A stretch of DNA of 64,000 nucleotides from Spirochaetota bacterium (GTDB taxonomy: Bacteria > Spirochaetota > UBA4802 > UBA5550): positions 1,920,001-1,984,000 of the forward strand of contig OY760686.1 of NCBI GenBank assembly GCA_963663865.1, in the 5' to 3' direction. Below are positions 1 to 64,000 of this stretch, piece by piece (position 1 is the first letter of the stretch; each line of letters starts with the position of its first letter). The translations under genes and the position numbers were made by a program. The notes beneath the pieces are model-generated. The model did not search any database and was not told the origin of the DNA. It saw nothing but the letters and a program-made list of their open reading frames with translations.

Positions 1-1
1 C

Positions 2-1024
2 CTTGAAATTGTCGCGGCACTGCTGATTGACGAAAAGCTTGGATCAATAGCCGACTATTCCGAGATAACGGCAGTAGGTCATAGAATCGTGCACGGTGGT
101 GAGAACCTTCTTGAGCCTGAACTTGTGACCCCTGAAATTGTTGAAGAGATAAAGAAAGTAGTTCCACTCGCCCCTCTTCACAACAAGGCCCACTTAATAG
201 GAATTGAGGTAGCTCAATCTGTTTTCCCAAACGCGTCACATGTCGTGGTCTTTGATACCGCTTTTCATCATACAATGCCTAAACATGCCTATATGTACGC
301 TGTCCCGTATGAGCTGTACGAAAAGTATAAGGTCAGAAAGTACGGTTTTCACGGAACCTCACACAAATATGTTTCTTCAGAGGCAGCATCGTTCATCGGA
401 AAAGATAAGAAGGACACAAACGTCATATCGATTCATCTTGGTAACGGAAGCAGTATTACAGCCGTTAAAAACGGCGAATGCGTTGATACCAGCATGGGCC
501 TGACTCCGCTGGCCGGCCTGATTATGGGTACGAGATGCGGAGATATTGACCCGGCGGTATGTTATTACCTTTCAAAAAATCTGGAACTTGATTCACAGGG
601 TGTCGACGATATATTGAATAAAAAAAGCGGTTTCCTGGGAATATGCGGCAGCAGCGACCTGCGCGAGGTTCGCGACAAGGCCCAATCTGGCGATGAGAGG
701 GGAAAGCTGGCTCTTGATATGCTTGCTTACCAAATAGCTAAATATGTCGGCTCATACTATGCCGTTTTAGGTACAGTCGACGCTATAGTCTTTACAGCAG
801 GAATCGGGGAGAACGCTGCGATCGTACGCGAGATGGTTCTTCAAAAGCTGGAACAGCCATTCGGAATTAAAGTTAATAAGGATAAAAACTGGCACAACAA
901 TGGATGCATGTCGGCTCCGACAGAAATCAGCGCTGATGACAGCAGAATAAAGGTCCTTGTTGTTCCAACTAATGAAGAGCTTCAGATAGCCAGGGATACC
1001 GAAGCCCTCTTGAAGTCAAAATAG
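2..1024 (+). CDS. ackA: Acetate kinase (5' end lies outside the window)
   Basis: Open frame from base 2. Motifs GHRIVHGG, PLAPLHN, FDTAFH, YGFHGTSH, HLGNGSS, DTSMGLTPLAG, FTAGIGEN, PTNEEL. Confidence 0.97.
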   Translation, partial: LEIVAALLIDEKLGSIADYSEITAVGHRIVHGGENLLEPELVTPEIVEEIKKVVPLAPLHNKAHLIGIEVAQSVFPNASHVVVFDTAFHHTMPKHAYMYAVPYELYEKYKVRKYGFHGTSHKYVSSEAASFIGKDKKDTNVISIHLGNGSSITAVKNGECVDTSMGLTPLAGLIMGTRCGDIDPAVCYYLSKNLELDSQGVDDILNKKSGFLGICGSSDLREVRDKAQSGDERGKLALDMLAYQIAKYVGSYYAVLGTVDAIVFTAGIGENAAIVREMVLQKLEQPFGIKVNKDKNWHNNGCMSAPTEISADDSRIKVLVVPTNEELQIARDTEALLKSK

Positions 1025-1036
1025 CATTTTTTGAAG

Positions 1037-2692
1037 TCAACAGGACTTGTATATGTAATCATCGGCGGACGATGAGCTTGCTGCTGAAGCGGATACGGCC
1101 ATGTTTCTTCCGTTTTTTTTGGAATGGTACAGCGCCTTGTCTGCCATAACGATGAGCTCACTGTACATCTTCGGCAGCGCCGGGGTTTTTGTAGCGCTCC
1201 CGGCGCTTATTGTAATACGATGATACTTTGAAGCGCTGTGAGGCATCTCCATAGCGCTGACAGCCTCTACGATGGACGAAGCAACATGAGCGGCACCTTC
1301 ATGCGAGGTGTTCGGAAGTATTATTGCGAACTCCTCGCCTCCGTACCTGTAAAGATGGTCGGTTTCCCTCCTCAAGTTGTCTGTTATACACGTGGATATT
1401 GCTTTTAGACATTTATCGCCTTCAACATGTCCATATGTATCATTGTAGGGTTTGAAGTAGTCGATGTCGATCATGATCAGCGACATCGGTTCCTTCGCCC
1501 TGAACGCCCTCTCCCATTCGAACCTGACAACATTGTCAAAGTGACGCCTGTTATAGGCACCTGTGAGACTGTCTGTTATACTCATTAGCTCAAGCCGTTC
1601 ATTAACTCCTTTAAGCTCGTTTGTCTGTGTGCTTATTATCTGGGCCATGTCATCGACTGCCATTGAGAGCAGTCCAAGCTCATTATTTGAGGGAACTGTA
1701 CCGCGTCTTGCATAGTCACCTTTCGCTATGCGTTTAACCTGATCAATAAGGGAGTTAACAGGACTGACAATTGACCTGTCAATGGTTAAGATAACTATCA
1801 GAAGAACTGCAATAGTGGCGACAACCAGAAAGAATATGGCCAGCTTTATGACATTGTCACCCTTGACGGAAATGGCCATGGGTATTGAAATATGAAGAAC
1901 ATATTTACCGCTGCCGGCAATGTCCTGTCTCAGTGCGTAGACGTTGATTTTTTTTTCTGATCTGTTAATCAGCAATTTAACCGGTAAAGAACCAATCAGT
2001 TTCTTTTTTATTTCCGGGGATAAAAAAGACTGTTCTACAGGAAAAACACTGAAATCAATCTCGGTCTGCTCTCTGATTGACATCATGATACGCTCATCCA
2101 GAAGTTTGGACATAATAATAACGCCGTTTGAGGCATTTGGATTTGTTCTGAGCAGTACATTTCTTGCTGAAACAAGCATCAGCCCGATATCGGTTACGAG
2201 AACTCCCCTGACCTCCTCAATGGGCCTGTTAAATTTGGAAGATTTTTTAAGAACACTGCTTTTCAGCAAGTTTTCATTTTTTACAAGTACTTCGGATTTG
2301 AGTTTTTCACGATAGGGATGGTTGTATCCAAGCGCGTAAACCCTGTTTAGATTCCTGTCAAGAATTATCACCTGATCGAAATTGCCGAAAGCAAACGTCT
2401 CAGGGCCAAGGTTTGCGTTTATGAAAGAACTGTTCCTGGTATTAATATAGTTAAACAATGAGTCCCAGGTTGACCAGTCGTTACAGAGCCTGTCAAGGTG
2501 ATATATCTCCCGTTCAAGCGCGTGTACTATTCTCCGATAATTCTTCTCAGCATCGTGCTCCTCAAGTTCAAAAAAGACCGGACGGACAAGCAGAATATGA
2601 ATTGCCGATGCTGCCGCCATGAAGGCGAGAAAGGTTCCGGCAACGAGAATGATAAATTTATACTTAATTTTCAGATATCTGAATCTTTCCAT
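1037..2692 (-). CDS. Membrane diguanylate cyclase (CHASE4-HAMP-GGDEF)
   Basis: Two TM segments, DWSTWD CHASE4-type motif, HAMP (NELGLL), DSLTGAYNRR, DIDYFKPYNDTYGH, RxxD I-site (RETD) and GGEEF. Confidence 0.93.
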   Translation of the reverse strand: MERFRYLKIKYKFIILVAGTFLAFMAAASAIHILLVRPVFFELEEHDAEKNYRRIVHALEREIYHLDRLCNDWSTWDSLFNYINTRNSSFINANLGPETFAFGNFDQVIILDRNLNRVYALGYNHPYREKLKSEVLVKNENLLKSSVLKKSSKFNRPIEEVRGVLVTDIGLMLVSARNVLLRTNPNASNGVIIMSKLLDERIMMSIREQTEIDFSVFPVEQSFLSPEIKKKLIGSLPVKLLINRSEKKINVYALRQDIAGSGKYVLHISIPMAISVKGDNVIKLAIFFLVVATIAVLLIVILTIDRSIVSPVNSLIDQVKRIAKGDYARRGTVPSNNELGLLSMAVDDMAQIISTQTNELKGVNERLELMSITDSLTGAYNRRHFDNVVRFEWERAFRAKEPMSLIMIDIDYFKPYNDTYGHVEGDKCLKAISTCITDNLRRETDHLYRYGGEEFAIILPNTSHEGAAHVASSIVEAVSAMEMPHSASKYHRITISAGSATKTPALPKMYSELIVMADKALYHSKKNGRNMAVSASAASSSSADDYIYKSC

Positions 2693-2962
2693 TGTTCTCC
2701 ATCTTCGGAAAATATTAACGGCATATATCTCAATTTGTCAACAGAATGGCTGAATTATTGAACATATAATGCAATTAATACACATATCGTTGCCGTCGTA
2801 ATCAAGAAAAACGAACAGATTATCATCGAAAGCCTAAAAGAAGCAAAAATACTGCATAAAAATTTGTATTGCAGCTATACAGATCCCCGGTATTAATCTT
2901 GACTATTCAGATTGCAAAGTTATCTAGACATCTGATTAAAAATATAATCGTGGAGGCTTGAT

Positions 2963-3130
2963 ATGGCTTATAAGATTACTGATGAATGTACAGGATGCGG
3001 AACCTGTGCTCCTGAATGTCCAGTTGAGGCAATTTCAGAAGGATCGCCGTACTCGATAGACGCAGATTCATGCACAGAATGCGGAGTATGCGCAGGAGTA
3101 TGTCCTGTTGAGGCAATCGTTCAGGATTAA
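2963..3130 (+). CDS. 2[4Fe-4S] ferredoxin, 55 aa (absent from the ORF track)
   Basis: MAYKITDECTGCGTCAPECPVEAISEGSPYSIDADSCTECGVCAGVCPVEAIVQD; two CxxCxxCxxxCP motifs; GGAGG RBS upstream. Confidence 0.97.
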   Translation: MAYKITDECTGCGTCAPECPVEAISEGSPYSIDADSCTECGVCAGVCPVEAIVQD

Positions 3131-3145
3131 GACTCAAAAACTCTT

Positions 3146-3177
3146 AAAAAAAGAGGGATGCATATCCCTCTTTTTTT
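3146..3177. terminator. Intrinsic terminator after the ferredoxin (A/T tracts on both sides)
   Basis: AAAAAAAGAGGGAT-GCAT-ATCCCTCTTTTTTT, a perfect stem. Confidence 0.9.
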
Positions 3178-3192
3178 ATTGTTCACAAAAAA

Positions 3193-3642
3193 TTGATTGA
3201 TTATAATTTGCTGTTCAGTTATAAGAACAGTATGGAACCGATAATGCACAAACAGGTTAAAGCCATGGCCGAAAAAACCAAATCAGAACGAAGAAGGAGA
3301 AAGCGTTACGAACTCAGCGGTAATGCGTATGCTGTAGTAGACTCACATTTTACTCAGCTTGCCCATGTAATCGATGTCAGTGAGGAAGGTATTTCTTTTC
3401 TTTACACCGGGCAGGAAATAGAAAAAGGCAGAAATATCAACATGGAGATATTTCTTTACAATGATTCTAAATACGCTGAAAAGGTAAGCGCAAAGGTAGT
3501 CAACAATCTCACTGTCTCGAATAAATCTCTTCTTGATTTTGTCGTATTGATGAGGTGCTGCCTCAAGTTTGACAGGCTTGATGAAAAACAGCAGAAGAAC
3601 ATAGTCTATCTGATAAGCAACTATTCAAGTAATCCTCAATAG
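3193..3642 (+). CDS. PilZ-domain c-di-GMP receptor (true start probably ATG 3244 or 3265)
   Basis: ERRRRKRY (RxxxR) and DVSEEG (DxSxxG) motifs. Confidence 0.8.
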   Translation: MIDYNLLFSYKNSMEPIMHKQVKAMAEKTKSERRRRKRYELSGNAYAVVDSHFTQLAHVIDVSEEGISFLYTGQEIEKGRNINMEIFLYNDSKYAEKVSAKVVNNLTVSNKSLLDFVVLMRCCLKFDRLDEKQQKNIVYLISNYSSNPQ

Positions 3643-3650
3643 CTTCCATA

Positions 3651-4460
3651 ATGCCTTTTCTTTCTAAAGATGTCCTTGAGCAGGTCTATGTGCTTTATAA
3701 CAAAAGGGAGCTTGTGCATCCTGACCCGCTTGAATTTCTGTACAGATATCCGTCTTTGAAGGACCGTGAGATTGCCGGCCTGATAGCATCCTCCCTCGCG
3801 TACGGGAGAGTAAGCTCAATTCTCAAAACCGTCGAATCAGTGCTTTTAAGAATGGAGCCATCCCCTTTTCATTTCTTAGCAGATAACAGCTTAAATCGTT
3901 TCGAATCAATCTTCGGAAGTTTTAAATACAGATTTACTGACGGACGTGAGCTTGTTGCTCTTTTCTCAGCACTGAAGGAAATCTACAGGCAATATGATTC
4001 GTTAGAGAGCGCCATCACTCCTCATTCTGAAGAGGATGAACCTAACGCCCTTCCCGCTTTAAAGAGGCTTGTTTCCCTGATAATGGCCTTGTCAGGCCTG
4101 AAAAAAAGCTCGCTCATTTCTGATCCTAACAGAGGCAGCGCGTGTAAAAGACTGAATCTATTCTTAAGGTGGATGACACGAAATGATGATGTTGACCCCG
4201 GGGGATGGAGCTATCCTCATCGTTCTAAACTGATTGTACCTCTCGATACCCATATGTATCATTTCGGCTGCTGCTATGGATTTACCTCCAGAAAGAGTCC
4301 GGATATGAAGACTGCTCTTGAAATTACCGAAGGATTCAAAAGGCTTTCACCAGATGACCCTGTTCGGTATGACTTCTCTCTGACGAGGTTCGGAATTAGA
4401 CAGGATATGTGCTGGGAGAATCTTGACGACTTGATTTCCAACCGGCCATATCCCCGGTAA
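3651..4460 (+). CDS. TIGR02757 / DUF2400 family protein
   Basis: DPLEFLYRY, EIAGLIASSLAYG, SACKRLNLFLRWM, PLDTH, DPVRYDF. Confidence 0.9.
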   Translation: MPFLSKDVLEQVYVLYNKRELVHPDPLEFLYRYPSLKDREIAGLIASSLAYGRVSSILKTVESVLLRMEPSPFHFLADNSLNRFESIFGSFKYRFTDGRELVALFSALKEIYRQYDSLESAITPHSEEDEPNALPALKRLVSLIMALSGLKKSSLISDPNRGSACKRLNLFLRWMTRNDDVDPGGWSYPHRSKLIVPLDTHMYHFGCCYGFTSRKSPDMKTALEITEGFKRLSPDDPVRYDFSLTRFGIRQDMCWENLDDLISNRPYPR

Positions 4461-4467
4461 AAAAAGA

Positions 4468-4495
4468 TTGCAAATTCACCGTTTTATGCTAACCT
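4468..4495 (+). promoter_or_regulatory. Putative sigma70 promoter of the oxidative-stress operon
   Basis: TTGCAA-16 nt-TAACCT with extended TGn before the -10. Confidence 0.4.
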
Positions 4496-4577
4496 TACGG
4501 TAAAGAAGCAGACAGATTACGGCCGCTATGAAAACGCGCAGTCCATGTACTCCGGCCGGTATATATTCAGGTTATAG

Positions 4578-5759
4578 ATGAGATATGTAATCGTTGGAAA
4601 CGGCCCGGCCGGGGTTGAGGCCGCCCTTGCAGCAAGAAAATCCGATCAGACCGGAGTAATCGACATCATCACATGTTCATCAAGCCTCTACTACTACAGG
4701 CCCGGTCTGGTTGAGCACCTTAACGGTGAAGGCGATCTCTCAAAGCTCGTCATGTTTAAACAAGATTTTTATGAGGAAAAAAAGATAACCAATATTCTCG
4801 GTACGCCGGTTGAAGGCATTGGGATCAGTGAATGCATGGTTTACGGTTCAAACGGAGTCAAAATAGGTTATGATAGACTTCTTATAGCAACTGGTTCTTC
4901 ACCATTTGTTCCCCCGATTATAGGAGTTGAAAATGAGGGGGTGTTCACGCTGAGAACAATGAGCGACGCGGAGCGTATTGGAAGCTATGTTATCGGTAAG
5001 AAGAGTGTAATTGTAATAGGAGCAGGTTTGCTCGGTCTGGAGATTGCGTACAACCTTTCCAGGTCCGTAAGCAGGGTTACGGTGATTGAGTCGGAAGACA
5101 GGCTGCTGCCCCGCCAGCTTGACTGTGACGGCGCCGATGTTCTGGAAAAATGTCTGTTATCATTGAACATTGATATTTTAAAGAAAGACAGGGTTCGGGA
5201 GATAAAGCCTGGCCCTGGCAAATTGCTTTCAGTTTACACTGAAGGAGGCGCCGGGATTGAGTGCTGTGCCGTCGTTGTCTGCGCGGGCGTCAAACCCGAC
5301 ACCAGTCTTGCGATTAGCTCAGGGATTAAGGCGGGTAAAGGCATAGAGGTTGACCGGTTTTTTAGAACCAGCTCAGAGAATATTTATGCTGCTGGAGACG
5401 CTGCCGAGTTTGATGGAAGAACTTTTGGGTATTGGAGCATGTCGAGAAGGCAGGGAACTCTTGCCGGTGGCAATATGACAGGAGCTTCAAATGACTATAA
5501 ACCTGAAAGAGGAAATACAGTACTAAAGATTGCAGGAATTGACGTATTCTCTGCCGGAGAACTTGATGTTGAAGGCTCCTCTTCAACTGTTGTCAATCAG
5601 GGCAGTGTTTATAAAAGGCTTGATGTCCTTGATGGTAAGATTACCGGAATTGCCGTGATTGGTGATTCTGATACGGCCAGGTTATCTCAGAAGGCCTTTG
5701 AAAAAAAAATACCTCTTGATGATATTGTTGAGTATTTTGAATATAAAAGGGTTGACTGA
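4578..5759 (+). CDS. NAD(P)H:FAD oxidoreductase (NADH:rubredoxin oxidoreductase-like)
   Basis: GNGPAG and GAGLLG dinucleotide motifs, YDRLLIATG, TSSENIYAAGD; next to rubredoxin. Confidence 0.88.
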   Translation: MRYVIVGNGPAGVEAALAARKSDQTGVIDIITCSSSLYYYRPGLVEHLNGEGDLSKLVMFKQDFYEEKKITNILGTPVEGIGISECMVYGSNGVKIGYDRLLIATGSSPFVPPIIGVENEGVFTLRTMSDAERIGSYVIGKKSVIVIGAGLLGLEIAYNLSRSVSRVTVIESEDRLLPRQLDCDGADVLEKCLLSLNIDILKKDRVREIKPGPGKLLSVYTEGGAGIECCAVVVCAGVKPDTSLAISSGIKAGKGIEVDRFFRTSSENIYAAGDAAEFDGRTFGYWSMSRRQGTLAGGNMTGASNDYKPERGNTVLKIAGIDVFSAGELDVEGSSSTVVNQGSVYKRLDVLDGKITGIAVIGDSDTARLSQKAFEKKIPLDDIVEYFEYKRVD

Positions 5760-5798
5760 TTGCAATGAGAATTGATATGTCATCAGTATAAATGTGTA

Positions 5799-6230
5799 AT
5801 GAGTACAAATATGTCAGACATAAATATAGCAGAAACTCTTCTGGAAAAGGGGATTAAACCCTCTTTTCATAGAATCAAGATACTCGAATACCTTGTAAAC
5901 AGAAAGAATCATCCGACGGCTGATATGATTTTCAGGGATATTTCGCCTTCGATTCCTACTCTGTCAAAGACAACTGTTTACAATACACTTAAGACGCTTT
6001 TAGACTATGGCGTCATTATCTCTCTTAATATAGATGAAGGCGAACAGAGGTTTGATGCTGACTGCACGCAACATGCACATTTGAAATGTATATCATGCGG
6101 TAATATATTTGATTTAGCGGTTGATGACAGCATAAGCGCTTATATTGAACACCAGAACCATATATTCCATGAAGTAAAGATAAACATTGAAGGCATATGC
6201 GCGGATTGCGCGGCTAATATAAACAAATAA
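5799..6230 (+). CDS. perR: Fur-family regulator, probably PerR
   Basis: [18 protein letters not shown], HAHLKCxxC...CxxC; inside the peroxide/superoxide defence cluster. Start uncertain (5772, 5799 or 5811). Confidence 0.8.
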
Positions 6231-6250
6231 CAACAATCAGGAGGAGAATT

Positions 6251-6409
6251 ATGAAGTACGAGTGCACAGTATGCGGATACATTTACGATCCGGAAACGGG
6301 TGACCCTGACAACGGTGTGTCACCTGGAACACAGTTCAGTGATATACCGGAGGATTGGGTTTGTCCTGTATGCGGAGTCGGCAAGGATTCATTTGAGCCG
6401 GTAGATTAA
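6251..6409 (+). CDS. Rubredoxin, 52 aa (absent from the ORF track)
   Basis: [52 protein letters not shown]; GGAGG RBS. Confidence 0.98.
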
Positions 6410-6426
6410 GATTTAAGGAGGTCATT

Positions 6427-6804
6427 ATGGCTAAATTACATGAGATTTACAAATGTGCTGTTTGCGGGAATATAGTTGAGGTTGTTCACGGCGGAGCCGG
6501 CAATCTTGTCTGCTGCGACGAAGAGATGAAGCTTATGCACGAGAACACCAGCGACGGCGCAAAAGAGAAACATGTGCCCGTTGTGGAAAAGGTTGACGGT
6601 GGTGTAAAGGTAACTGTTGGTTCAGTACTCCACCCTTCAGAAGAGAAACACTATATTGAATGGATTCAGATAATCCTTGAAGACGGTAAGGACATGAAAA
6701 AGTTCCTTAAACCGGGCGATACGCCTGAGGCGTTTTTCCCGAATGTCAGCGGCGATGTCATAGCGAGGGAGTACTGTAATCTTCACGGGCTCTGGAAAGG
6801 ATAA
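6427..6804 (+). CDS. dfx: Desulfoferrodoxin (superoxide reductase)
   Basis: YKCAVCGN...CC desulforedoxin domain, [21 protein letters not shown]. Confidence 0.96.
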
Positions 6805-6819
6805 AAGGAGATTGATTTA

Positions 6820-7395
6820 ATGAAAAGCGTAAAGGGAACACAGACAGAAAAAAACCTGCTTGAGGCTTTTGCAGGTGAATCACAGGCAAGAACACGATAT
6901 ACTTATTTTGCTTCAGTCGCAAAAAAAGAAGGCTATGAACAGATTTCAGCTATATTCATGGAGACCGCAGAGAATGAGAAGGAACACGCCAAGAGGTTCT
7001 TTAAATTTCTTGAAGGCGGTCAGGTCGAAATAACAGCAAAGTATCCGGCCGGCGTGATAGGCACTACGGAGGAAAACCTTCAGGCTGCGGCAATGGGCGA
7101 GAACGAGGAGCACACAATGCTTTATCCTGAAGCGGCCAAAACTGCTGACGAAGAGGGCTTTCCTGAAATAGCAGCCCTGTTCAGGCTTGTTTCAACCGTT
7201 GAAAAGCATCATGAAGAAAGATATCTCAAGCTGCTTGCCAACCTGAAGAATAAAGAGGTATTTAAAAAACAGGGAAAACAGCAGTGGATTTGCAGGAATT
7301 GCGGTTATATTCACGAAGGCGAATCAGCTCCGCAGATGTGCCCGACATGCCTGCACCCTCAGTCATTTTTCGAACTTCTTTGCGATAATTTTTAA
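6820..7395 (+). CDS. rbr: Rubrerythrin
   Basis: [21 protein letters not shown]-terminal CRNCGY...CPTC. Confidence 0.97.
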
Positions 7396-7402
7396 TTAAA
7401 CC

Positions 7403-7430
7403 GCTGACCGCGATTTAATTCGCGGTCAGC
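7403..7430. terminator. Strong stem-loop after rbr (no clear U-tract)
   Basis: GCTGACCGCGA-TTTAAT-TCGCGGTCAGC, an 11-bp perfect stem. Confidence 0.6.
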
Positions 7431-7440
7431 AAAATAAAAC

Positions 7441-8988
7441 ATGAAAAAAAACGAACGTAGTGCTGGAATACTCCTACATATCACAAGTCTGCCGGGAAGG
7501 TCAGGTTGCGGTACCCTTGGCGTGGAAGCGAAGCAATTCGCTGATTTTTTAAGCGAGGCAGGCTTCAAATTCTGGCAGATACTTCCGTCAGGGCCGGTAT
7601 CTCCGGCAACACAATACTCGCCCTACTCTTCACATTCAACATTTGCCGGCAATCCTTTATTCGTGTCGCTGTCAGATATTTTAGAAGGACTGGATAAGCC
7701 GATTATTCCTGAGATGTCCTTTGAGGACAGCAATAGCTGTAATTTTGACAGCGCATTTGATATAAACGGCAGAATCCTCTTTCAGTCATATAGATCGTTT
7801 ATTGCCAACAAAGACGAACAAATCGATGATTACAATGCTTTTCTAAACTTCTGTGATGAAGAATCTGCGTGGGTCGATGATTATGCTCTGTTTGAATCAC
7901 TTGCGTCAAAATTCGGGACACGGGACTGGACTCTGTGGGATGAAGGAATATCGTCCTTCGCTAACGAAGAAGTAAAGCGGTATAGGAAACTTCTCTCTGA
8001 AAACATAGAATTTCATAAATACGTGCAATATGTCTATTACACCCAGTGGTATGAATTGAAGGAATACTGCAATTCAAGGGGGATAAAGCTGATTGGAGAT
8101 ATTCCGATATACGTAGTTTTTGAGGGAGCGGACGCCTGGGCACACAGAGAGATATTTTCCCTTGATGAAAAAGGCCAAAGGCCTTCAACGGTAGCCGGTG
8201 TCCCTCCGGATTATTTCAGCTCAGAGGGGCAAAGATGGGGGAATCCGCTGTATCGTTGGCTTAACCTTGACGGCACCATAAATGAAATAACTTATGACTG
8301 GTGGCGTAGACGATTCTCGCATTTAAAAAAACAATTCGATGTTATAAGAATTGACCACTTCCGGGGCTTTGAATCCTTCTGGTCGATACCTGCCGAGGAA
8401 AAAACAGCAATTAAGGGCAAGTGGGTCAAGGGGCCCGGGTCGGCTTTCTTCGAGAAGCTAATGGATGACTTCGATTCTCTTCCGCTGATTGCCGAGGATT
8501 TGGGCGTGATAACCCCTGAAGTCGAAAATCTCAGAGATGAGTTTAAACTTCCGGGCATGAAGGTACTGCAGTTTGCCTTCGACGGCAGCCAGGATAATCC
8601 ATATTTGCCGCATAATATTCACGAACGAAAATGTGTTCTTTACACAGGAACGCACGACAATGACACCACAAACGGCTGGTTTTACGGCAAATCACTCAAT
8701 GATGAAAAGAGACGGTTCATAATGGAGTATCTGGATGTTTCAGACTATAGCAATATGCACTGGCATTTGATTAAAGCAGCTATGAGGACACCTGCCGAAA
8801 CGGTTATTATACCCATGCAGGATTTACTTGGTTTCGGAAGTGAATTCCGTATGAATACCCCGGGGACTATCGGAAAAAACTGGGTATGGAAGCTTAAAAG
8901 TGGAGATATAGTCGCAGATACAGCGGGAAAATACAAACATCTTCTTAAGCTCTACGGACGGCATAACACCTTTATTCAGAAAGATTGA
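7441..8988 (+). CDS. malQ: 4-alpha-glucanotransferase (amylomaltase)
   Basis: GILLHITSLP, SPY, GDIPIYV, GVPPDYFS, RIDHFRGF, IAEDLG, YTGTHDNDT, RMNTPG. Confidence 0.97.
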   Translation: MKKNERSAGILLHITSLPGRSGCGTLGVEAKQFADFLSEAGFKFWQILPSGPVSPATQYSPYSSHSTFAGNPLFVSLSDILEGLDKPIIPEMSFEDSNSCNFDSAFDINGRILFQSYRSFIANKDEQIDDYNAFLNFCDEESAWVDDYALFESLASKFGTRDWTLWDEGISSFANEEVKRYRKLLSENIEFHKYVQYVYYTQWYELKEYCNSRGIKLIGDIPIYVVFEGADAWAHREIFSLDEKGQRPSTVAGVPPDYFSSEGQRWGNPLYRWLNLDGTINEITYDWWRRRFSHLKKQFDVIRIDHFRGFESFWSIPAEEKTAIKGKWVKGPGSAFFEKLMDDFDSLPLIAEDLGVITPEVENLRDEFKLPGMKVLQFAFDGSQDNPYLPHNIHERKCVLYTGTHDNDTTNGWFYGKSLNDEKRRFIMEYLDVSDYSNMHWHLIKAAMRTPAETVIIPMQDLLGFGSEFRMNTPGTIGKNWVWKLKSGDIVADTAGKYKHLLKLYGRHNTFIQKD

Positions 8989-10174
8989 CAGATCTTGAAA
9001 CAATATAAGGTCTTCCCGAAGGCCCTTCAGGATTTACTATCACACCGCTGACTTTTACAGAAACGTTATTCTCGATTTTTTGAATAACTTCGGAAGAATA
9101 AATATCGGCCACACCTGAGAAGTTTCCTCCCTTTCCCGCATTTATCAAAAGAGAAAACGACGTTCCTTTGGCGCTTCTCGATATATTTGCAGTCCTGCCG
9201 GGCCATACGACAGCATATCCTCTGAAGAGATAGGGTTTTCGTGAGAATTCCTTATAATCAAGGTTTTCATATTCTCTCACATCTATATCTGAAATATATT
9301 TTAGAAGAAATAAAACCTTATCTTTAACCGCCGGACTGGCATTGCTGTTGATTATCCTGTTCAAGATCAGAACAGAGGAATTCAATTTGTTGTTTTTTAT
9401 AAGGGCTCTTGCCTTTTTATAATCATTGCCGAGTTCACCGGACGAGTAATAGAATTCAGAGGTCTTCTCCCTTGACACCCTGCTTATGAGGCTATATGGC
9501 GAACCGTCCAGTTCAAGACCGTCGATGCCGTCCGGCAACTCTAACTCCGGTCTGGAATTAGAAGATGAGTAATTTATATTAAAGTGATATAATAAACCGG
9601 ACAAAGCGGCTGCTGCTAAAAGTACCGTAACCGTGATGGCAGCATATCTGCGAATTCTTTTCCCGTGCCTTTTATTGGAAGAGTAGCTGCGTTGACTTAC
9701 TGAGCTATGACGTTTTGATGAAGCCGAAACTCGTGGAGGCCCGGGTATCTCGACAAAGTCTTCCAGCCGGGCATTTTTTTGAATATCATTGAAATTGTCT
9801 GTTTTCCGCAGCATTCGGAGCGCAGATGATATTTTACGGCTTGATCTGTCTGAAGCGTGAGCGAGGGCGTAAGAAGCAACTATTTCGTCAATTGACGTGG
9901 AAGCCTTAAGCTTAAGGAATAGATCAAGTTCTATGAGATGTCTGTATTGGGGCCAGGATTTGCGGAGCTTTTCGAGAATCAAATCTGATTCAGAAAAGCG
10001 GTTCAGATGCAGGTAGTTTACAGCAAGGAGGAACAGCGGATATGGGCTGTCTTTCAGTGTTATTACAACGGGTTCAAGTATAGCCGCTGATTCTATGTAT
10101 CTGCCCTTTTTAGTTGATTTATGTGCATCAACTAAAAGGCTGAAAACGCCGTCAGTCATGGCAGGAAATTTCAA
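8972..10174 (-). CDS. Membrane-anchored TPR-like protein with a C-terminal beta (OB-like) domain
   Basis: Helical-repeat N-terminus, one central TM segment, C-terminal PYLFRGYAVVWPG; overlaps the upstream gene by ATGA. Confidence 0.55.
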   Translation of the reverse strand: MKFPAMTDGVFSLLVDAHKSTKKGRYIESAAILEPVVITLKDSPYPLFLLAVNYLHLNRFSESDLILEKLRKSWPQYRHLIELDLFLKLKASTSIDEIVASYALAHASDRSSRKISSALRMLRKTDNFNDIQKNARLEDFVEIPGPPRVSASSKRHSSVSQRSYSSNKRHGKRIRRYAAITVTVLLAAAALSGLLYHFNINYSSSNSRPELELPDGIDGLELDGSPYSLISRVSREKTSEFYYSSGELGNDYKKARALIKNNKLNSSVLILNRIINSNASPAVKDKVLFLLKYISDIDVREYENLDYKEFSRKPYLFRGYAVVWPGRTANISRSAKGTSFSLLINAGKGGNFSGVADIYSSEVIQKIENNVSVKVSGVIVNPEGPSGRPYIVSRSVNLSE

Positions 10175-10416
10175 TCCCCAGGATCATCATCGTCGCGATT
10201 TTTCCCGAAAAAACGTGAAAAGGGATTGCCGCCGATGCCGTCTCCCTCAAGCATTTTGCCGATTACATAACCGGCAAAAGCAAGAATAAAGAGGAGTATC
10301 ATTTTCCAGAAACCGAAAAGAAGAATCGCGATTCCAGCCACAAACCCGATAAGGGCGCCGAATGCCCTGCCCGGATGTTCTCTGACAAAGTCAGAAAGGT
10401 CTTCAAAAAAACCCAT
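10171..10416 (-). CDS. Small integral membrane protein (DUF2273-like)
   Basis: HPGRAFGALIG...FGFWK...GYVIG; two TM helices. Confidence 0.75.
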   Translation of the reverse strand: MGFFEDLSDFVREHPGRAFGALIGFVAGIAILLFGFWKMILLFILAFAGYVIGKMLEGDGIGGNPFSRFFGKNRDDDDPGD

Positions 10417-10979
10417 TAATTCTTTACCCTCTCAACATAGTCACCTGTTTCGGTGTTTACTTTGATGTAGTCACCCTCGTTGATAAACAGGGGAACCCTT
10501 ACCTCAGCGCCCGTCTCTACTTTTACCGGCTTAAGGACATTTGTTGCCGTATCTCCCTTAACCCCCGGTTCAGCGTATGTGACCTTGAGTGTAACCGAGG
10601 AAGGTAATTCAATAGATATTGGTTCTTCTTCGTATATGGTAATATTTACAACATCTTCTTCCTTTATGAAGTCAAGTGCATTCCCTACCGCATTTACACT
10701 AATTGTTATCTGGTCATAGGTTTCTGTATCCATAAATGTCAGCGAATCAGACTCTTTGTAAAGATACTGCATTTCCCGTTTTTCAAGACGTACATCCTCG
10801 AATTTCTCGCCTGACCTGAATGTTCTGTCAACTACAGTTCCTCTTTTTACGTTTCTAAGCTTTGTTCTGACAAATGCCCCGCCCTTGCCCGGCTTTACAT
10901 GGAGGAACTCTACAACCTGAAAGAGCTCTCCGTCAAGCTTGAAAGTCACTCCTTTCTTGATGTCACTGGTGGAAATCAT
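10416..10979 (-). CDS. efp: Elongation factor P
   Basis: HVKPGKGGAFVR, PGVKGDT, VPLFINEGD. Confidence 0.99.
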   Translation of the reverse strand: MISTSDIKKGVTFKLDGELFQVVEFLHVKPGKGGAFVRTKLRNVKRGTVVDRTFRSGEKFEDVRLEKREMQYLYKESDSLTFMDTETYDQITISVNAVGNALDFIKEEDVVNITIYEEEPISIELPSSVTLKVTYAEPGVKGDTATNVLKPVKVETGAEVRVPLFINEGDYIKVNTETGDYVERVKN

Positions 10980-10988
10980 TTAATACCT

Positions 10989-12068
10989 CTAAATTATTGT
11001 CATTTTTTTTGGCGATCTGGTAAGCACCTCACAGCCGTTTTCAGCTACAAGGACCATGTCTTCTATCCGGACTCCCCCCTTTCCAGGGATATAGATGCCC
11101 GGTTCGACGGTAATTGTCATGTTCTTAGTAAGCACGCTTCCACTGTTAGTGCGGATAGTCGGAAGCTCGTGAATGTCTAACCCTACCCCATGCCCCAGAG
11201 AATGGCCGAAAAAATCTCCGTACCCATGCGCGGAAATGACATTCCTTGCCGCTGTATCAAGCTCCGCGGCTGTAATGCCCTCTGCAAGACTATCTATTGC
11301 CGTTTGTTGGGCTTCTCTGACAATGGCGTATATTTTCGCCAACAGAGGGTCAACTCTACCGACAAATACCGTTCTTGTCAAGTCTGAATTATAGCCTTTG
11401 TAACAGCATCCCATGTCAATCAGTACGGGTTCACCGTGCTTTATCTTTTTATTCATTGAGGTCTGGTAGTGAGGCATTGATGAGCCTTTGCCTGATGCGG
11501 CTATCGTCTCGAACGATGTACTTCGGCATCCATTTGTCCGATAAAAATGTTCAACTTCGACAGAAATATCCCACTCGGAAATGCCCTCCCGGATTATACC
11601 AAGAAGGTGCTTAAAACAGCGGTCAGTTATTGAAGCGGCTTTTTTCAGGAGCTTTATCTCTTCCTCATCCTTTACCATTCTGAGCCGCTCAATAACACTT
11701 TCCGAAGCATGTACCCTGCACCCTTTCAGGTTGGCCTGGAGCATAAGAAACAGGTCAAGACTGAGTCCATGGTTTTCAACATAAAGCTTTTTTGACTTAA
11801 TTTTGTTGATAAGACCGTGCAGAGTTTCAGGCATACTGCCTTTTTGGAGAACAAATTCAACGCTGGAAGGCAGTATTGACATTGCGTATTCTGAGTATCT
11901 CGCGTCCGAAATAAAATATGACTGTGTCCCGCACAGGAGTAATGAGGCAGAAGAGCCTTCGAAGCCTGTGAGATAGCGGATATTGGTTAAATCAGTTATC
12001 AGAAACGGAAAACTGATTTCCGCTTCAATCTCATAGATTGCGGTTGAAAGTCTTTCTATATGGTTCAT
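10989..12068 (-). CDS. Xaa-Pro aminopeptidase (M24B)
   Basis: YLTGF, LRMVKD, PH, DMG, SDLTRT, HSLGHGVGLDIHE, EPGIY, GVRIED; GGGAG RBS before ATG 12068. Confidence 0.93.
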   Translation of the reverse strand: MNHIERLSTAIYEIEAEISFPFLITDLTNIRYLTGFEGSSASLLLCGTQSYFISDARYSEYAMSILPSSVEFVLQKGSMPETLHGLINKIKSKKLYVENHGLSLDLFLMLQANLKGCRVHASESVIERLRMVKDEEEIKLLKKAASITDRCFKHLLGIIREGISEWDISVEVEHFYRTNGCRSTSFETIAASGKGSSMPHYQTSMNKKIKHGEPVLIDMGCCYKGYNSDLTRTVFVGRVDPLLAKIYAIVREAQQTAIDSLAEGITAAELDTAARNVISAHGYGDFFGHSLGHGVGLDIHELPTIRTNSGSVLTKNMTITVEPGIYIPGKGGVRIEDMVLVAENGCEVLTRSPKKMTII

Positions 12069-12137
12069 TGATAACTCCCCTTGTGTAATTGAATCAGTGC
12101 AGGATTGAATGCCGGCAGTATTCAGAAAAAAACACAA

Positions 12138-12494
12138 CTAAACAGCTCCAGGTTTTGTCCTGAAAATAAAGAAAACTGCTCCTGCAAGACAAAGCCCTGC
12201 CCAGAGATAGTCGAGAGTTAGCTTCTCCTTCATGTAAAAAACAGAAAAAGGAACGAAGACTGTAAGAGTGATTACCTCTTGAAGTATTTTCAGCTGCCCC
12301 AGACTCATTACGCTGTGCCCTATTCGGTTTGCCGGCACCTGAAGCATGTATTCAAAAAAGGCAATTGACCAGCTGACTACAGCGGCAACAAGCCATGGAT
12401 ATCCTGATAACTTTTTCAAATGGCCGTACCAGGCGAATGTCATAAAAACATTGCTGAATAGTAAAAGAAAAAGGGTAATATAGAATCTGTTCAT
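12138..12494 (-). CDS. DMT-family membrane protein (DUF486)
   Basis: SNVFMTFAWYGHL, IAFFEY-LQVPANRIG, QLKILQEVITL. Confidence 0.92.
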   Translation of the reverse strand: MNRFYITLFLLLFSNVFMTFAWYGHLKKLSGYPWLVAAVVSWSIAFFEYMLQVPANRIGHSVMSLGQLKILQEVITLTVFVPFSVFYMKEKLTLDYLWAGLCLAGAVFFIFRTKPGAV

Positions 12495-12817
12495 GCGGGA
12501 AATGGCCTCTATTAAATCGTCCGTGTATCAATTTTATTGGCTGGCATGTCAATTGTTTTTCTGGTCTTTTGATCATGTTCATTAGCACATGCAGATGATT
12601 GTCCGGATACTATTAACATCTCAATTTGTTATTGAAAAATATGCCCCTTCAGCGATAGTGTACCAGCTAAAGGGTTTTTGAATAATAGAGTTAAATTTAG
12701 ATTTCGCAGGGCCCTATCCTGCAGCTAATAAAAAGGCAAACAGAAATATAGAGTCACTTTATCTGTTGATGGCCTGCTTTTCGATACCTCATAAAATGTT
12801 TAAATGGAGCATGACAA

Positions 12818-14125
12818 ATGATTGATAGATATTCAAGAAAAGAGATGGCGGATATATGGTCTCTCGAGAACAAATTCAGGCTCTGGCTTGATATTGAAAT
12901 TGCAGTATGTGAGTCATATAACAGAAGAGGCATGATTCCAGACAGCGATCTGAAAGAAATAAAGGAAAAAGCGGATTTTGACCTCGACCGGATTCTTGAA
13001 ATTGAAAATGAAGTGCATCATGATGTAATCGCATTTCTTACAGCCGTAAACGAAAAAGTCGGTCCGGCAGGAAGACACATTCACTATGGTTTAACATCAA
13101 GCGATATCGGCGACACGGCCCTCTGTCTTCAGATGAAACAGGCAGGCAATATTCTGCTTTCCGGTGTTGATGAGCTCATCTCAGCTTTAAGGGACAGGGC
13201 CATAGAGCTGAAGAACGTTCCATGCATGGGCAGATCACACGGAGTTCACGCTGAACCAACTACTTTTGGCGTTAAGATGGCGCTGTACTTCGAAGAATTC
13301 AAACGTAACCGTGAAAGGATAGCCCGTGCGGTAGACAACATATCGTTCGGGAAGCTCTCCGGCGCGGTTGGAACCTTCAGCAATATCGACCCTGACATTG
13401 AAGCGGAGGTGTGCGAGCTGCTTGGTCTAAAGCCGGATCCGGTTTCGACGCAGGTAATACAGCGAGACCGGCACGCGGAGTTTATGGCTGCAATTGCCAT
13501 TACGGCCGGTTCGCTTGATCAGCTTGCGACCGAAATCAGACATTTGCAGCGAACCGAGGTAAGGGAGATTGAAGAACCCTTTCAGAAGGGACAAAAGGGC
13601 TCCTCAGCTATGCCTCACAAGCGCAATCCTATACTTTCAGAGAGGGTAACCGGACTCGGAAGAGTAATTAAGTCAAACATGAATGTTGCTCTTGAGAACA
13701 TGACCCTCTGGCACGAACGCGATATTTCTCACTCTTCAGCGGAAAGGGTCATTCTTCCGGATTCTACGATCGCACTTGACTATCTGCTTAACAAGATGGT
13801 TTTCATAATCAGAAATCTGCATATCTATCCTGAAAACATGATGGAGAATATTAATAAAACCGGAGGGCTTTTTTATTCACAGAGCCTTCTTCTTGCCATC
13901 ATTGAATGCGGTTATTCGCGTGAGGATGCTTACAAAACGGTTCAGGACATGGCAATGAGGGTCTGGAAACGCGAAGGAACTTTGCAGGAGCTTACTCTTC
14001 AAAACAATGAGATTGCTTCCAGGCTGGGGAAAGAAAAAATTGAATACATTTTTAATCTCGACAGATATTTAAAAAACATCGATAAGATATATAAAAAAAC
14101 CGGGCTTGACAAGAAAGCTAAATGA
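12818..14125 (+). CDS. purB: Adenylosuccinate lyase
   Basis: MIDRY, HDVIAF, GRSHGVHAEP, GSSAMPHKRNP, HERDISHSS. Confidence 0.98.
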   Translation: MIDRYSRKEMADIWSLENKFRLWLDIEIAVCESYNRRGMIPDSDLKEIKEKADFDLDRILEIENEVHHDVIAFLTAVNEKVGPAGRHIHYGLTSSDIGDTALCLQMKQAGNILLSGVDELISALRDRAIELKNVPCMGRSHGVHAEPTTFGVKMALYFEEFKRNRERIARAVDNISFGKLSGAVGTFSNIDPDIEAEVCELLGLKPDPVSTQVIQRDRHAEFMAAIAITAGSLDQLATEIRHLQRTEVREIEEPFQKGQKGSSAMPHKRNPILSERVTGLGRVIKSNMNVALENMTLWHERDISHSSAERVILPDSTIALDYLLNKMVFIIRNLHIYPENMMENINKTGGLFYSQSLLLAIIECGYSREDAYKTVQDMAMRVWKREGTLQELTLQNNEIASRLGKEKIEYIFNLDRYLKNIDKIYKKTGLDKKAK

Positions 14126-14162
14126 TCATGCCCAGCGGCAATTGATTTATTATGAGGACGAA

Positions 14163-15464
14163 TTGAGTAAAACCTTTTATATAGAAACATTTGGATGTCA
14201 GATGAACCTGAACGATTCTGAGGTTATGAAGGAGTCAATGCTTTCTGAGGGCTATGTTGAGGCTTCCAGCCCTGATTTAGCAGACATTAGAATCTACAAC
14301 ACCTGCTCGGTAAGGCAGAGGGCTGAAGACAGAGTCATTGCCAGAATCAAGACGGCTTCCCCCGAAATATCTGTCAGAAATTCTACCGTCGTTGTAGCCG
14401 GATGTATGGCACAGCGCAACGGAGAGGCCCTGATAAATGAAGGAATAGCCCATGTGGTTCTGGGCCCCTACCAGAGCGCCCATGTCGGGCAGATTCTCAA
14501 GGCTTCACGAACTGGAGCATGGTTATCGCAGGATCGTGAAGATTACTTCGGACAACCTGGGCCAGGTCCGGCAAATTCAAGTTATAACAGCTTTGTGACT
14601 ATAACACATGGATGCGGTAATTTTTGCTCATACTGTATTGTTCCATATGTCAGGGGGCCGCTAATTTCTTTCGATTCTTCAGAGATTATCAAGTATATTG
14701 AAAATCTGTCAAAAAATGGTGTTATCGAAGTTACACTGCTCGGGCAAAACGTGAATCAATTCGGCCAGGATTCAGGAGATATCCCTTTTTATTCGCTACT
14801 TGAAAAAACCGCATCAATAACTGGATTGAAGAGAATTCACTTTTTGACTTCGCACCCCAGGGATTTCAACTTAGATATTGTCAGGGTAATTCGCGACAAT
14901 CCAAATATCTCAAGGTGTATTCACCTGCCCCTTCAAAGCGGTTCTGACAGAATACTTGCCGATATGAACAGGGGTTACAGATTGAGTGATTACATGAGGA
15001 TTATTGATCATCTCAGAAACGAGTTATCGGATTTTTCTGTTTCAACAGATCTAATTGTCGGGTATCCCGGTGAAACTGAAGATGATTTTAAAATGACATT
15101 GCGTGCTGTCAGAGAGATCGGATACGACGACGCCTTCATGTACGCATACTCCCCGCGCGAAGGAACGGCCGCAGCGGAAAGAAAGGACTGCCTATCACGT
15201 CAGGAGAAGATTACAAGACTTAAAGAACTTATTTCACTTCAGAGGTCTCTTTCAACTAAGAAGCTTGAAGCTCGTATAGGACGTATCGAAGCGGTTATTC
15301 CTGAAAAAAGCAGCAAAAGATCAGTCAGCGATCTTATCGGAAGAACATCGCTTAATCATCCGGTAATTCTGAAAGGAAATGAGAGCGATATCGGCAGGCC
15401 GGTTCAGGTTGAAATAAGTCATATTATCGGGTCTACCCTGTATGGCAAAAAAAACGAGAGCTAG
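14163..15464 (+). CDS. miaB: tRNA methylthiotransferase MiaB
   Basis: TFGCQMN, NTCSVR, GCMAQ, CGNFCSYC radical-SAM motif, GQNVN, C-terminal TRAM; TTG start with GAGG RBS. Confidence 0.93.
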   Translation: MSKTFYIETFGCQMNLNDSEVMKESMLSEGYVEASSPDLADIRIYNTCSVRQRAEDRVIARIKTASPEISVRNSTVVVAGCMAQRNGEALINEGIAHVVLGPYQSAHVGQILKASRTGAWLSQDREDYFGQPGPGPANSSYNSFVTITHGCGNFCSYCIVPYVRGPLISFDSSEIIKYIENLSKNGVIEVTLLGQNVNQFGQDSGDIPFYSLLEKTASITGLKRIHFLTSHPRDFNLDIVRVIRDNPNISRCIHLPLQSGSDRILADMNRGYRLSDYMRIIDHLRNELSDFSVSTDLIVGYPGETEDDFKMTLRAVREIGYDDAFMYAYSPREGTAAAERKDCLSRQEKITRLKELISLQRSLSTKKLEARIGRIEAVIPEKSSKRSVSDLIGRTSLNHPVILKGNESDIGRPVQVEISHIIGSTLYGKKNES

Positions 15465-16578
15465 AAATACAATATTTTGCATTATTCTCCTCTCAGCAGC
15501 CGCACTTCAGGCTGGAGAAGATGCTGAGCTGTACAGGTCAATATCTGAAAGCAGCGCCGCTAACAGGCGGTCTGAAGTCATGTCAAGGTGCAGCATCTTC
15601 CTCAAAAAGTATTCGCGAAGCCCGCTCACACCAGAGGTATTGTACCTCTACGCAGGCCTTCAGAACACGCCGGAAGATTCCCTCAGGGAGTATAGAAAGA
15701 TACTCCTTCGCTACGGAGGTCACGGCAAGGCAGAACTCGCCGCCTTTAGAATATGCGAAATACTTGAAATCTCAGCAAAGTGGAAAGAACTGAGAGATGA
15801 ATCACTCCACTATGCGAGGAAGTTTAAAGCAGGAGCATACGAATACAGATTCAGGTTTTTTGCGATTAAAGCTGCCATATATACCGGTGATTATGAATCA
15901 GCCGGAAGGGAGTCTCAGGCGATTATTGACAAATCTGTTTCACCAAATATCAGAAACAGAGCGCTTCTATACTCATCAGCAGCAATTCTCAAGGAGACCG
16001 GTTATTCCAGACCCTACGTTATGCGGCTCTCAGAATTGCTCAAAGAATCCCAGGGTACTGAATATCATCCTGCATCGCTTTTCCTGTTGGGTGAATACTA
16101 CGATAAGACGCGTGACCCGGACAGAGCATATTCAGCCTACACGAAGTGCATGGAGCTTTATCCCGATTCACCGGAATCAGCAATCTGTAAGACCAGAGCT
16201 TCTGAGTTAAAAGGCAAAGGAGCTTCTTTGAAACCGTTTATGCCCGACAGCTCCGTCTTCGGGAGTGCTGATGTAATTGATATCAGTCCTGTCATTGAAC
16301 AGGAAAAAACCACAAAAGAGAGTACTTACTTTGCCCTGTCCATCGGACCTTTTCAGGACATCGCAAGAGCCAAGGGAATAAAAAAGATACTTGCCGGATT
16401 TTCATCGACTGTAACAATCCGCACAAACTCGGGTTTTTTCCACTACACCGGGAAATACAGCACTCCGGAGACCGCTCTCAGGGCACGAATCAGGCTGGCC
16501 GAGGAATACGGAATCAACGGAAACATCGTGCGAATCTCGCCTGACAACAAGTATATTTACATTTACGGTGACGAATAA
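15442..16578 (+). CDS. Exported TPR protein with a C-terminal SPOR-like domain
   Basis: Signal peptide, TPR-like helices (SLFLLGEYY...YPDSPE), C-terminal IGPF...A and YTGKY pattern. Confidence 0.65.
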   Translation: MAKKTRARNTIFCIILLSAAALQAGEDAELYRSISESSAANRRSEVMSRCSIFLKKYSRSPLTPEVLYLYAGLQNTPEDSLREYRKILLRYGGHGKAELAAFRICEILEISAKWKELRDESLHYARKFKAGAYEYRFRFFAIKAAIYTGDYESAGRESQAIIDKSVSPNIRNRALLYSSAAILKETGYSRPYVMRLSELLKESQGTEYHPASLFLLGEYYDKTRDPDRAYSAYTKCMELYPDSPESAICKTRASELKGKGASLKPFMPDSSVFGSADVIDISPVIEQEKTTKESTYFALSIGPFQDIARAKGIKKILAGFSSTVTIRTNSGFFHYTGKYSTPETALRARIRLAEEYGINGNIVRISPDNKYIYIYGDE

Positions 16579-19154
16579 TGGAAGCTACACTTACTCCAAT
16601 GATAAAGCAGTATCTCGATATAAAGAAGAGACATAAAGACGACATACTTTTCTTCAGAATGGGAGATTTTTACGAGATGTTCTTCGAGGACGCGGAAGTT
16701 GCCTCTGCCGCCCTTGATATTGCGCTTACCTCGAGACAGAACAGCGTTCCAATGTGCGGTGTCCCCTATCACGCAGCGGAGAGCTATATCGCCAGGCTGA
16801 TTAAAGCCGGGTTCAGGGTCGCTATATGCGAACAGACTGAGTCTCAGCCATCAAGCGGCAGTATCGTAAAGCGCGAGGTCGTGCGTATAATAACTCCCGG
16901 AACGGTGCTTGAATCAAACCTGCTTCAGTCGGACGACAACAACTTTCTAGCCTCGGCAGTATTCAGCGGAGGAAATGCAGCCATGGCCTTCGTAGATATA
17001 TCTACGGGAGACTTTTACTTAACGGAGATTAAGTCTGAACAGGACGTTCTGCGCGGTGAGATCGCAAGGTTCAATCCGCGTGAAATAGTTTTAAAGAAGG
17101 ATTGTGCCGATATCCCCCCCTTTTTTAAAGAGTATATAAAACAGAAGGGCATTTCCGTTTATCAGGTTAATTCATGGACCTACGATCACGACTACATGGC
17201 AGACATTGTAACCGGCGTTTACGGAACCTGCGGAGTTAAGGGGCTGGGACTCAATACGGAAAACCTTCTTCTCGCATGCGGATCCATACTGTATTATATT
17301 CAAGAGACGCAGAGGCAGATGATAAGCCACCTGTCAAATCCTCAGATATCCTCTGCATCAGACAAGATGGTTCTTGACGACGCGACGATAATCAACCTTG
17401 AGCTTGTTGAAAACCAGCAGGATTATTCCAGGAACCGGACATTGTTTTCAGTTCTCAACCTCACAAAAACCGCCATGGGAAAGAGAATGCTTGAACGCAG
17501 CATCCTTGAACCGCTGCTCTCAAAAGACGAAATAGAGGAGAGGCTTAATTCGGTAGAATACTTAATGGCCAATTCCGACTTTATAAATGAGATAAGGGAT
17601 ATTCTTGCACGTATTGCTGACGTTGAAAGGCTTGTTTCAAGACTCAGCCTCATTAAAACAAACCCGAGAAACTTTATCGCGATAAACAATTCGCTAAAAG
17701 CGATAGCCGATGTGGACAGGCTAATACGCTCTCAGGGCGAATCTGCTTTGTCTGCTGTTATGGCTCCTATAACGGATTTAGGCCCACTGTGTTCGAGAAT
17801 CAATTCGGCAATTACTGATGAGCCTGCTGTTTCACCTGAAAACGGACGTGTCATTCGAGAGGGATTCCTTGAGGAACTCGACCGGCTATATTCAATTAAA
17901 CAAAACGGAAAACAGTGGATTATAGAATACCAGGAAGAAGAACGGAGACGCCTTCAAATAAGTACTCTCAAGATCAAGTATAACAGGGTTCTTGGTTACT
18001 ATATTGAGGTCAGTAAGGGGCAGACACAAAATGTTCCCTCAGAGTATCAAAGAAAACAGACACTTGTGTCCGCGGAGAGATATACCACCGAAAAGCTCAA
18101 GGAATTTGAGACGGACATTCTCAGCGCTGACGAGAAGATTGTCGGTATTGAAAAAAATGAAATTGAGAAGCTCAGAAACGATGTTCTTGAAAGGCAGAAG
18201 GATATCCAGCGCAATGCCAGATGGGCCGGGCGCGTTGATTTTCTGCAGTCCCTGGCATCGTCCGCTCTGCAAAACAGATTTGTCAGGCCTGTAATTGATG
18301 AGAACGGGACAATGGATATTCGTGACGGCCGTCATCCTGTGGTAGAAAAATACTACACAAAGGAACCCTTTGTACCGAACGACATTAACTTTGACTCTAA
18401 TGATAACATTATCAGGATAATTACCGGGCCTAACATGTCAGGTAAGTCTACCTATATCAGGATGTGCGCGATTATTCAGCTCATGGCTCAGACAGGCTCA
18501 TACGTTCCCGCTACTTCCGCGAGAATACCCGTTGTTGATAGAATATTCACCCGTATTGGTGCTTCAGACAATATATCGAGGGGCGAATCAACATTTCTTG
18601 TCGAGATGAATGAAACAGCGGCTATTCTCAACAACGCGACGAACAAGAGCCTTATCATTATGGATGAAGTCGGAAGAGGCACGAGCACATATGACGGATT
18701 GTCCATTGCCTGGGCTGTCGTAGAATACATCCTGAGGTATCTTAAGGCAAAGACAATGTTCGCGACCCATTATCATGAACTCGTTAAACTTGGATCAAAA
18801 AAGGGAATTGTAAATTACAATGTAATGGTAAATGAGAGAATCGACGGGGTTGATTTTTTACACAGAGTAATCCCGGGGTCGGCGGATAAGTCATACGGAA
18901 TACATGTCGCAAAGTTAGCGGGCATTCCCAGGCAGATCGTATCAAGGGCTAACGAGATACAGGAAAGGCTTGAGAATGGAGCAAAAACCTTTAATAACAG
19001 CACAGATGACAGCAATTCCCCTTCGGAACAGCTTCAAATATTCAACGCCGCAAATCATGTTGTGATTCAGGCTGTCAGGTCAATTGACACCGACAAGATA
19101 ACTCCTCTTGACGCACTGAACGAGCTTAACAGGCTTAAAAAACTAATTGACTAA
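16578..19154 (+). CDS. mutS: DNA mismatch repair protein MutS
   Basis: TPMIKQY, FRMGDFYE, GPNMSGKST, STFLVEM, DEVGRGT, SYGIHVA. Confidence 0.99.
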   Translation: MEATLTPMIKQYLDIKKRHKDDILFFRMGDFYEMFFEDAEVASAALDIALTSRQNSVPMCGVPYHAAESYIARLIKAGFRVAICEQTESQPSSGSIVKREVVRIITPGTVLESNLLQSDDNNFLASAVFSGGNAAMAFVDISTGDFYLTEIKSEQDVLRGEIARFNPREIVLKKDCADIPPFFKEYIKQKGISVYQVNSWTYDHDYMADIVTGVYGTCGVKGLGLNTENLLLACGSILYYIQETQRQMISHLSNPQISSASDKMVLDDATIINLELVENQQDYSRNRTLFSVLNLTKTAMGKRMLERSILEPLLSKDEIEERLNSVEYLMANSDFINEIRDILARIADVERLVSRLSLIKTNPRNFIAINNSLKAIADVDRLIRSQGESALSAVMAPITDLGPLCSRINSAITDEPAVSPENGRVIREGFLEELDRLYSIKQNGKQWIIEYQEEERRRLQISTLKIKYNRVLGYYIEVSKGQTQNVPSEYQRKQTLVSAERYTTEKLKEFETDILSADEKIVGIEKNEIEKLRNDVLERQKDIQRNARWAGRVDFLQSLASSALQNRFVRPVIDENGTMDIRDGRHPVVEKYYTKEPFVPNDINFDSNDNIIRIITGPNMSGKSTYIRMCAIIQLMAQTGSYVPATSARIPVVDRIFTRIGASDNISRGESTFLVEMNETAAILNNATNKSLIIMDEVGRGTSTYDGLSIAWAVVEYILRYLKAKTMFATHYHELVKLGSKKGIVNYNVMVNERIDGVDFLHRVIPGSADKSYGIHVAKLAGIPRQIVSRANEIQERLENGAKTFNNSTDDSNSPSEQLQIFNAANHVVIQAVRSIDTDKITPLDALNELNRLKKLID

Positions 19155-19294
19155 TAAAACAGCGAACCTTAGTAATAAACTGTTCATGCTTTTTTCATGC
19201 AGGGTGATTCAGGGTCCTTAAAAATGTTCGATACCCGATGTAAATTTGCCGAATGAATTAAGGTACTGTATTCTTAAGCTATAACAGAGGGAAA

Positions 19295-20521
19295 ATGGCT
19301 GCCACTCAATTTACGATTGAAAACTACCCTGCAAATTCCTTCATTATTGTCGAAGGGAAAAAAAACTCCAACAACTTCTACATCATCAGGGCCGGACGAG
19401 TTAAGGTTTCCAAGGAGATCCAGGTTGTTGCTGAGGAGCCCTATTCTGTTCTTGGACCGGGTGATTTTTTCGGAGTTATTTCCTGTATGAGCGGTCATTC
19501 CAGAATTGAGACCGCTATCGCACTTGAAAACGTGTCGCTCATCTCGGTTGACAGGGAGCTTTTCGGACTTCTCATTCAGAAAAACCCTGCCGTTGCAATG
19601 AAGATTATCCGTTTCTTCAGCCGCAAGCTCAGAGATTTCGACCATGCCATTGCAAGCCTGACTTTCAAAGACTCTGTCAGCGAAGATCCCTCGCGTCTTT
19701 TCCAGATAGGCGAATACTATATGAAACAGAGAAGCTTCAAACACGCTGTTTATGCGTACCAGCGCTATCTGCAGTACTGCCCTTCCGGTGACAATGTCGA
19801 TGCCGCCATGAAACGGCTGCAGACGCTCAAAGCCCCTTACAAAGCAGCTGAAAGTTCAGACAACGCCCAGATGAACCGCGTCTACACAGACAACACCGTA
19901 ATATTCAGTGAATATGAGCCAGGATTTGAGCTTTTTATTATTCAGTCAGGGCGCGTTAAGATTACGAAAATTGTAAATGAGGAAGTGCTGCTTGCCGTTT
20001 TAAAACCCGGTGATATTTTCGGGGAAATGGCCATCCTTGACAATAAACCGAGAAGCGCGTCAGCCATTACTTTCGGCGATGTTAAATTGCTTGCAATCAA
20101 TAAGTCCAACTTTGAAAACATGGTACAGGAACAGCCTCAGCTGGCAACAAGGCTCATTCAGCTTCTCAGCGAAAGAATCTGGACAGCATACAGACAGCTC
20201 GAAAACCTGATGATTAAAGATGATATCGGCCGGGTCTATGACACCCTTCTGACACAGGTTGAAAAGCAGAAGATTAAAACTGATTCAAAAATGCAGCATA
20301 ATTTTGAATTCGGCGCAAGAGAGCTGATAAAGATGGTCGGACTTCCGCCGGAAAAGGGGGATATCCTCATGGTTCAGCTACTTGAGGATAAACATATAAA
20401 GCTTGAAGCCGGAAAACTAATATGTACGGATCTGCTTGAACTTGAAAAAACCGTTCATTTTTTCAAAAAGCAGGCCGCTCTGGAAAGAAAACGTGAAGCC
20501 GCGAAAAATAAAAGTTTTTAA
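19295..20521 (+). CDS. Tandem cNMP-binding (Crp-like) protein with a central TPR
   Basis: Two cNMP domains (GDFFG...SR and GDIFGE...PRSASA) separated by LFQIGEYY...YQRYLQYCP. Confidence 0.85.
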   Translation: MAATQFTIENYPANSFIIVEGKKNSNNFYIIRAGRVKVSKEIQVVAEEPYSVLGPGDFFGVISCMSGHSRIETAIALENVSLISVDRELFGLLIQKNPAVAMKIIRFFSRKLRDFDHAIASLTFKDSVSEDPSRLFQIGEYYMKQRSFKHAVYAYQRYLQYCPSGDNVDAAMKRLQTLKAPYKAAESSDNAQMNRVYTDNTVIFSEYEPGFELFIIQSGRVKITKIVNEEVLLAVLKPGDIFGEMAILDNKPRSASAITFGDVKLLAINKSNFENMVQEQPQLATRLIQLLSERIWTAYRQLENLMIKDDIGRVYDTLLTQVEKQKIKTDSKMQHNFEFGARELIKMVGLPPEKGDILMVQLLEDKHIKLEAGKLICTDLLELEKTVHFFKKQAALERKREAAKNKSF

Positions 20522-22619
20522 AATCATTCTTATCTCCACAACAGCCCTCATAGCTGTTATCGCCTCATCAACGGCGGCCCTGATTTACTTTTTCCCTGAG
20601 GAAAAGGTACGCGATCTTGTGCAGGAAAAGGTTCGCGAGAGTATGGGGCTTAATGTCAGCTTCAGCAAGCTTTCATATTCCTTACGTGGCATAACACTTC
20701 AAAACATAAGCCTTATGCGAAGCAGCGAAGGCGAAGAAAAACCTCTGCTAACCGCCTCCGAAGCGTCGCTTGGCTACAGCCTGAAAAGCCTTTTGGATAA
20801 AGAACTGAAGATAAACTATGTCTTTATTAAGGACATGTTTTTGACGCTCACAATCGATTCCAGCGGTAAGACCAATCTTGACAGCATCACCGGGAATATC
20901 CCCCAAAAAAAAGGCGATGGGTCTGGCATTAAGGCGAGCATTGACAGCATCAAATTCGCTAATGCAACAGTGTCATTTGAGAGCTGCACTGGTGTGTTTG
21001 AGCCTCTTAACGGCGGATATAACTTTGACGCTGATGTTGAACCCCTTGGCGATGGAGTTTTTTCATTTAAAAGCAGCAGACTGACTCTTTCGGGAGGAAG
21101 AGGTACGCTTCAGCCGGAGATTAAGTTTACTATCGACGATAAGGGGTTTCTCATTGAGGGGGATTCTGCTCTCGACAGGTGCTCGCTTTTATGGGTTTAC
21201 AGATGGACCGGAAAGCCCAATCCCCAGCCCTACAATACAGTAACAGGCAATGTTGACTCGCTGAAAATACATTATGCTTTTGATTCAAGGGAGTTGAATA
21301 TCGAAGGGCATGCAAAGGCTGTGTCTACATTGACAAAAAGCAAGTCGCTGGTTTACGGGGACGGTTACGCAAAGGTTTTCCGGCGAATGAACGATTCTTA
21401 TATGACTCTATTTCTTTCAGATGTAAAGGGGAAAATAAACAACTCCTCTCTGTCTCTGAACAGACTGCTATACAAGGTTAGAAGCGGCCAAATTTCCTTT
21501 TCCGCTACGGATATCGACACCACCCTGCCGGACCTGAGAAACATTGTCGAAGTAATCCCCCCTGAGCTGAATGGCAGTGTTACCGGTAGAATGAATTATG
21601 ACAATCAGATGTTTTCTGGGAGTGTTTCTCTGAAAAATATAAGTTACGGTGATGTGGTCAGCGGTGTAACAACTGGTATTGATATAAACGAAAATATGTT
21701 TAAAAACGAAAACATAACGGCTAAAGTATTGGGATATCCGTGTAAGGTTTCAATAGCTTCAACCGACAGAGCTTTTAAAAGGGTCTTTGCAGATTTCAAA
21801 CTTGATCGCCTGGATATCAGGACAGCAGACGATACAAGTAAAAATACCGGAATAGCTGTCCCTAAAAAACCAGTCAACTTCACTTTCCCGATAAGAATTG
21901 CCGGAAATATTGTGGCGGGCAAGTTAAAGGTCGGAAATCTGGAGGCTTCAAACGCAGCGCTTAGCTATTCTGCGGAAGGCAAGGTCATAGCGATTGACAG
22001 ATTCAGCCTCAACATATTCGGCGGTACCTTTAAGGGGACAGGCAGCATCGTGTCAAAACAGGCTGCTCCTGAATTGTTTACGCATTTCTCGTTCAGCAAT
22101 GCAAAGATGCAGGACATTGCCTCATTCGACGAGAGCATTAAAAACCGTTTTTTTGGTATTGCTGCCGGAGAAGGAAGCCTTTCAGGCGAATTAAACAGCG
22201 ATATACTTAAAACCTTAAGCGGGAATGTTGAAATAAGCATTGATAACGGCAAGATAGTAAACACAGGTATTCAGAACGGCCTCGGAATATGGCTGACTGA
22301 GCTCAGATACAAGCTGCAGGATCTCGAATTCAACAAAATCTACGGGAATATCAACTTTGAGAAAACGGAGCTCAATATCAAGTCCTTTATATTCAATTCT
22401 GATGATATCAGGCTGAAGATAAACGGACCGATTGATCTTGATTTCATCACAAAGCAGTTGTACATCTCACTGGAATTTAACAGGCGTTTCATTCAGGACA
22501 TCCCTTCACCGGCTGTAAAGCTGGGCCTCGACCGTTACTATAAAAACGGCTGGTATATAATTCCGTTTACGGCCAGAGGCAGTATAACCGATGGCCGTAA
22601 TATAAAACGCGTCTATTGA
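20493..22619 (+). CDS. AsmA-family bridge-like protein
   Basis: N-terminal TM anchor, long beta-rich body, AsmA-like C-terminus; GTG start inferred. Confidence 0.75.
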   Translation: MKPRKIKVFKIILISTTALIAVIASSTAALIYFFPEEKVRDLVQEKVRESMGLNVSFSKLSYSLRGITLQNISLMRSSEGEEKPLLTASEASLGYSLKSLLDKELKINYVFIKDMFLTLTIDSSGKTNLDSITGNIPQKKGDGSGIKASIDSIKFANATVSFESCTGVFEPLNGGYNFDADVEPLGDGVFSFKSSRLTLSGGRGTLQPEIKFTIDDKGFLIEGDSALDRCSLLWVYRWTGKPNPQPYNTVTGNVDSLKIHYAFDSRELNIEGHAKAVSTLTKSKSLVYGDGYAKVFRRMNDSYMTLFLSDVKGKINNSSLSLNRLLYKVRSGQISFSATDIDTTLPDLRNIVEVIPPELNGSVTGRMNYDNQMFSGSVSLKNISYGDVVSGVTTGIDINENMFKNENITAKVLGYPCKVSIASTDRAFKRVFADFKLDRLDIRTADDTSKNTGIAVPKKPVNFTFPIRIAGNIVAGKLKVGNLEASNAALSYSAEGKVIAIDRFSLNIFGGTFKGTGSIVSKQAAPELFTHFSFSNAKMQDIASFDESIKNRFFGIAAGEGSLSGELNSDILKTLSGNVEISIDNGKIVNTGIQNGLGIWLTELRYKLQDLEFNKIYGNINFEKTELNIKSFIFNSDDIRLKINGPIDLDFITKQLYISLEFNRRFIQDIPSPAVKLGLDRYYKNGWYIIPFTARGSITDGRNIKRVY

Positions 22620-23144
22620 TTAATACTTGCTGTCAGCGTAATCAACCCAGCCTCCGGCCTTGACAAGATCCCTGTCAAAGTCAGATATGCTGAAGCTGAA
22701 CTTTTCCTCGCTGGCTTTGTTTTTAATTGTTATCAGGCTGTTTTCAAAGTCGGTTTTTATCTCAGCGTCAGTTCCAGCGTATTTTGCAAAGAGCCCGTCT
22801 ATGCTGTTTCTGTCTAATTCAACAGCCATCATTCCGCAGTTGTACATGTTCTGTCTGAAAATTCTGGCGAAATTTTCAGCGATAACAAGGTTGATTCCGT
22901 TAACCTCGAGAGCCCATGGAGCATGTTCACGTGATGATCCGCAACCAAAGTTCTCCCTGGTTATTATGACTCTGACATCCCCGAGGTCCGTTGAGGGATT
23001 AAAGCCTTCAAGCTTCAGGTCCTCAAGCAGATAGGGCTTAAGAGCGTCCTTGCTTATCTCTGTCAGGTATTTTGCGGGGATAATTTCATCAGTGTTGATA
23101 TCTGAACGGTCTAAGAAAAGTACCTTCCCATTAAATAATTTCAT
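22620..23144 (-). CDS. leuD: 3-isopropylmalate dehydratase small subunit
   Basis: DINTDEIIP, NFGCGSSREHA, FARIF. Confidence 0.9.
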   Translation of the reverse strand: MKLFNGKVLFLDRSDINTDEIIPAKYLTEISKDALKPYLLEDLKLEGFNPSTDLGDVRVIITRENFGCGSSREHAPWALEVNGINLVIAENFARIFRQNMYNCGMMAVELDRNSIDGLFAKYAGTDAEIKTDFENSLITIKNKASEEKFSFSISDFDRDLVKAGGWVDYADSKY

Positions 23145-23151
23145 TGCTTAC

Positions 23152-24438
23152 CTACCCTTCGAATAATTCTGAATTCTTTATTTTACCGGCAATTGCTGAA
23201 GCGGCTGCTGTGGCTGGACTCATGAGATAAACCATACCGCCTTTGCCCATCCTGCCGTTGAAATTCCTGTTGGTTGTTGCCCCCGCGGCCTCTCCGGAAG
23301 CAAGTACGCCATTGCTCATGCCGAGGCATGCTCCACATGTCGGATTTGTGACAACGAATCCTGCTTCCATAAATACCGCTATAATTCCTTCATCAAGCGC
23401 CTTTTTGAATATATCAGGGGTTGCCGGAGAAACTATGCCCCTCACCATGTCAGCGATCTTTTTCCCTTTAAGTATTGTTGCCGCGATTCTGAGATCTTCA
23501 ATCCTGCCATTTGTGCACGATCCAATATATATCTGGTCAAGGTGTGTCCCTTCCATCTCAGAGACTGGCTTAACATTGTCCGGCTTATAGCCGAAAGTTG
23601 TCATTGGCACAAGGTCTGAAACATCTATCTCGACCTTTTCGGAATATTCAGCATCCGCGTCAGAGACCCATCCGGTGAAATCAGCAAGGGCCTCGTCTTT
23701 TCCGGGGTATTCATCCTTAATAAAAGGCCAGAGGTAATCAACCGTCTTCATGTCAGGATAGCATATTCCGCTTGTTGCCCCGGCCTCAACAGCCATATTT
23801 GAAAGTGTCATACGCGACTCCATGGACATGTCATTAACTACCGGGCCGGTGAACTCAATGACTCTGTTTGTTGCTCCGTTTACGCCTATTTTCCCGATTA
23901 CGGCGAGAATCACATCTTTCGCGTAAACACCCTTTCTGAGTGAGCCTGTAATATTAACCTTCATTGTTTCCGGTGATTTAAACGCGCACACACCCTTAAG
24001 AATTCCAACTTCGAGGTCTGTTGTCCCGACTCCTGCGGCAAAGGCACCAAAGGCTCCATGAGTACATGTGTGGGAGTCTCCCATTATTATTGTGTAACCA
24101 GGCCGCGCGAATCCTTTTTCCGGGAATATCGCATGACATACTCCGTTTCTGCCAATATCGAAAAAGTCCTTTATGCCATGTCTCCTTGCCCAGTCTCTCA
24201 GAACCTTGCCCTGTTCAGCTGTCTTTGAGTCTTTTGCCGGCGTAACGTGGTCAATAACTGCTTTTATTTTTGCAGGATCAAAAACCCTGTCCTTGCCCCT
24301 TGCTATAAGATCGTTAATAGCTATCGGGGTTGTTATTTCGTGACAGAAAACAGCGTCAAGCTTCAGCACATTTATTCCGCCTGAAAGCGATTCAACCCTG
24401 TGTGCATCGAATATTTTTTGTGCGGTTGTTTTTCCCAT
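23152..24438 (-). CDS. leuC: 3-isopropylmalate dehydratase large subunit (short LeuC/HacA type)
   Basis: DSHTCTHG, GSCTNGR, CGACLG, TNRNF-GRMG, SPATAAA. Confidence 0.9.
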   Translation of the reverse strand: MGKTTAQKIFDAHRVESLSGGINVLKLDAVFCHEITTPIAINDLIARGKDRVFDPAKIKAVIDHVTPAKDSKTAEQGKVLRDWARRHGIKDFFDIGRNGVCHAIFPEKGFARPGYTIIMGDSHTCTHGAFGAFAAGVGTTDLEVGILKGVCAFKSPETMKVNITGSLRKGVYAKDVILAVIGKIGVNGATNRVIEFTGPVVNDMSMESRMTLSNMAVEAGATSGICYPDMKTVDYLWPFIKDEYPGKDEALADFTGWVSDADAEYSEKVEIDVSDLVPMTTFGYKPDNVKPVSEMEGTHLDQIYIGSCTNGRIEDLRIAATILKGKKIADMVRGIVSPATPDIFKKALDEGIIAVFMEAGFVVTNPTCGACLGMSNGVLASGEAAGATTNRNFNGRMGKGGMVYLMSPATAAASAIAGKIKNSELFEG

Positions 24439-24655
24439 CTTGTACCTCTGTATGTTCTATAAAAATGATGAAAAGCAGCTTGATTTTGCATACTCGTAAT
24501 CACAGAACAATTCTTAAATAAAAGGATTTATCCTGCGAAAAACCGGTGATCAATTATGGTATTGAGGCAATACCGGTTCACTGTATTGATTATTAATTCA
24601 TTTTTCAGGCATGAAGTGTCAAGAATAATGCACTAACGATGTTCTTTTTTATCAA

Positions 24656-27115
24656 TTAAACATGCGCCGGGGCTTCTTTTTTACCGTCGCTGCTGACAGA
24701 CTTTGCCCTGATAACGACTTTGTCGTTCTTTACTGTTACGGTAACATCATCGCCGTCATGTACAGTGCCGCCTAATATGGAAAATGCAAGTTCATCTTCT
24801 ATCCTGTGGCGGATGAGCCTCTTAAGATTCCTTGCTCCATAGTCTTCACTAAAGCCATTTTCGAGGAGGTAACTCTTGAGAGCCTGTGAGAATTTCAGCC
24901 TTATACGACGGGGCATCATTCTTTCAGCAAGTTTTTCAAGCTGTATATTTATTATCTCTGCGACATCTTTTTTGATCAGTTTGTTAAACACAATAATATC
25001 ATCAATGCGGTTAATAAGCTCAGGGCTGAAAAAGCTTTTCATCTCTTCGAGATATTTTTCGCCTGCAGACGAATTGTCGGTTTCAGAATCAACAAACCCG
25101 GTCCTGGGAAGCCTGCGGATATTCCTGTTTCCGGCGTTTGATGTCATAATAATAACGGCATCAGCAAAGCTGACCTTTGTACCGCTGCTGTCAGTCAGAA
25201 CACCTTCATCAAAGACCTGTAGAAGAATGTTGTAGACGTCAGGATGCGCTTTTTCTACCTCATCAAGCAGAACCACCGAATATGGATTCCTGCGAATTTT
25301 TTCCGCAAGCTGCCCTCCGTCCTCATAACCGATATAGCCTGGCGGAGAGCCGATGAGCCTGGACACTGAATGCTTTTCCATGTACTCGGACATGTCAATG
25401 CGAATAAGGCTCCGGCGGTCCTGGAACAGGAACTCTGACAGCGCCTTTGCCAGTTCTGTTTTACCTACTCCGGTTGGCCCCAGGAAAAGAAAGGAAGCAA
25501 GAGGCTTTGTATTGTCGGAGAGTCCGGCTCTTGAATGTCTTATCGCTTTGGAAATGGAAGAAACAGCCTCATCCTGTCCTATAACGATTGACGAGAGATA
25601 CTTCTCCATTTCCAGCAGCCTGATGCTCTCTTCGTCCTTTATAGTATCAACCGGAATACCTGAAGATTCGGCGACAATGGAGGCAATATTGGAAGCGGTG
25701 ACGACAACCTCGTAGTCATTGATCCTTTCCTGCCAGTCGGAAAGCTTGGATTTCAGGAGCTCTCTATCGGCGATAATCTCGTCTCTCACGGCGGCAGCCT
25801 CTTCGTACTCCTGAGACATGACAAGGGCGTTCTTTCTTGAGTTAAGAATTTCAATTCTTTTTTCAAGAGCTGTTATATCAGCCGGCTTTTCATGACTGCG
25901 GAGCTTGGCTGTCGCACCCGCTTCATCTATGAGGTCTATAGCTTTATCCGGAAGATACCTGTCCTTTATGTACCTCTCAGACAGCACCACTGCTTCGCGT
26001 ATGGCTGATTCGTCGTATCGGACGCAGTGATGTATTTCGTAATGCCTTTTAAGGCCCCTGAGAATTTCACAGGTTTCTTCCCGGCCGGGCTCATTTATCA
26101 TAACTGGCTGAAATCTTCTTACAAGTGCGGGATCCTTTTCAAGGTGCTGCCTGTACTCTTTCAGCGTTGTTGCCCCAATACACTGCAGGTCGCCGCGAGC
26201 GAGAGCAGGCTTGAGGATGTTGGCGGCGTCAATTGCGCCCTCGGCTGCCCCGGCTCCGATTATGGTGTGAATCTCGTCTATAAAGATTATCAGGTCTTTT
26301 TCCTGCCGTATGGCCTCAACAATCCGTTTCAGCCTGTCTTCAAACTCTCCACGGTATTTGGTTCCGGCAACTATGGCTGGCAGGTCAAGGGCAAGGACAC
26401 GGCATGAGAACATTGAGGCTGGCACTGTCTTCATTACTATTTTTTGAGCAAGGCCCTCTGCAAGAGCAGTTTTACCTACGCCGGCTTCACCGATTAAAAT
26501 TGGATTGTTTTTCTTCTTCCGCGAAAGAATCCTGATTATTCTATCAATCTCGGAATCCCGTCCAATGACCGGGTCAAGCATGTTTTCCGACGCCATTTTT
26601 GTCAGGTCAGTAGAAAACTCATCAAGCTGAGATTTTTTTGACTGGTTGTCTGTGGATGATGACTTTTCTATAGGCACTTTTACTCCCAAAACTCTCAGTA
26701 TTTCCGCCTGCACTACGCTGTAATCAATCCCTTCGCTGAATAGAGACTCAAGTCCCTTTGTGGTACCGTCCCGAAAAATTGCGAGCAGAATATGTTCAGT
26801 TCCAATGTATGAGTTTTTCAGGTTCTTGGCCTCCTCTCTGGATATCTCGATAATTCGCCTGTATCTGAAACTTACCGGTATCCTTTCGGAAAGTGAAGAT
26901 CCTGTTTCTTTTTCAAGACATGAGCTTATGTCCCGTTCCAGCGAAATGAAATCAATGCCGATATTTCTCAGAATTCTCGCCGCGACAGAGTCCTCATCGT
27001 GAAGAAGGGCTATAAGAATATGTTCCGGCTCAAGTACGCTGGAATTAAGACGCCTCCCCTCGACCTGAGACATCTCCTCAAGAACCCTTTTTGAACGCCT
27101 TGTAAACTCAAACAT
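24656..27115 (-). CDS. clpC: ATP-dependent Clp protease ATPase ClpC
   Basis: Clp-N repeats, [15 protein letters not shown] coiled coil (QEYEEAA), [23 protein letters not shown]; downstream of mcsA-mcsB. Confidence 0.95.
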
Positions 27116-28187
27116 ATTGTGACCGGATTTCCTTAAGTTTATTCCTGATGTACCCGGCCCTCCGCTCATCGTAGCCGGCAGATGAATCCATTACTCCTCC
27201 AAGCAGCGTAAGATGGGCCTGCTGCGAAGTAACCATAATATCCGTAACATCGTGAATGCTGATGCCTTTGATAGTTGAAAGAACTATTCCTAATCTCAGA
27301 TTTGATAGATGATCCATCGCTTCCGCGTAGCTAATTTTTCTCGCGTAACTGAGAGCCGCGAACGATCTCCATATTCGATCTTCAAGTTCAAGCCTGTTTG
27401 CGGCAACGTATTCGTCCCTGAGGCGGTCCTCAAAGTTTAAAACGGTTCCTGAAGCAGACTGAATTGAATTTATAATATCCTCTTCGCTCTTGCCAAGGCC
27501 ATGACCTGTGTACAGGTAAAAAAGCGATCCGACAGCCCTGCTTCCCGGGCCGGATGTCTCTACAATTGAAACGCCTGAATCCATTATTTTCATTTGCAGT
27601 TCATGTACAGATTTTGACAATGCAACTGATGGAAGATGAACTATTATCGAACACTTTATTCCTGTTCCAAGATTGTATGGGGAAGATGTCAGATATCCAA
27701 GGGATTTTGAAAACGCGAATGGAGCAGTTTTTCCTAATACCTTTTCAATCCTTGATGCAGTTTCAAGTGATTCGTCAATCTGTAGCCCCGGAAGGATTAC
27801 CTGAATTTTAAAGTGATCTGTTTCATTAAGCAGAACAGAATAATCGCTGTCTCGACCAATAAGAACAGAGGCATTACTATTGCTTTCCATTTCAGATGTA
27901 ATCAGGTTCCTTTCTCTAAGCAGTCTTTTTTCAATGTCCGTAATGTCGCGAAGCCTGATTATTACCGAATCGTCAAGACGCAGCGATGCCTCAGTAAGCA
28001 GCTTAAACAGCGATTCGGCCTCGGCGGGGTTCATTCTGCCGGGAAATGGGAATGATCTGAAGTTCCTGATGATTCTTGTTCGTGTAGACAGGACAACATC
28101 GCTCAGAGGGCCTGAGTTTTTCCAGAAAAGCCCCGGTGCTTTTCCTGTCTCTTCAAATAATCCTTTAAGCATTTTATGACGCTCCAT
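27108..28187 (-). CDS. mcsB: McsB-like protein-arginine kinase homolog with divergent catalytic motifs
   Basis: VLSTRTRIIRN-FPF, LNETDHFKIQ, GYLTSSPYNLGTG, HLP, LEDRIWR, QAHL...RRA; operon context. Confidence 0.85.
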   Translation of the reverse strand: MERHKMLKGLFEETGKAPGLFWKNSGPLSDVVLSTRTRIIRNFRSFPFPGRMNPAEAESLFKLLTEASLRLDDSVIIRLRDITDIEKRLLRERNLITSEMESNSNASVLIGRDSDYSVLLNETDHFKIQVILPGLQIDESLETASRIEKVLGKTAPFAFSKSLGYLTSSPYNLGTGIKCSIIVHLPSVALSKSVHELQMKIMDSGVSIVETSGPGSRAVGSLFYLYTGHGLGKSEEDIINSIQSASGTVLNFEDRLRDEYVAANRLELEDRIWRSFAALSYARKISYAEAMDHLSNLRLGIVLSTIKGISIHDVTDIMVTSQQAHLTLLGGVMDSSAGYDERRAGYIRNKLKEIRSQYV

Positions 28188-28695
28188 TTCTGATTAAATC
28201 CCGCAATAGCGCCGCGTCCTCATATCTTTCCTCTGCTACAGCCGCATTTAGCTGTTCTTCAAGCGGTATATTATGCTGAGTCGATGTATCAGGTTTTATT
28301 CTCTCGACTTTTCCAGTTTGCATCTGCTCAGGCACCTGTCCGCGGTATTGCCCGCCATGGTGAATCGATTCAATAACGTCTTTAAGAGATTGAGCTAAAT
28401 CAACGTAGCAGTCGGGACAACCAAGCCTGCCGGTGCGCGTAAATATCTCATAGGACATTCCGCAGCTTTTGCAGTAAAGGTTTTCGGTAAAACCCTGCTG
28501 CTGAGTTTCAGCCATAAAGCCTGCAAGCTGAGGCATGGAAACGGAAAACCCTGACAGGTCTGATTTGAGACCTATCTCTCTTGCGCATCTTTCGCAGAGA
28601 TGAACCTCGCTTTTTATATCCTTCACGATCTCGGTCAGATGGACTGTCGACATCTCCCTGCCGCAACGCTCGCACATTATCCGTTTTCTTTGCAT
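28174..28695 (-). CDS. mcsA: McsA activator (CxxC motifs plus UVR domain)
   Basis: CERC, HLCERCA, CKSCG, GRLGCPDCY, ERYEDAALLRD. Confidence 0.93.
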   Translation of the reverse strand: MQRKRIMCERCGREMSTVHLTEIVKDIKSEVHLCERCAREIGLKSDLSGFSVSMPQLAGFMAETQQQGFTENLYCKSCGMSYEIFTRTGRLGCPDCYVDLAQSLKDVIESIHHGGQYRGQVPEQMQTGKVERIKPDTSTQHNIPLEEQLNAAVAEERYEDAALLRDLIRNGAS

Positions 28696-28852
28696 TTTAG
28701 TATTTCCGCCCCGTCTGTCGCCGCGATTTCAATGCGCCTGACAGATGTCTTTTCAATCACTAATCTATTACATTAATTCAGGATTGTAAACCAATTATTA
28801 TTATCGTTATTCTCTGTTGAAAAACTGCATGAAACATACATTCAATAAATAG

Positions 28853-28882
28853 TTGACTCTGTCAAGTTCACGGCTGTATTAT
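28853..28882 (+). promoter_or_regulatory. Putative promoter with a palindromic -35 region between the divergent mcsA and ATP-grasp genes
   Basis: TTGACT-18 nt-TATTAT; TTGACTCTGTCAA also gives TTGACA on the minus strand. Confidence 0.4.
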
Positions 28883-28910
28883 ACCAAAATATTTTACTCT
28901 GGATTGCGAC

Positions 28911-30164
28911 ATGGCATTTTTTAAAAAGAAAAGCAAAGGCTATTTGATTTCTGTTTGCGCGGGAGTTAATCAGATCCCTCTAATTAGAGAAGCTTCTGAA
29001 CTCGGATATCACGTTATCGGAATCGACAATAACCCGCAGGCCCCTGGATTTCTTTTCTGCGATCTTAAAATACAGGAATCTGTTGAAAACCATGAATCCG
29101 CGTACATTAAACTACGTGAGCTTATGCTTGATGAGAATATCGCGGCGATAATGACTAAATCATACGGTCACGCAATCTGTACAGCCTCATATCTCGCTGA
29201 GAAGTTCGGGATACCCTACATCCCCTATAGTTCGACTTCAGCATTTCTGGACAAAAAAATTATGCGGGAAAGACTTAAAAAAGCGGGTGTACGAATCACA
29301 CCGAAAAACTCGACTGCAATAAAAAGGCTGATTCAAAAAGACGAATCAATGACCGATTATCCAATTGTGGCCAAACCCGTGTGCGGACATGCTAAAACAG
29401 ACGTAATCATGATACAGAATAAAAAGGAGCTTCAAAGACATCTCAATACCTCAGCATCAAATAATGACTTTATATATGAAAAATTTGTTCCGGGAAAAGA
29501 GATTATCGCAATCGGCATTGTCCACAATTCGAGGTATTATCTTGCTGAGCTGACGGATAAAATCACAACTTCACCGCCATACTTTGTAGATATAGTACAC
29601 AGCGCGCCTTCTGAATATTCATCATTTGCAAAGGAATTAACGCAAATAGGACAGACAGTAGCCGATGAGTTTGGAATACAGAACTCACCGCTGATAATTG
29701 AGCTCATCGTAAGCCCGGACAATGAGCTCTTTGTCATTGAGGCAGTTCCTGAATTCGGCGGCGAATTTCTCACCGATGTCATGGTTCCCGCAAGAACAGG
29801 TTACCGCTTTATACGTGAGGCAATCAAGTCTCAAACCGGTGATGGTTTTCATCCCCCCGCTTTTAACCGCTCAAAAAAAGCCGGCATCATTAAATACATT
29901 ACGGCCGGGAACGGAATACTTGCTTCCGTCAGCGCAAGTAACGTCAAACGCGGACAGGTGCAGCTGTGCAGGATTTTTAAGGATATTGGAGCTGCAGTCA
30001 GAAAACCGGCAAACAACCTTGACCGAATCGGGGTTATAGCATCAGTCGCGGGCAGCATGACCAGAGCAAACGAGGCGGTTCGTAACGCGGAAGAATCTCT
30101 TAAAATTGTGATAAAGGAAAAACATGAAGCAAAAACAGTGGCAAAATCATTACAACAGGGATAA
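28911..30164 (+). CDS. ATP-grasp domain protein
   Basis: AGVNQIPLI, DKKIMRE, YPIVAKP, YEKFVPGKE, FVIE...GG, DRIG. Confidence 0.85.
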   Translation: MAFFKKKSKGYLISVCAGVNQIPLIREASELGYHVIGIDNNPQAPGFLFCDLKIQESVENHESAYIKLRELMLDENIAAIMTKSYGHAICTASYLAEKFGIPYIPYSSTSAFLDKKIMRERLKKAGVRITPKNSTAIKRLIQKDESMTDYPIVAKPVCGHAKTDVIMIQNKKELQRHLNTSASNNDFIYEKFVPGKEIIAIGIVHNSRYYLAELTDKITTSPPYFVDIVHSAPSEYSSFAKELTQIGQTVADEFGIQNSPLIIELIVSPDNELFVIEAVPEFGGEFLTDVMVPARTGYRFIREAIKSQTGDGFHPPAFNRSKKAGIIKYITAGNGILASVSASNVKRGQVQLCRIFKDIGAAVRKPANNLDRIGVIASVAGSMTRANEAVRNAEESLKIVIKEKHEAKTVAKSLQQG

Positions 30165-30771
30165 ATCCAGACTGTTCTACCCGGATGAGAATCTGGTCCG
30201 TATGCTCGCTGGACTAATCCGGGAGAGACCGGATATTGTTTCAGGGATTACTGTCGACCTGGGATGCGGAAGCGGAAGACACCTGAAGCTTCTGCAGGAT
30301 TTCGATTTCAATATAATTGCCGGCATGGATATCTCTACAAAGGGGCTTGCTCACGCTTCCGCTATAGCTGATGTACCTCTCGCTGCCGCTGACAGCCGGA
30401 ATATTCCGCTCAAAAACAACTCGGTTGACATTATTATTGCCTGGGGCTCGCTCCACTATTGTCACAAGGATGACCTGCAGGTGATGCTCAGAGAGATATA
30501 CAGGGTGATGAAACATGGAGCTGTACTCCTGGCTACAATAAGAAATACCCGCGATACCTATCTCAAAAGAGGGAATCATCTGGGCTCTGACATCTGGCAG
30601 ACGAGTTTGGAAGATATTGCCGGTTCGACGGTATCTTTTTTCAATGAAGCTGAGATTAAACACTTTTTTTCACTGTTTGACAGCTGCCTCTACGGCACAA
30701 TTGAAAGAACAATACCCGGCGATATGTCATCACTGATATCGCATTGGGTCATACGAGCTGATAAACAGTAG
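30124..30771 (+). CDS. Class I SAM-dependent methyltransferase
   Basis: YPDENLVR, VDLGCGSGRH, GMDIS, WGSLHY. Confidence 0.9.
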   Translation: MKQKQWQNHYNRDKSRLFYPDENLVRMLAGLIRERPDIVSGITVDLGCGSGRHLKLLQDFDFNIIAGMDISTKGLAHASAIADVPLAAADSRNIPLKNNSVDIIIAWGSLHYCHKDDLQVMLREIYRVMKHGAVLLATIRNTRDTYLKRGNHLGSDIWQTSLEDIAGSTVSFFNEAEIKHFFSLFDSCLYGTIERTIPGDMSSLISHWVIRADKQ

Positions 30772-31010
30772 ACAGCCAGTATCAGGCATGTGAATAATAT
30801 CTCAAAATTATCTTTACAAATATGCTCCGCAAATAGATTTGTTTTATCAGTAATAATTCAATTAAACATTATCTGTGCATTTTTAAGTTTCTGTTGATTT
30901 GGACCGCGTCAGTGCACGAAAATACATTTTCCGGCCGCGGAATGCAATACAGTGAGAATCTTTATTTTTGCCGTGAGTTTAACTCATGCAATTGGATATG
31001 AGGTGCGCTA

Positions 31011-32057
31011 ATGAAAAAAGCAACAATAATCGGCGCCACAGGCTTTGGAGGCCTTGGGCTTATTGAAATACTCCTTAACCATCCCGGGTTCAAAATTCAT
31101 CAGCTCGTTGCCCGGAAGGACACCGGCAAGCCTGTCAGCGCTGTGTTTCCGCATCTCAAAGGCAGCTGCGATCTGCAGGTCGCCTCTTCGGAAGAGATTG
31201 ACTACGATACGGACATAGCTTTTTTTTCAACCCCTGACAGAGCCGGCATGACAATGATCTCTGATTTCATAAAAAAGGGAATACCTGTTATTGATTTCAG
31301 CGGTGATTTCCGTTTTTCAAACACAGACGATTATAGTGTCTACGCGAAAAATAAGGGGATGGATGATACTCACTGCGCACCGGATGTTATGGCTGATGCT
31401 GTATATGGCCTCCCGGAGAAGTATGCCGATAAAATCGCTGCTGCAAGAGTTGTCGGTAATCCAGGCTGTTTTGCAATCTGTATGATACTCGGGCTTCTAC
31501 CAGCTGTGGAAGCAGGGCTGATCTCCGCTGAAACAAGCATTATTTGTGATGGCAAAAGCGGAGTTTCGGGCGCGGGAAAGAGCTCAGGCGAGGCAAACCT
31601 CTTTCCGCAGCGGCTGGAAAATGTAAACACATACAGGGAGGGCCGCCATCAGCATCTTGTTGAGGTCGAGAACATAATAAACTCAGTATCACAGGACAAG
31701 CTTAAGCTCTTCTTTGTCCCTCAGGTTGTTCCGATGAGCCGGGGGATTCTCAACAATATGTACGCAGACCTTAAGCCTGGAACAACGACAGATGATCTCC
31801 TTGAAGTATACATTGACTATTATAAGAATGCGCCATTCGTTTCTGTAACAGATAGTTCGCCTAACACGGCAGACGTAAGGGGCTCAAACAGATGCATTGT
31901 CAGGCCTTTTGCCGACGAGAGGACCGGAAGGCTTCTGGTAACATCGGTGATTGACAATCTTTTAAAGGGCCAGTCGGGCAATGCCGTCCAGAATGCCAAT
32001 ATCATGATGGGATACGATCAGACCACGGGCCTTCAGAGAGTACCCTTTTATCCGTGA
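31011..32057 (+). CDS. argC: N-acetyl-gamma-glutamyl-phosphate reductase
   Basis: IIGATGFGG, DFSGDFR, YGLPE, NPGC, SGVSGAG, DNLLKGQSGNAVQ. Confidence 0.95.
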   Translation: MKKATIIGATGFGGLGLIEILLNHPGFKIHQLVARKDTGKPVSAVFPHLKGSCDLQVASSEEIDYDTDIAFFSTPDRAGMTMISDFIKKGIPVIDFSGDFRFSNTDDYSVYAKNKGMDDTHCAPDVMADAVYGLPEKYADKIAAARVVGNPGCFAICMILGLLPAVEAGLISAETSIICDGKSGVSGAGKSSGEANLFPQRLENVNTYREGRHQHLVEVENIINSVSQDKLKLFFVPQVVPMSRGILNNMYADLKPGTTTDDLLEVYIDYYKNAPFVSVTDSSPNTADVRGSNRCIVRPFADERTGRLLVTSVIDNLLKGQSGNAVQNANIMMGYDQTTGLQRVPFYP

Positions 32058-32093
32058 TAGTACAAAGAATTTAATTGTGAGCGTTATAGCCTG

Positions 32094-33845
32094 ATGTCCG
32101 AAGAATTCACAAGCGGAACGATTGCCTCACCCGGTATTAGAATCGGAAGGGCCCGTGTCCTGAGCAGAAGAAATCCAGATATTCCGCGTTATTTTATTAA
32201 CACCTGGAACATCAACAATGAGATTTCCAGATTCGAAGAAGCTGTCCACTCAACCAAAAGCGATATCGAGACTATACAGCGACAGGTCGCCATAACCCTC
32301 TCGTCCGAGATGTCCGACATTTTTGCCACACATGTCATGATACTTGAAGACCCCCTCCTTGTTGAAAAGGCCAAGGACATAATCAGAAGAGAACAAAAAA
32401 ACGCGGAATGGGCCATCAATGATATCATTGTTGAGTACACAAACAATCTTGAAGCTTCCGGTGATGATTACCTCAAGGAGCGAATAGTAGATTTTTCTGA
32501 TCTGAACAGGCGTATAATATCCAACTTGATGAATCACAGAGAAAAACCTCTGATGGACGTATCCGAAGGCGATATTCTTGTTGCGGCCGATTTTACTCCC
32601 GGTGAAACGGCCTGTATGAACAGGATGGCGATATCAGCATTTGTTACCGACAGGGGCGGAAGAACTTCCCACACGGCGATTATGGCACGAGCTCTGGGAA
32701 TACCTGCAATTGTCGGAGCCATAAACGCAACGGCATCCGTCAAAACCGGGGATATGCTCATTGTTGACGCCATACACGGTAGAGTCATAATCAACCCATC
32801 AGAAGAGGTCCTGAAAGAATACAAACAGTATGAGCATGACTACACCCGAATTGAGGCGGAGCTTGAATTGCTTTCAAATCTGGGAGCAAAAACCTCTGAC
32901 AACGAGGAAATATTCATCTATGGGAATGTCGAGGTTCCTGAGGAGATGAAATCAGTAAGCCGATTCGGAGCTCATGGAATAGGCCTGTACAGGTCAGAAT
33001 TTCTGTTCATGGGCAAGAAGCTCCCCGATGAGGAGGCGCAATTCCAGGCATACAGAACGGCAGCTGAATTTTTCGACCCTCAGCCTGTAACCATCAGGAC
33101 TATCGATATCGGCGGTGACAAGATAATCAGCTATACGGAATCCATGAAGGAGAAAAATCCTTTTCTGGGATGCAGGGCGATCCGATTCTGCCTGGATAAT
33201 GAAGAGCTGTTTCGGATACAGCTTAGAGCGATTTTAAGGGCAAGCGCTTACGGCAATGTGCGCATACTTTTCCCCATGATTTCATGCGTTGGCGAATTAA
33301 AGGAGGCCCAAAAGATACTATCAGACGTAAAATCTGAACTTGACTCAGCAGGAATCACCTACAAAAAAGACATCAAAGCAGGAATAATGATTGAAGTCCC
33401 CTCTGCTGCTATTAACGCGGACAGGCTTGCTTCCTATTGTGACTTCTTCTCGGTAGGCACAAATGACCTGGTACAGTACATTCTTGCCGTTGACCGCATC
33501 AACGAAAAGATAGCCAGGCTTTACAACCCCGCTGATCCAGCGGTACTACGTTTTCTCAGAATGATTTCAGATTCGGCTGCCCGTTCAGACGTACCTGTTT
33601 CGATCTGCGGCGAGATGGCTGGCGACCCTGTTTACACAATGCTTCTGATTGGACTGGGCTTCCGTCACCTTTCGATGAGCCCTGCCTTCATGTATCAGGT
33701 AAAAAACGTAGTAAGATCAGTCAGCTCGGAAGAATGCAGAGTCCTGGCAGAAGAGCTGATGACTGAAGAAGACGGCGACATTGTTCGCCGCAGGATATAC
33801 GAAATATACGACAGAAGATTTAACAGTTTCAGAAAAAAGGCATGA
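32094..33845 (+). CDS. ptsI: PEP-protein phosphotransferase (PTS enzyme I)
   Basis: RTSHTAI (phospho-His), GLYRSE, NPFLGCR, MIEVP, GTNDL, ICGE. Confidence 0.96.
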   Translation: MSEEFTSGTIASPGIRIGRARVLSRRNPDIPRYFINTWNINNEISRFEEAVHSTKSDIETIQRQVAITLSSEMSDIFATHVMILEDPLLVEKAKDIIRREQKNAEWAINDIIVEYTNNLEASGDDYLKERIVDFSDLNRRIISNLMNHREKPLMDVSEGDILVAADFTPGETACMNRMAISAFVTDRGGRTSHTAIMARALGIPAIVGAINATASVKTGDMLIVDAIHGRVIINPSEEVLKEYKQYEHDYTRIEAELELLSNLGAKTSDNEEIFIYGNVEVPEEMKSVSRFGAHGIGLYRSEFLFMGKKLPDEEAQFQAYRTAAEFFDPQPVTIRTIDIGGDKIISYTESMKEKNPFLGCRAIRFCLDNEELFRIQLRAILRASAYGNVRILFPMISCVGELKEAQKILSDVKSELDSAGITYKKDIKAGIMIEVPSAAINADRLASYCDFFSVGTNDLVQYILAVDRINEKIARLYNPADPAVLRFLRMISDSAARSDVPVSICGEMAGDPVYTMLLIGLGFRHLSMSPAFMYQVKNVVRSVSSEECRVLAEELMTEEDGDIVRRRIYEIYDRRFNSFRKKA

Positions 33846-34597
33846 AACTTTACACTGAACTTGCAGAATACTACTTCTCGATTGAAGAGAACCACAGGGA
33901 CATCAGCGACGATGTATCCTTTGTACGTTCAATTCTTCTGGATGAAAGCGCCCCTGCCCTCCTCGATATAGGATGCGGAACGGGTGAGCACCTGAATATT
34001 CTATCGCGCTATGGAATTACCTGTACTGGGCTTGACAGCAGCCCAAAAATGCTCGAAATTGCCAGAGCCCGTCAGGGTAACAGAATAAAGTTCATAGATT
34101 CAGATATGCGGGATTTTGACATGTACGAGGAATTCGACATGGCCATCTCACTGTTCGGATCAATGAACTATCTTGTCGACGACAGCGAGGTGGACAGGAC
34201 TTTTTGGAATATCTGGCGAGCGCTTAAGCCGGGAGGCAGACTGCTCATTGAGCTATGGAACTCATATCCGATAGAGATTATCCGTGAGAAGGAGATTTCA
34301 CGCGTATCTCTCACTCAGTTCGGAAATATCCAGATTGAGAGAGAAAGAGGTTTCAGGAAGATTGATTCCTTTGGGGGGCGAACCGTCTGTGAGGTAAACT
34401 ACATATACCATGTCCACAAAAACGGGGCAACAGAGGAGATCAGAGACAGGCACATTATGAGGTCATTTTCGATGAACGAAATAGAGCCCTTCATCCGGGA
34501 CAACGGTTTTGTTATTGAAAACGTATACTCAAGCGTACTAAAGGAACCCGTAACGCCCAGATCAAAAAAGATGATATTCTTATGCACAAAGGAGTAG
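33842..34597 (+). CDS. Class I SAM-dependent methyltransferase
   Basis: LLDIGCGTG, GLDSS, DMRDF, LKPGG; ATGA overlap with ptsI. Confidence 0.9.
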   Translation: MKLYTELAEYYFSIEENHRDISDDVSFVRSILLDESAPALLDIGCGTGEHLNILSRYGITCTGLDSSPKMLEIARARQGNRIKFIDSDMRDFDMYEEFDMAISLFGSMNYLVDDSEVDRTFWNIWRALKPGGRLLIELWNSYPIEIIREKEISRVSLTQFGNIQIERERGFRKIDSFGGRTVCEVNYIYHVHKNGATEEIRDRHIMRSFSMNEIEPFIRDNGFVIENVYSSVLKEPVTPRSKKMIFLCTKE

Positions 34598-34603
34598 CGT
34601 GGG

Positions 34604-35095
34604 TCAGCCCCTCAGAACAAGGGATGAAGCCGAAGCCGCAATTCCTTCACCTCTTCCGGTAAAACCGAGTCCTTCCGTTGTTGTACCCTTGATGCCAATT
34701 CTGGAGACGTCAAGGCCGTTCATGGCCCTGGATATATTGTTTTTCATAGTTTCTATGTAAGGAGCGATCTTAGGCCTGTCGCAAATTACTGTACAGTCAA
34801 TTGAAATGACCTGGATACCGCCATCATCAAGCATGCCGAAAACCTGACTCAGAAGATCAAGGCTGTAAATATCCTTATAGTTTTGATCGGAATCCGGGAA
34901 TAACCTTCCAATATCTGGAAGAGAGGAAGCGCCCAATAGTGAATCCATCAAGGCATGAAGCAGTACATCGGCATCGGAATGACCGACAAGCCCCTCGGGA
35001 TGATCAATCTCTGCGCCGCCCAAAACGAGGGGCCTGTTAGCGCCAAAACGGTGAACATCAAAGCCGTTTCCGATTCGAAGAGAAAGTATATCCAC
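34604..35095 (-). CDS. ispF: 2-C-methyl-D-erythritol 2,4-cyclodiphosphate synthase
   Basis: GFDVH, GHSDADV, DIG-LFP, TTTEGLGFTGRGEG. Confidence 0.97.
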   Translation of the reverse strand: MDILSLRIGNGFDVHRFGANRPLVLGGAEIDHPEGLVGHSDADVLLHALMDSLLGASSLPDIGRLFPDSDQNYKDIYSLDLLSQVFGMLDDGGIQVISIDCTVICDRPKIAPYIETMKNNISRAMNGLDVSRIGIKGTTTEGLGFTGRGEGIAASASSLVLRG

Positions 35096-35107
35096 AGAGG
35101 CCGACCG

Positions 35108-35407
35108 TTAAATATTGAAAACGTCAGAAAGCGAACTCAGCTTAAGTACATTAAGAACCTTTGAGCTTACTTTATTGATGTTGAGGGATTTACCCTTTTT
35201 TTTCTGGAGCTTTAAAAGGCTGATGAGTACACCAACACCTGAAGAATCGATATAGTCAACCGCAGAAAGGTCGATCTCAATATCCTTGTCGATATTCTGT
35301 CCAATCTCAAACAGCTTCTGTTTGAAAGTCTTGATGGTCATCATCTCGATGTCGCCTTCAACAGTCACGAGAACTCTGTCGTCACTTTCTTTGATGTCAA
35401 TTTCCAT
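35108..35407 (-). CDS. STAS-domain anti-sigma-factor antagonist
   Basis: DLSAVDYIDSSGVG; ATG 35407 has an AGG RBS. Confidence 0.92.
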   Translation of the reverse strand: MEIDIKESDDRVLVTVEGDIEMMTIKTFKQKLFEIGQNIDKDIEIDLSAVDYIDSSGVGVLISLLKLQKKKGKSLNINKVSSKVLNVLKLSSLSDVFNI

Positions 35408-35684
35408 ATAGTACCTGTTTAATCGGTTTGTATGCTTCCAAAACAATGCTCAAAAAACACTTATGTGCTTATACATCTTAAAAAAGGAAAAATTGTCTTG
35501 CTTACGTATCATTCGGAATATACAATAGAAAAGGTCTGTTTGTCCAGAATCTTTTATATTTTCGTCATCTATACGGTTATATTTAATCTATTATTTGTGT
35601 ATTTTCCATAACTGGACGAATCATACCGCTTCAGACAGGATGGTTTATAAAGTATTATTTAACTCTGCCATGAGGATAAACACG

Positions 35685-36041
35685 GTGAATAGAATTTTAC
35701 TCATTTCTTTTATTGTATTAATAACAGGCAGCTTCCTTACGGGAGCTGATATTAATGACAATAGTGTAAAAAATATGATAGGCATCTCAGAATCCAGACT
35801 TGCGAGTTACATTGAAGAGCATCATCCACAGGCCGTTAAAGATGATATCTCTCAAATAGAAAAAACTATCGGTAAATCAAAACGCCTTCTTTCGGAGGGT
35901 AAAACGAGCGAAGCGTACTACATAATAAGCCTTACAGCGCCACAGTTCAAAAAGCTGCAGGCACGTATTGAATATCAGCAGACTTTGAATAAATACAATG
36001 AATTGGAGGGGCACATATCTGTTCCGGAGGTAAGCAAATGA
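35685..36041 (+). CDS. Exported helical hypothetical protein (DUF4398-like)
   Basis: Signal peptide, helical body, ATGA coupling to the OmpA-like gene; GTG start inferred from a GAGG RBS. Confidence 0.5.
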   Translation: MNRILLISFIVLITGSFLTGADINDNSVKNMIGISESRLASYIEEHHPQAVKDDISQIEKTIGKSKRLLSEGKTSEAYYIISLTAPQFKKLQARIEYQQTLNKYNELEGHISVPEVSK

Positions 36042-36781
36042 AATTGAGGATATTATCGTCAGCCATTATCCTGCTTTTTGCCGTGGCAGCCCATTCTTTT
36101 ACTGAAACAGATTATAACGACGCTATAAAAAAGGCCTCTGAAGCGATTGAGCGTCTGGAAAAAGACGAAAACATTAAACCTTATATCCCATACGGGATTT
36201 ACGCCGATCTGGTTGTATCAATTAGAGCAGCACGTTCATCATTTGGAACCGGCAATATAGATGAAGCATATTTTCACGCGCGGGCAGCGATTGAATACGC
36301 TGAAACCGTTGCCATCATTGCGGACACCAGGCGTATGGGAAAAGAGATTGAGATTGCCAATACGATTTCAAAGATAGAAACGCGTATCGCGGAGAGTGAA
36401 GCGTCAAGGTATTCGCTTCTGCTTGCATCCGGATTTCGAAAGAAGGGGAATTGCTACACCGTTGATATTTCTGACGGGCTCGTATTCGGAAAAAACCGGG
36501 GAGCTTTGAGCGTTTCCGGAGAAGAGAGGCTTAATAAGCTCGTACAGATTATCAAGAAGCTGGGTCCCTCAGGAGTAGTCATTGCCGGACATACGTCAAA
36601 ACGCGATGTGAAAAACTATTCCGCAAGAAAAGCCGGCATAGTTGAGTCATTTCTGATAAAGCAGGGAGTAGATTCCGGCCTTATACGAAAGGCGTCATTT
36701 GGAGACACCGTAGCTGCCGATACCGCCGCCGGATTTATAAAGGCTGACAGGATAGAGATTGTTCTCGAGGGGCTTCAGTAA
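36038..36781 (+). CDS. Exported protein with a divergent OmpA/MotB-like C-terminal domain
   Basis: Signal peptide, helical N-domain, IAGHTS...YSARKA...V...L..GV...FG...RIEIV. Confidence 0.7.
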   Translation: MKLRILSSAIILLFAVAAHSFTETDYNDAIKKASEAIERLEKDENIKPYIPYGIYADLVVSIRAARSSFGTGNIDEAYFHARAAIEYAETVAIIADTRRMGKEIEIANTISKIETRIAESEASRYSLLLASGFRKKGNCYTVDISDGLVFGKNRGALSVSGEERLNKLVQIIKKLGPSGVVIAGHTSKRDVKNYSARKAGIVESFLIKQGVDSGLIRKASFGDTVAADTAAGFIKADRIEIVLEGLQ

Positions 36782-38783
36782 GCTCTGACGCGGACGGCCT
36801 GATTTTTTCAATAAGCACCCTCAGCCTTGTGCGGCCCATAAAGCTCTCTCGGCTTAGAGAGCCCAAAACATCAAAGGTCGGGCTTTCATGAAAAACACGC
36901 TCCATTACACGGGCCATGTTCCAGCCTATTGCCTCGGCATATTCAGGATTGATAAGGTCGTATCTGCCATGCTGTTTATCAGCTCCAAAGGCAGTGAAGT
37001 TTTCAGCTCTAAGATTTCTTATTATAAAGAGCGGAGACGGATTGTCCCTTCCGAAAGGCTCAAGGCCTTTAAGGGCATTCAGAAAGGATGATGAAATGTC
37101 GTTTGAGCCGATTTCCATGTCAGCGGGCTGTTCCACAGCAGCAAAGTTCTTTTCGGAAAGGCCTGCGGATATCCGGCTTTGAATCTCATTAAGCGCGTCC
37201 CTGCTGGCCGTAAAACCAAAGGCCTGGGGGTGTCCGCCGATTCTTTCAAACAGGTCAATTAAAGGTTCGACAGCCGAATAGAAGTCGAAACCTTCAGGCG
37301 CACGGCCGGAACCTCTGACAAAGCCGGGTTCCTCTGAAACGGAGGCGTATACAATCACCGGCTTTGCATATTTGTCGCTTATTCTGTTTGCAACAAGTCC
37401 GGTCAGCCCCTCCTCCATGTCTCCGCCATTGACAAAAATAAACCCACCGGATGCGTCAACCGTTCCGCTTCGAATCATTTCCAGCACTTTTGAACATTCG
37501 GCTGTAACGGTCCTTTTCCTTTTTTCGTTCAGCCTCTTAATCTCGTTTACCAGCTCTTCACTGTTTCCGCTGTTTAAAAGAAAATCGGCCGTCATTTCCG
37601 CCATTCCAAATCTGCCGGGAGTGTTTAGCAGCGGGGCGATCTCCCAGCCGATTTTTTTACAGCTCATCGGACCGCCGTCAATTACGCGCCTCAGGTTTTC
37701 ATGTGTTGTGGATTCAAGTTCTCTCATCCCATGGCATATAATGACCCTGTTTTCACCGGTCATGGGCATGATATCCGCTATGCTGCCTAACGCCACCATC
37801 TGAGAAGCGGACGATATGAACTCCCTTATCTTCGCTGGTGAAAAATGCTGGTATTCCTTAAAAAGAGAAATCAGGGGGATAATACCGGTCCGTGTCGCGG
37901 CAGCTTCCGTAACTCCGTTTTTTGCGGGATTCAATACGGCAACTTTTTTCCCAGGGAAAAGCGGGCTGATTTTGCTGTAATCCGCTTCAGATGTCAGCAT
38001 GATTGAGGATTCATCTTTGAATGATTCAATGTAATCTCGCAGTGTTTCAAAGTCAGGTTTTTCTGCGGACTCACGGACAACCCCCTCTGTCAGCATGGCC
38101 ACTTCATATCCCTCAGCCTTCGAAGCTATCAGGAAGACCCTGCTGTTGAATACCGGCAGGTAGCTCATGAGAACGGCCAGAGCGGTCTTATACGCCACCC
38201 CTACGCCCGCAAGGTTCTTATCTGGATATGAACACTCTTTAAGCCTTGGGTTAACGACAATAGCAGGCGGAATTTCATCGCCCTGCTCATGGTGATCCGT
38301 TACTATTACATCAATTCCACGGGAAACAGCGTATTTGATTTCATTGACATCCTTTATGCCTGAGTCGACTGTGATAAGCAGCGTAACTCGCTTATCCGCC
38401 ATCTCGTCGACGACGGACTCAGTAAGACCATAGGGCTCATCCTTGACAGGGAAACGGTATGAAGGGGTTATGGAAAACTTCTCAAAAAGCGACATCATAA
38501 CAGCGAGAGAGCTGAGTCCATCGAGATCGGAATCAGCGAATATACCGATCCTTTCGCCCGATGATATGGCCTTCTTTATTCTTTCGACAGCTTCACTCAT
38601 TCCCGAAAGCCGAAACGGGCTGTGGCACTGATAGAAGCCCGGATTGAGAAATGCATCTATTTCGTCCGCGCTTCTTATGCCCCTGGCGTTGAGTATTCTG
38701 AGAACCCTTCTGTCAGCTGAAAGCAGCGAAGCGGACTCTTTGAGAAGGTCTTCATCTACTTCCCTGAGCGGCCATTCAGACAT
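36735..38783 (-). CDS. recJ: Single-stranded DNA exonuclease RecJ
   Basis: DSDLDG, VDSG, TDHH, NP, LAGVGVAYK, ADIM, GSGR, GGHPQAFG. Confidence 0.93.
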   Translation of the reverse strand: MSEWPLREVDEDLLKESASLLSADRRVLRILNARGIRSADEIDAFLNPGFYQCHSPFRLSGMSEAVERIKKAISSGERIGIFADSDLDGLSSLAVMMSLFEKFSITPSYRFPVKDEPYGLTESVVDEMADKRVTLLITVDSGIKDVNEIKYAVSRGIDVIVTDHHEQGDEIPPAIVVNPRLKECSYPDKNLAGVGVAYKTALAVLMSYLPVFNSRVFLIASKAEGYEVAMLTEGVVRESAEKPDFETLRDYIESFKDESSIMLTSEADYSKISPLFPGKKVAVLNPAKNGVTEAAATRTGIIPLISLFKEYQHFSPAKIREFISSASQMVALGSIADIMPMTGENRVIICHGMRELESTTHENLRRVIDGGPMSCKKIGWEIAPLLNTPGRFGMAEMTADFLLNSGNSEELVNEIKRLNEKRKRTVTAECSKVLEMIRSGTVDASGGFIFVNGGDMEEGLTGLVANRISDKYAKPVIVYASVSEEPGFVRGSGRAPEGFDFYSAVEPLIDLFERIGGHPQAFGFTASRDALNEIQSRISAGLSEKNFAAVEQPADMEIGSNDISSSFLNALKGLEPFGRDNPSPLFIIRNLRAENFTAFGADKQHGRYDLINPEYAEAIGWNMARVMERVFHESPTFDVLGSLSRESFMGRTRLRVLIEKIRPSASELTEAPREQSLSCQPL

Positions 38784-38789
38784 TCGGCT

Positions 38790-39455
38790 TCATCCTTCCT
38801 TTCGTTCAAGGGCCTTTTCCGAGTAGTGAATGGCCTTGTCAAGATACGCGCGTGAAACGCTTTCAATTCTGAATTTCTTGATTTTTGAAGCAATTTCCCT
38901 GATCTCATTGATCATCAACTCAGACTTTTTGTCCGCGATGGATATGCTTCCGTCAATCTGTTTGCATATTGTTTCAGAGGATATCTTTATTTTAAGAGAA
39001 AGCGTATTGAAATATACAGCCAGCTTGAGGGCCCTGATAATTGCCGTGTATGTGGAGTATGGCTCGCTGTTTGTACCGGTATACTGAGAAACCCTTCCAA
39101 CCTGCCTGTCATCCTGATCGTGAATGACAAGGCCTATTCCTGATGGGCCGGTTTTTTTGCCGTCAACAAAAGCCGCAGTATATATAGAGAGTTGCGAACT
39201 TACTGGAACCGCGGAGAGCTCGGCACCGACAAGAAGAGCCGCTGCTTCGCTGTCCTCTTCAGGCTTTTTTGGTTCCTGTTTTTTTATGATAATCTTTTTT
39301 CTTGATAGAGGCTTTTCATATTTAGCGAGAATATCTCTCGCCCTTCTGATAACACCGCTCACATCGTCTTCAGAACAGGCCGAAAGCTCGGCAATCTTTG
39401 ATACTGACTTGCCCTCGGCAAGAAGTTGAAGAACTCTGTCAATACTTAAAAGCAT
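38790..39455 (-). CDS. HTH-like N-terminus fused to an RNase HI-like domain lacking catalytic acidic residues
   Basis: VLQLLAEGKSVSKIAEL HTH-like segment; GPSGIGLVI, AIIRALKLA, QIDG and VSR RNase HI scaffold; context downstream of nif3/zinc ribbon. Confidence 0.7.
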   Translation of the reverse strand: MLLSIDRVLQLLAEGKSVSKIAELSACSEDDVSGVIRRARDILAKYEKPLSRKKIIIKKQEPKKPEEDSEAAALLVGAELSAVPVSSQLSIYTAAFVDGKKTGPSGIGLVIHDQDDRQVGRVSQYTGTNSEPYSTYTAIIRALKLAVYFNTLSLKIKISSETICKQIDGSISIADKKSELMINEIREIASKIKKFRIESVSRAYLDKAIHYSEKALERKEG

Positions 39456-39565
39456 ATAATAATCCTGTGTATGTTGTAATTAGATCGGCATGCTCTCAGG
39501 CGCTTCGCGTCCGGGCGTAAAGCCTTAATCTCTATCTGTTCAACGTAAGCATAACGGTTTCAAAG

Positions 39566-39598
39566 AAAAAAAATAAAATAATTATCCCGCAAGGGATA
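39566..39598 (-). terminator. Intrinsic terminator after the zinc-ribbon gene
   Basis: Minus strand TATCCC-TTGC-GGGATA followed by a T-rich tract, directly after the stop codon. Confidence 0.65.
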
Positions 39599-40300
39599 TC
39601 ACTCGGCGTAAATATACCTTCCACAATTTGTGCAGCTAATAATGGCATTTGTACCGGATGCCTCTACCGCAAGCTGCGAAGGAATCTGAAAGTGACATGC
39701 CCCGCAGACCTCTCCTTCAAGTTTTGCTATTCCGATGCCGTCCTTCGAACCCAGCAGCTTTTTAAATCTCGACTGGTGCGAAACTGTGAGGTTTGGAAAC
39801 AGCGTGTCAAATTTCTCTGTCTCCGCAGCGATATCAGCTTCAAGGGCCGCTATCTTCGAGTTGATGTATTCATTGTCTTTGACAAACTGTTCAGAGGCCT
39901 CAGCAGCGTCTGCCGCGGTTTCTTCGGCTTTCTTTTCGCAATCAGCCTGGTCGTCGATGAGCTGAATCAGCCTTTCAGCGAGAGCTTCATCCTCACCCCT
40001 GGCCTTTTCAATCTCCCTGTCTACTGCCGCGATCTCCTTTTCAGACGCAAGCGTTGTCTTTCTTTCCTGAAGCTTCCTGAGCCTGGCGTCCGCTGTATCG
40101 AGGTCAAGCTCTATCCTCTTAACCTCAGACCTCACATCGGCAAGGCTTTTTGCGGCTGACTGAGACTCTTTGTTCTTCTCTTCAAGTCCGGCCTTCCAGA
40201 AAAGGATGTTCTTGCGGCATCTTGACGTTTCTTCCTTCAGAGACAGGATTCTGCTCCAGTACCTCTGAAGCTCGACCATAATTTTTATATCTTTGTTCAT
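39599..40300 (-). CDS. Coiled-coil protein with a C4 zinc ribbon (DUF164 type)
   Basis: Long coiled coil, then CGACH...CTNCGR. Confidence 0.9.
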   Translation of the reverse strand: MNKDIKIMVELQRYWSRILSLKEETSRCRKNILFWKAGLEEKNKESQSAAKSLADVRSEVKRIELDLDTADARLRKLQERKTTLASEKEIAAVDREIEKARGEDEALAERLIQLIDDQADCEKKAEETAADAAEASEQFVKDNEYINSKIAALEADIAAETEKFDTLFPNLTVSHQSRFKKLLGSKDGIGIAKLEGEVCGACHFQIPSQLAVEASGTNAIISCTNCGRYIYAE

Positions 40301-41109
40301 TGGCGGAAGTAGACCTTGAAGGGATTTTTTGACTGTGTGCTCATAATTAGTCTGATTTCTCCGTCATGGCCGTTTTTTGTCAAGCACTCATGTAATTCAT
40401 CCATTAAAAATCTCAGCATTAGTTTTTCGGTATGATAGTGGCCCGCGTCGATAACGGCGACTCCATGAGCGGCAGCCTCCATTGCAGCGTGATAGCCCAC
40501 GTCTCCGGTCACGATGCAGTCAACCTCACCGGAGGCGGCAATACCCGCAACGGCTTTCCCGCCTGAGCCGTTTAACAGGGCCGCTCTTTTTATTGCACGG
40601 TCATCGTCTCCGCAATATGCGAGGTGTTCCGCTTCAAGTTTCCCGGCGATATTTTCAAGAAAGCCCCTCAAGCTGACCGGTTTTGTTTCAGAGAGCGTCC
40701 CAAATCCGGTTACCCTTCCGTCTTCAAGGGTTTCGCCTCCGAAGAGGACCCTGATGTGTTTCAGCCCGAGTACTGATTCAAGCTTCCGGCAGAACACTCT
40801 GTCGAGATTGGTATGGGCCGAATAGACGCCGATGCCGGATTTAATTAACCTCATTATCACAGAAGACAGCGGGTCTCCTGGCAATATGCTCTTTATTCCG
40901 CGGAAGATGACCGGATGATGGCTCAGGATAAGGCTGGCGCCGGTCCTCTCTGCCTCGAGAACGGTGTCCATTGTGACATCAAGCGTAAGCAGCGCTGTTC
41001 TGATATCGCTGTTTTCCGGTATTACCTGCGGCCCTGAATTGTCATAGTTCTCCTGAAGGCTGAGCGGATATAGAGCTTCAATCAGTTTAAATAATTCCTC
41101 TGCGAGCAA
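40297..41109 (-). CDS. Nif3-like dinuclear metal-centre protein
   Basis: YDNSG, LDVT, SHHPVIF, SAHTNLD, GSG, TGDVGYH, DAGHYHTE; TTG start with GGAGG RBS. Confidence 0.93.
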   Translation of the reverse strand: MLAEELFKLIEALYPLSLQENYDNSGPQVIPENSDIRTALLTLDVTMDTVLEAERTGASLILSHHPVIFRGIKSILPGDPLSSVIMRLIKSGIGVYSAHTNLDRVFCRKLESVLGLKHIRVLFGGETLEDGRVTGFGTLSETKPVSLRGFLENIAGKLEAEHLAYCGDDDRAIKRAALLNGSGGKAVAGIAASGEVDCIVTGDVGYHAAMEAAAHGVAVIDAGHYHTEKLMLRFLMDELHECLTKNGHDGEIRLIMSTQSKNPFKVYFRQ

Positions 41110-41371
41110 TGTAACCTCCAAAAAGTAAATACGCGTTGTCCGGTTCTGTAAGAGCACTATACCTCAGGGTCCAATCGCTGTCATCAATAAATTATGCTTG
41201 ATGCTGAGATACCCGCGCTATATGAGTGAACTTTCGCTTGATATTTCAATATTCAGGAACTATAAATAAAAAACCGGGCAGCCGAGAAGCTCATTATTCA
41301 GGCAGGGCCCTGTTCTTAAAAGCGGATTTTATGAAATTTTGCATTGCAATACAATGATATGGAGAAGACAA

Positions 41372-42460
41372 ATGACTGAAGGAAAAGAGCTTAAAAGGCA
41401 GCTGACAAACGTGCTCGTTACCGGCGGGGCCGGATTTATCGGATCAAACTTCATAAGGTATATGATGTCAAGAGACGACTTCGATGGCGGAATTATAAAT
41501 GTCGACAAGCTTACCTACGCGGGCAATCCGGCAAGCCTTGAGGACGTATCAGATAAGTTCGGCGGGACGCGCTACTTTTTTGAAAAGGCCGATATCTGCG
41601 ACGCGGAGGCGATGAAGGCCGTCTTCGAGAAATACAGCATCGACACTGTCGTGCACTTCGCCGCTGAGTCCCATGTAGACAGATCAATTCACGGGCCGGC
41701 CGAGTTCATATCAACAAACATCATGGGCACATTCACGCTTCTTGAAACATCAAGGGCCTTCTGGACCGGGAAAGAGGGAGTTCACTTTCACCACATAAGC
41801 ACCGATGAGGTCTATGGCTCGCTTGGTAATACAGGCTACTTTGAAGAGACCACCGCCTACGATCCAAGAAGCCCATATTCTGCATCCAAGGCCTCTTCGG
41901 ACCACCTTGTAAAGGCCTATCACCATACATACGGCCTCCCTGTGACTATTTCAAACTGCTCGAACAACTACGGACCGTATCAGTTCCCCGAAAAGCTCAT
42001 TCCGCTCATGATAAGCAACATGCTTGAAGGAAAGTCCCTTCCAATATACGGAGACGGTAAAAACATACGGGACTGGCTGCACGTCGACGATCACAACAGC
42101 GCCGTCTGGGCCATACTCAGGGGCGGTGTTAACGGCGAAACATACAATATCGGCGGAGAGAATGAGTGGGAAAACATCAAGCTGGTGAATTCACTCTGCG
42201 AAAAGCTTGCTGCTCAGACCGGTGAAAAACCCGAAACATACAAGAGCCTCATCACATACGTAAAAGACCGCTCCGGACACGACAGGCGTTACGCCATAGA
42301 CTGTTCAAAAATCAAACGGGATCTGGGCTGGAAGCAAAGCTACAGCTTCAGCGCCGGCCTTGATATGACGATAAGCTGGTATCTAAACAACCGCGAATGG
42401 TCCGATAACATCAAGTCGGGCGATTACCTCCAGTGGATTGAGAAGAACTACGGCAGGTGA
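41372..42460 (+). CDS. rfbB: dTDP-glucose 4,6-dehydratase
   Basis: TGGAGFIG, DKLTYAGN, AESHVDRSI, STDEVYG, YSASK, SNNYGP, GHDRRY. Confidence 0.98.
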   Translation: MTEGKELKRQLTNVLVTGGAGFIGSNFIRYMMSRDDFDGGIINVDKLTYAGNPASLEDVSDKFGGTRYFFEKADICDAEAMKAVFEKYSIDTVVHFAAESHVDRSIHGPAEFISTNIMGTFTLLETSRAFWTGKEGVHFHHISTDEVYGSLGNTGYFEETTAYDPRSPYSASKASSDHLVKAYHHTYGLPVTISNCSNNYGPYQFPEKLIPLMISNMLEGKSLPIYGDGKNIRDWLHVDDHNSAVWAILRGGVNGETYNIGGENEWENIKLVNSLCEKLAAQTGEKPETYKSLITYVKDRSGHDRRYAIDCSKIKRDLGWKQSYSFSAGLDMTISWYLNNREWSDNIKSGDYLQWIEKNYGR

Positions 42461-42830
42461 GCTTTACGCGGCCAAAACCCCTTCTAAGCACCCTTATAAG
42501 AATAAAGGCCGCTATGCCGGCGCTGTTGGCTGCAATGTCGCCAATCGAAGCCTCACGGTGCGGCAGGAAGTACTGAACCCCCTCAATGAGTACGCCCACC
42601 GCGAAGACAAGCGCCGTACCAGTGAAAATGCCATGACATCCTCCGTAACAGCGGAGGATGCTCATTGTAAAAAAAGTCATTCCATGGAGCAGCTTGTCTG
42701 ATAATTGCTTTTCTATCTCAAGAGAACCGGGTTTGAAAGCAAAAACCGCGGCTGTTATCACAGAAACCCAGAAGAAAGGGCCTGATGCCAGCTTTATCAG
42801 TCCCGCCGCCCTGTTTTGCCATTTACACAT
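42411..42830 (-). CDS. VanZ-like membrane protein
   Basis: DKLLH, IEGVQYFLPHR...DIAAN..G. Confidence 0.85.
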   Translation of the reverse strand: MCKWQNRAAGLIKLASGPFFWVSVITAAVFAFKPGSLEIEKQLSDKLLHGMTFFTMSILRCYGGCHGIFTGTALVFAVGVLIEGVQYFLPHREASIGDIAANSAGIAAFILIRVLRRGFGRVKLTCRSSSQSTGGNRPT

Positions 42831-42880
42831 AAACGTTTAAACCTCGACTTAAAGATTGAGACAGCACCCAAAATTTCGTG

Positions 42881-42911
42881 TTGACAAATATCGGGTCCGG
42901 TATGATATACT
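42881..42911 (+). promoter_or_regulatory. Putative promoter of the CBS/CorC-recO operon
   Basis: TTGACA, then an extended -10 TGaTATACT (19-nt spacer). Confidence 0.35.
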
Positions 42912-42984
42912 TTTCTATTCAGGCGGACGCTTAAGCGCCAATATAAACGCCTGTATTCTCATTTTCAGGAACAAATACTATCTT

Positions 42985-43809
42985 ATGACACAGGAAAACT
43001 CTGAACCGGGGAGTCGAAAATCACTCATTAAAAGAATCAGAACCCACCTGAAGAACCTCAACTCCGGGAAAAGAAAGCCCGGCTATGACTCAAAAGACTA
43101 CGATAATCTGGACACAAGCCGTCAGAACATGATAAGGGGCGTTTTTGAGCTTCCTGATCACATCGCCAGAGACCTCATGATACCCAGGGTTGACATAGTG
43201 GCGATAGACTCAAAGATTGAGCTGAAACCCCTTGTCAAGAAAGTCTATGAGGCCGGGCATTCAAGGCTTCCCGTATATGACGACACCATTGACAATATAA
43301 TCGGCATCCTTTACGCCAAGGATCTGCTTAAAGTTCTGATAGACAAGCCCAAAAAGTTCAACATAAAAAAAATTGTCAGGGACGCCTATTACGTGCCCGA
43401 GACGATGCCCCTTGACGAGCTGCTGTTCGAGTTTCAGAAGCGGAAACACCACATGGCCATTGTCGTTGACGAATACGGCGGTGTTGGAGGCGTGCTGACT
43501 CTTGAGGATATTCTTGAGGAGATAGTCGGCGATATAGTCGATGAGTACGACTCGGAGATGGCGCCAGAATTTGTTGAACTGGGCAACGGCAGCTACGAGG
43601 TAGACTCGAGAATGACGCTCTACGATTTCAACGAGAAGCTTGGAGTGGAACTGCCGGTCGAAGACTTTGACACAATCGGAGGCTTCGTTTTCGATCTGTT
43701 CGGTAAAATCCCCAAGCTTAACGAACAGGCAGCGCACGGCAATATGACATTCAAGATAAACAAAATTAAAGGGACCGTTATAAACAGGATCGGCCTCAAA
43801 GTGGAATAG
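42985..43809 (+). CDS. CBS-pair/CorC_HlyC protein (hemolysin C / Mg transport associated)
   Basis: MIPRVDI, HSRLPVY, GILYAKD, VVDEYGG, TLEDILEEIVG, TIGG. Confidence 0.93.
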   Translation: MTQENSEPGSRKSLIKRIRTHLKNLNSGKRKPGYDSKDYDNLDTSRQNMIRGVFELPDHIARDLMIPRVDIVAIDSKIELKPLVKKVYEAGHSRLPVYDDTIDNIIGILYAKDLLKVLIDKPKKFNIKKIVRDAYYVPETMPLDELLFEFQKRKHHMAIVVDEYGGVGGVLTLEDILEEIVGDIVDEYDSEMAPEFVELGNGSYEVDSRMTLYDFNEKLGVELPVEDFDTIGGFVFDLFGKIPKLNEQAAHGNMTFKINKIKGTVINRIGLKVE

Positions 43810-43812
43810 AAG

Positions 43813-44547
43813 TTGAACGCTTCAAACGACAATCTAATTGTTCTAACATCGTCCATTACCGGAGAGGCCGATGTCATGGCTACCGCTCTGTGCCGTGACA
43901 GGGGCAAGGTCAGGCTTCTGTTCAAGGGACTGAAGAAAAGCCGGCGCCGTTCGCGTTCCGCAGGCGAACCCGGCTCGCTGCTCTCCGCTGTAAGCCGCAA
44001 AAGCCGCACCGGTAACTATTCCATAGTCAGCGATTTCTGCGTAAAAGGCAGCTGTGACGCCATCAGCAGGGACTACAGCAAGATAATGTGCATGCACTTC
44101 ATGCTTGAGCTTTCCGACAAGACAACGGCGGGAAGCGACCCGGACTGCCGGGTGTACGACCTGCTGCTTGCGGCCCTCTCAGCGCTGTCTGAAACCGAGC
44201 ACCCGGTCAGGCTGGCCTGCACCTTTACGGCCCATCTCATCAGGTCGCACGGGCTTCTCGGAGGACTCAACTGCCGGATATGCGGCTGCGAACCGGATAC
44301 GGGCTCAGTACTCGAAACCTCAAACCTGTCAATGCTGTGCGGCTCCTGCCGCGAGCCGGGCGGCCATTACGCGGGCAGAGGCATTCAGCAGTTTTTCAGG
44401 GACTGTCTTTCCGGAAAGTTCAGGGACCTGGACCAATGCCTTTACAGCGAAGAGGATGTCCGCAGGCTGCTCTTCTATCTGACCGAGTACATCGAACAAT
44501 ATTTTAATATAGTCGTGAAATCCAGGAAGCTTCTCTATTCCTGTTGA
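43813..44547 (+). CDS. recO: DNA repair protein RecO
   Basis: GEAD...GKV...KG..KS N-terminal OB pattern; CRICG...CGSC zinc motif; follows the CBS/CorC gene. Confidence 0.8.
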   Translation: MNASNDNLIVLTSSITGEADVMATALCRDRGKVRLLFKGLKKSRRRSRSAGEPGSLLSAVSRKSRTGNYSIVSDFCVKGSCDAISRDYSKIMCMHFMLELSDKTTAGSDPDCRVYDLLLAALSALSETEHPVRLACTFTAHLIRSHGLLGGLNCRICGCEPDTGSVLETSNLSMLCGSCREPGGHYAGRGIQQFFRDCLSGKFRDLDQCLYSEEDVRRLLFYLTEYIEQYFNIVVKSRKLLYSC

Positions 44548-44569
44548 TTTTTGGCGGGGGGATAAAGCT

Positions 44570-44797
44570 CTATCTGCTTCTTTGCTTCTTTGCCGGCGTC
44601 TGACTTTTTTCAAAGTCGTTTTTCTCGATGATGTACGACAGCTTGAGCGACTCGTAGTTTACTATAGTCTGTGCATCCGCCCTGCTCTCCTTGAGATACA
44701 GGATGATCTCGTCCAACTGCCTCAGCTTCTCAATATACTCTCTTAGACATCTGAATCTGTACATTTCAATCCTCGTGTCAATATTTGATAATAGCAA
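44570..44797 (-). CDS. Small hypothetical protein
   Basis: 75-aa helical, charged ORF filling an intergenic gap; no motif recognised. Confidence 0.35.
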   Translation of the reverse strand: MLLSNIDTRIEMYRFRCLREYIEKLRQLDEIILYLKESRADAQTIVNYESLKLSYIIEKNDFEKSQTPAKKQRSR

Positions 44798-45089
44798 TTA
44801 TCGGCCGAACAAATATATCCTTTAGGCTTAATTCCGCTATTTCCGAACGAACAATGGGTCAATCTGCAACACACAACATAGCCATTAAACGTCTACGTTT
44901 GAATATTTTTAAATATTTTTAATAATTAAGCTCAAACCTGGCAAGTATGAACAAATCGTGTACCTATAAGCCGGTTTTTAGCAAACTTGTTTCTATTAAT
45001 AATTGACTTGATTGTTATAATAACGGATTATAATTTCAGAACCGGTAATTACTCTTCAGGTTTAAGATATTTCCAGGGATGAGGCTATC

Positions 45090-46217
45090 GTGAAATTAAA
45101 CTTTTCAGCAAGGTTCTCGGTGCACACAGCCGCGGTGTTGTCGGTATTTATTATCCTGGTAGCGGCCGTCTTTACCTTTTCTCAGAGGAATTTTTCAGGC
45201 CTTTTCACCTCGTGCGTAAACTATGCCGAACAGCAGAGATTAAAGGCCGTAGCCTCATCAATATCTGACATGCCCGGTGTATCGGACAGCGCAGGCATGA
45301 GGCCGCTAATGCAAAAACTACGCGATATTCTTTCAGGCGACAGCCGCATTCTGAACTTCATTGTCTACTCTAAGACCGCCGACGACAGCTACTTCAGGGC
45401 CGTCGATTCAGCTGATTCAAGCGCAGTTCCCGGCCCCGAGCTTAACTCGGCTATCCGTGACACAGATGGGCAGTTTCGTAAAGGAATGCTTGAAATCACT
45501 CCTGATACGACTATATTCGGCAAAGATGGAAAGTACTGGAACAACACGGCAATGCCCGTTAAAATCGGCGGCCGTGAACATGTCCTGCAGCTTGTAACCG
45601 CCGCCCCGCCTGAAAATCCGTTCAGTACTGAATTCAATACAAAAAGCAGGCTTTATATAAGCATTATATCTATAGCGGCTTTTATTTCAATAATTACGCT
45701 CTACGTGATGACGTGGATATTCAACAGACGTTTTTCCATATTCATCAGGGGGCTTTCGGAGCATCTTAGCAGAGCCGCTTCGGGAAGCCTCGAGGTTTCA
45801 ATGAGGAACGACGCGGCAGACGAAGAGATTGCAGGGCTCGCTTCATCCTTCAACAGACTGATGGAAACATTGAAATCGTCGGGAGATGCCGCACTCCCTG
45901 AAGCCAAATCCCCGGATGAAATGAGCGGCAGCCAGTCCTATGTTGACCGCCTATTTGCCGACGGCGTGAGTTTCATGAAAGAACAGCACTTTGACAGGGC
46001 CATTGATGTTTTTTCAGCAGTGAGGGCCCTTCGTGTTGACAGCTTCGGAGCGTATTATAATCTCGGCGTCGCGTTCGCGAGGACCGGGCAGTTTGATAAA
46101 TCGCTCGAAAACTTCAATGAGGCGCTGGCTTTGAACCCTGCGAACAGAGATCTTCCGGAGTATATCGCTAAAGTTGAACGAATTATCGAAAAAAGCGCTC
46201 TTCGATCCGGCAGTTAA
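45090..46217 (+). CDS. Membrane sensor-like protein (TM-extracytoplasmic domain-TM-HAMP-TPR)
   Basis: Two hydrophobic segments, EEIAGLASSFNRL HAMP, AYYNLGVAF...ALALNP TPR. Confidence 0.75.
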   Translation: MKLNFSARFSVHTAAVLSVFIILVAAVFTFSQRNFSGLFTSCVNYAEQQRLKAVASSISDMPGVSDSAGMRPLMQKLRDILSGDSRILNFIVYSKTADDSYFRAVDSADSSAVPGPELNSAIRDTDGQFRKGMLEITPDTTIFGKDGKYWNNTAMPVKIGGREHVLQLVTAAPPENPFSTEFNTKSRLYISIISIAAFISIITLYVMTWIFNRRFSIFIRGLSEHLSRAASGSLEVSMRNDAADEEIAGLASSFNRLMETLKSSGDAALPEAKSPDEMSGSQSYVDRLFADGVSFMKEQHFDRAIDVFSAVRALRVDSFGAYYNLGVAFARTGQFDKSLENFNEALALNPANRDLPEYIAKVERIIEKSALRSGS

Positions 46218-48000
46218 AAAGAAAGCCGCGTCATTTCCGGAGGAACCCGGCGTCTACCTGATGAAGGACTCATCCGGCGAGATAATCTACGTCGGCAAGG
46301 CAACATCGCTGAAAAAGAGAGTGCTGTCGTACTTCCGTAAAAACAACCAGGACGCGAAGACCTCAATACTCGTAAGCAGAATTGCGGACATTGACTTCAT
46401 CATCACCTCTTCCGAAATTGAAGCACTTCTGCTTGAGAACAACCTCATCAAAAAACACAGGCCGCGATTTAACGTCCGCCTTAAAGACGATAAAAGATAT
46501 CCATTTATAGGCGTCACGCTCGACGAGGATTATCCGCGTCTTGTTTACACGCGCCGGGTTTTCGGTAAAACAAACAGGTTCTTCGGACCTTATGTCGACG
46601 CCAGAGCGGCTAAAAACATGATTGAGCTCATCAATACAGTTTTCAAGCTGAAGACCTGCCGGCGGGATCTTCCGCTCAGGAGTGGTGAACGCCCGTGCAT
46701 CAACCACCAGATACAGAAGTGCTCAGGTGTCTGCACTGGGCTTATATCCGCCGATGAATACAGGTCCATAATCTCTAACGCGGTAAAATTTCTGGAGGGC
46801 GGCACGGGTGCCATTATCGAAGACCTCAATTCGAAGATGAAGTCATACTCGGAAAGAATGGAATACGAGAAGGCTGCTTCAATCAGGGATATTATCCAGG
46901 ACATTCAGGCGGTAAACGAAACACAGCGGGTGGAAACAAACATAACAGGCGACATCGACTACATTGAAGCGCTTCCGGAAGGCGATGAACTCATCGCTGT
47001 TATATTTGAGTTCAGAGGCGGCAATCTGCTCGGAAGGAAGATATCGGTCTTCGAGAACGCGTCATTGGCCGAGGTAAGCGACGTCATGCGGCTCTTCATG
47101 CTTGACTACTACGGTAAAGGCGATGTTCCCGGAAGGATTGTCACGAGCAGGCCTGTCGCCGACCGTGTAATCATAGAGAGCTTTCTCACAGAGAGATCCT
47201 CGCGAAGGGTGAGAATATCGCCCCCGGTATCGGCAAACGACCGCGGCGTATCGGAGATGGTAATCAAAAACGCGAAGCAGATTCTTGCCGACAGAAAGGC
47301 GAACAGCTCTGAAGGCAATTATCCGGCGGCCGCCGCTGAGCTTATGGAGGTACTGGGCCTCGACAGGCCGCCCGTTGAGATTGTCTGCTTTGACATTTCC
47401 AATCTTCAGGGAACAAACTCTGTGGCTTCCATGTCATGCTTCAGAGACGGAAAGCCATTTAAAAGCGGCTACAGGCGCTTTAAAATAAGGGGATACGAGG
47501 GGGCAAATGACCCCGGCATGATTCACGAGGCCGTGTCAAGGCGTGTCCAGCATCTTGTGAATGAAGATATTGAGCCGCCGGATATCATGGTGATTGACGG
47601 CGGCATTACACAGCTCACAAGGGCCCTTGAGGCCGTCAGCAATTTCGACATCAACATCAAGGTAATTTCCATAGCAAAGCGCTTTGAAGAGCTGTATTAT
47701 GACCCTGCTGAAGAGCCTATCCGGCTGCCGGAATCGTCCCCTGCCCTTCGAGTCATTCAGATGGTACGCGACGAGGCGCACAGGTTCGCCATAACCTACC
47801 ACCGCAAGCTCAGGGCGAAGGCATTCACCAGCTCAGAGCTCGACTCTATTCCCGGCATCACCGAGAATAAAAAAGGGCTTCTTTTCGGCAGCTTTCACTC
47901 AGTCGAGGCAATAAAGAACGCCGAACTCGACGAACTGCTGAATGTCAAAGGGCTTGGCAAGGCAGTCGCCGAAGCGGTTTACAGATTCTTTAACGGTTGA
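46174..48000 (+). CDS. uvrC: Excinuclease ABC subunit C
   Basis: PGVYLM-IYVGKA GIY-YIG, EALLLE, UVR (YEKAA-IRD), FDIS, IDGG, RDEAHRFA, HhH. Confidence 0.98.
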   Translation: MNELSKKALFDPAVKKKAASFPEEPGVYLMKDSSGEIIYVGKATSLKKRVLSYFRKNNQDAKTSILVSRIADIDFIITSSEIEALLLENNLIKKHRPRFNVRLKDDKRYPFIGVTLDEDYPRLVYTRRVFGKTNRFFGPYVDARAAKNMIELINTVFKLKTCRRDLPLRSGERPCINHQIQKCSGVCTGLISADEYRSIISNAVKFLEGGTGAIIEDLNSKMKSYSERMEYEKAASIRDIIQDIQAVNETQRVETNITGDIDYIEALPEGDELIAVIFEFRGGNLLGRKISVFENASLAEVSDVMRLFMLDYYGKGDVPGRIVTSRPVADRVIIESFLTERSSRRVRISPPVSANDRGVSEMVIKNAKQILADRKANSSEGNYPAAAAELMEVLGLDRPPVEIVCFDISNLQGTNSVASMSCFRDGKPFKSGYRRFKIRGYEGANDPGMIHEAVSRRVQHLVNEDIEPPDIMVIDGGITQLTRALEAVSNFDINIKVISIAKRFEELYYDPAEEPIRLPESSPALRVIQMVRDEAHRFAITYHRKLRAKAFTSSELDSIPGITENKKGLLFGSFHSVEAIKNAELDELLNVKGLGKAVAEAVYRFFNG

Positions 48001-48074
48001 CTAAAATTTCTCCCCTCACTCGAATTTTTCTTTACATACTCAACATATAATTATTATTGGAGATATAGTTTGGA

Positions 48075-48148
48075 CGGGGTGTGGCGCAGTCAGGTAGCGC
48101 ACATGACTGGGGGTCATGTGGTCGCTGGTTCAAATCCAGTCACCCCGA
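48075..48148 (+). tRNA. tRNA-Pro (GGG); CCA not encoded
   Basis: Acceptor CGGGGTG/CACCCCG+A, D arm GCGC-AGTCAGGTA-GCGC, anticodon arm CATGA-CTGGGGG-TCATG, T arm GGTTCAAATCC. Confidence 0.97.
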
Positions 48149-48152
48149 ATTT

Positions 48153-48179
48153 AAGCCCTGAGATGATCAGGGCTTTTTT
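48153..48179 (+). terminator. Intrinsic terminator after tRNA-Pro
   Basis: AAGCCCTGA-GATGA-TCAGGGCTT followed by a T tract. Confidence 0.88.
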
Positions 48180-48453
48180 AATGTCAAATGGCAGAAATCT
48201 TCGGCATTTAAATCTTCCTGAAAATAAACTTCCAACCCGTTCAGCATCTTAATTATTCGTCCATCACTCTTCCATCTTTAAGTATATAACGAATATACAA
48301 TTCAGCCTGTCTGATTTTTTAACTTCAATTGCGAATATCATTTGATTTTTATATGCTTTTGCTGGTGAAATATTTGATGAGGGTTTTGTGGAGATAAAGT
48401 ATGCAGTATGTGTCATTAAAGACTCAATATTATGAGTAAGAGGAAAAATACGT

Positions 48454-49311
48454 ATGCCATATATTCATTTTGGCCGCATTGGTGATATTTGGAAACATTT
48501 ACCTTTAGCAGAATATTTAGCTACTGTCAGACCCAATAAATATGTTGAATCGAATTCTGCATCATCTATGTATTTATTATCAAATACACCTGAACAGGAA
48601 TATGGGATTTATCATTTTTGGAATAATTGTCATAAGGCTGATTATCTAAAACAAACAGCGTACTATTTAATGATGAAAAATTTTAACCCTGGTAATATAA
48701 CCACATATCCAGGTTCATCAGCAATCGCACTAAATTTACTAAAGAATATCGATTGTATTTTTTATTTTTATGATATTGAAAAAGACTCAATTAACAACAT
48801 TGAAAAATATACAACACAATCAGGACTAAAAAAAAGAAGCCATTTTTATATTACAGATTCAATAAATGGAATTCATAAACAGCTTGATGAATTTAACGAT
48901 CAAACTTTTATCCATTTTGACCCATATGATGCTTTTACTCCAAATTCTAAGGGAATATCGTACTTGGATTTGTTTTTTGAAGCAAAGAATAAAGGAATTA
49001 TGGCAATGCTATGGTATGGTTTCATGACAACAAATGACAAAAAAGATATATATAGCTTGATTAAGAAAAAATTAAACTATAACAACAAAGAGAGATTATC
49101 CTGTGTTGAAGTATTTTTAAGCAGTATTCAAGAGAATTCAGTGCTGGTCAATCCCGGTGTAGTCGGTTCTGGTGTAATTACATGCAATCTTCCAAGTAAA
49201 TTAATTGAAAAAACATATTGTATGGCAAATGAATTGAAAATGATTTATAAAGATTCTTTTGTATTTGATAAATATAAGGGCGATATAGAGGTGGAATTAA
49301 TAGACTATTAG
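48454..49311 (+). CDS. RlmJ-like (N6-adenine methyltransferase fold) protein, divergent
   Basis: HFGRIGDIWKH resembles RlmJ HAGNxADVxKH; YPGS; HFDPY resembles IDPPY; LWY. Confidence 0.6.
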   Translation: MPYIHFGRIGDIWKHLPLAEYLATVRPNKYVESNSASSMYLLSNTPEQEYGIYHFWNNCHKADYLKQTAYYLMMKNFNPGNITTYPGSSAIALNLLKNIDCIFYFYDIEKDSINNIEKYTTQSGLKKRSHFYITDSINGIHKQLDEFNDQTFIHFDPYDAFTPNSKGISYLDLFFEAKNKGIMAMLWYGFMTTNDKKDIYSLIKKKLNYNNKERLSCVEVFLSSIQENSVLVNPGVVGSGVITCNLPSKLIEKTYCMANELKMIYKDSFVFDKYKGDIEVELIDY

Positions 49312-49397
49312 ACTCGGGCCGTGTGAGTATTGGGTCCTTCGCGAAACCACGAAGGATTAGATATCAATTCAGTCTTTAAATATACTTGCAAATATAC

Positions 49398-49426
49398 TTG
49401 ACATGCATCTCTTTCTTTATTATTGT
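49398..49426 (+). promoter_or_regulatory. sigma70 promoter of vapBC, overlapped by a tandem AAATATACTTG repeat
   Basis: TTGACA-17 nt-TATTGT; AAATATACTTG occurs twice at 49378-49400. Confidence 0.65.
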
Positions 49427-49444
49427 TACATCAAGAGGTTTCTT

Positions 49445-49672
49445 ATGCCACAGATATCATTATATATCGACAAAGATACTTTATCCAGGATAGAAAAGGC
49501 TGCGGCCAAAGAACGTATTTCAATCTCAAAATGGGTAGGCAGAAATATTAAAAAAGCGATGAAGGAAGACTATCCGCATGGATATTTTGATTTATTCGGC
49601 ACCATTACGGATAATTCATTTGAGATTGAGAATTTATCATTTGACCATGATTCCAAAAGAGAAAGCTTGTGA
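49445..49672 (+). CDS. VapB-like antitoxin (RHH-type N-terminus)
   Basis: MPQISLYID...AAAKERISISKW, acidic C-terminus, GTGA overlap with the PIN gene; GAGG RBS. Confidence 0.8.
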   Translation: MPQISLYIDKDTLSRIEKAAAKERISISKWVGRNIKKAMKEDYPHGYFDLFGTITDNSFEIENLSFDHDSKRESL

Positions 49673-50073
49673 AGTTTTATCTTGATTCAAATATCTGTGT
49701 ATATTTCCTTAATGGATTATATCCTTCAATACTGGAAAATTTGCAAAATACGAATCCGGATAATATAAAAATTCCTTCAATTGTAAAAGCTGAGCTGCTT
49801 TATGGCGCTGAAAAAAGTCAGCATAAAGCAAAAAATTTAGCTGCCGTCAACCGATTTCTTGAACCTTTTGAAGTTACCCCATTTGATGATGATTGTTCAA
49901 TTGCCTATTCAAAAATTCGTTCAGCTATGGAATTGAAAGGAACAATTATTGGCCCGAATGATTATATAATCGCTTCGACAGTTTTAGCAAAAAATGGAAT
50001 ACTGGTGACGAATAATACAAAAGAATTTAAGAAAGTAAAAAATCTAAAAATTGAAAATTGGACTGTTAAATAA
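49669..50073 (+). CDS. vapC: VapC PIN-domain toxin
   Basis: YLDSNIC, AELLYGA, IGPNDYIIA, LVTNNTKEF. Confidence 0.95.
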   Translation: MKFYLDSNICVYFLNGLYPSILENLQNTNPDNIKIPSIVKAELLYGAEKSQHKAKNLAAVNRFLEPFEVTPFDDDCSIAYSKIRSAMELKGTIIGPNDYIIASTVLAKNGILVTNNTKEFKKVKNLKIENWTVK

Positions 50074-50208
50074 CCGTTTCCTGGCTGTAAAATACATGAA
50101 AGTCTGGAATTGAGTCCATTGCCTGTTGTGTACCCTGATTTTCCTCCGAAGCTGTATTCCCTCCGTGTCAAGTTTAATATCATTATATGCTTGTAGTTTA
50201 GGCGCCCA

Positions 50209-50877
50209 TTAAGGTTTTTCATAATATATTTTTTTAAACGTCTGGCGGCTTCCTACATCGACACTGATCTTAATCTCGAATCTATTATCTGAGACCTTTT
50301 TCACTGATTCAACCCAAAACCCGGCAGGTTTTGTAAGGATATCGTACTCCTTACCCATAACATACAGGCGTGTTTTACCTCCCATATGCCACCGCTCTCT
50401 GAACTTGCCGTCCCGAACTGCCTTGAAAGTCCAGATTTCATCATCACAAAAGAATTCCACTTTCCTTGTCACATTGGTGAAAGGACCGTACTCTTTTCCG
50501 TTAATTACGAAATAATACTTCTGGTCGCTTGTCTGATCATCTCCCTTAAAAGCCATAAAGTAAAAAAAACGGCCGCCCGGAGAAAAACCAGCGATACGGT
50601 AATTTATATAATCATATGGTCCATAGCCATCTTTATTGCCTGCATTTGTATGGACGCGATAAGTGCTTTTATTTGAATCATCTTTGTTTTCACTTATGAA
50701 AAGCCATTTATCTTTGTTTTTCGCAAGATCGCTGACCCAGAAGAATGGCCCAAACTTTTCCCCGTTAAGATTGTACCACCATTTACCGTCAGCCTTGAAT
50801 GGAAGATCTGTTCTTCGCTGAGAAGCCGCCGGTACAATCAAAGTCAATATCAAGAAAATCACCAATAGATTTTTCAT
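50209..50877 (-). CDS. Secreted beta-rich protein with internal G(K/E)xGP(F/Y) repeats
   Basis: Signal peptide MKNLLVIFLIL; repeats NGEKFGPF, GYGPY, NGKEYGPF, MGKEY. Confidence 0.6.
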   Translation of the reverse strand: MKNLLVIFLILTLIVPAASQRRTDLPFKADGKWWYNLNGEKFGPFFWVSDLAKNKDKWLFISENKDDSNKSTYRVHTNAGNKDGYGPYDYINYRIAGFSPGGRFFYFMAFKGDDQTSDQKYYFVINGKEYGPFTNVTRKVEFFCDDEIWTFKAVRDGKFRERWHMGGKTRLYVMGKEYDILTKPAGFWVESVKKVSDNRFEIKISVDVGSRQTFKKIYYEKP

Positions 50878-51198
50878 GGAATGCGCCCTATCCCTTTTGT
50901 AAATATGCAATTGAGTCATCTTCACTTCAAAAAAATAAAAGTGTCTTTTCAAAATTGACTTTATATCATAGATAATTTACCAGGTCAATTTTAAAATTTC
51001 GTGCACAATGATATCTATACATTTCGTCAATCATATCATAGATTTAACAAGTATTCAAGCTCTTTCTTGCAGCATATCAACAAACCTAAGCCATAAATGT
51101 TAATATATTTTTTAATATCATATAATTTATTATTGTTTTTATCAAACGATATTTAAATTATGACATTAACAAAATATTGATTTTTACAAGGCGTATAA

Positions 51199-52344
51199 TT
51201 GATGGATGTCTTCAGCAATGTTTTTACTCGACTCATAGGTATAGTATATTTAACTGTTAATCTTATTCTGCTCTACCTTTTTCTTACACCAAAGCGTTCT
51301 CTCCTGTTTCAGATAATCGCTTTTTTGGCAACATTCGTTGTAGTTCATTTTTTCATTCCTCACCCTGAAGGCCTTTATGACACAGATTTCATTCTAAAAG
51401 CCTATCTTCTCGGGACCCTTTACCTGATACCCTGCCTCCTTGTATTCCAGGAAAAAACTTACGCAAAGATTTATGTTTTTTTTATGAATTACACACTTAC
51501 CCAATTTGTCTTTTTGATACTGCTTCACATAGTAAGACTGGCTGGGCCTTCCGTTCCGTCTCTTTGGGTACTTGCAGGCCTGCTTATAGAGGCAGCTTTT
51601 CTCCCCCTGATAAGAAAAAACCTAAAATCACCTCTTTCATTAATTCTGGGACTAATTGACAGCCGATATCCCGCATTTACACTCTTTCCAATTCTTTCAT
51701 TTCTATTACTTGCACACTTTGCTCTGACAGGAGAGATTAACAGTCCAGCTTTTGTAACGCTTACACTTTCTGCCGCATTAATATTCTATTCTTATTACCT
51801 GATTGGTACTGCAATAAAGGCGACACGCAGGGAAAGCGAGTTTGAGCACATTTCCAATTCAGACAGCCTGACTGGAGTTTCAAACCGAAGGCATATGGAA
51901 AGACTAATCAACGAGCAATTACAGCATTTTCGTAAAACCGGAATCGAGTTTTCATTAATTATCGCGGATATTGACCATTTTAAATCAATAAATGATACCT
52001 ACGGCCACGACAATGGAGATGTTTTGCTCGTTGAAGTTGTTAACAAGATAAGCAGTTCAGTAAGGAACGTAGATACGGTTTCACGCTGGGGCGGAGAGGA
52101 GTTTCTTCTGCTTCTGCCTTCGACAGGCCGCGAAAACGCCTTCGCCATGGCTGAAAGGATAAGAAAAAAAATCTCTCATCATGCTTTCATCATTGGATCA
52201 ACCAGATTAAATGTTTCACTCACGCTGGGCGTCTCGGTCATCAGAGCTGATGACACATCGGAAAGTATAATTAAAAGAGCTGATACAGCTCTGTACAGCG
52301 GCAAGAAGTCCACAAGAAACTGTTCTATCATGAGCACAGAGTAA
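51199..52344 (+). CDS. Multi-TM diguanylate cyclase
   Basis: About 7 TM helices, DSLTG, DIDHFKSINDTYGH, RNVD I-site, GGEEF. Confidence 0.92.
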   Translation: MMDVFSNVFTRLIGIVYLTVNLILLYLFLTPKRSLLFQIIAFLATFVVVHFFIPHPEGLYDTDFILKAYLLGTLYLIPCLLVFQEKTYAKIYVFFMNYTLTQFVFLILLHIVRLAGPSVPSLWVLAGLLIEAAFLPLIRKNLKSPLSLILGLIDSRYPAFTLFPILSFLLLAHFALTGEINSPAFVTLTLSAALIFYSYYLIGTAIKATRRESEFEHISNSDSLTGVSNRRHMERLINEQLQHFRKTGIEFSLIIADIDHFKSINDTYGHDNGDVLLVEVVNKISSSVRNVDTVSRWGGEEFLLLLPSTGRENAFAMAERIRKKISHHAFIIGSTRLNVSLTLGVSVIRADDTSESIIKRADTALYSGKKSTRNCSIMSTE

Positions 52345-52480
52345 TTCATATCATAAACCAAACCTGCTCTTATCCCGAGTTAAAACAATCATAAACCCCG
52401 AGAATATTTAATTGACTATAAATGTCAGCAGTACAAGAGTCATGTTATAGAATCTCATTAATCTAAGCTCAGAGGCCCTT

Positions 52481-53731
52481 TTGATAAAGGAAAAAATATT
52501 TTTGATTGTCGTATTCGGATTCATCGCTTCTTTCCAGAGCATATATGGCGGTTCTGACGATTTCAATATTACAGGACTGCCTCTCGCGTCATATTCCACC
52601 GATGAGGACCTCAGGTATGGCGGGCGCGTCTATCTCTACACCGGAAACAGCGGAAGCCGTTCGAGTCAGTACGCCTATCCCTACGACAGCAGAACATATC
52701 TTCAGGCTACGGCTTCGACAAAGGGGCGTCTTGACGCCGAACTGGACTACGACAGCTGCGGCTTTCTTCATGAAAGACTGAGGCTTCAATGCAAACTGTT
52801 TTACGAAAGAATTCTGAACGAAAACTACTTCGGAACAGATGCCGGCAGCACCGACTCTCTCAGGGCACCTGACGGGACTTCCTACTCAACCTACAGCGGC
52901 TATGAAGACCTGTTCCTTAACGCGGACAGCGGAACCTTTGCAAACTACAACCTCTATGAGCATAACACGGCTGAGGGCTCCGCGCGAATCACCGCGATGC
53001 TGCCCTTCGACCTTCGCGTAATGACGGGAATCAGGGCCGGCAGCATTGACATTGATACAAAGGACAATGGAGTTCCGGACTCAACCCTTATGTCCCGTGA
53101 GCAGCCAGCGGGAATACAGGGCGGACTCATTACCTCCTTGCTTTTCAGCGTATCGCACGACACCAGAGACTACGAACCCGATCCGAAGAACGGATCAGCT
53201 TTAGACATCTCTGCTCTCATATCCCCTGACGGGACATTATCCGATTACGGATACTCTGCCTTTTCCGCCTCATACAGAAAGTACGTCTCTTTCAAGTCGA
53301 GGTTTACGCTTGCAATGAGGGCCGCATGGACATACTCTACTGATGGCGCTCCATTCTTCCGGAAGGGAGAATTCCTTACCATGAGCGACGTGATACCGGG
53401 GCTTGGAGGCTACAAGACGCTTCGTGGATACCGGAAAAACCGGTTCGTCGATGACTGCATGACTCTCGCTAATGCCGAATTGCGTGTAAGGCTTGACAGC
53501 TTTACCATTGCCGGTTCAACTTTTCAGCCGGTATATCTGGCATTTGTTGACGCGGGACGTGCCTATGGCGGCCCTGCTGATCCGATAACCGATCCGGATT
53601 TAAACGGCTGTCACACCTCATGGGGCATGGGCGGCGCGGTAGCGTGGAACCGTTCAACGGTGATACACGGCTGGGTTGCAATGTCAAAAGAGGACCTGGG
53701 CATATCAATTAATTTCAATTACATATTCTGA
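52481..53731 (+). CDS. Omp85/BamA-TamA-family beta-barrel without POTRA domains
   Basis: Signal peptide, HDTRD...P..G, GGYKTLRGY lid motif, NAELR, FVDAG, C-terminal Phe. Confidence 0.85.
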   Translation: MIKEKIFLIVVFGFIASFQSIYGGSDDFNITGLPLASYSTDEDLRYGGRVYLYTGNSGSRSSQYAYPYDSRTYLQATASTKGRLDAELDYDSCGFLHERLRLQCKLFYERILNENYFGTDAGSTDSLRAPDGTSYSTYSGYEDLFLNADSGTFANYNLYEHNTAEGSARITAMLPFDLRVMTGIRAGSIDIDTKDNGVPDSTLMSREQPAGIQGGLITSLLFSVSHDTRDYEPDPKNGSALDISALISPDGTLSDYGYSAFSASYRKYVSFKSRFTLAMRAAWTYSTDGAPFFRKGEFLTMSDVIPGLGGYKTLRGYRKNRFVDDCMTLANAELRVRLDSFTIAGSTFQPVYLAFVDAGRAYGGPADPITDPDLNGCHTSWGMGGAVAWNRSTVIHGWVAMSKEDLGISINFNYIF

Positions 53732-53742
53732 GATGAGAACAC

Positions 53743-54540
53743 ATGAATAAGATACTTACAGCATCAGCCATTATTCTTACAGCGGCGGCAACGCAACCTG
53801 CCGGCGCGGAGGTGAACTACGCTGACATCTTCAGCAGTGAAGAGATCAGGGACGTTACGGCCGGGGCAATAATTACTGACGTGAAGTACTTCGGCGATAC
53901 TGTCTGCACAGGCCGCGTGCGCAAGGCCGGAGACAGCGCGGCTGAGCTCTTCCTGAAAGAGCCGCTTAAGAACTTTCACCTCATCGCTTCAGAGAGGGCC
54001 TTCATCCCACTCCCTAAAAAAAAGATTCCTGAATTTCTAAAGAAGCTCACATCGATAAAGATGCTCGAAGACCTCGACTACTACTCCATGACTGAGAATC
54101 GTGTTGAGCGCTTCATCAAGGACGTCAAAGTTATCCGATTGAATAGCAAGCCGGACGCCGGCAACAGCATTTATTCAGGGGGGGATATTGCCGTTACTGA
54201 CAACAGGTTCGGCCGTATGATGTTCAGGACTTTGATGAAGGCAGGAAGCCGTAGTGTCATCATAGAAAACACAACCACCGAAAGCCTTTCAAAGTTCGGA
54301 TTCACTGTCTGTGAACGCGGCGATTACCGGACATATACGGCGCTCTACTACCTGCCGGCGCATAAAGGCTTTCTATACTATTCAATACACGCCATGAAGA
54401 TAAAGCATTCAGGGATACTGAAGATATATCCGGTTAATCCAGGAAGCTTCGGCAACAGGTTGAGGGCCTCGTTTATTCGTGCCGCGTCATTGGCTGGAGT
54501 GAAGAGGCTGGACCGGCTTGCGGCTTTCAGGGGAAAATGA
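53743..54540 (+). CDS. Exported hypothetical protein (DUF6675-like)
   Basis: Signal peptide, L..LDYYS, DNRFG, SFGNRLRA motifs. Confidence 0.55.
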   Translation: MNKILTASAIILTAAATQPAGAEVNYADIFSSEEIRDVTAGAIITDVKYFGDTVCTGRVRKAGDSAAELFLKEPLKNFHLIASERAFIPLPKKKIPEFLKKLTSIKMLEDLDYYSMTENRVERFIKDVKVIRLNSKPDAGNSIYSGGDIAVTDNRFGRMMFRTLMKAGSRSVIIENTTTESLSKFGFTVCERGDYRTYTALYYLPAHKGFLYYSIHAMKIKHSGILKIYPVNPGSFGNRLRASFIRAASLAGVKRLDRLAAFRGK

Positions 54541-54733
54541 CGGTGCCCGGAAAGATAATGCGAACTTGACCGGGCTGCCTGCATATTATTGCATTTTTCT
54601 TGACACAAACGCGCTCTATAGGGAATGTAGAAGCAGCATTGAATGAAGCAGAGATTATTTTGATCTGAGGGTCAATATCCCCCCGCCAAAACAGAGACTC
54701 TGCTCCTGAAAACCCGGTTCGAAACAGGTTAAC

Positions 54734-56134
54734 ATGATAAACATTATACTTTGCGGTGGTACAGGCACAGGGATGTGGCCGGTATCGAGGACGATGTATC
54801 CCAAGCAGTTCGCGGCAATCACAGGCGGACTTTCGACATTTCAGAAAACTGTTTTGAGAAACTCAAAGATGTTCGATGAGTTGTGTATTTCAGCAAGCAG
54901 CGATAACTACTTCATAGCCAAGCATCAGCTCGAATCCGTTCTGACCGGTGAAAAAGTCAGGTATATCCTTGAGCCCGCGGTAAAAAACACCGCGCCGGCA
55001 ATAGCGCTGGCATGCATGGGCATCGATCCGGAGAAAATTGTCGCCGTGACGCCCGCAGACCACATCATCGCGGATGAAAAAGCTTACGCCCGCCTCATGA
55101 GCGAAGCTGCAGAAGCCGCGTTAGAGGACAGGATTGCCGCCATAGGTGTTCCGGCTCTCAAGCCTGTGACTGAGTACGGCTATTTCCGCACAGCGGAAAG
55201 CGGAAACGGCGCTTTGAGAATAGCCGAGTTTCACGAAAAGCCGTCCATCGAAAACGCTTCGCTCTATGTATCTGACAGCAGCTGGTGGTGGAACAGCGGG
55301 ATATATGTTTTCAAAGCGGGCGTGTTTTTATATGAGCTTAAAACCTCATCGCCGGCTCTCTATGAATTTGCCCGCGCCGCATTCGAAGGCGGTGTGAAGT
55401 GCCGCGACAACGGAGCCTCTGGTCTAAAGGTGCCCGCGGATATAATGGAAAAGGTCGAATCAATCAGCATTGAAAAAGCCGTCATTGAGAATACGGGAAA
55501 CATATTCGCTGTTACCGGCGACATCGGCTGGAATGACCTTGGAAGCTTTGATTCGCTCTACTCCGTCTTAAAAAAGGACAGGAACGGTAACACCTCTGAG
55601 GGAAACATCATATACTCCGGCTCAACAAACAATCTCACCATATCAGACAATCGTAAAATCGCGATGGTCGGCGTTGACGATCTGATAGTCGTAGATACCC
55701 CTGACGCTTTGCTTGTCAGCCGCAAAAACGCCTCCGGTGAGCTCAAAGAAGTTGTGTCGCTTCTTCAGGATGAGGTCCCTGAAATAACATCGTTTCACAC
55801 GACTGTGCACCGTCCATGGGGAACATATACAATTCTGGACGAAGGAGAAGGCTTCAAGATCAAGCGTATTGCGGTGAAGCCAGGCAAGAGGCTGTCGCTT
55901 CAGAAACACGCTCAGAGGAGCGAACACTGGGTTGTTGTTTCAGGGACGGCCGTTGTCCAGATAGACGAAAACATGAACACAGTCCAGAAAAACGAATCAA
56001 TTTATGTTCCTGTCGGATCAGCCCACAGGCTGATAAACGAGGGCATGGTTGACCTTATTATTATAGAAACTCAGGTGGGAGACTACCTGGGCGAAGACGA
56101 TATAGTAAGGATTGAGGATGATTACAAGAGGTAG
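54734..56134 (+). CDS. manC: Mannose-1-phosphate guanylyltransferase / mannose-6-phosphate isomerase
   Basis: PKQF, LEP..KNTAPA, PADH, FHEKP, WNSG, WNDLGS, RPWG, LSLQKH..RSEHW, EDDIVR. Confidence 0.95.
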   Translation: MINIILCGGTGTGMWPVSRTMYPKQFAAITGGLSTFQKTVLRNSKMFDELCISASSDNYFIAKHQLESVLTGEKVRYILEPAVKNTAPAIALACMGIDPEKIVAVTPADHIIADEKAYARLMSEAAEAALEDRIAAIGVPALKPVTEYGYFRTAESGNGALRIAEFHEKPSIENASLYVSDSSWWWNSGIYVFKAGVFLYELKTSSPALYEFARAAFEGGVKCRDNGASGLKVPADIMEKVESISIEKAVIENTGNIFAVTGDIGWNDLGSFDSLYSVLKKDRNGNTSEGNIIYSGSTNNLTISDNRKIAMVGVDDLIVVDTPDALLVSRKNASGELKEVVSLLQDEVPEITSFHTTVHRPWGTYTILDEGEGFKIKRIAVKPGKRLSLQKHAQRSEHWVVVSGTAVVQIDENMNTVQKNESIYVPVGSAHRLINEGMVDLIIIETQVGDYLGEDDIVRIEDDYKR

Positions 56135-56249
56135 CGTGCCACTTGTTTAACACGGAGAACGTAGTCCCGATGTATAATGCGTAACGGCTCGACTGTTCCC
56201 TGCGTTAATATGTTTATTATCCCCATGCACTGTCTCACACGAAAATGTT

Positions 56250-56600
56250 CCGGCCTTCGGCTTCCCTACTTCTCTTGTTATCAGCGGGGGCCGACCGGGT
56301 GCTCAAACAAACGCAGCGCTTTTCCCCGCGTCTGACTGCGATGTACTCCGACAAACATGGTGTTTTAGTGCCGATGGCCGCCAGGAATATAATGGCGGAA
56401 TTAAGAAAATGCAGGTCCCCTGCTTCAACAACGCAACCCGGGCGATTTTCAAGGATGAAAATCGCACAGCGCCGACGTTCAGGATGAACTAGTGCCTAAG
56501 CCGCCCAGGAGGGGCAAAAAGGCTTAGGCCTTTTCATCACGATGATGATAACGGAGCTCAAACAGTCGAGTAACTGCAAAAGCCTAGCCCTTCCGGCGCC
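56250..56600 (+). repeat. Structured non-coding repeat, copy 1 (GGA-loop hairpin array)
   Basis: Left motif CCGGCCTTCGGCTTCCCT; core 56336-56600 aligns with 57611-57819; several hairpins with AGGA loops. Confidence 0.85.
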
Positions 56601-56857
56601 AAAAGACATTGGTCGAAAAGCAGGCGGTTTTTGCCAACAACAGATTGTCAACAGCACACGTGAATCAAAACAACAATCTATCTTAACGCGGCGAATGCGT
56701 TAGTCTTTCTCACTTAAAAAAAACAAAAACAGTAAAAATTGTAATTGATTTCCAAAGATTCTACTTTTAAGATTAATTGAATATTATTAATAACAATCTT
56801 TTATAATAATGTATTCTCTTAAACATAATTCTACTGCCCTCACTACAGGAGATTTGA

Positions 56858-57040
56858 ATGCTACCCTTAAAACAGAACTATATCATTGATACAAAAGGCA
56901 ATCCCGTTAGCGTGATTATTCCCAAAAAAGACTATGACAAGCTGGTAGATTACATAGAAGAACTGGAAGACATAGCCGCCTATGACTGCGCTAAAAAAGA
57001 GAAAGGTTCTCACAAGCCCTGGAAATCTGTAAAACGCTAA
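56858..57040 (+). CDS. Antitoxin of a RelE/ParE-type TA pair
   Basis: YIIDTKGNPVSVIIP..DY..L...EELED; 60 aa; AGGAG RBS; 3 nt upstream of the toxin. Confidence 0.85.
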   Translation: MLPLKQNYIIDTKGNPVSVIIPKKDYDKLVDYIEELEDIAAYDCAKKEKGSHKPWKSVKR

Positions 57041-57043
57041 ACA

Positions 57044-57301
57044 ATGTACGAAATTATTTTTCTTTCCTCAGCCGTAAGAGATTATAAAAAATTACCTGAT
57101 AAGGTAGTTCCAGACATAAATGACGCCATTGAAGCCCTTGCAGATAATCCCCATCCACGTGGATGCAAAAAACTAAAAAACCGCAATGCCTTTCGAATAC
57201 GTGTTAATATTTACCGTATAATCTATGAGATTAATGAACAAAATATAACTGTTTTTGTTATCAGAATAAGGCAGAGGAAAGAGGTTTACCGGAATTTATA
57301 A
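57044..57301 (+). CDS. relE: RelE/ParE-family toxin
   Basis: MYEIIF..SA.RD.KKL, LADNPHPRGCKKL, RIRV..YRIIY, R.RKEVYR. Confidence 0.92.
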   Translation: MYEIIFLSSAVRDYKKLPDKVVPDINDAIEALADNPHPRGCKKLKNRNAFRIRVNIYRIIYEINEQNITVFVIRIRQRKEVYRNL

Positions 57302-57381
57302 TGAACTGCCAAATAACAAACACGGAGCACTGACCCGGCCTTCGGCTCTCCTCAACTTGTCAGATGTGGAGGCTCGTTATC

Positions 57382-57515
57382 TCTCGCAAAGTTCGCCAAG
57401 TATGCGAAGTCCCTGATCTGAAACTTCATGAACTATTATTACCATTCAAATTCCGATGCTGCCTAATTCATTTATATTAATATTCTCCATTGCGTTCTCA
57501 GCGTACTTTGCGAGA
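57382..57515. repeat. Imperfect inverted repeat pair (CGCAAAG-type periodic arms) around an AT-rich spacer
   Basis: TCTCGCAAAGTTCGCCAAGTATGCGA (57382) versus TTGCGTTCTCAGCGTACTTTGCGAGA (57490-57515); 20 of 26 positions complementary. Confidence 0.7.
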
Positions 57516-57576
57516 ACACCATCAATACTGGCGTTTCGTATAGTTTCTTTTGAAGTTTGCTTATTTCCACGAGATG

Positions 57577-57861
57577 TTGGCTTCCCTCCTCATCTTGTCA
57601 TTCGCGGGGGCTGCGAGGTAGTCCGACAAACAGGATGTTTTAGTGCCGATGGCCGCTAGGAACATAATAGCGGTATTAAGAAACTGAAGGTCCCCTGCTT
57701 CAACACCTCAACCAGTGCGATTTTCAAGGATGAAAATCGCCTGGGCGCCGTTTCATCACGATGATGATAACGGCGTTGAAATAGTCTGGTAAAAGGAAAG
57801 GCCAAGCCTTTCCGGCGCCTGAGGAACGGGCTTTGGTCACTTTCGCCCGGACGAAAGTGAC
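57577..57861 (+). repeat. Structured non-coding repeat, copy 2, with terminal hairpin
   Basis: Same core as copy 1 but without a ~57-nt two-hairpin module; ends in GTCACTTTCG-CCCGGA-CGAAAGTGAC. Confidence 0.85.
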
Positions 57862-57981
57862 GAAGAAAAAGGTCTCACACTCCCAGTGTGAAGAAGACTG
57901 CAGGCTCCCTGCAAATAAAAATGCGTGTCACGAAACCCAGCGGCGAAAGAAATGCCCGTGCATTCTGCACAGCAAACAGTC

Positions 57982-58005
57982 GTAGGGGACGGTCGAGACC
58001 GTCCC
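57982..58005 (+). repeat. GTAG-type REP-like palindrome
   Basis: GTAG followed by GGGACGGTC-GA-GACCGTCCC. Confidence 0.7.
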
Positions 58006-58350
58006 GAATAAACAAAGTACCACGCTCGAAGCGTGAAATAGACGGCAGGCCCCCCTGCCAGAAGAGAAGCGTATCGCGCATCAGAGCGAGTTAATGCCAG
58101 CAGCCAAACACCAGGATAATCTAATCGGTGTTGACACGGATCATTCCTGCTGATAATAATCAGCTTATAGCAAAAAAATGAACAAACAGAGCTTCATTAT
58201 TAAGAATCAGTACATGAAACAGTTCTAATGATTATAATGCAAAAATAGCTGAACTCAAAATGAGGGCTATTTGATTTCTTTTACAAACACATCAACTCGC
58301 TTATTAGGATATCTATAAATTCTTAAAACTTAAAGGATGGTTTGATATAA

Positions 58351-60597
58351 ATGCGGAATAATGAGATTAAAGAATTGAGCATTATTCGTTCACTTATGAT
58401 ACTCTGTATTTTCATAACCCATTACTACGAGTTCTTCAATCCAGGAGATTCTGCAGCATTTGGAAATCCATCTGCGGGTTGGCCTTCATTAGGTGAAAGG
58501 TTCGCACAACTAAGACCTTTAGAATATGTAGATTGGACTTCCATAGTTGAGAATATTTATAGATATCTCGCCTTGTTTGGCGATCAAGGAGTTCAAATCT
58601 TTTTTTTGATAAGCGCTTTTGTTCTTACTCTGGGTTTTGAAAGAAAAAAGAATGGGCTTTTAACCTATAAAGAATTTCTATCTAAACGATTTTTCCGTAT
58701 TTATCCAGCCTGGATATTGGCTCATTCAGGTTTAGTCCTAACATGGATAATCTTTGGTGCGGGCATTAGTCTATTTTCAATAAACACCTGGCTGAGTATG
58801 GCCGGAGTCAGGATTATACCTTCTCTCTATTATTATGGATCTCCGGCCTGGTGGTTTGTAGGCTGCCTGCTGCAATTATATCTGATTTATCCATTTGTTT
58901 ACAACTGTACGATTGGGAAGAATTTACCAGTTCGCCTCCTCTATTTAATAGTGATATCAACTATTATAAGGCTGTGTGGACTCGTTTTCCTTTCAAACTA
59001 TTTTCCGCATTATCTTGATGCATGGTCCCGTGGATTATTTTTTATTGTAAGAATGCCGGAATTCCTTATTGGAATTTATTTCGCGGATAAATACATGAAG
59101 AACAGGGAAACAACTCTGTCTTTTATTAAATCCTCTCGAGGCATCATCATAGCCCTTGGCATCTGGCTCGCAGGAAATATTCTTTCATTTACCTTAATAG
59201 GAATGTCAGTTTCATTTTTACTCACAGGAATTGGAGGATTCTGCCTTTTATGGGGATTGCTCTTAAAAATCAAGACAACTCAAAACAACCTGTTATTACG
59301 ACTAAACAACATCTCCTATGAATTCTATTTAGTCCATCATGTTATTATATTGTATATAGCTTATAAGCTCCAAAACATAGTGTCTTTTCACGCGATTACT
59401 ATTATCCTTATTTTTACAATAACCCTTATATTCTCAATTATCCTTAGAAGGGTTTCTCGGAATCGGTATATTATTACCTTTCTAAAAAAATCATTGTCTT
59501 TCCTGTGGAACAGGAAAAGGCATATTTGCATTTCACTTTTAATCCTTTATTTATTATTAATTGGCTTTGAATTGATAATTCAAAGAACTAATCCACAGGA
59601 AATTTATGGCTGGGGGGAAAGACCTGCACTGCAACCCGACAATAAATTCGGCTATAAACTAAAACCTTCAACCCGGACGAGATTGATGTGGCAAAGTTAC
59701 GATTATCATGTGAATTCAAACTCCTCAGGATTTCCTGGAATGGAATATTCCATGGAAAAACAATCAGGAACAAAAAGATTTATTATTACCGGAGATGCGT
59801 TTGAAAGTGCAGAAGGTGTTGATACTGAAAAAAGCTGGCCCTCATTGCTGGAAGAATATCTGAACACTGACAGTAAATCAAATTATGAAGTCATGAATTT
59901 TTCTATTACCGGATGGGGACCACAGCATTACTTTAGAGCTCTTAACGAATATGTTCCACAGTATCGTCCTGATGCAGTATTTGTCGCACTTTTCATTAAC
60001 GATTTAACTGACGTCTTCATTACGGATAAAGCATTTATGGATTCTATAGGCTTTGGCAGGCCTTCTCCCTTCGGATTTAAGTCAACAGTGAGGCTGGAAC
60101 ATACAAGAAAGCTTATCCACATCAAGAAGGGGCGGCTTTTAGCACTGATTAACAAAAACAGATATCCCTATGATTATTATTTAGGTCACCCGGACAAATT
60201 CCTTATTAAAAACTATCCAAAATTAAAGGAAGGCCAGCAGTTAGTATCCAAGTATCTGAAAAATATACTATTATTATGCGAAAAGTATGATTCGGACTTA
60301 TACATAATTCTTGTCCCATCGTCTTTACAATCCGCCGATCCAGGTGAGATTAATTACATTCCTGAAAATATCGATTTAAGAAATAACAAACTCTATGATC
60401 TAAACCAGCCCCAAAATTTATTAATAGAAATCTGCGATAATTTAAACTTAAAGTATTATGATTTAAGAGAATTGTTTCAAATAAATAAAGGGAGAAATAT
60501 TTTCCAACCTGATAATATGCATTTTACAAAAAATGGACATAAGATTACGGCAGAATGGATGAAGGAAAATATTCTGAAGCTTAATTATAACAGGTAG
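58351..60597 (+). CDS. Acyltransferase-3 fused to an SGNH-like domain (polysaccharide O-acylation)
   Basis: IRSL...H, GVQIFFLISAF, KRFFRIYP, WFV...QLYLIYP, SYEFYLVH; C-terminal GDAF, NFSITG, ND, DNMH. Confidence 0.88.
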   Translation: MRNNEIKELSIIRSLMILCIFITHYYEFFNPGDSAAFGNPSAGWPSLGERFAQLRPLEYVDWTSIVENIYRYLALFGDQGVQIFFLISAFVLTLGFERKKNGLLTYKEFLSKRFFRIYPAWILAHSGLVLTWIIFGAGISLFSINTWLSMAGVRIIPSLYYYGSPAWWFVGCLLQLYLIYPFVYNCTIGKNLPVRLLYLIVISTIIRLCGLVFLSNYFPHYLDAWSRGLFFIVRMPEFLIGIYFADKYMKNRETTLSFIKSSRGIIIALGIWLAGNILSFTLIGMSVSFLLTGIGGFCLLWGLLLKIKTTQNNLLLRLNNISYEFYLVHHVIILYIAYKLQNIVSFHAITIILIFTITLIFSIILRRVSRNRYIITFLKKSLSFLWNRKRHICISLLILYLLLIGFELIIQRTNPQEIYGWGERPALQPDNKFGYKLKPSTRTRLMWQSYDYHVNSNSSGFPGMEYSMEKQSGTKRFIITGDAFESAEGVDTEKSWPSLLEEYLNTDSKSNYEVMNFSITGWGPQHYFRALNEYVPQYRPDAVFVALFINDLTDVFITDKAFMDSIGFGRPSPFGFKSTVRLEHTRKLIHIKKGRLLALINKNRYPYDYYLGHPDKFLIKNYPKLKEGQQLVSKYLKNILLLCEKYDSDLYIILVPSSLQSADPGEINYIPENIDLRNNKLYDLNQPQNLLIEICDNLNLKYYDLRELFQINKGRNIFQPDNMHFTKNGHKITAEWMKENILKLNYNR

Positions 60598-60725
60598 GTT
60601 AGATGATTATAGGGCATCATAAGCTGTCTTCATGAATTTTGTTTGATTACAAACTTCTTAAATTATAGGACTTATGATGTCTTTTTATCCCTGTTACACT
60701 TCCCTATTGAATTATGGAATCTTCA

Positions 60726-61724
60726 TTACTCGCTTTCAAATAGAACTGCACCTTGTTTCTCACTTTCCTTGTCGATAAATTCAAATTTGACAGTTCGTTC
60801 AATCCCCTCTAAAAGTGTTACTGGAGGCACAAAGCCTGTCTTTTCAATATTAATTGATGAGAACTGAGTGTCTTTACAGAATTTTTTTACCCTGATTGCG
60901 CTTACAGGGAATTCCTTCCCTGTCATTTTAGAAATTATATCCAGGCCAAAGCCTCCCGCAAAACCAAGAAAATACGGAATCCTGATGTTCAATGAAGATT
61001 TCTTTTCAAGTTTTTCATTCACCGTTTTGACAAGTTTGTTCATTGTGAGATCAGGCTTATCGATATAGTTAAACAAATGCTCGCTTTTTTTATTTTCAAG
61101 TGAGAACTGCAAAAACGCGGCTACATTCTCCACATAGGCCATTGACTTGACATTATCGCCCTTTCCTACCATAATGAAACGTCCTGAGGCCATTTGCCGG
61201 AGCAGGTTGTATACATTGCCCCTGTTTCTCTCGCCGAAGATAACCGTTGGCCGTACTATAGTAAGACAGCGCGTCTTATCCCCTGCAAGCCAGTTTCTGT
61301 AAACGCCTTCGGCAAGCATCTTTGTCCGGCCGTAGTTGTTAAAGGGGTTAAAAACGCCAGATTCATCAGTGTTCTTAGGAGCGAAGCCGTAGACGGCGAC
61401 TGAACTGGTAAATATTATCTTTTTTATTCCGAGCTTTTCAGCTGCTTTACAGACATTGGCTGCGCCGTCAACATTTACTTCATCGTACAAGCTTACAGGA
61501 GTAACATTGTCTTTATGCTCTGCGGCAAGATTGTATATTACATCGCAGTCTTTAAGCGGCTTGTGAAGTGATTTGTAATCACGAACATCCGCAAACTGCC
61601 ACAGCTCTGGATAGAAGTCGCTTTTGCGTTTATCTATGATTATCACTTTATGTTGTGCTTCAAGAAGCCTTTTAGTTAAACGGGTTCCCACAAAGCCGGA
61701 ACCGCCGATGATTGCAATTTTCAT
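60726..61724 (-). CDS. NAD-dependent epimerase (Gnu-like Und-PP-GlcNAc or UDP-GlcNAc 4-epimerase)
   Basis: GGSGFVG, LAAEHKDNVTP, TSSVAVYG, YGRTK, RPTVIFGE-NRGNVYNL. Confidence 0.85.
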   Translation of the reverse strand: MKIAIIGGSGFVGTRLTKRLLEAQHKVIIIDKRKSDFYPELWQFADVRDYKSLHKPLKDCDVIYNLAAEHKDNVTPVSLYDEVNVDGAANVCKAAEKLGIKKIIFTSSVAVYGFAPKNTDESGVFNPFNNYGRTKMLAEGVYRNWLAGDKTRCLTIVRPTVIFGERNRGNVYNLLRQMASGRFIMVGKGDNVKSMAYVENVAAFLQFSLENKKSEHLFNYIDKPDLTMNKLVKTVNEKLEKKSSLNIRIPYFLGFAGGFGLDIISKMTGKEFPVSAIRVKKFCKDTQFSSINIEKTGFVPPVTLLEGIERTVKFEFIDKESEKQGAVLFESE

Positions 61725-62827
61725 TGTTTTTTCATCAAATCCTTATAAACTTTTTTTACTTTTTTTAATACTACATCATCTGAAAACAAATTATTAACTC
61801 TTTTTAAAGCGTTATTACCATATTCAATTCGTAGTTTCTTATTTGTTGACAATAAATCTATGGCCTTGGCTAACTTTTTTACATCTCCAGGAGGAACAGT
61901 TAACCCTGTCAAACCATGCTTACTAACCCATGGAACTCCAGTCGGTAAAGATGTGTTTATTATCGGTTTTGCATAAGCCATTGCTTCCAACTGCAGAATA
62001 CCAAAAGCTTCGCTAGGGTATTTTGACGGAAAGATAAACAATTCGGATTTTGATATTATATATTTTTTTTCTTCTTCAGATACATGTCTATTAATAAAAA
62101 CAATATTTAACTGTGGATTATTTTTCATAAATTGAAGCACTTTAACAGCCTCTTCGCCAGTGCCTACTATTACTAATGGAATATCGGATTTTAGCAACAA
62201 GTATGCTTGAAGAAGATCTTCTATTCCTTTATAATATGAAAGCCGACCTAAAAAAAGTATAAACCTTTTCGGTAATTTCATATCAATCTTCTTTACAATT
62301 TTATAATTATTCAGATTTATTGATAGTGGCAACACACATGCTTTGTCATTGAATTGATTTATAATCATTGAGTTAGCTTTTAATCTCGGTGATGTTGTCA
62401 AGATAACATCTGCTTTCTTACAGGCTTTTATTTGAAACCAATTTATAATCTTACCGAAAATCTTTTGACGTATAATGTCACTATGCCAGGTGATTATTAT
62501 TTTTGCTTTTGAAGGTAATAACGACAAAATAGTTCCAATAGGGAATGGCTCATGAAAATGAATAATGTCATACTTATTTTTATTAATAAAATATAATATT
62601 AATATAGAAAATGAAATAGGCATGGAGAAAAATGTGCCGATAGAAGAACATCTAATAATATTTACATTATTAATAATTTCTTTTTTTGTTTTCAGTTTAA
62701 AATGTTTCGATGCTACTAAAACATCAACCTCATCGACAGAAGAAAAATATTCAGCATATTGTTTAACAACTGATTCTATACCACCTATTTCTGGGTGGTA
62801 TATTTTATTGATGTAAAGAATTTTCAT
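61721..62827 (-). CDS. Glycosyltransferase family 4
   Basis: GGIE, HSDIIRQK, GRLSYYKG, EAFGILQLEAMA. Confidence 0.93.
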   Translation of the reverse strand: MKILYINKIYHPEIGGIESVVKQYAEYFSSVDEVDVLVASKHFKLKTKKEIINNVNIIRCSSIGTFFSMPISFSILILYFINKNKYDIIHFHEPFPIGTILSLLPSKAKIIITWHSDIIRQKIFGKIINWFQIKACKKADVILTTSPRLKANSMIINQFNDKACVLPLSINLNNYKIVKKIDMKLPKRFILFLGRLSYYKGIEDLLQAYLLLKSDIPLVIVGTGEEAVKVLQFMKNNPQLNIVFINRHVSEEEKKYIISKSELFIFPSKYPSEAFGILQLEAMAYAKPIINTSLPTGVPWVSKHGLTGLTVPPGDVKKLAKAIDLLSTNKKLRIEYGNNALKRVNNLFSDDVVLKKVKKVYKDLMKKQ

Positions 62828-63582
62828 TTTCTTACCAATCTAATAATAATTGCTATTATTAACTTTGCCCTAATTATTATTTTTTCATATAAACTATTGT
62901 TACTTTTAAAGCCAGAAGAAACATTGGAAGAATGCCTTCTATACATTATCAGTTTATCCTCAATGAAAATAGTTTCACCGAAAATTTCTGATACAAGCCC
63001 AATCCAAATATCATGTAAAGTAATATATTTTGGAAATGGTAAAGAGAGTTCTAATATATTTTTATTGAATGCCATGCAACAACCGTGATATGAACCATGT
63101 AAAATATTTGCAATAATTCCAGGTTTTGATGAATTAATCTCATAATATGATTCGTGTAGATAATTCGAATTTTCGTCAATAATTATTGCATCACTAACTA
63201 CACAATCATATTGCTTCAAATATTTAAGCATAATCGAAATTTTGTTTTCACACCAAACATCATCCTGATCGGCTAAAAAAATATAATCTCCGCTTGAATT
63301 TATTAGTGCATTTTCAAAATTATTCTTTGCTTTATTCCAAGCCAATTCTTTTTTTGTTTTATTATTTTTTATACTTTGTGGTCCAATTCTTGTTGAATTA
63401 TTTTTTACAATCTTTATACGTTCATCATTAAAATCTTTAATTATGTTTATTGTATTATCAGTTGATAAATCATCTGAAATAATTATTTCATCGTTATCAG
63501 AAATTTGTTTCAATATAGATAATAATTGATCATGGATATATCTTTCTCCATTATAAGTTGCCATACATACAGATATTTTCAT
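62824..63582 (-). CDS. Glycosyltransferase family 2 (rhamnosyltransferase-like)
   Basis: SVCMATYNG, DDLSTD, ADQDDVW, HDIW, YRRH. Confidence 0.93.
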   Translation of the reverse strand: MKISVCMATYNGERYIHDQLLSILKQISDNDEIIISDDLSTDNTINIIKDFNDERIKIVKNNSTRIGPQSIKNNKTKKELAWNKAKNNFENALINSSGDYIFLADQDDVWCENKISIMLKYLKQYDCVVSDAIIIDENSNYLHESYYEINSSKPGIIANILHGSYHGCCMAFNKNILELSLPFPKYITLHDIWIGLVSEIFGETIFIEDKLIMYRRHSSNVSSGFKSNNSLYEKIIIRAKLIIAIIIRLVRK

Positions 63583-63597
63583 ATAATTGTATGAGAA

Positions 63598-63999
63598 TCA
63601 ACTTCTCCTCTCTCTCCTCCCCATATTTTTCTTTAAACCATCATAGACACCTTGAAGCATGGTTGTGAAATTTACCAAACGAGGTTTATTTAGTAATGTA
63701 TAAGCTACAATGTACTCTATCACTTTTACAACAATACCAAACCTGCAAGCTATTGAAATATTTTTATTATTTATTGCCAAAAATATTCCATTCCTTGTCA
63801 TATAATAATATCTTTCTGAAGATCGAAGTATTCTATTATTTACCGTAATATTACCTAAAGTATGTTTTATCGTAATACCGTAATGTCCAATAATCCTAAA
63901 GCCTTTATTTTTTGCTCTCCAACACCATTCAGAATCAACCCAATCAATGAATAAATTTTCATCCATTAATCCAATTAATAGTAAAGCCTCTGTTTTAAT
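63598..63999 (-). CDS. Glycosyltransferase family 2, C-terminal part (5' end outside the window)
   Basis: Frame open to the window edge; MDENLFIDWVDSEWC, H.LG, YYMTRN. Confidence 0.85.
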   Translation of the reverse strand: MKTEALLLIGLMDENLFIDWVDSEWCWRAKNKGFRIIGHYGITIKHTLGNITVNNRILRSSERYYYMTRNGIFLAINNKNISIACRFGIVVKVIEYIVAYTLLNKPRLVNFTTMLQGVYDGLKKNMGRRERRS

Positions 64000-64000
64000 A

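Follow-up and report, generated by a model that had tools for sequence, protein, structure and literature searches.

A mosaic family of intergenic hairpin repeats with CsrA-type GGA loops around a toxin-antitoxin cassette in a spirochaete

The window analysed here is a stretch of 64,000 nt of contig OY760686.1 (GCA_963663865.1) from a Spirochaetota bacterium, and all coordinates below are positions within it. It contains a RelB-like antitoxin gene and its ParE-family toxin partner, which lie between two strings of short hairpins, here called arrays 1 and 2 (Table 1). The toxin-antitoxin stretch is single-copy in the genome, and the segment that carries it (56595-57597) was found in 4/4 contig sets compared, with the assemblies breaking at the repeats. 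Because the gene pair sits between two arrays, an integron cassette array was considered. Integron attC sites are single imperfect hairpins with conserved core boxes, found after each cassette and beside an integrase, whereas the arrays are dispersed strings of many hairpins and inter-array genes elsewhere oppose the array direction, so this reading was dropped.

The two arrays are direct repeats of each other, as a sequence-only reading of this DNA had proposed, over 56336-56465/57611-57740 (130 nt, 89% identity) and 56528-56600/57747-57819 (73 nt, 82% identity), and the hairpins that it quoted are all found at their positions and are predicted to fold as drawn. The module of ~57 nt that it described as missing from the second copy is real, and corresponds to a 58-nt dual-GGA unit (DU) of array 1. 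A further piece common to both arrays, the 3’ part of module A, lies upstream and had been overlooked, and array 2 continues, beyond what was visible to that reading, to ~58110 as modules F-H. Module A of array 2 is split, with an inverted repeat inside it that has 2-4 genome copies by BLAST coverage and may be a small inserted element. An extra conserved hairpin module precedes 7-8 of the 11 copies of module A, but not the copy in array 1.

Table 1. Modules of the two hairpin arrays and the genes between them (window positions).
Feature	Position	Strand	Remarks
Module A of array 1, 5’ module, CAATGTTCCGGCCTTCGGCTTCCC...CATCTTGT type	56240..56300	+	11 genome matches including this copy
Module B of array 1, hairpins AAAC-ATGGT-GTTT (56353), then CCGCCA-GGAATATAA-TGGCGG (56378)	56346..56398	+	partial R1 match 56351-56381, 20.5 bits
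Module C of array 1, hairpin GCGATTTTC-AAGGAT-GAAAATCGC (56442-56465)	56400..56470	+	25 sense copies in genome
DU of array 1, GTTC-AGGAT-GAAC (56477), TAGTG, then stem CCTAAGCC/GGCTTAGG around GCCC-AGGAG-GGGC (56503) and bulge AAAAA	56475..56532	+	R1 77.8 bits, E 1.4e-19
Module E of array 1, TCATC-ACGAT-GATGA (56534), variable linker, then GCCTAGCCCTTCCGGCGCC	56528..56605	+	25 genome copies
RelB-like antitoxin gene	56858..57040	+	Pfam PF18506, E 6.4e-08
ParE-family toxin gene	57044..57301	+	Pfam PF05016, E 1.8e-11
Module A of array 2, start	57335..57352	+	34 nt past toxin stop codon, severed from 3’ part; 89% to 56250-56267
Inverted repeat inside module A of array 2	57382..57515		24-nt arms 86 nt apart, 79% complementary
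Module A of array 2, 3’ part	57579..57611	+	82% to 56259-56291
Module B of array 2, AAAC-AGGAT-GTTT (57628), CCGCTA-GGAACATAA-TAGCGG (57653, versus the array 1 stem at 56378)	57611..57675	+	89% identical to array 1; partial R1 match 57626-57656, 30.6 bits
Module C of array 2, hairpin GCGATTTTC-AAGGAT-GAAAATCGC (57717-57740)	57675..57741	+	
Module E of array 2, TCATC-ACGAT-GATGA (57753)	57747..57819	+	
Modules F, G, H of array 2	57830..58110	+	36, 14 and 29 genome matches, respectively

In the window the DU pattern is found once, where 100 shuffles gave an expectation of 0.00, and the unit has a predicted minimum free energy of -26.2 kcal/mol (z -3.1); the corresponding fold z is -2.9 for copy 1 as a whole and -2.7 for its module C. 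Intact relatives of module B elsewhere in the genome read AAAC-AGGAT-GTTT...CGCC-AGGAC-GGCG, and module B of array 1 is a deletion derivative of the dual-GGA unit whose first loop has mutated. The loop of module C holds GGA in 23 of the 25 sense copies of the genome, while its stem covaries from T-A to G-C (GATTTTCA/TGAAAATC versus GATTTGCA/TGCAAATC). The TCATC-ACGAT-GATGA hairpin of module E does stand in both arrays, as had been noted, but its loop there is a mutated form: among the 25 genome copies it is AGGAT in 21 and ACGAT in 2 (both in the window), with no match in the remaining 2. Columns of this hairpin are at least 90% conserved, and those of the linker 40-70%. Modules F-H consist of the hairpins GTCACTTTCG-CCCGGA-CGAAAGTGAC, CACAC-TCCCA-GTGTG, GGCAG-GCTCC-CTGCC and GGGACGGTC-GAG-ACCGTCCC with A-rich linkers between them, and their minus-strand sequence takes the form of hairpins with T-rich tails downstream. 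By eye, GGA loops number four in array 1 (56385, 56453, 56482 and 56508) and four in array 2 (57633, 57660, 57728 and 57848). Three window loops have lost the GGA, two as ACGAT and one as ATGGT, which indicates that single copies decay.

The arrays are not confined to this locus. Used as a BLAST query, array 1 gave 55 matches in the host genome (a single contig, 98% complete), and 148 matches group into 36 loci. The pair of copies described by the sequence-only reading is thus genuine but does not amount to a two-copy locus, since both are members of a mosaic intergenic hairpin-repeat family that is present at ~36 sites and covers 15.2 kb (15,204 bp) of the 3.16-Mb genome, with modules A-H joined in differing combinations from locus to locus. 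Copies have diverged to 65-92% identity, and hairpin columns of the repeat alignment are better conserved than linkers. When strict GGA-loop hairpins were counted (loop A[U/C]?GGAN, stem of at least 4 bp), the 36 loci held 85 in the sense orientation of the arrays and 0 in antisense, compared with 2.2 per strand expected from the genome-wide rate, and all clusters of three or more such hairpins in the genome (11/11) fell inside repeat loci. The suggestion of a dispersed repeat with CsrA sites therefore held up, both for the dispersal and for the quality of the sites, in which GGA is the loop consensus. A literature search found no spirochaete GGA repeat or CsrA-linked repeat element, and the family, with its putative CsrA sites, is apparently new and undescribed.

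The dual-GGA unit is the evolutionary core of this family and is dispersed in many copies across a spirochaete order. Its 58 nt comprise a 4-bp hairpin with the loop AGGAU, a YAGUG linker and an 8-9-bp stem, which encloses a second 4-bp hairpin (loop AGGAN) and an A-rich bulge. A first alignment of 11 sequences had 96.1% of cells paired and double changes in 11/17 pairs, against at most 6 in slid controls. In 40 instances from other genomes 97.2% of cells were paired, 15 of the 17 pairs showed compensatory changes, and double-change cells numbered 184 versus 52.5 in shuffles. While the stems covary, both loops remain CAGGA(U/N)G, loop and closing pair together, which we take to be the CsrB repeat type, and both loop-closing C-G pairs are invariant. 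The two strands fold equally well, so a strand test by folding is uninformative; the count of G-U against A-C in the unit is 9 to 2, a small number that is biased by the model. By covariance model, DU occurs in 62/64 genomes and 24/25 genera of the family, with 1-59 matches per genome at this level, and in 89/121 genomes of the order with all 7 families represented, whereas only 3 matches were obtained among ~100 genomes of other spirochaete orders. Viral contigs searched with the DU pattern gave a single match, which the model did not confirm.

DU looks built to bind CsrA, and the host has the corresponding protein. Both csrA and fliW are present and adjoin each other in a flgL-fliW-csrA operon. 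The CsrA is canonical, with HRKEIY and a C-terminal extension, and its best match among solved structures is 5DMB, a FliW-bound CsrA (E 1.2e-19). Of five flagellin leaders inspected by eye, four have, ahead of the ribosome-binding site, a hairpin of 4-5 bp whose loop reads A(A/U)GGA(U/A/G). Most known RNA sponges for CsrA come from Gammaproteobacteria, with a protein antagonist in FliW-bearing lineages; a covarying module with two CsrB-type loops that lies outside Rfam and occurs order-wide would offer a concrete object for the question of RNA titration in FliW-type bacteria. PMC7652899 gives the SELEX consensus for CsrA as RUACARGGAUGU, with GGA in a hairpin loop on stems mostly of at most 4 bp, and describes fliW as anti-correlated with BarA-UvrY systems, which drive Csr sRNAs. 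Across the order csrA was found in 112/121 genomes, including genera without DU (in one of them, csrA in 9/9 and DU in 0/9), and since csrA is nearly universal its phyletic profile against that of DU is uninformative.

Our best explanation, to which we give slightly less than an even chance, is that the arrays, mosaic hairpin repeats built around the DU core, are transcribed and act as decoys or tethers for CsrA. In its design the mosaic family to which the window copies belong can be compared with BIME or BOX elements, and these two copies flank a RelB/ParE toxin-antitoxin cassette. In a transcript of the GGA sense, each DU would present two CsrA-type sites 26 nt apart on 4-bp stems, a spacing and stem length that would suit the clamping of one CsrA dimer, and with at least 85 GGA hairpins the arrays would serve as decoy RNAs or as local tethers. 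Array RNA would compete for CsrA with flagellin leaders, which carry hairpins of this type, and would act in addition to FliW, the protein antagonist. Transcription of the arrays, binding of CsrA and any effect on its activity are what we infer from these sequence features. A more far-reaching version, in which dozens of DU copies form an order-wide mobile decoy system, with CsrB-like arrays in this genome that are transcribed and sequester or tether CsrA, seems to us rather doubtful; if true, it would give a FliW-type phylum its first RNA-based CsrA antagonist, in the form of a repeat family that multiplies and at the same time ties into a global RNA-binding regulator.

Several observations argue against RNA decoys. 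Orientation of the arrays relative to genes is not fixed: at the 36 host loci the upstream gene is co-oriented in 17 and the downstream gene in 11 (with crude ORF-based genes), and at 26 loci of other genomes co-oriented and opposed cases number 8 and 12 for the upstream gene and 12 and 12 for the downstream gene, so that in many copies any transcription would yield the wrong strand. The 11 copies of module A have no conserved promoter-like block upstream of them, and sigma-28 and sigma-70 readings of the block there were rejected by eye on misfitting spacing. Consensus scans of the window, which are weak evidence, placed no promoter on the plus strand before either array and a single weak terminator-like site on that strand (56683-56703), hence nothing convincing on the plus strand that frames the arrays. 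Moreover, csrA occurs independently of DU, as in the genus mentioned above, GGA has been lost from three of the window loops, and copies behave as mobile DNA.

This last point leads to the alternative that the family is selfish mobile DNA only, its hairpins, loops and YAGTG linker being recognition features for a trans-acting copying enzyme, for example a single-stranded-DNA enzyme at the replication fork of the REP/RAYT or IS200/IS605 type, with the likeness to CsrA sites coincidental or secondary. We regard this as possible but less likely than not. Replication-strand bias is typical of single-strand transposition, and in the host genome (skew minimum at 340 kb, maximum at 1.92 Mb, dnaA at 350 kb) the same array strand lies on the lagging strand at 33/36 loci (14-15/17 genome regions), unrelated to gene direction; a second complete genome, G011, however, has no such bias (24/49 fit). 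One copy of G011 has no counterpart at the orthologous site of its sister genomes: of 5 searched, 2 had both flanks, and both of these lacked the copy. In G011, DU lies within an element of ~200 nt with CCGCCCC...GGGGCGG ends, which shows no target-site duplications by eye, while a repeat search of the window revealed no terminal inverted repeat framing its arrays. Candidate enzymes exist in the form of Y1 transposase-like genes of ~200 aa in 59/63 other genomes of the family, but none of 12 such genes from 6 relatives has a DU within 1.5 kb (E up to 1). The host genome itself has 0 matches to the Y1 transposase family PF01797, and its copies are diverged, as if spread had stopped; the ends of its IS256-like and IS3-like elements are by eye unlike the array ends. 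The REP/BIME elements and their RAYT enzymes resemble the present family in being short intergenic palindromic units in mosaics of many copies, with a strand bias in this genome. REP elements have a conserved 5’ GTAG, whereas conservation here lies in the loops and not in a stem and 5’ GTAG, and the two systems differ further in the lack of a Y1 transposase in the host and of DU beside the Y1 genes of relatives. By argument only, free covariation of stems with fixed loops fits a loop-reading RNA-binding protein rather than a stem-reading transposase. If the loops do serve the spread of the element, this would be a structured bacterial repeat of a new kind. Spirochaetes have been reported to be rich in miniature inverted-repeat elements, a census putting the mean at 145 conserved elements per genome for a spirochaete cluster of Leptospira, Sediminispirochaeta and Treponema, and CsrA and hairpins have 0 occurrences in the main text of that paper (PMC11602168).

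Alternatively, the arrays could be generic 3’-end or insulator elements like REP or ERIC, which stabilise mRNA or stop read-through and have no role with CsrA, acting chiefly through modules F-H on the minus strand. In 55900-58500, 9 of 10 terminator-like sites are on the minus strand, 6 of them in F-H, with 2.9 expected for the whole region, yet their T-tails are weak (5/8 T). The H-side gene points into the array at 25/36 loci, a figure that is close to the ~58% expected from gene and array strand biases alone, and arrays lie between divergent genes (5/36) more rarely than between convergent ones (11/36). As this account leaves the order-wide fixation of GGA in loops and the 85-to-0 strand asymmetry unexplained, we consider it quite unlikely. 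Pneumococcal BOX and enterobacterial ERIC elements are likewise intergenic repeats, modular or in the form of long imperfect palindromes; their mobility is uncertain, they are conserved among related genera, and a role at the RNA level is presumed. Their sequences and hosts are unrelated to those of the present family, and paired CsrA-type loops are not known from any of them.

The other proposal of the sequence-only reading was a discrete gene for a CsrB-like sponge RNA, present twice in the window. The dense GGA hairpins would suit it, and the best sub-threshold Rfam match in the window is PrrB_RsmZ at 57719-57822, at 19.3 bits versus a gathering score of 44 (E 0.12), with near-misses falling only within the Csr/Rsm clan CL00106; at gathering score, however, the scan of the window returned tRNA only, with no family match for the arrays, and 7 further array loci gave nothing. 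With ~36 loci in place of one or two genes, module content that varies by locus, no fixed gene orientation and no shared promoter or terminator apparent, a discrete gene is highly improbable. CsrB, CsrC and RsmX-Y-Z (CL00106) are likewise strings of short hairpins with GGA loops whose site spacing suits a CsrA dimer, but each is encoded by one gene that has a promoter and a terminator of its own, whereas here there are dozens of dispersed mosaic copies in any orientation, which score below every family threshold and reside in a fliW-type lineage.

The remaining comparison is with TwoAYGGAY (RF01731), which also has two hairpins, each with a GGA loop. A search of the window up to E 10 did not find it, and the sole near-miss (28 bits versus 43) was at a locus of a relative, on the strand opposite its array. 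DU differs from it in the nested second hairpin, the A-rich bulge and the YAGUG linker, and also in taxonomic range, TwoAYGGAY being listed for gut, Gammaproteobacteria and Clostridiales in Table 1 of PMC2864571. A further likeness is in module C, the loops of which literally read AYGGAY (AUGGAU or ACGGAU).

The two hairpin arrays of the window (array 1, 56240-56605; array 2, 57335-58110) belong to a new family of structured repeats that is dispersed through the genome and apparently undescribed. The hairpins quoted in the sequence-only reading were all recovered in place by a motif check, and a repeat search confirmed its direct repeats, 56336-56465 versus 57611-57740 at 89% identity and 56528-56600 versus 57747-57819 at 82%, and added an upstream piece common to both copies (56259-56291 versus 57579-57611); the repeat also runs past the end first given to it, as far as about 58110. 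The family is not confined to two copies: array 1 gave 55 BLAST matches in the genome, a single contig of 3.16 Mb in which the window is G000:C1:1920001-1984000, and the whole region gave 148, which we merged into 36 loci spread over 17 regions of the genome and covering 15,204 bp. The set of modules (Table) varies between loci, and an extra hairpin module lies upstream of module A in 7-8 of its 11 copies. Literature searches found no published description of the family; the main text of one census (PMC11602168) goes no further than describing spirochaetes as rich in miniature inverted-repeat elements. Module A of array 2 is split by an inverted repeat (57382-57515; 24-nt arms, 86-nt spacer), possibly a small element that inserted there.

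Table. Features of the window and its genome (window positions unless prefixed G000:C1)
Feature	Position	Remarks
Mannose-1-phosphate guanylyltransferase gene	54734-56134	flanks array region on one side
Module A	56240-56300	11 genome matches
Module B	56336-56400	9 genome matches
Module C	56400-56470	29 genome matches: 25 sense, 4 the palindrome read backwards
Module D	56471-56531	5 genome matches
Module E	56528-56605	25 genome matches
RelB-like/ParE toxin-antitoxin pair	56858-57301	between the two copies; GC-poor, single-copy
Module F	57830-57925	36 genome matches
Module G	57925-58010	14 genome matches
Module H	58010-58110	29 genome matches
Acyltransferase gene	58351-60597	flanks array region on other side
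Flagellin leaders with GGA-loop hairpin	G000:C1 upstream of 2959589(+), 142898(+), 143922(+), 2604320(-)	20-45 nt ahead of ribosome-binding site
IS256-like (Mutator-family), three copies	G000:C1:176961-178287, 1104164-1105486, 2241525-2242851	
IS3-family, three copies	G000:C1:977239-978499, 2240215-2241475, 3008384-3009643	

GGA in the loops is the consensus of the repeat family. The module E hairpin reads TCATC-AGGAT-GATGA in 21 of 25 copies, both ACGAT variants being the window's own; module C carries GGA in 23 of 25 copies and shows a compensatory T-A to G-C stem change, and conservation is higher in hairpin columns than in linkers. Strictly defined, GGA-loop hairpins in the 36 loci number 85 on the sense strand (that whose loops read GGA) and 0 on the other (expected 2.2), and all 11 genome clusters of at least three such hairpins fall inside these loci. 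The dispersed loci and GGA as loop consensus give good support to the proposal of a repeat carrying CsrA-type sites.

What had been called a 57-nt module is indeed a module, its identity now refined to a 58-nt dual-GGA unit (56475-56532), one of three subtypes; in the two copies of the window, module B derives by deletion from a different subtype. In the unit, a 4-bp hairpin with an AGGAU loop is joined by a YAGUG linker to a stem of 8-9 bp, which holds a second 4-bp hairpin (loop AGGAN) and an AAAAN bulge. Whole-array BLAST against 30 relatives returned only pieces of about 40 nt, two of three within the unit. In a first alignment, drawn by eye from nine copies of this genome and two from other genera, 96.1% of cells were paired, with two-sided changes in 11 of 17 pairs (slid controls, at most 6). 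A set of 40 instances, drawn from 29 loci in other genomes, was 97.2% paired; 15 of the 17 pairs showed compensatory change and the two loop-closing C-G pairs were invariant. This second alignment was fitted to the covariance model described below, a procedure that biases it towards the structure. Neither unit nor arrays match an Rfam family at gathering score, the sole near-misses belonging to the Csr/Rsm clan.

A covariance model built from the first alignment found the unit in 62 of 64 family genomes (24 of 25 genera; 1-59 matches per genome at E<=0.01), and in 89 of the 121 genomes sampled from the order, across all 7 families. In a phylum sample at E<=1e-7 it occurred in 10 of 111 genomes, 7 from the window's own order (its own genome included) and 3 among about 100 from other orders. 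At one locus of a relative (L035 of G005), positions 1200-1560 hold about nine successive NNNN-AGGAU-NNNN hairpins with unrelated stems, two full dual-GGA units among them, and the opposite strand gives a weak TwoAYGGAY-like match at 1012-1132.

The two GGA triplets of the unit are 26 nt apart, a spacing within reach of one bridging CsrA dimer. Because of this spacing, the presence of csrA and fliW, the similar hairpins of flagellin leaders and the fit to the SELEX site, CsrA is the best candidate ligand. The check for both genes found one canonical csrA, adjoining fliW and flgL, and the closest solved relative of its product is 5DMB, a FliW-bound CsrA. Of five flagellin leaders read by eye, four have upstream of the ribosome-binding site a short hairpin whose loop reads A(A/U)GGA(U/A/G), likely, to judge from sequence, a native CsrA site; a review describes this layout for CsrA-repressed flagellin mRNAs (PMC7652899). 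In the SELEX consensus that it reports, RUACARGGAUGU, the GGA occupies a hairpin loop and the stems mostly have no more than four pairs (PMC7652899); both hairpins of the unit fit that description. Binding of CsrA would be the most likely mechanism by which the repeat acts, a tentative reading that we place a little short of an even chance.

Its main rival is a purely selfish DNA element, which we consider rather unlikely. If the origin of this genome is placed by the skew minimum (340 kb) and dnaA (350 kb), with the skew maximum (1.92 Mb) as terminus, the GGA-sense strand is the lagging strand at 33 of 36 loci; the leading strand carries only 59% of genes. No such bias was found in the complete genome of the relative G011 (24 of 49 fit). 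The window begins at the GC-skew maximum, which is likely the replication terminus. The genome gave no match to a Y1 transposase; among 63 relatives, 59 carry diverged Y1 (HUH) transposase-like genes about 200 aa long (1-13 matches per genome) that look like domesticated RAYT-type genes, and none of 12 checked had a dual-GGA unit within 1.5 kb. Of the six IS256-like and IS3-family copies, four are found about 3 kb or less from hairpin arrays, so that the arrays appear to sit in plastic regions. Two copies of a 6.3-kb segment are 95-98% identical (G000:C1:770939-777332, overlapping an ORF of some 2,100 aa, and 1177621-1183918), each copy abutted by a hairpin array (770411-770928 and 1177315-1177652), and the contig starts with a tandem 5.2-kb duplication (C1:1-5199 and 5456-10660, 99.8% identity).

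The proposed CsrA binding by dispersed repeats is distinct from a simple CsrB-like sponge gene, against which free orientation, lack of a detectable conserved promoter, independence from csrA and absence of a copy in sister genomes all count. A consensus scan around the window arrays, and a comparison of the stretches upstream of module A in its 11 copies, found no conserved promoter. The dual-GGA-unit copy concerned lies within a repeated element of about 200 nt in G011; two sister genomes, the ones in which both flanks were found, lack it at the orthologous site. csrA occurs in 112 of 121 genomes of the order, including genera that lack the unit, so that the two are not tied. Array orientation is independent of neighbouring genes, here (co-oriented with the upstream gene at 17 of 36 loci and with the downstream gene at 11) and at 26 loci of other genomes (co-oriented versus opposed, 8 versus 12 upstream and 12 versus 12 downstream).
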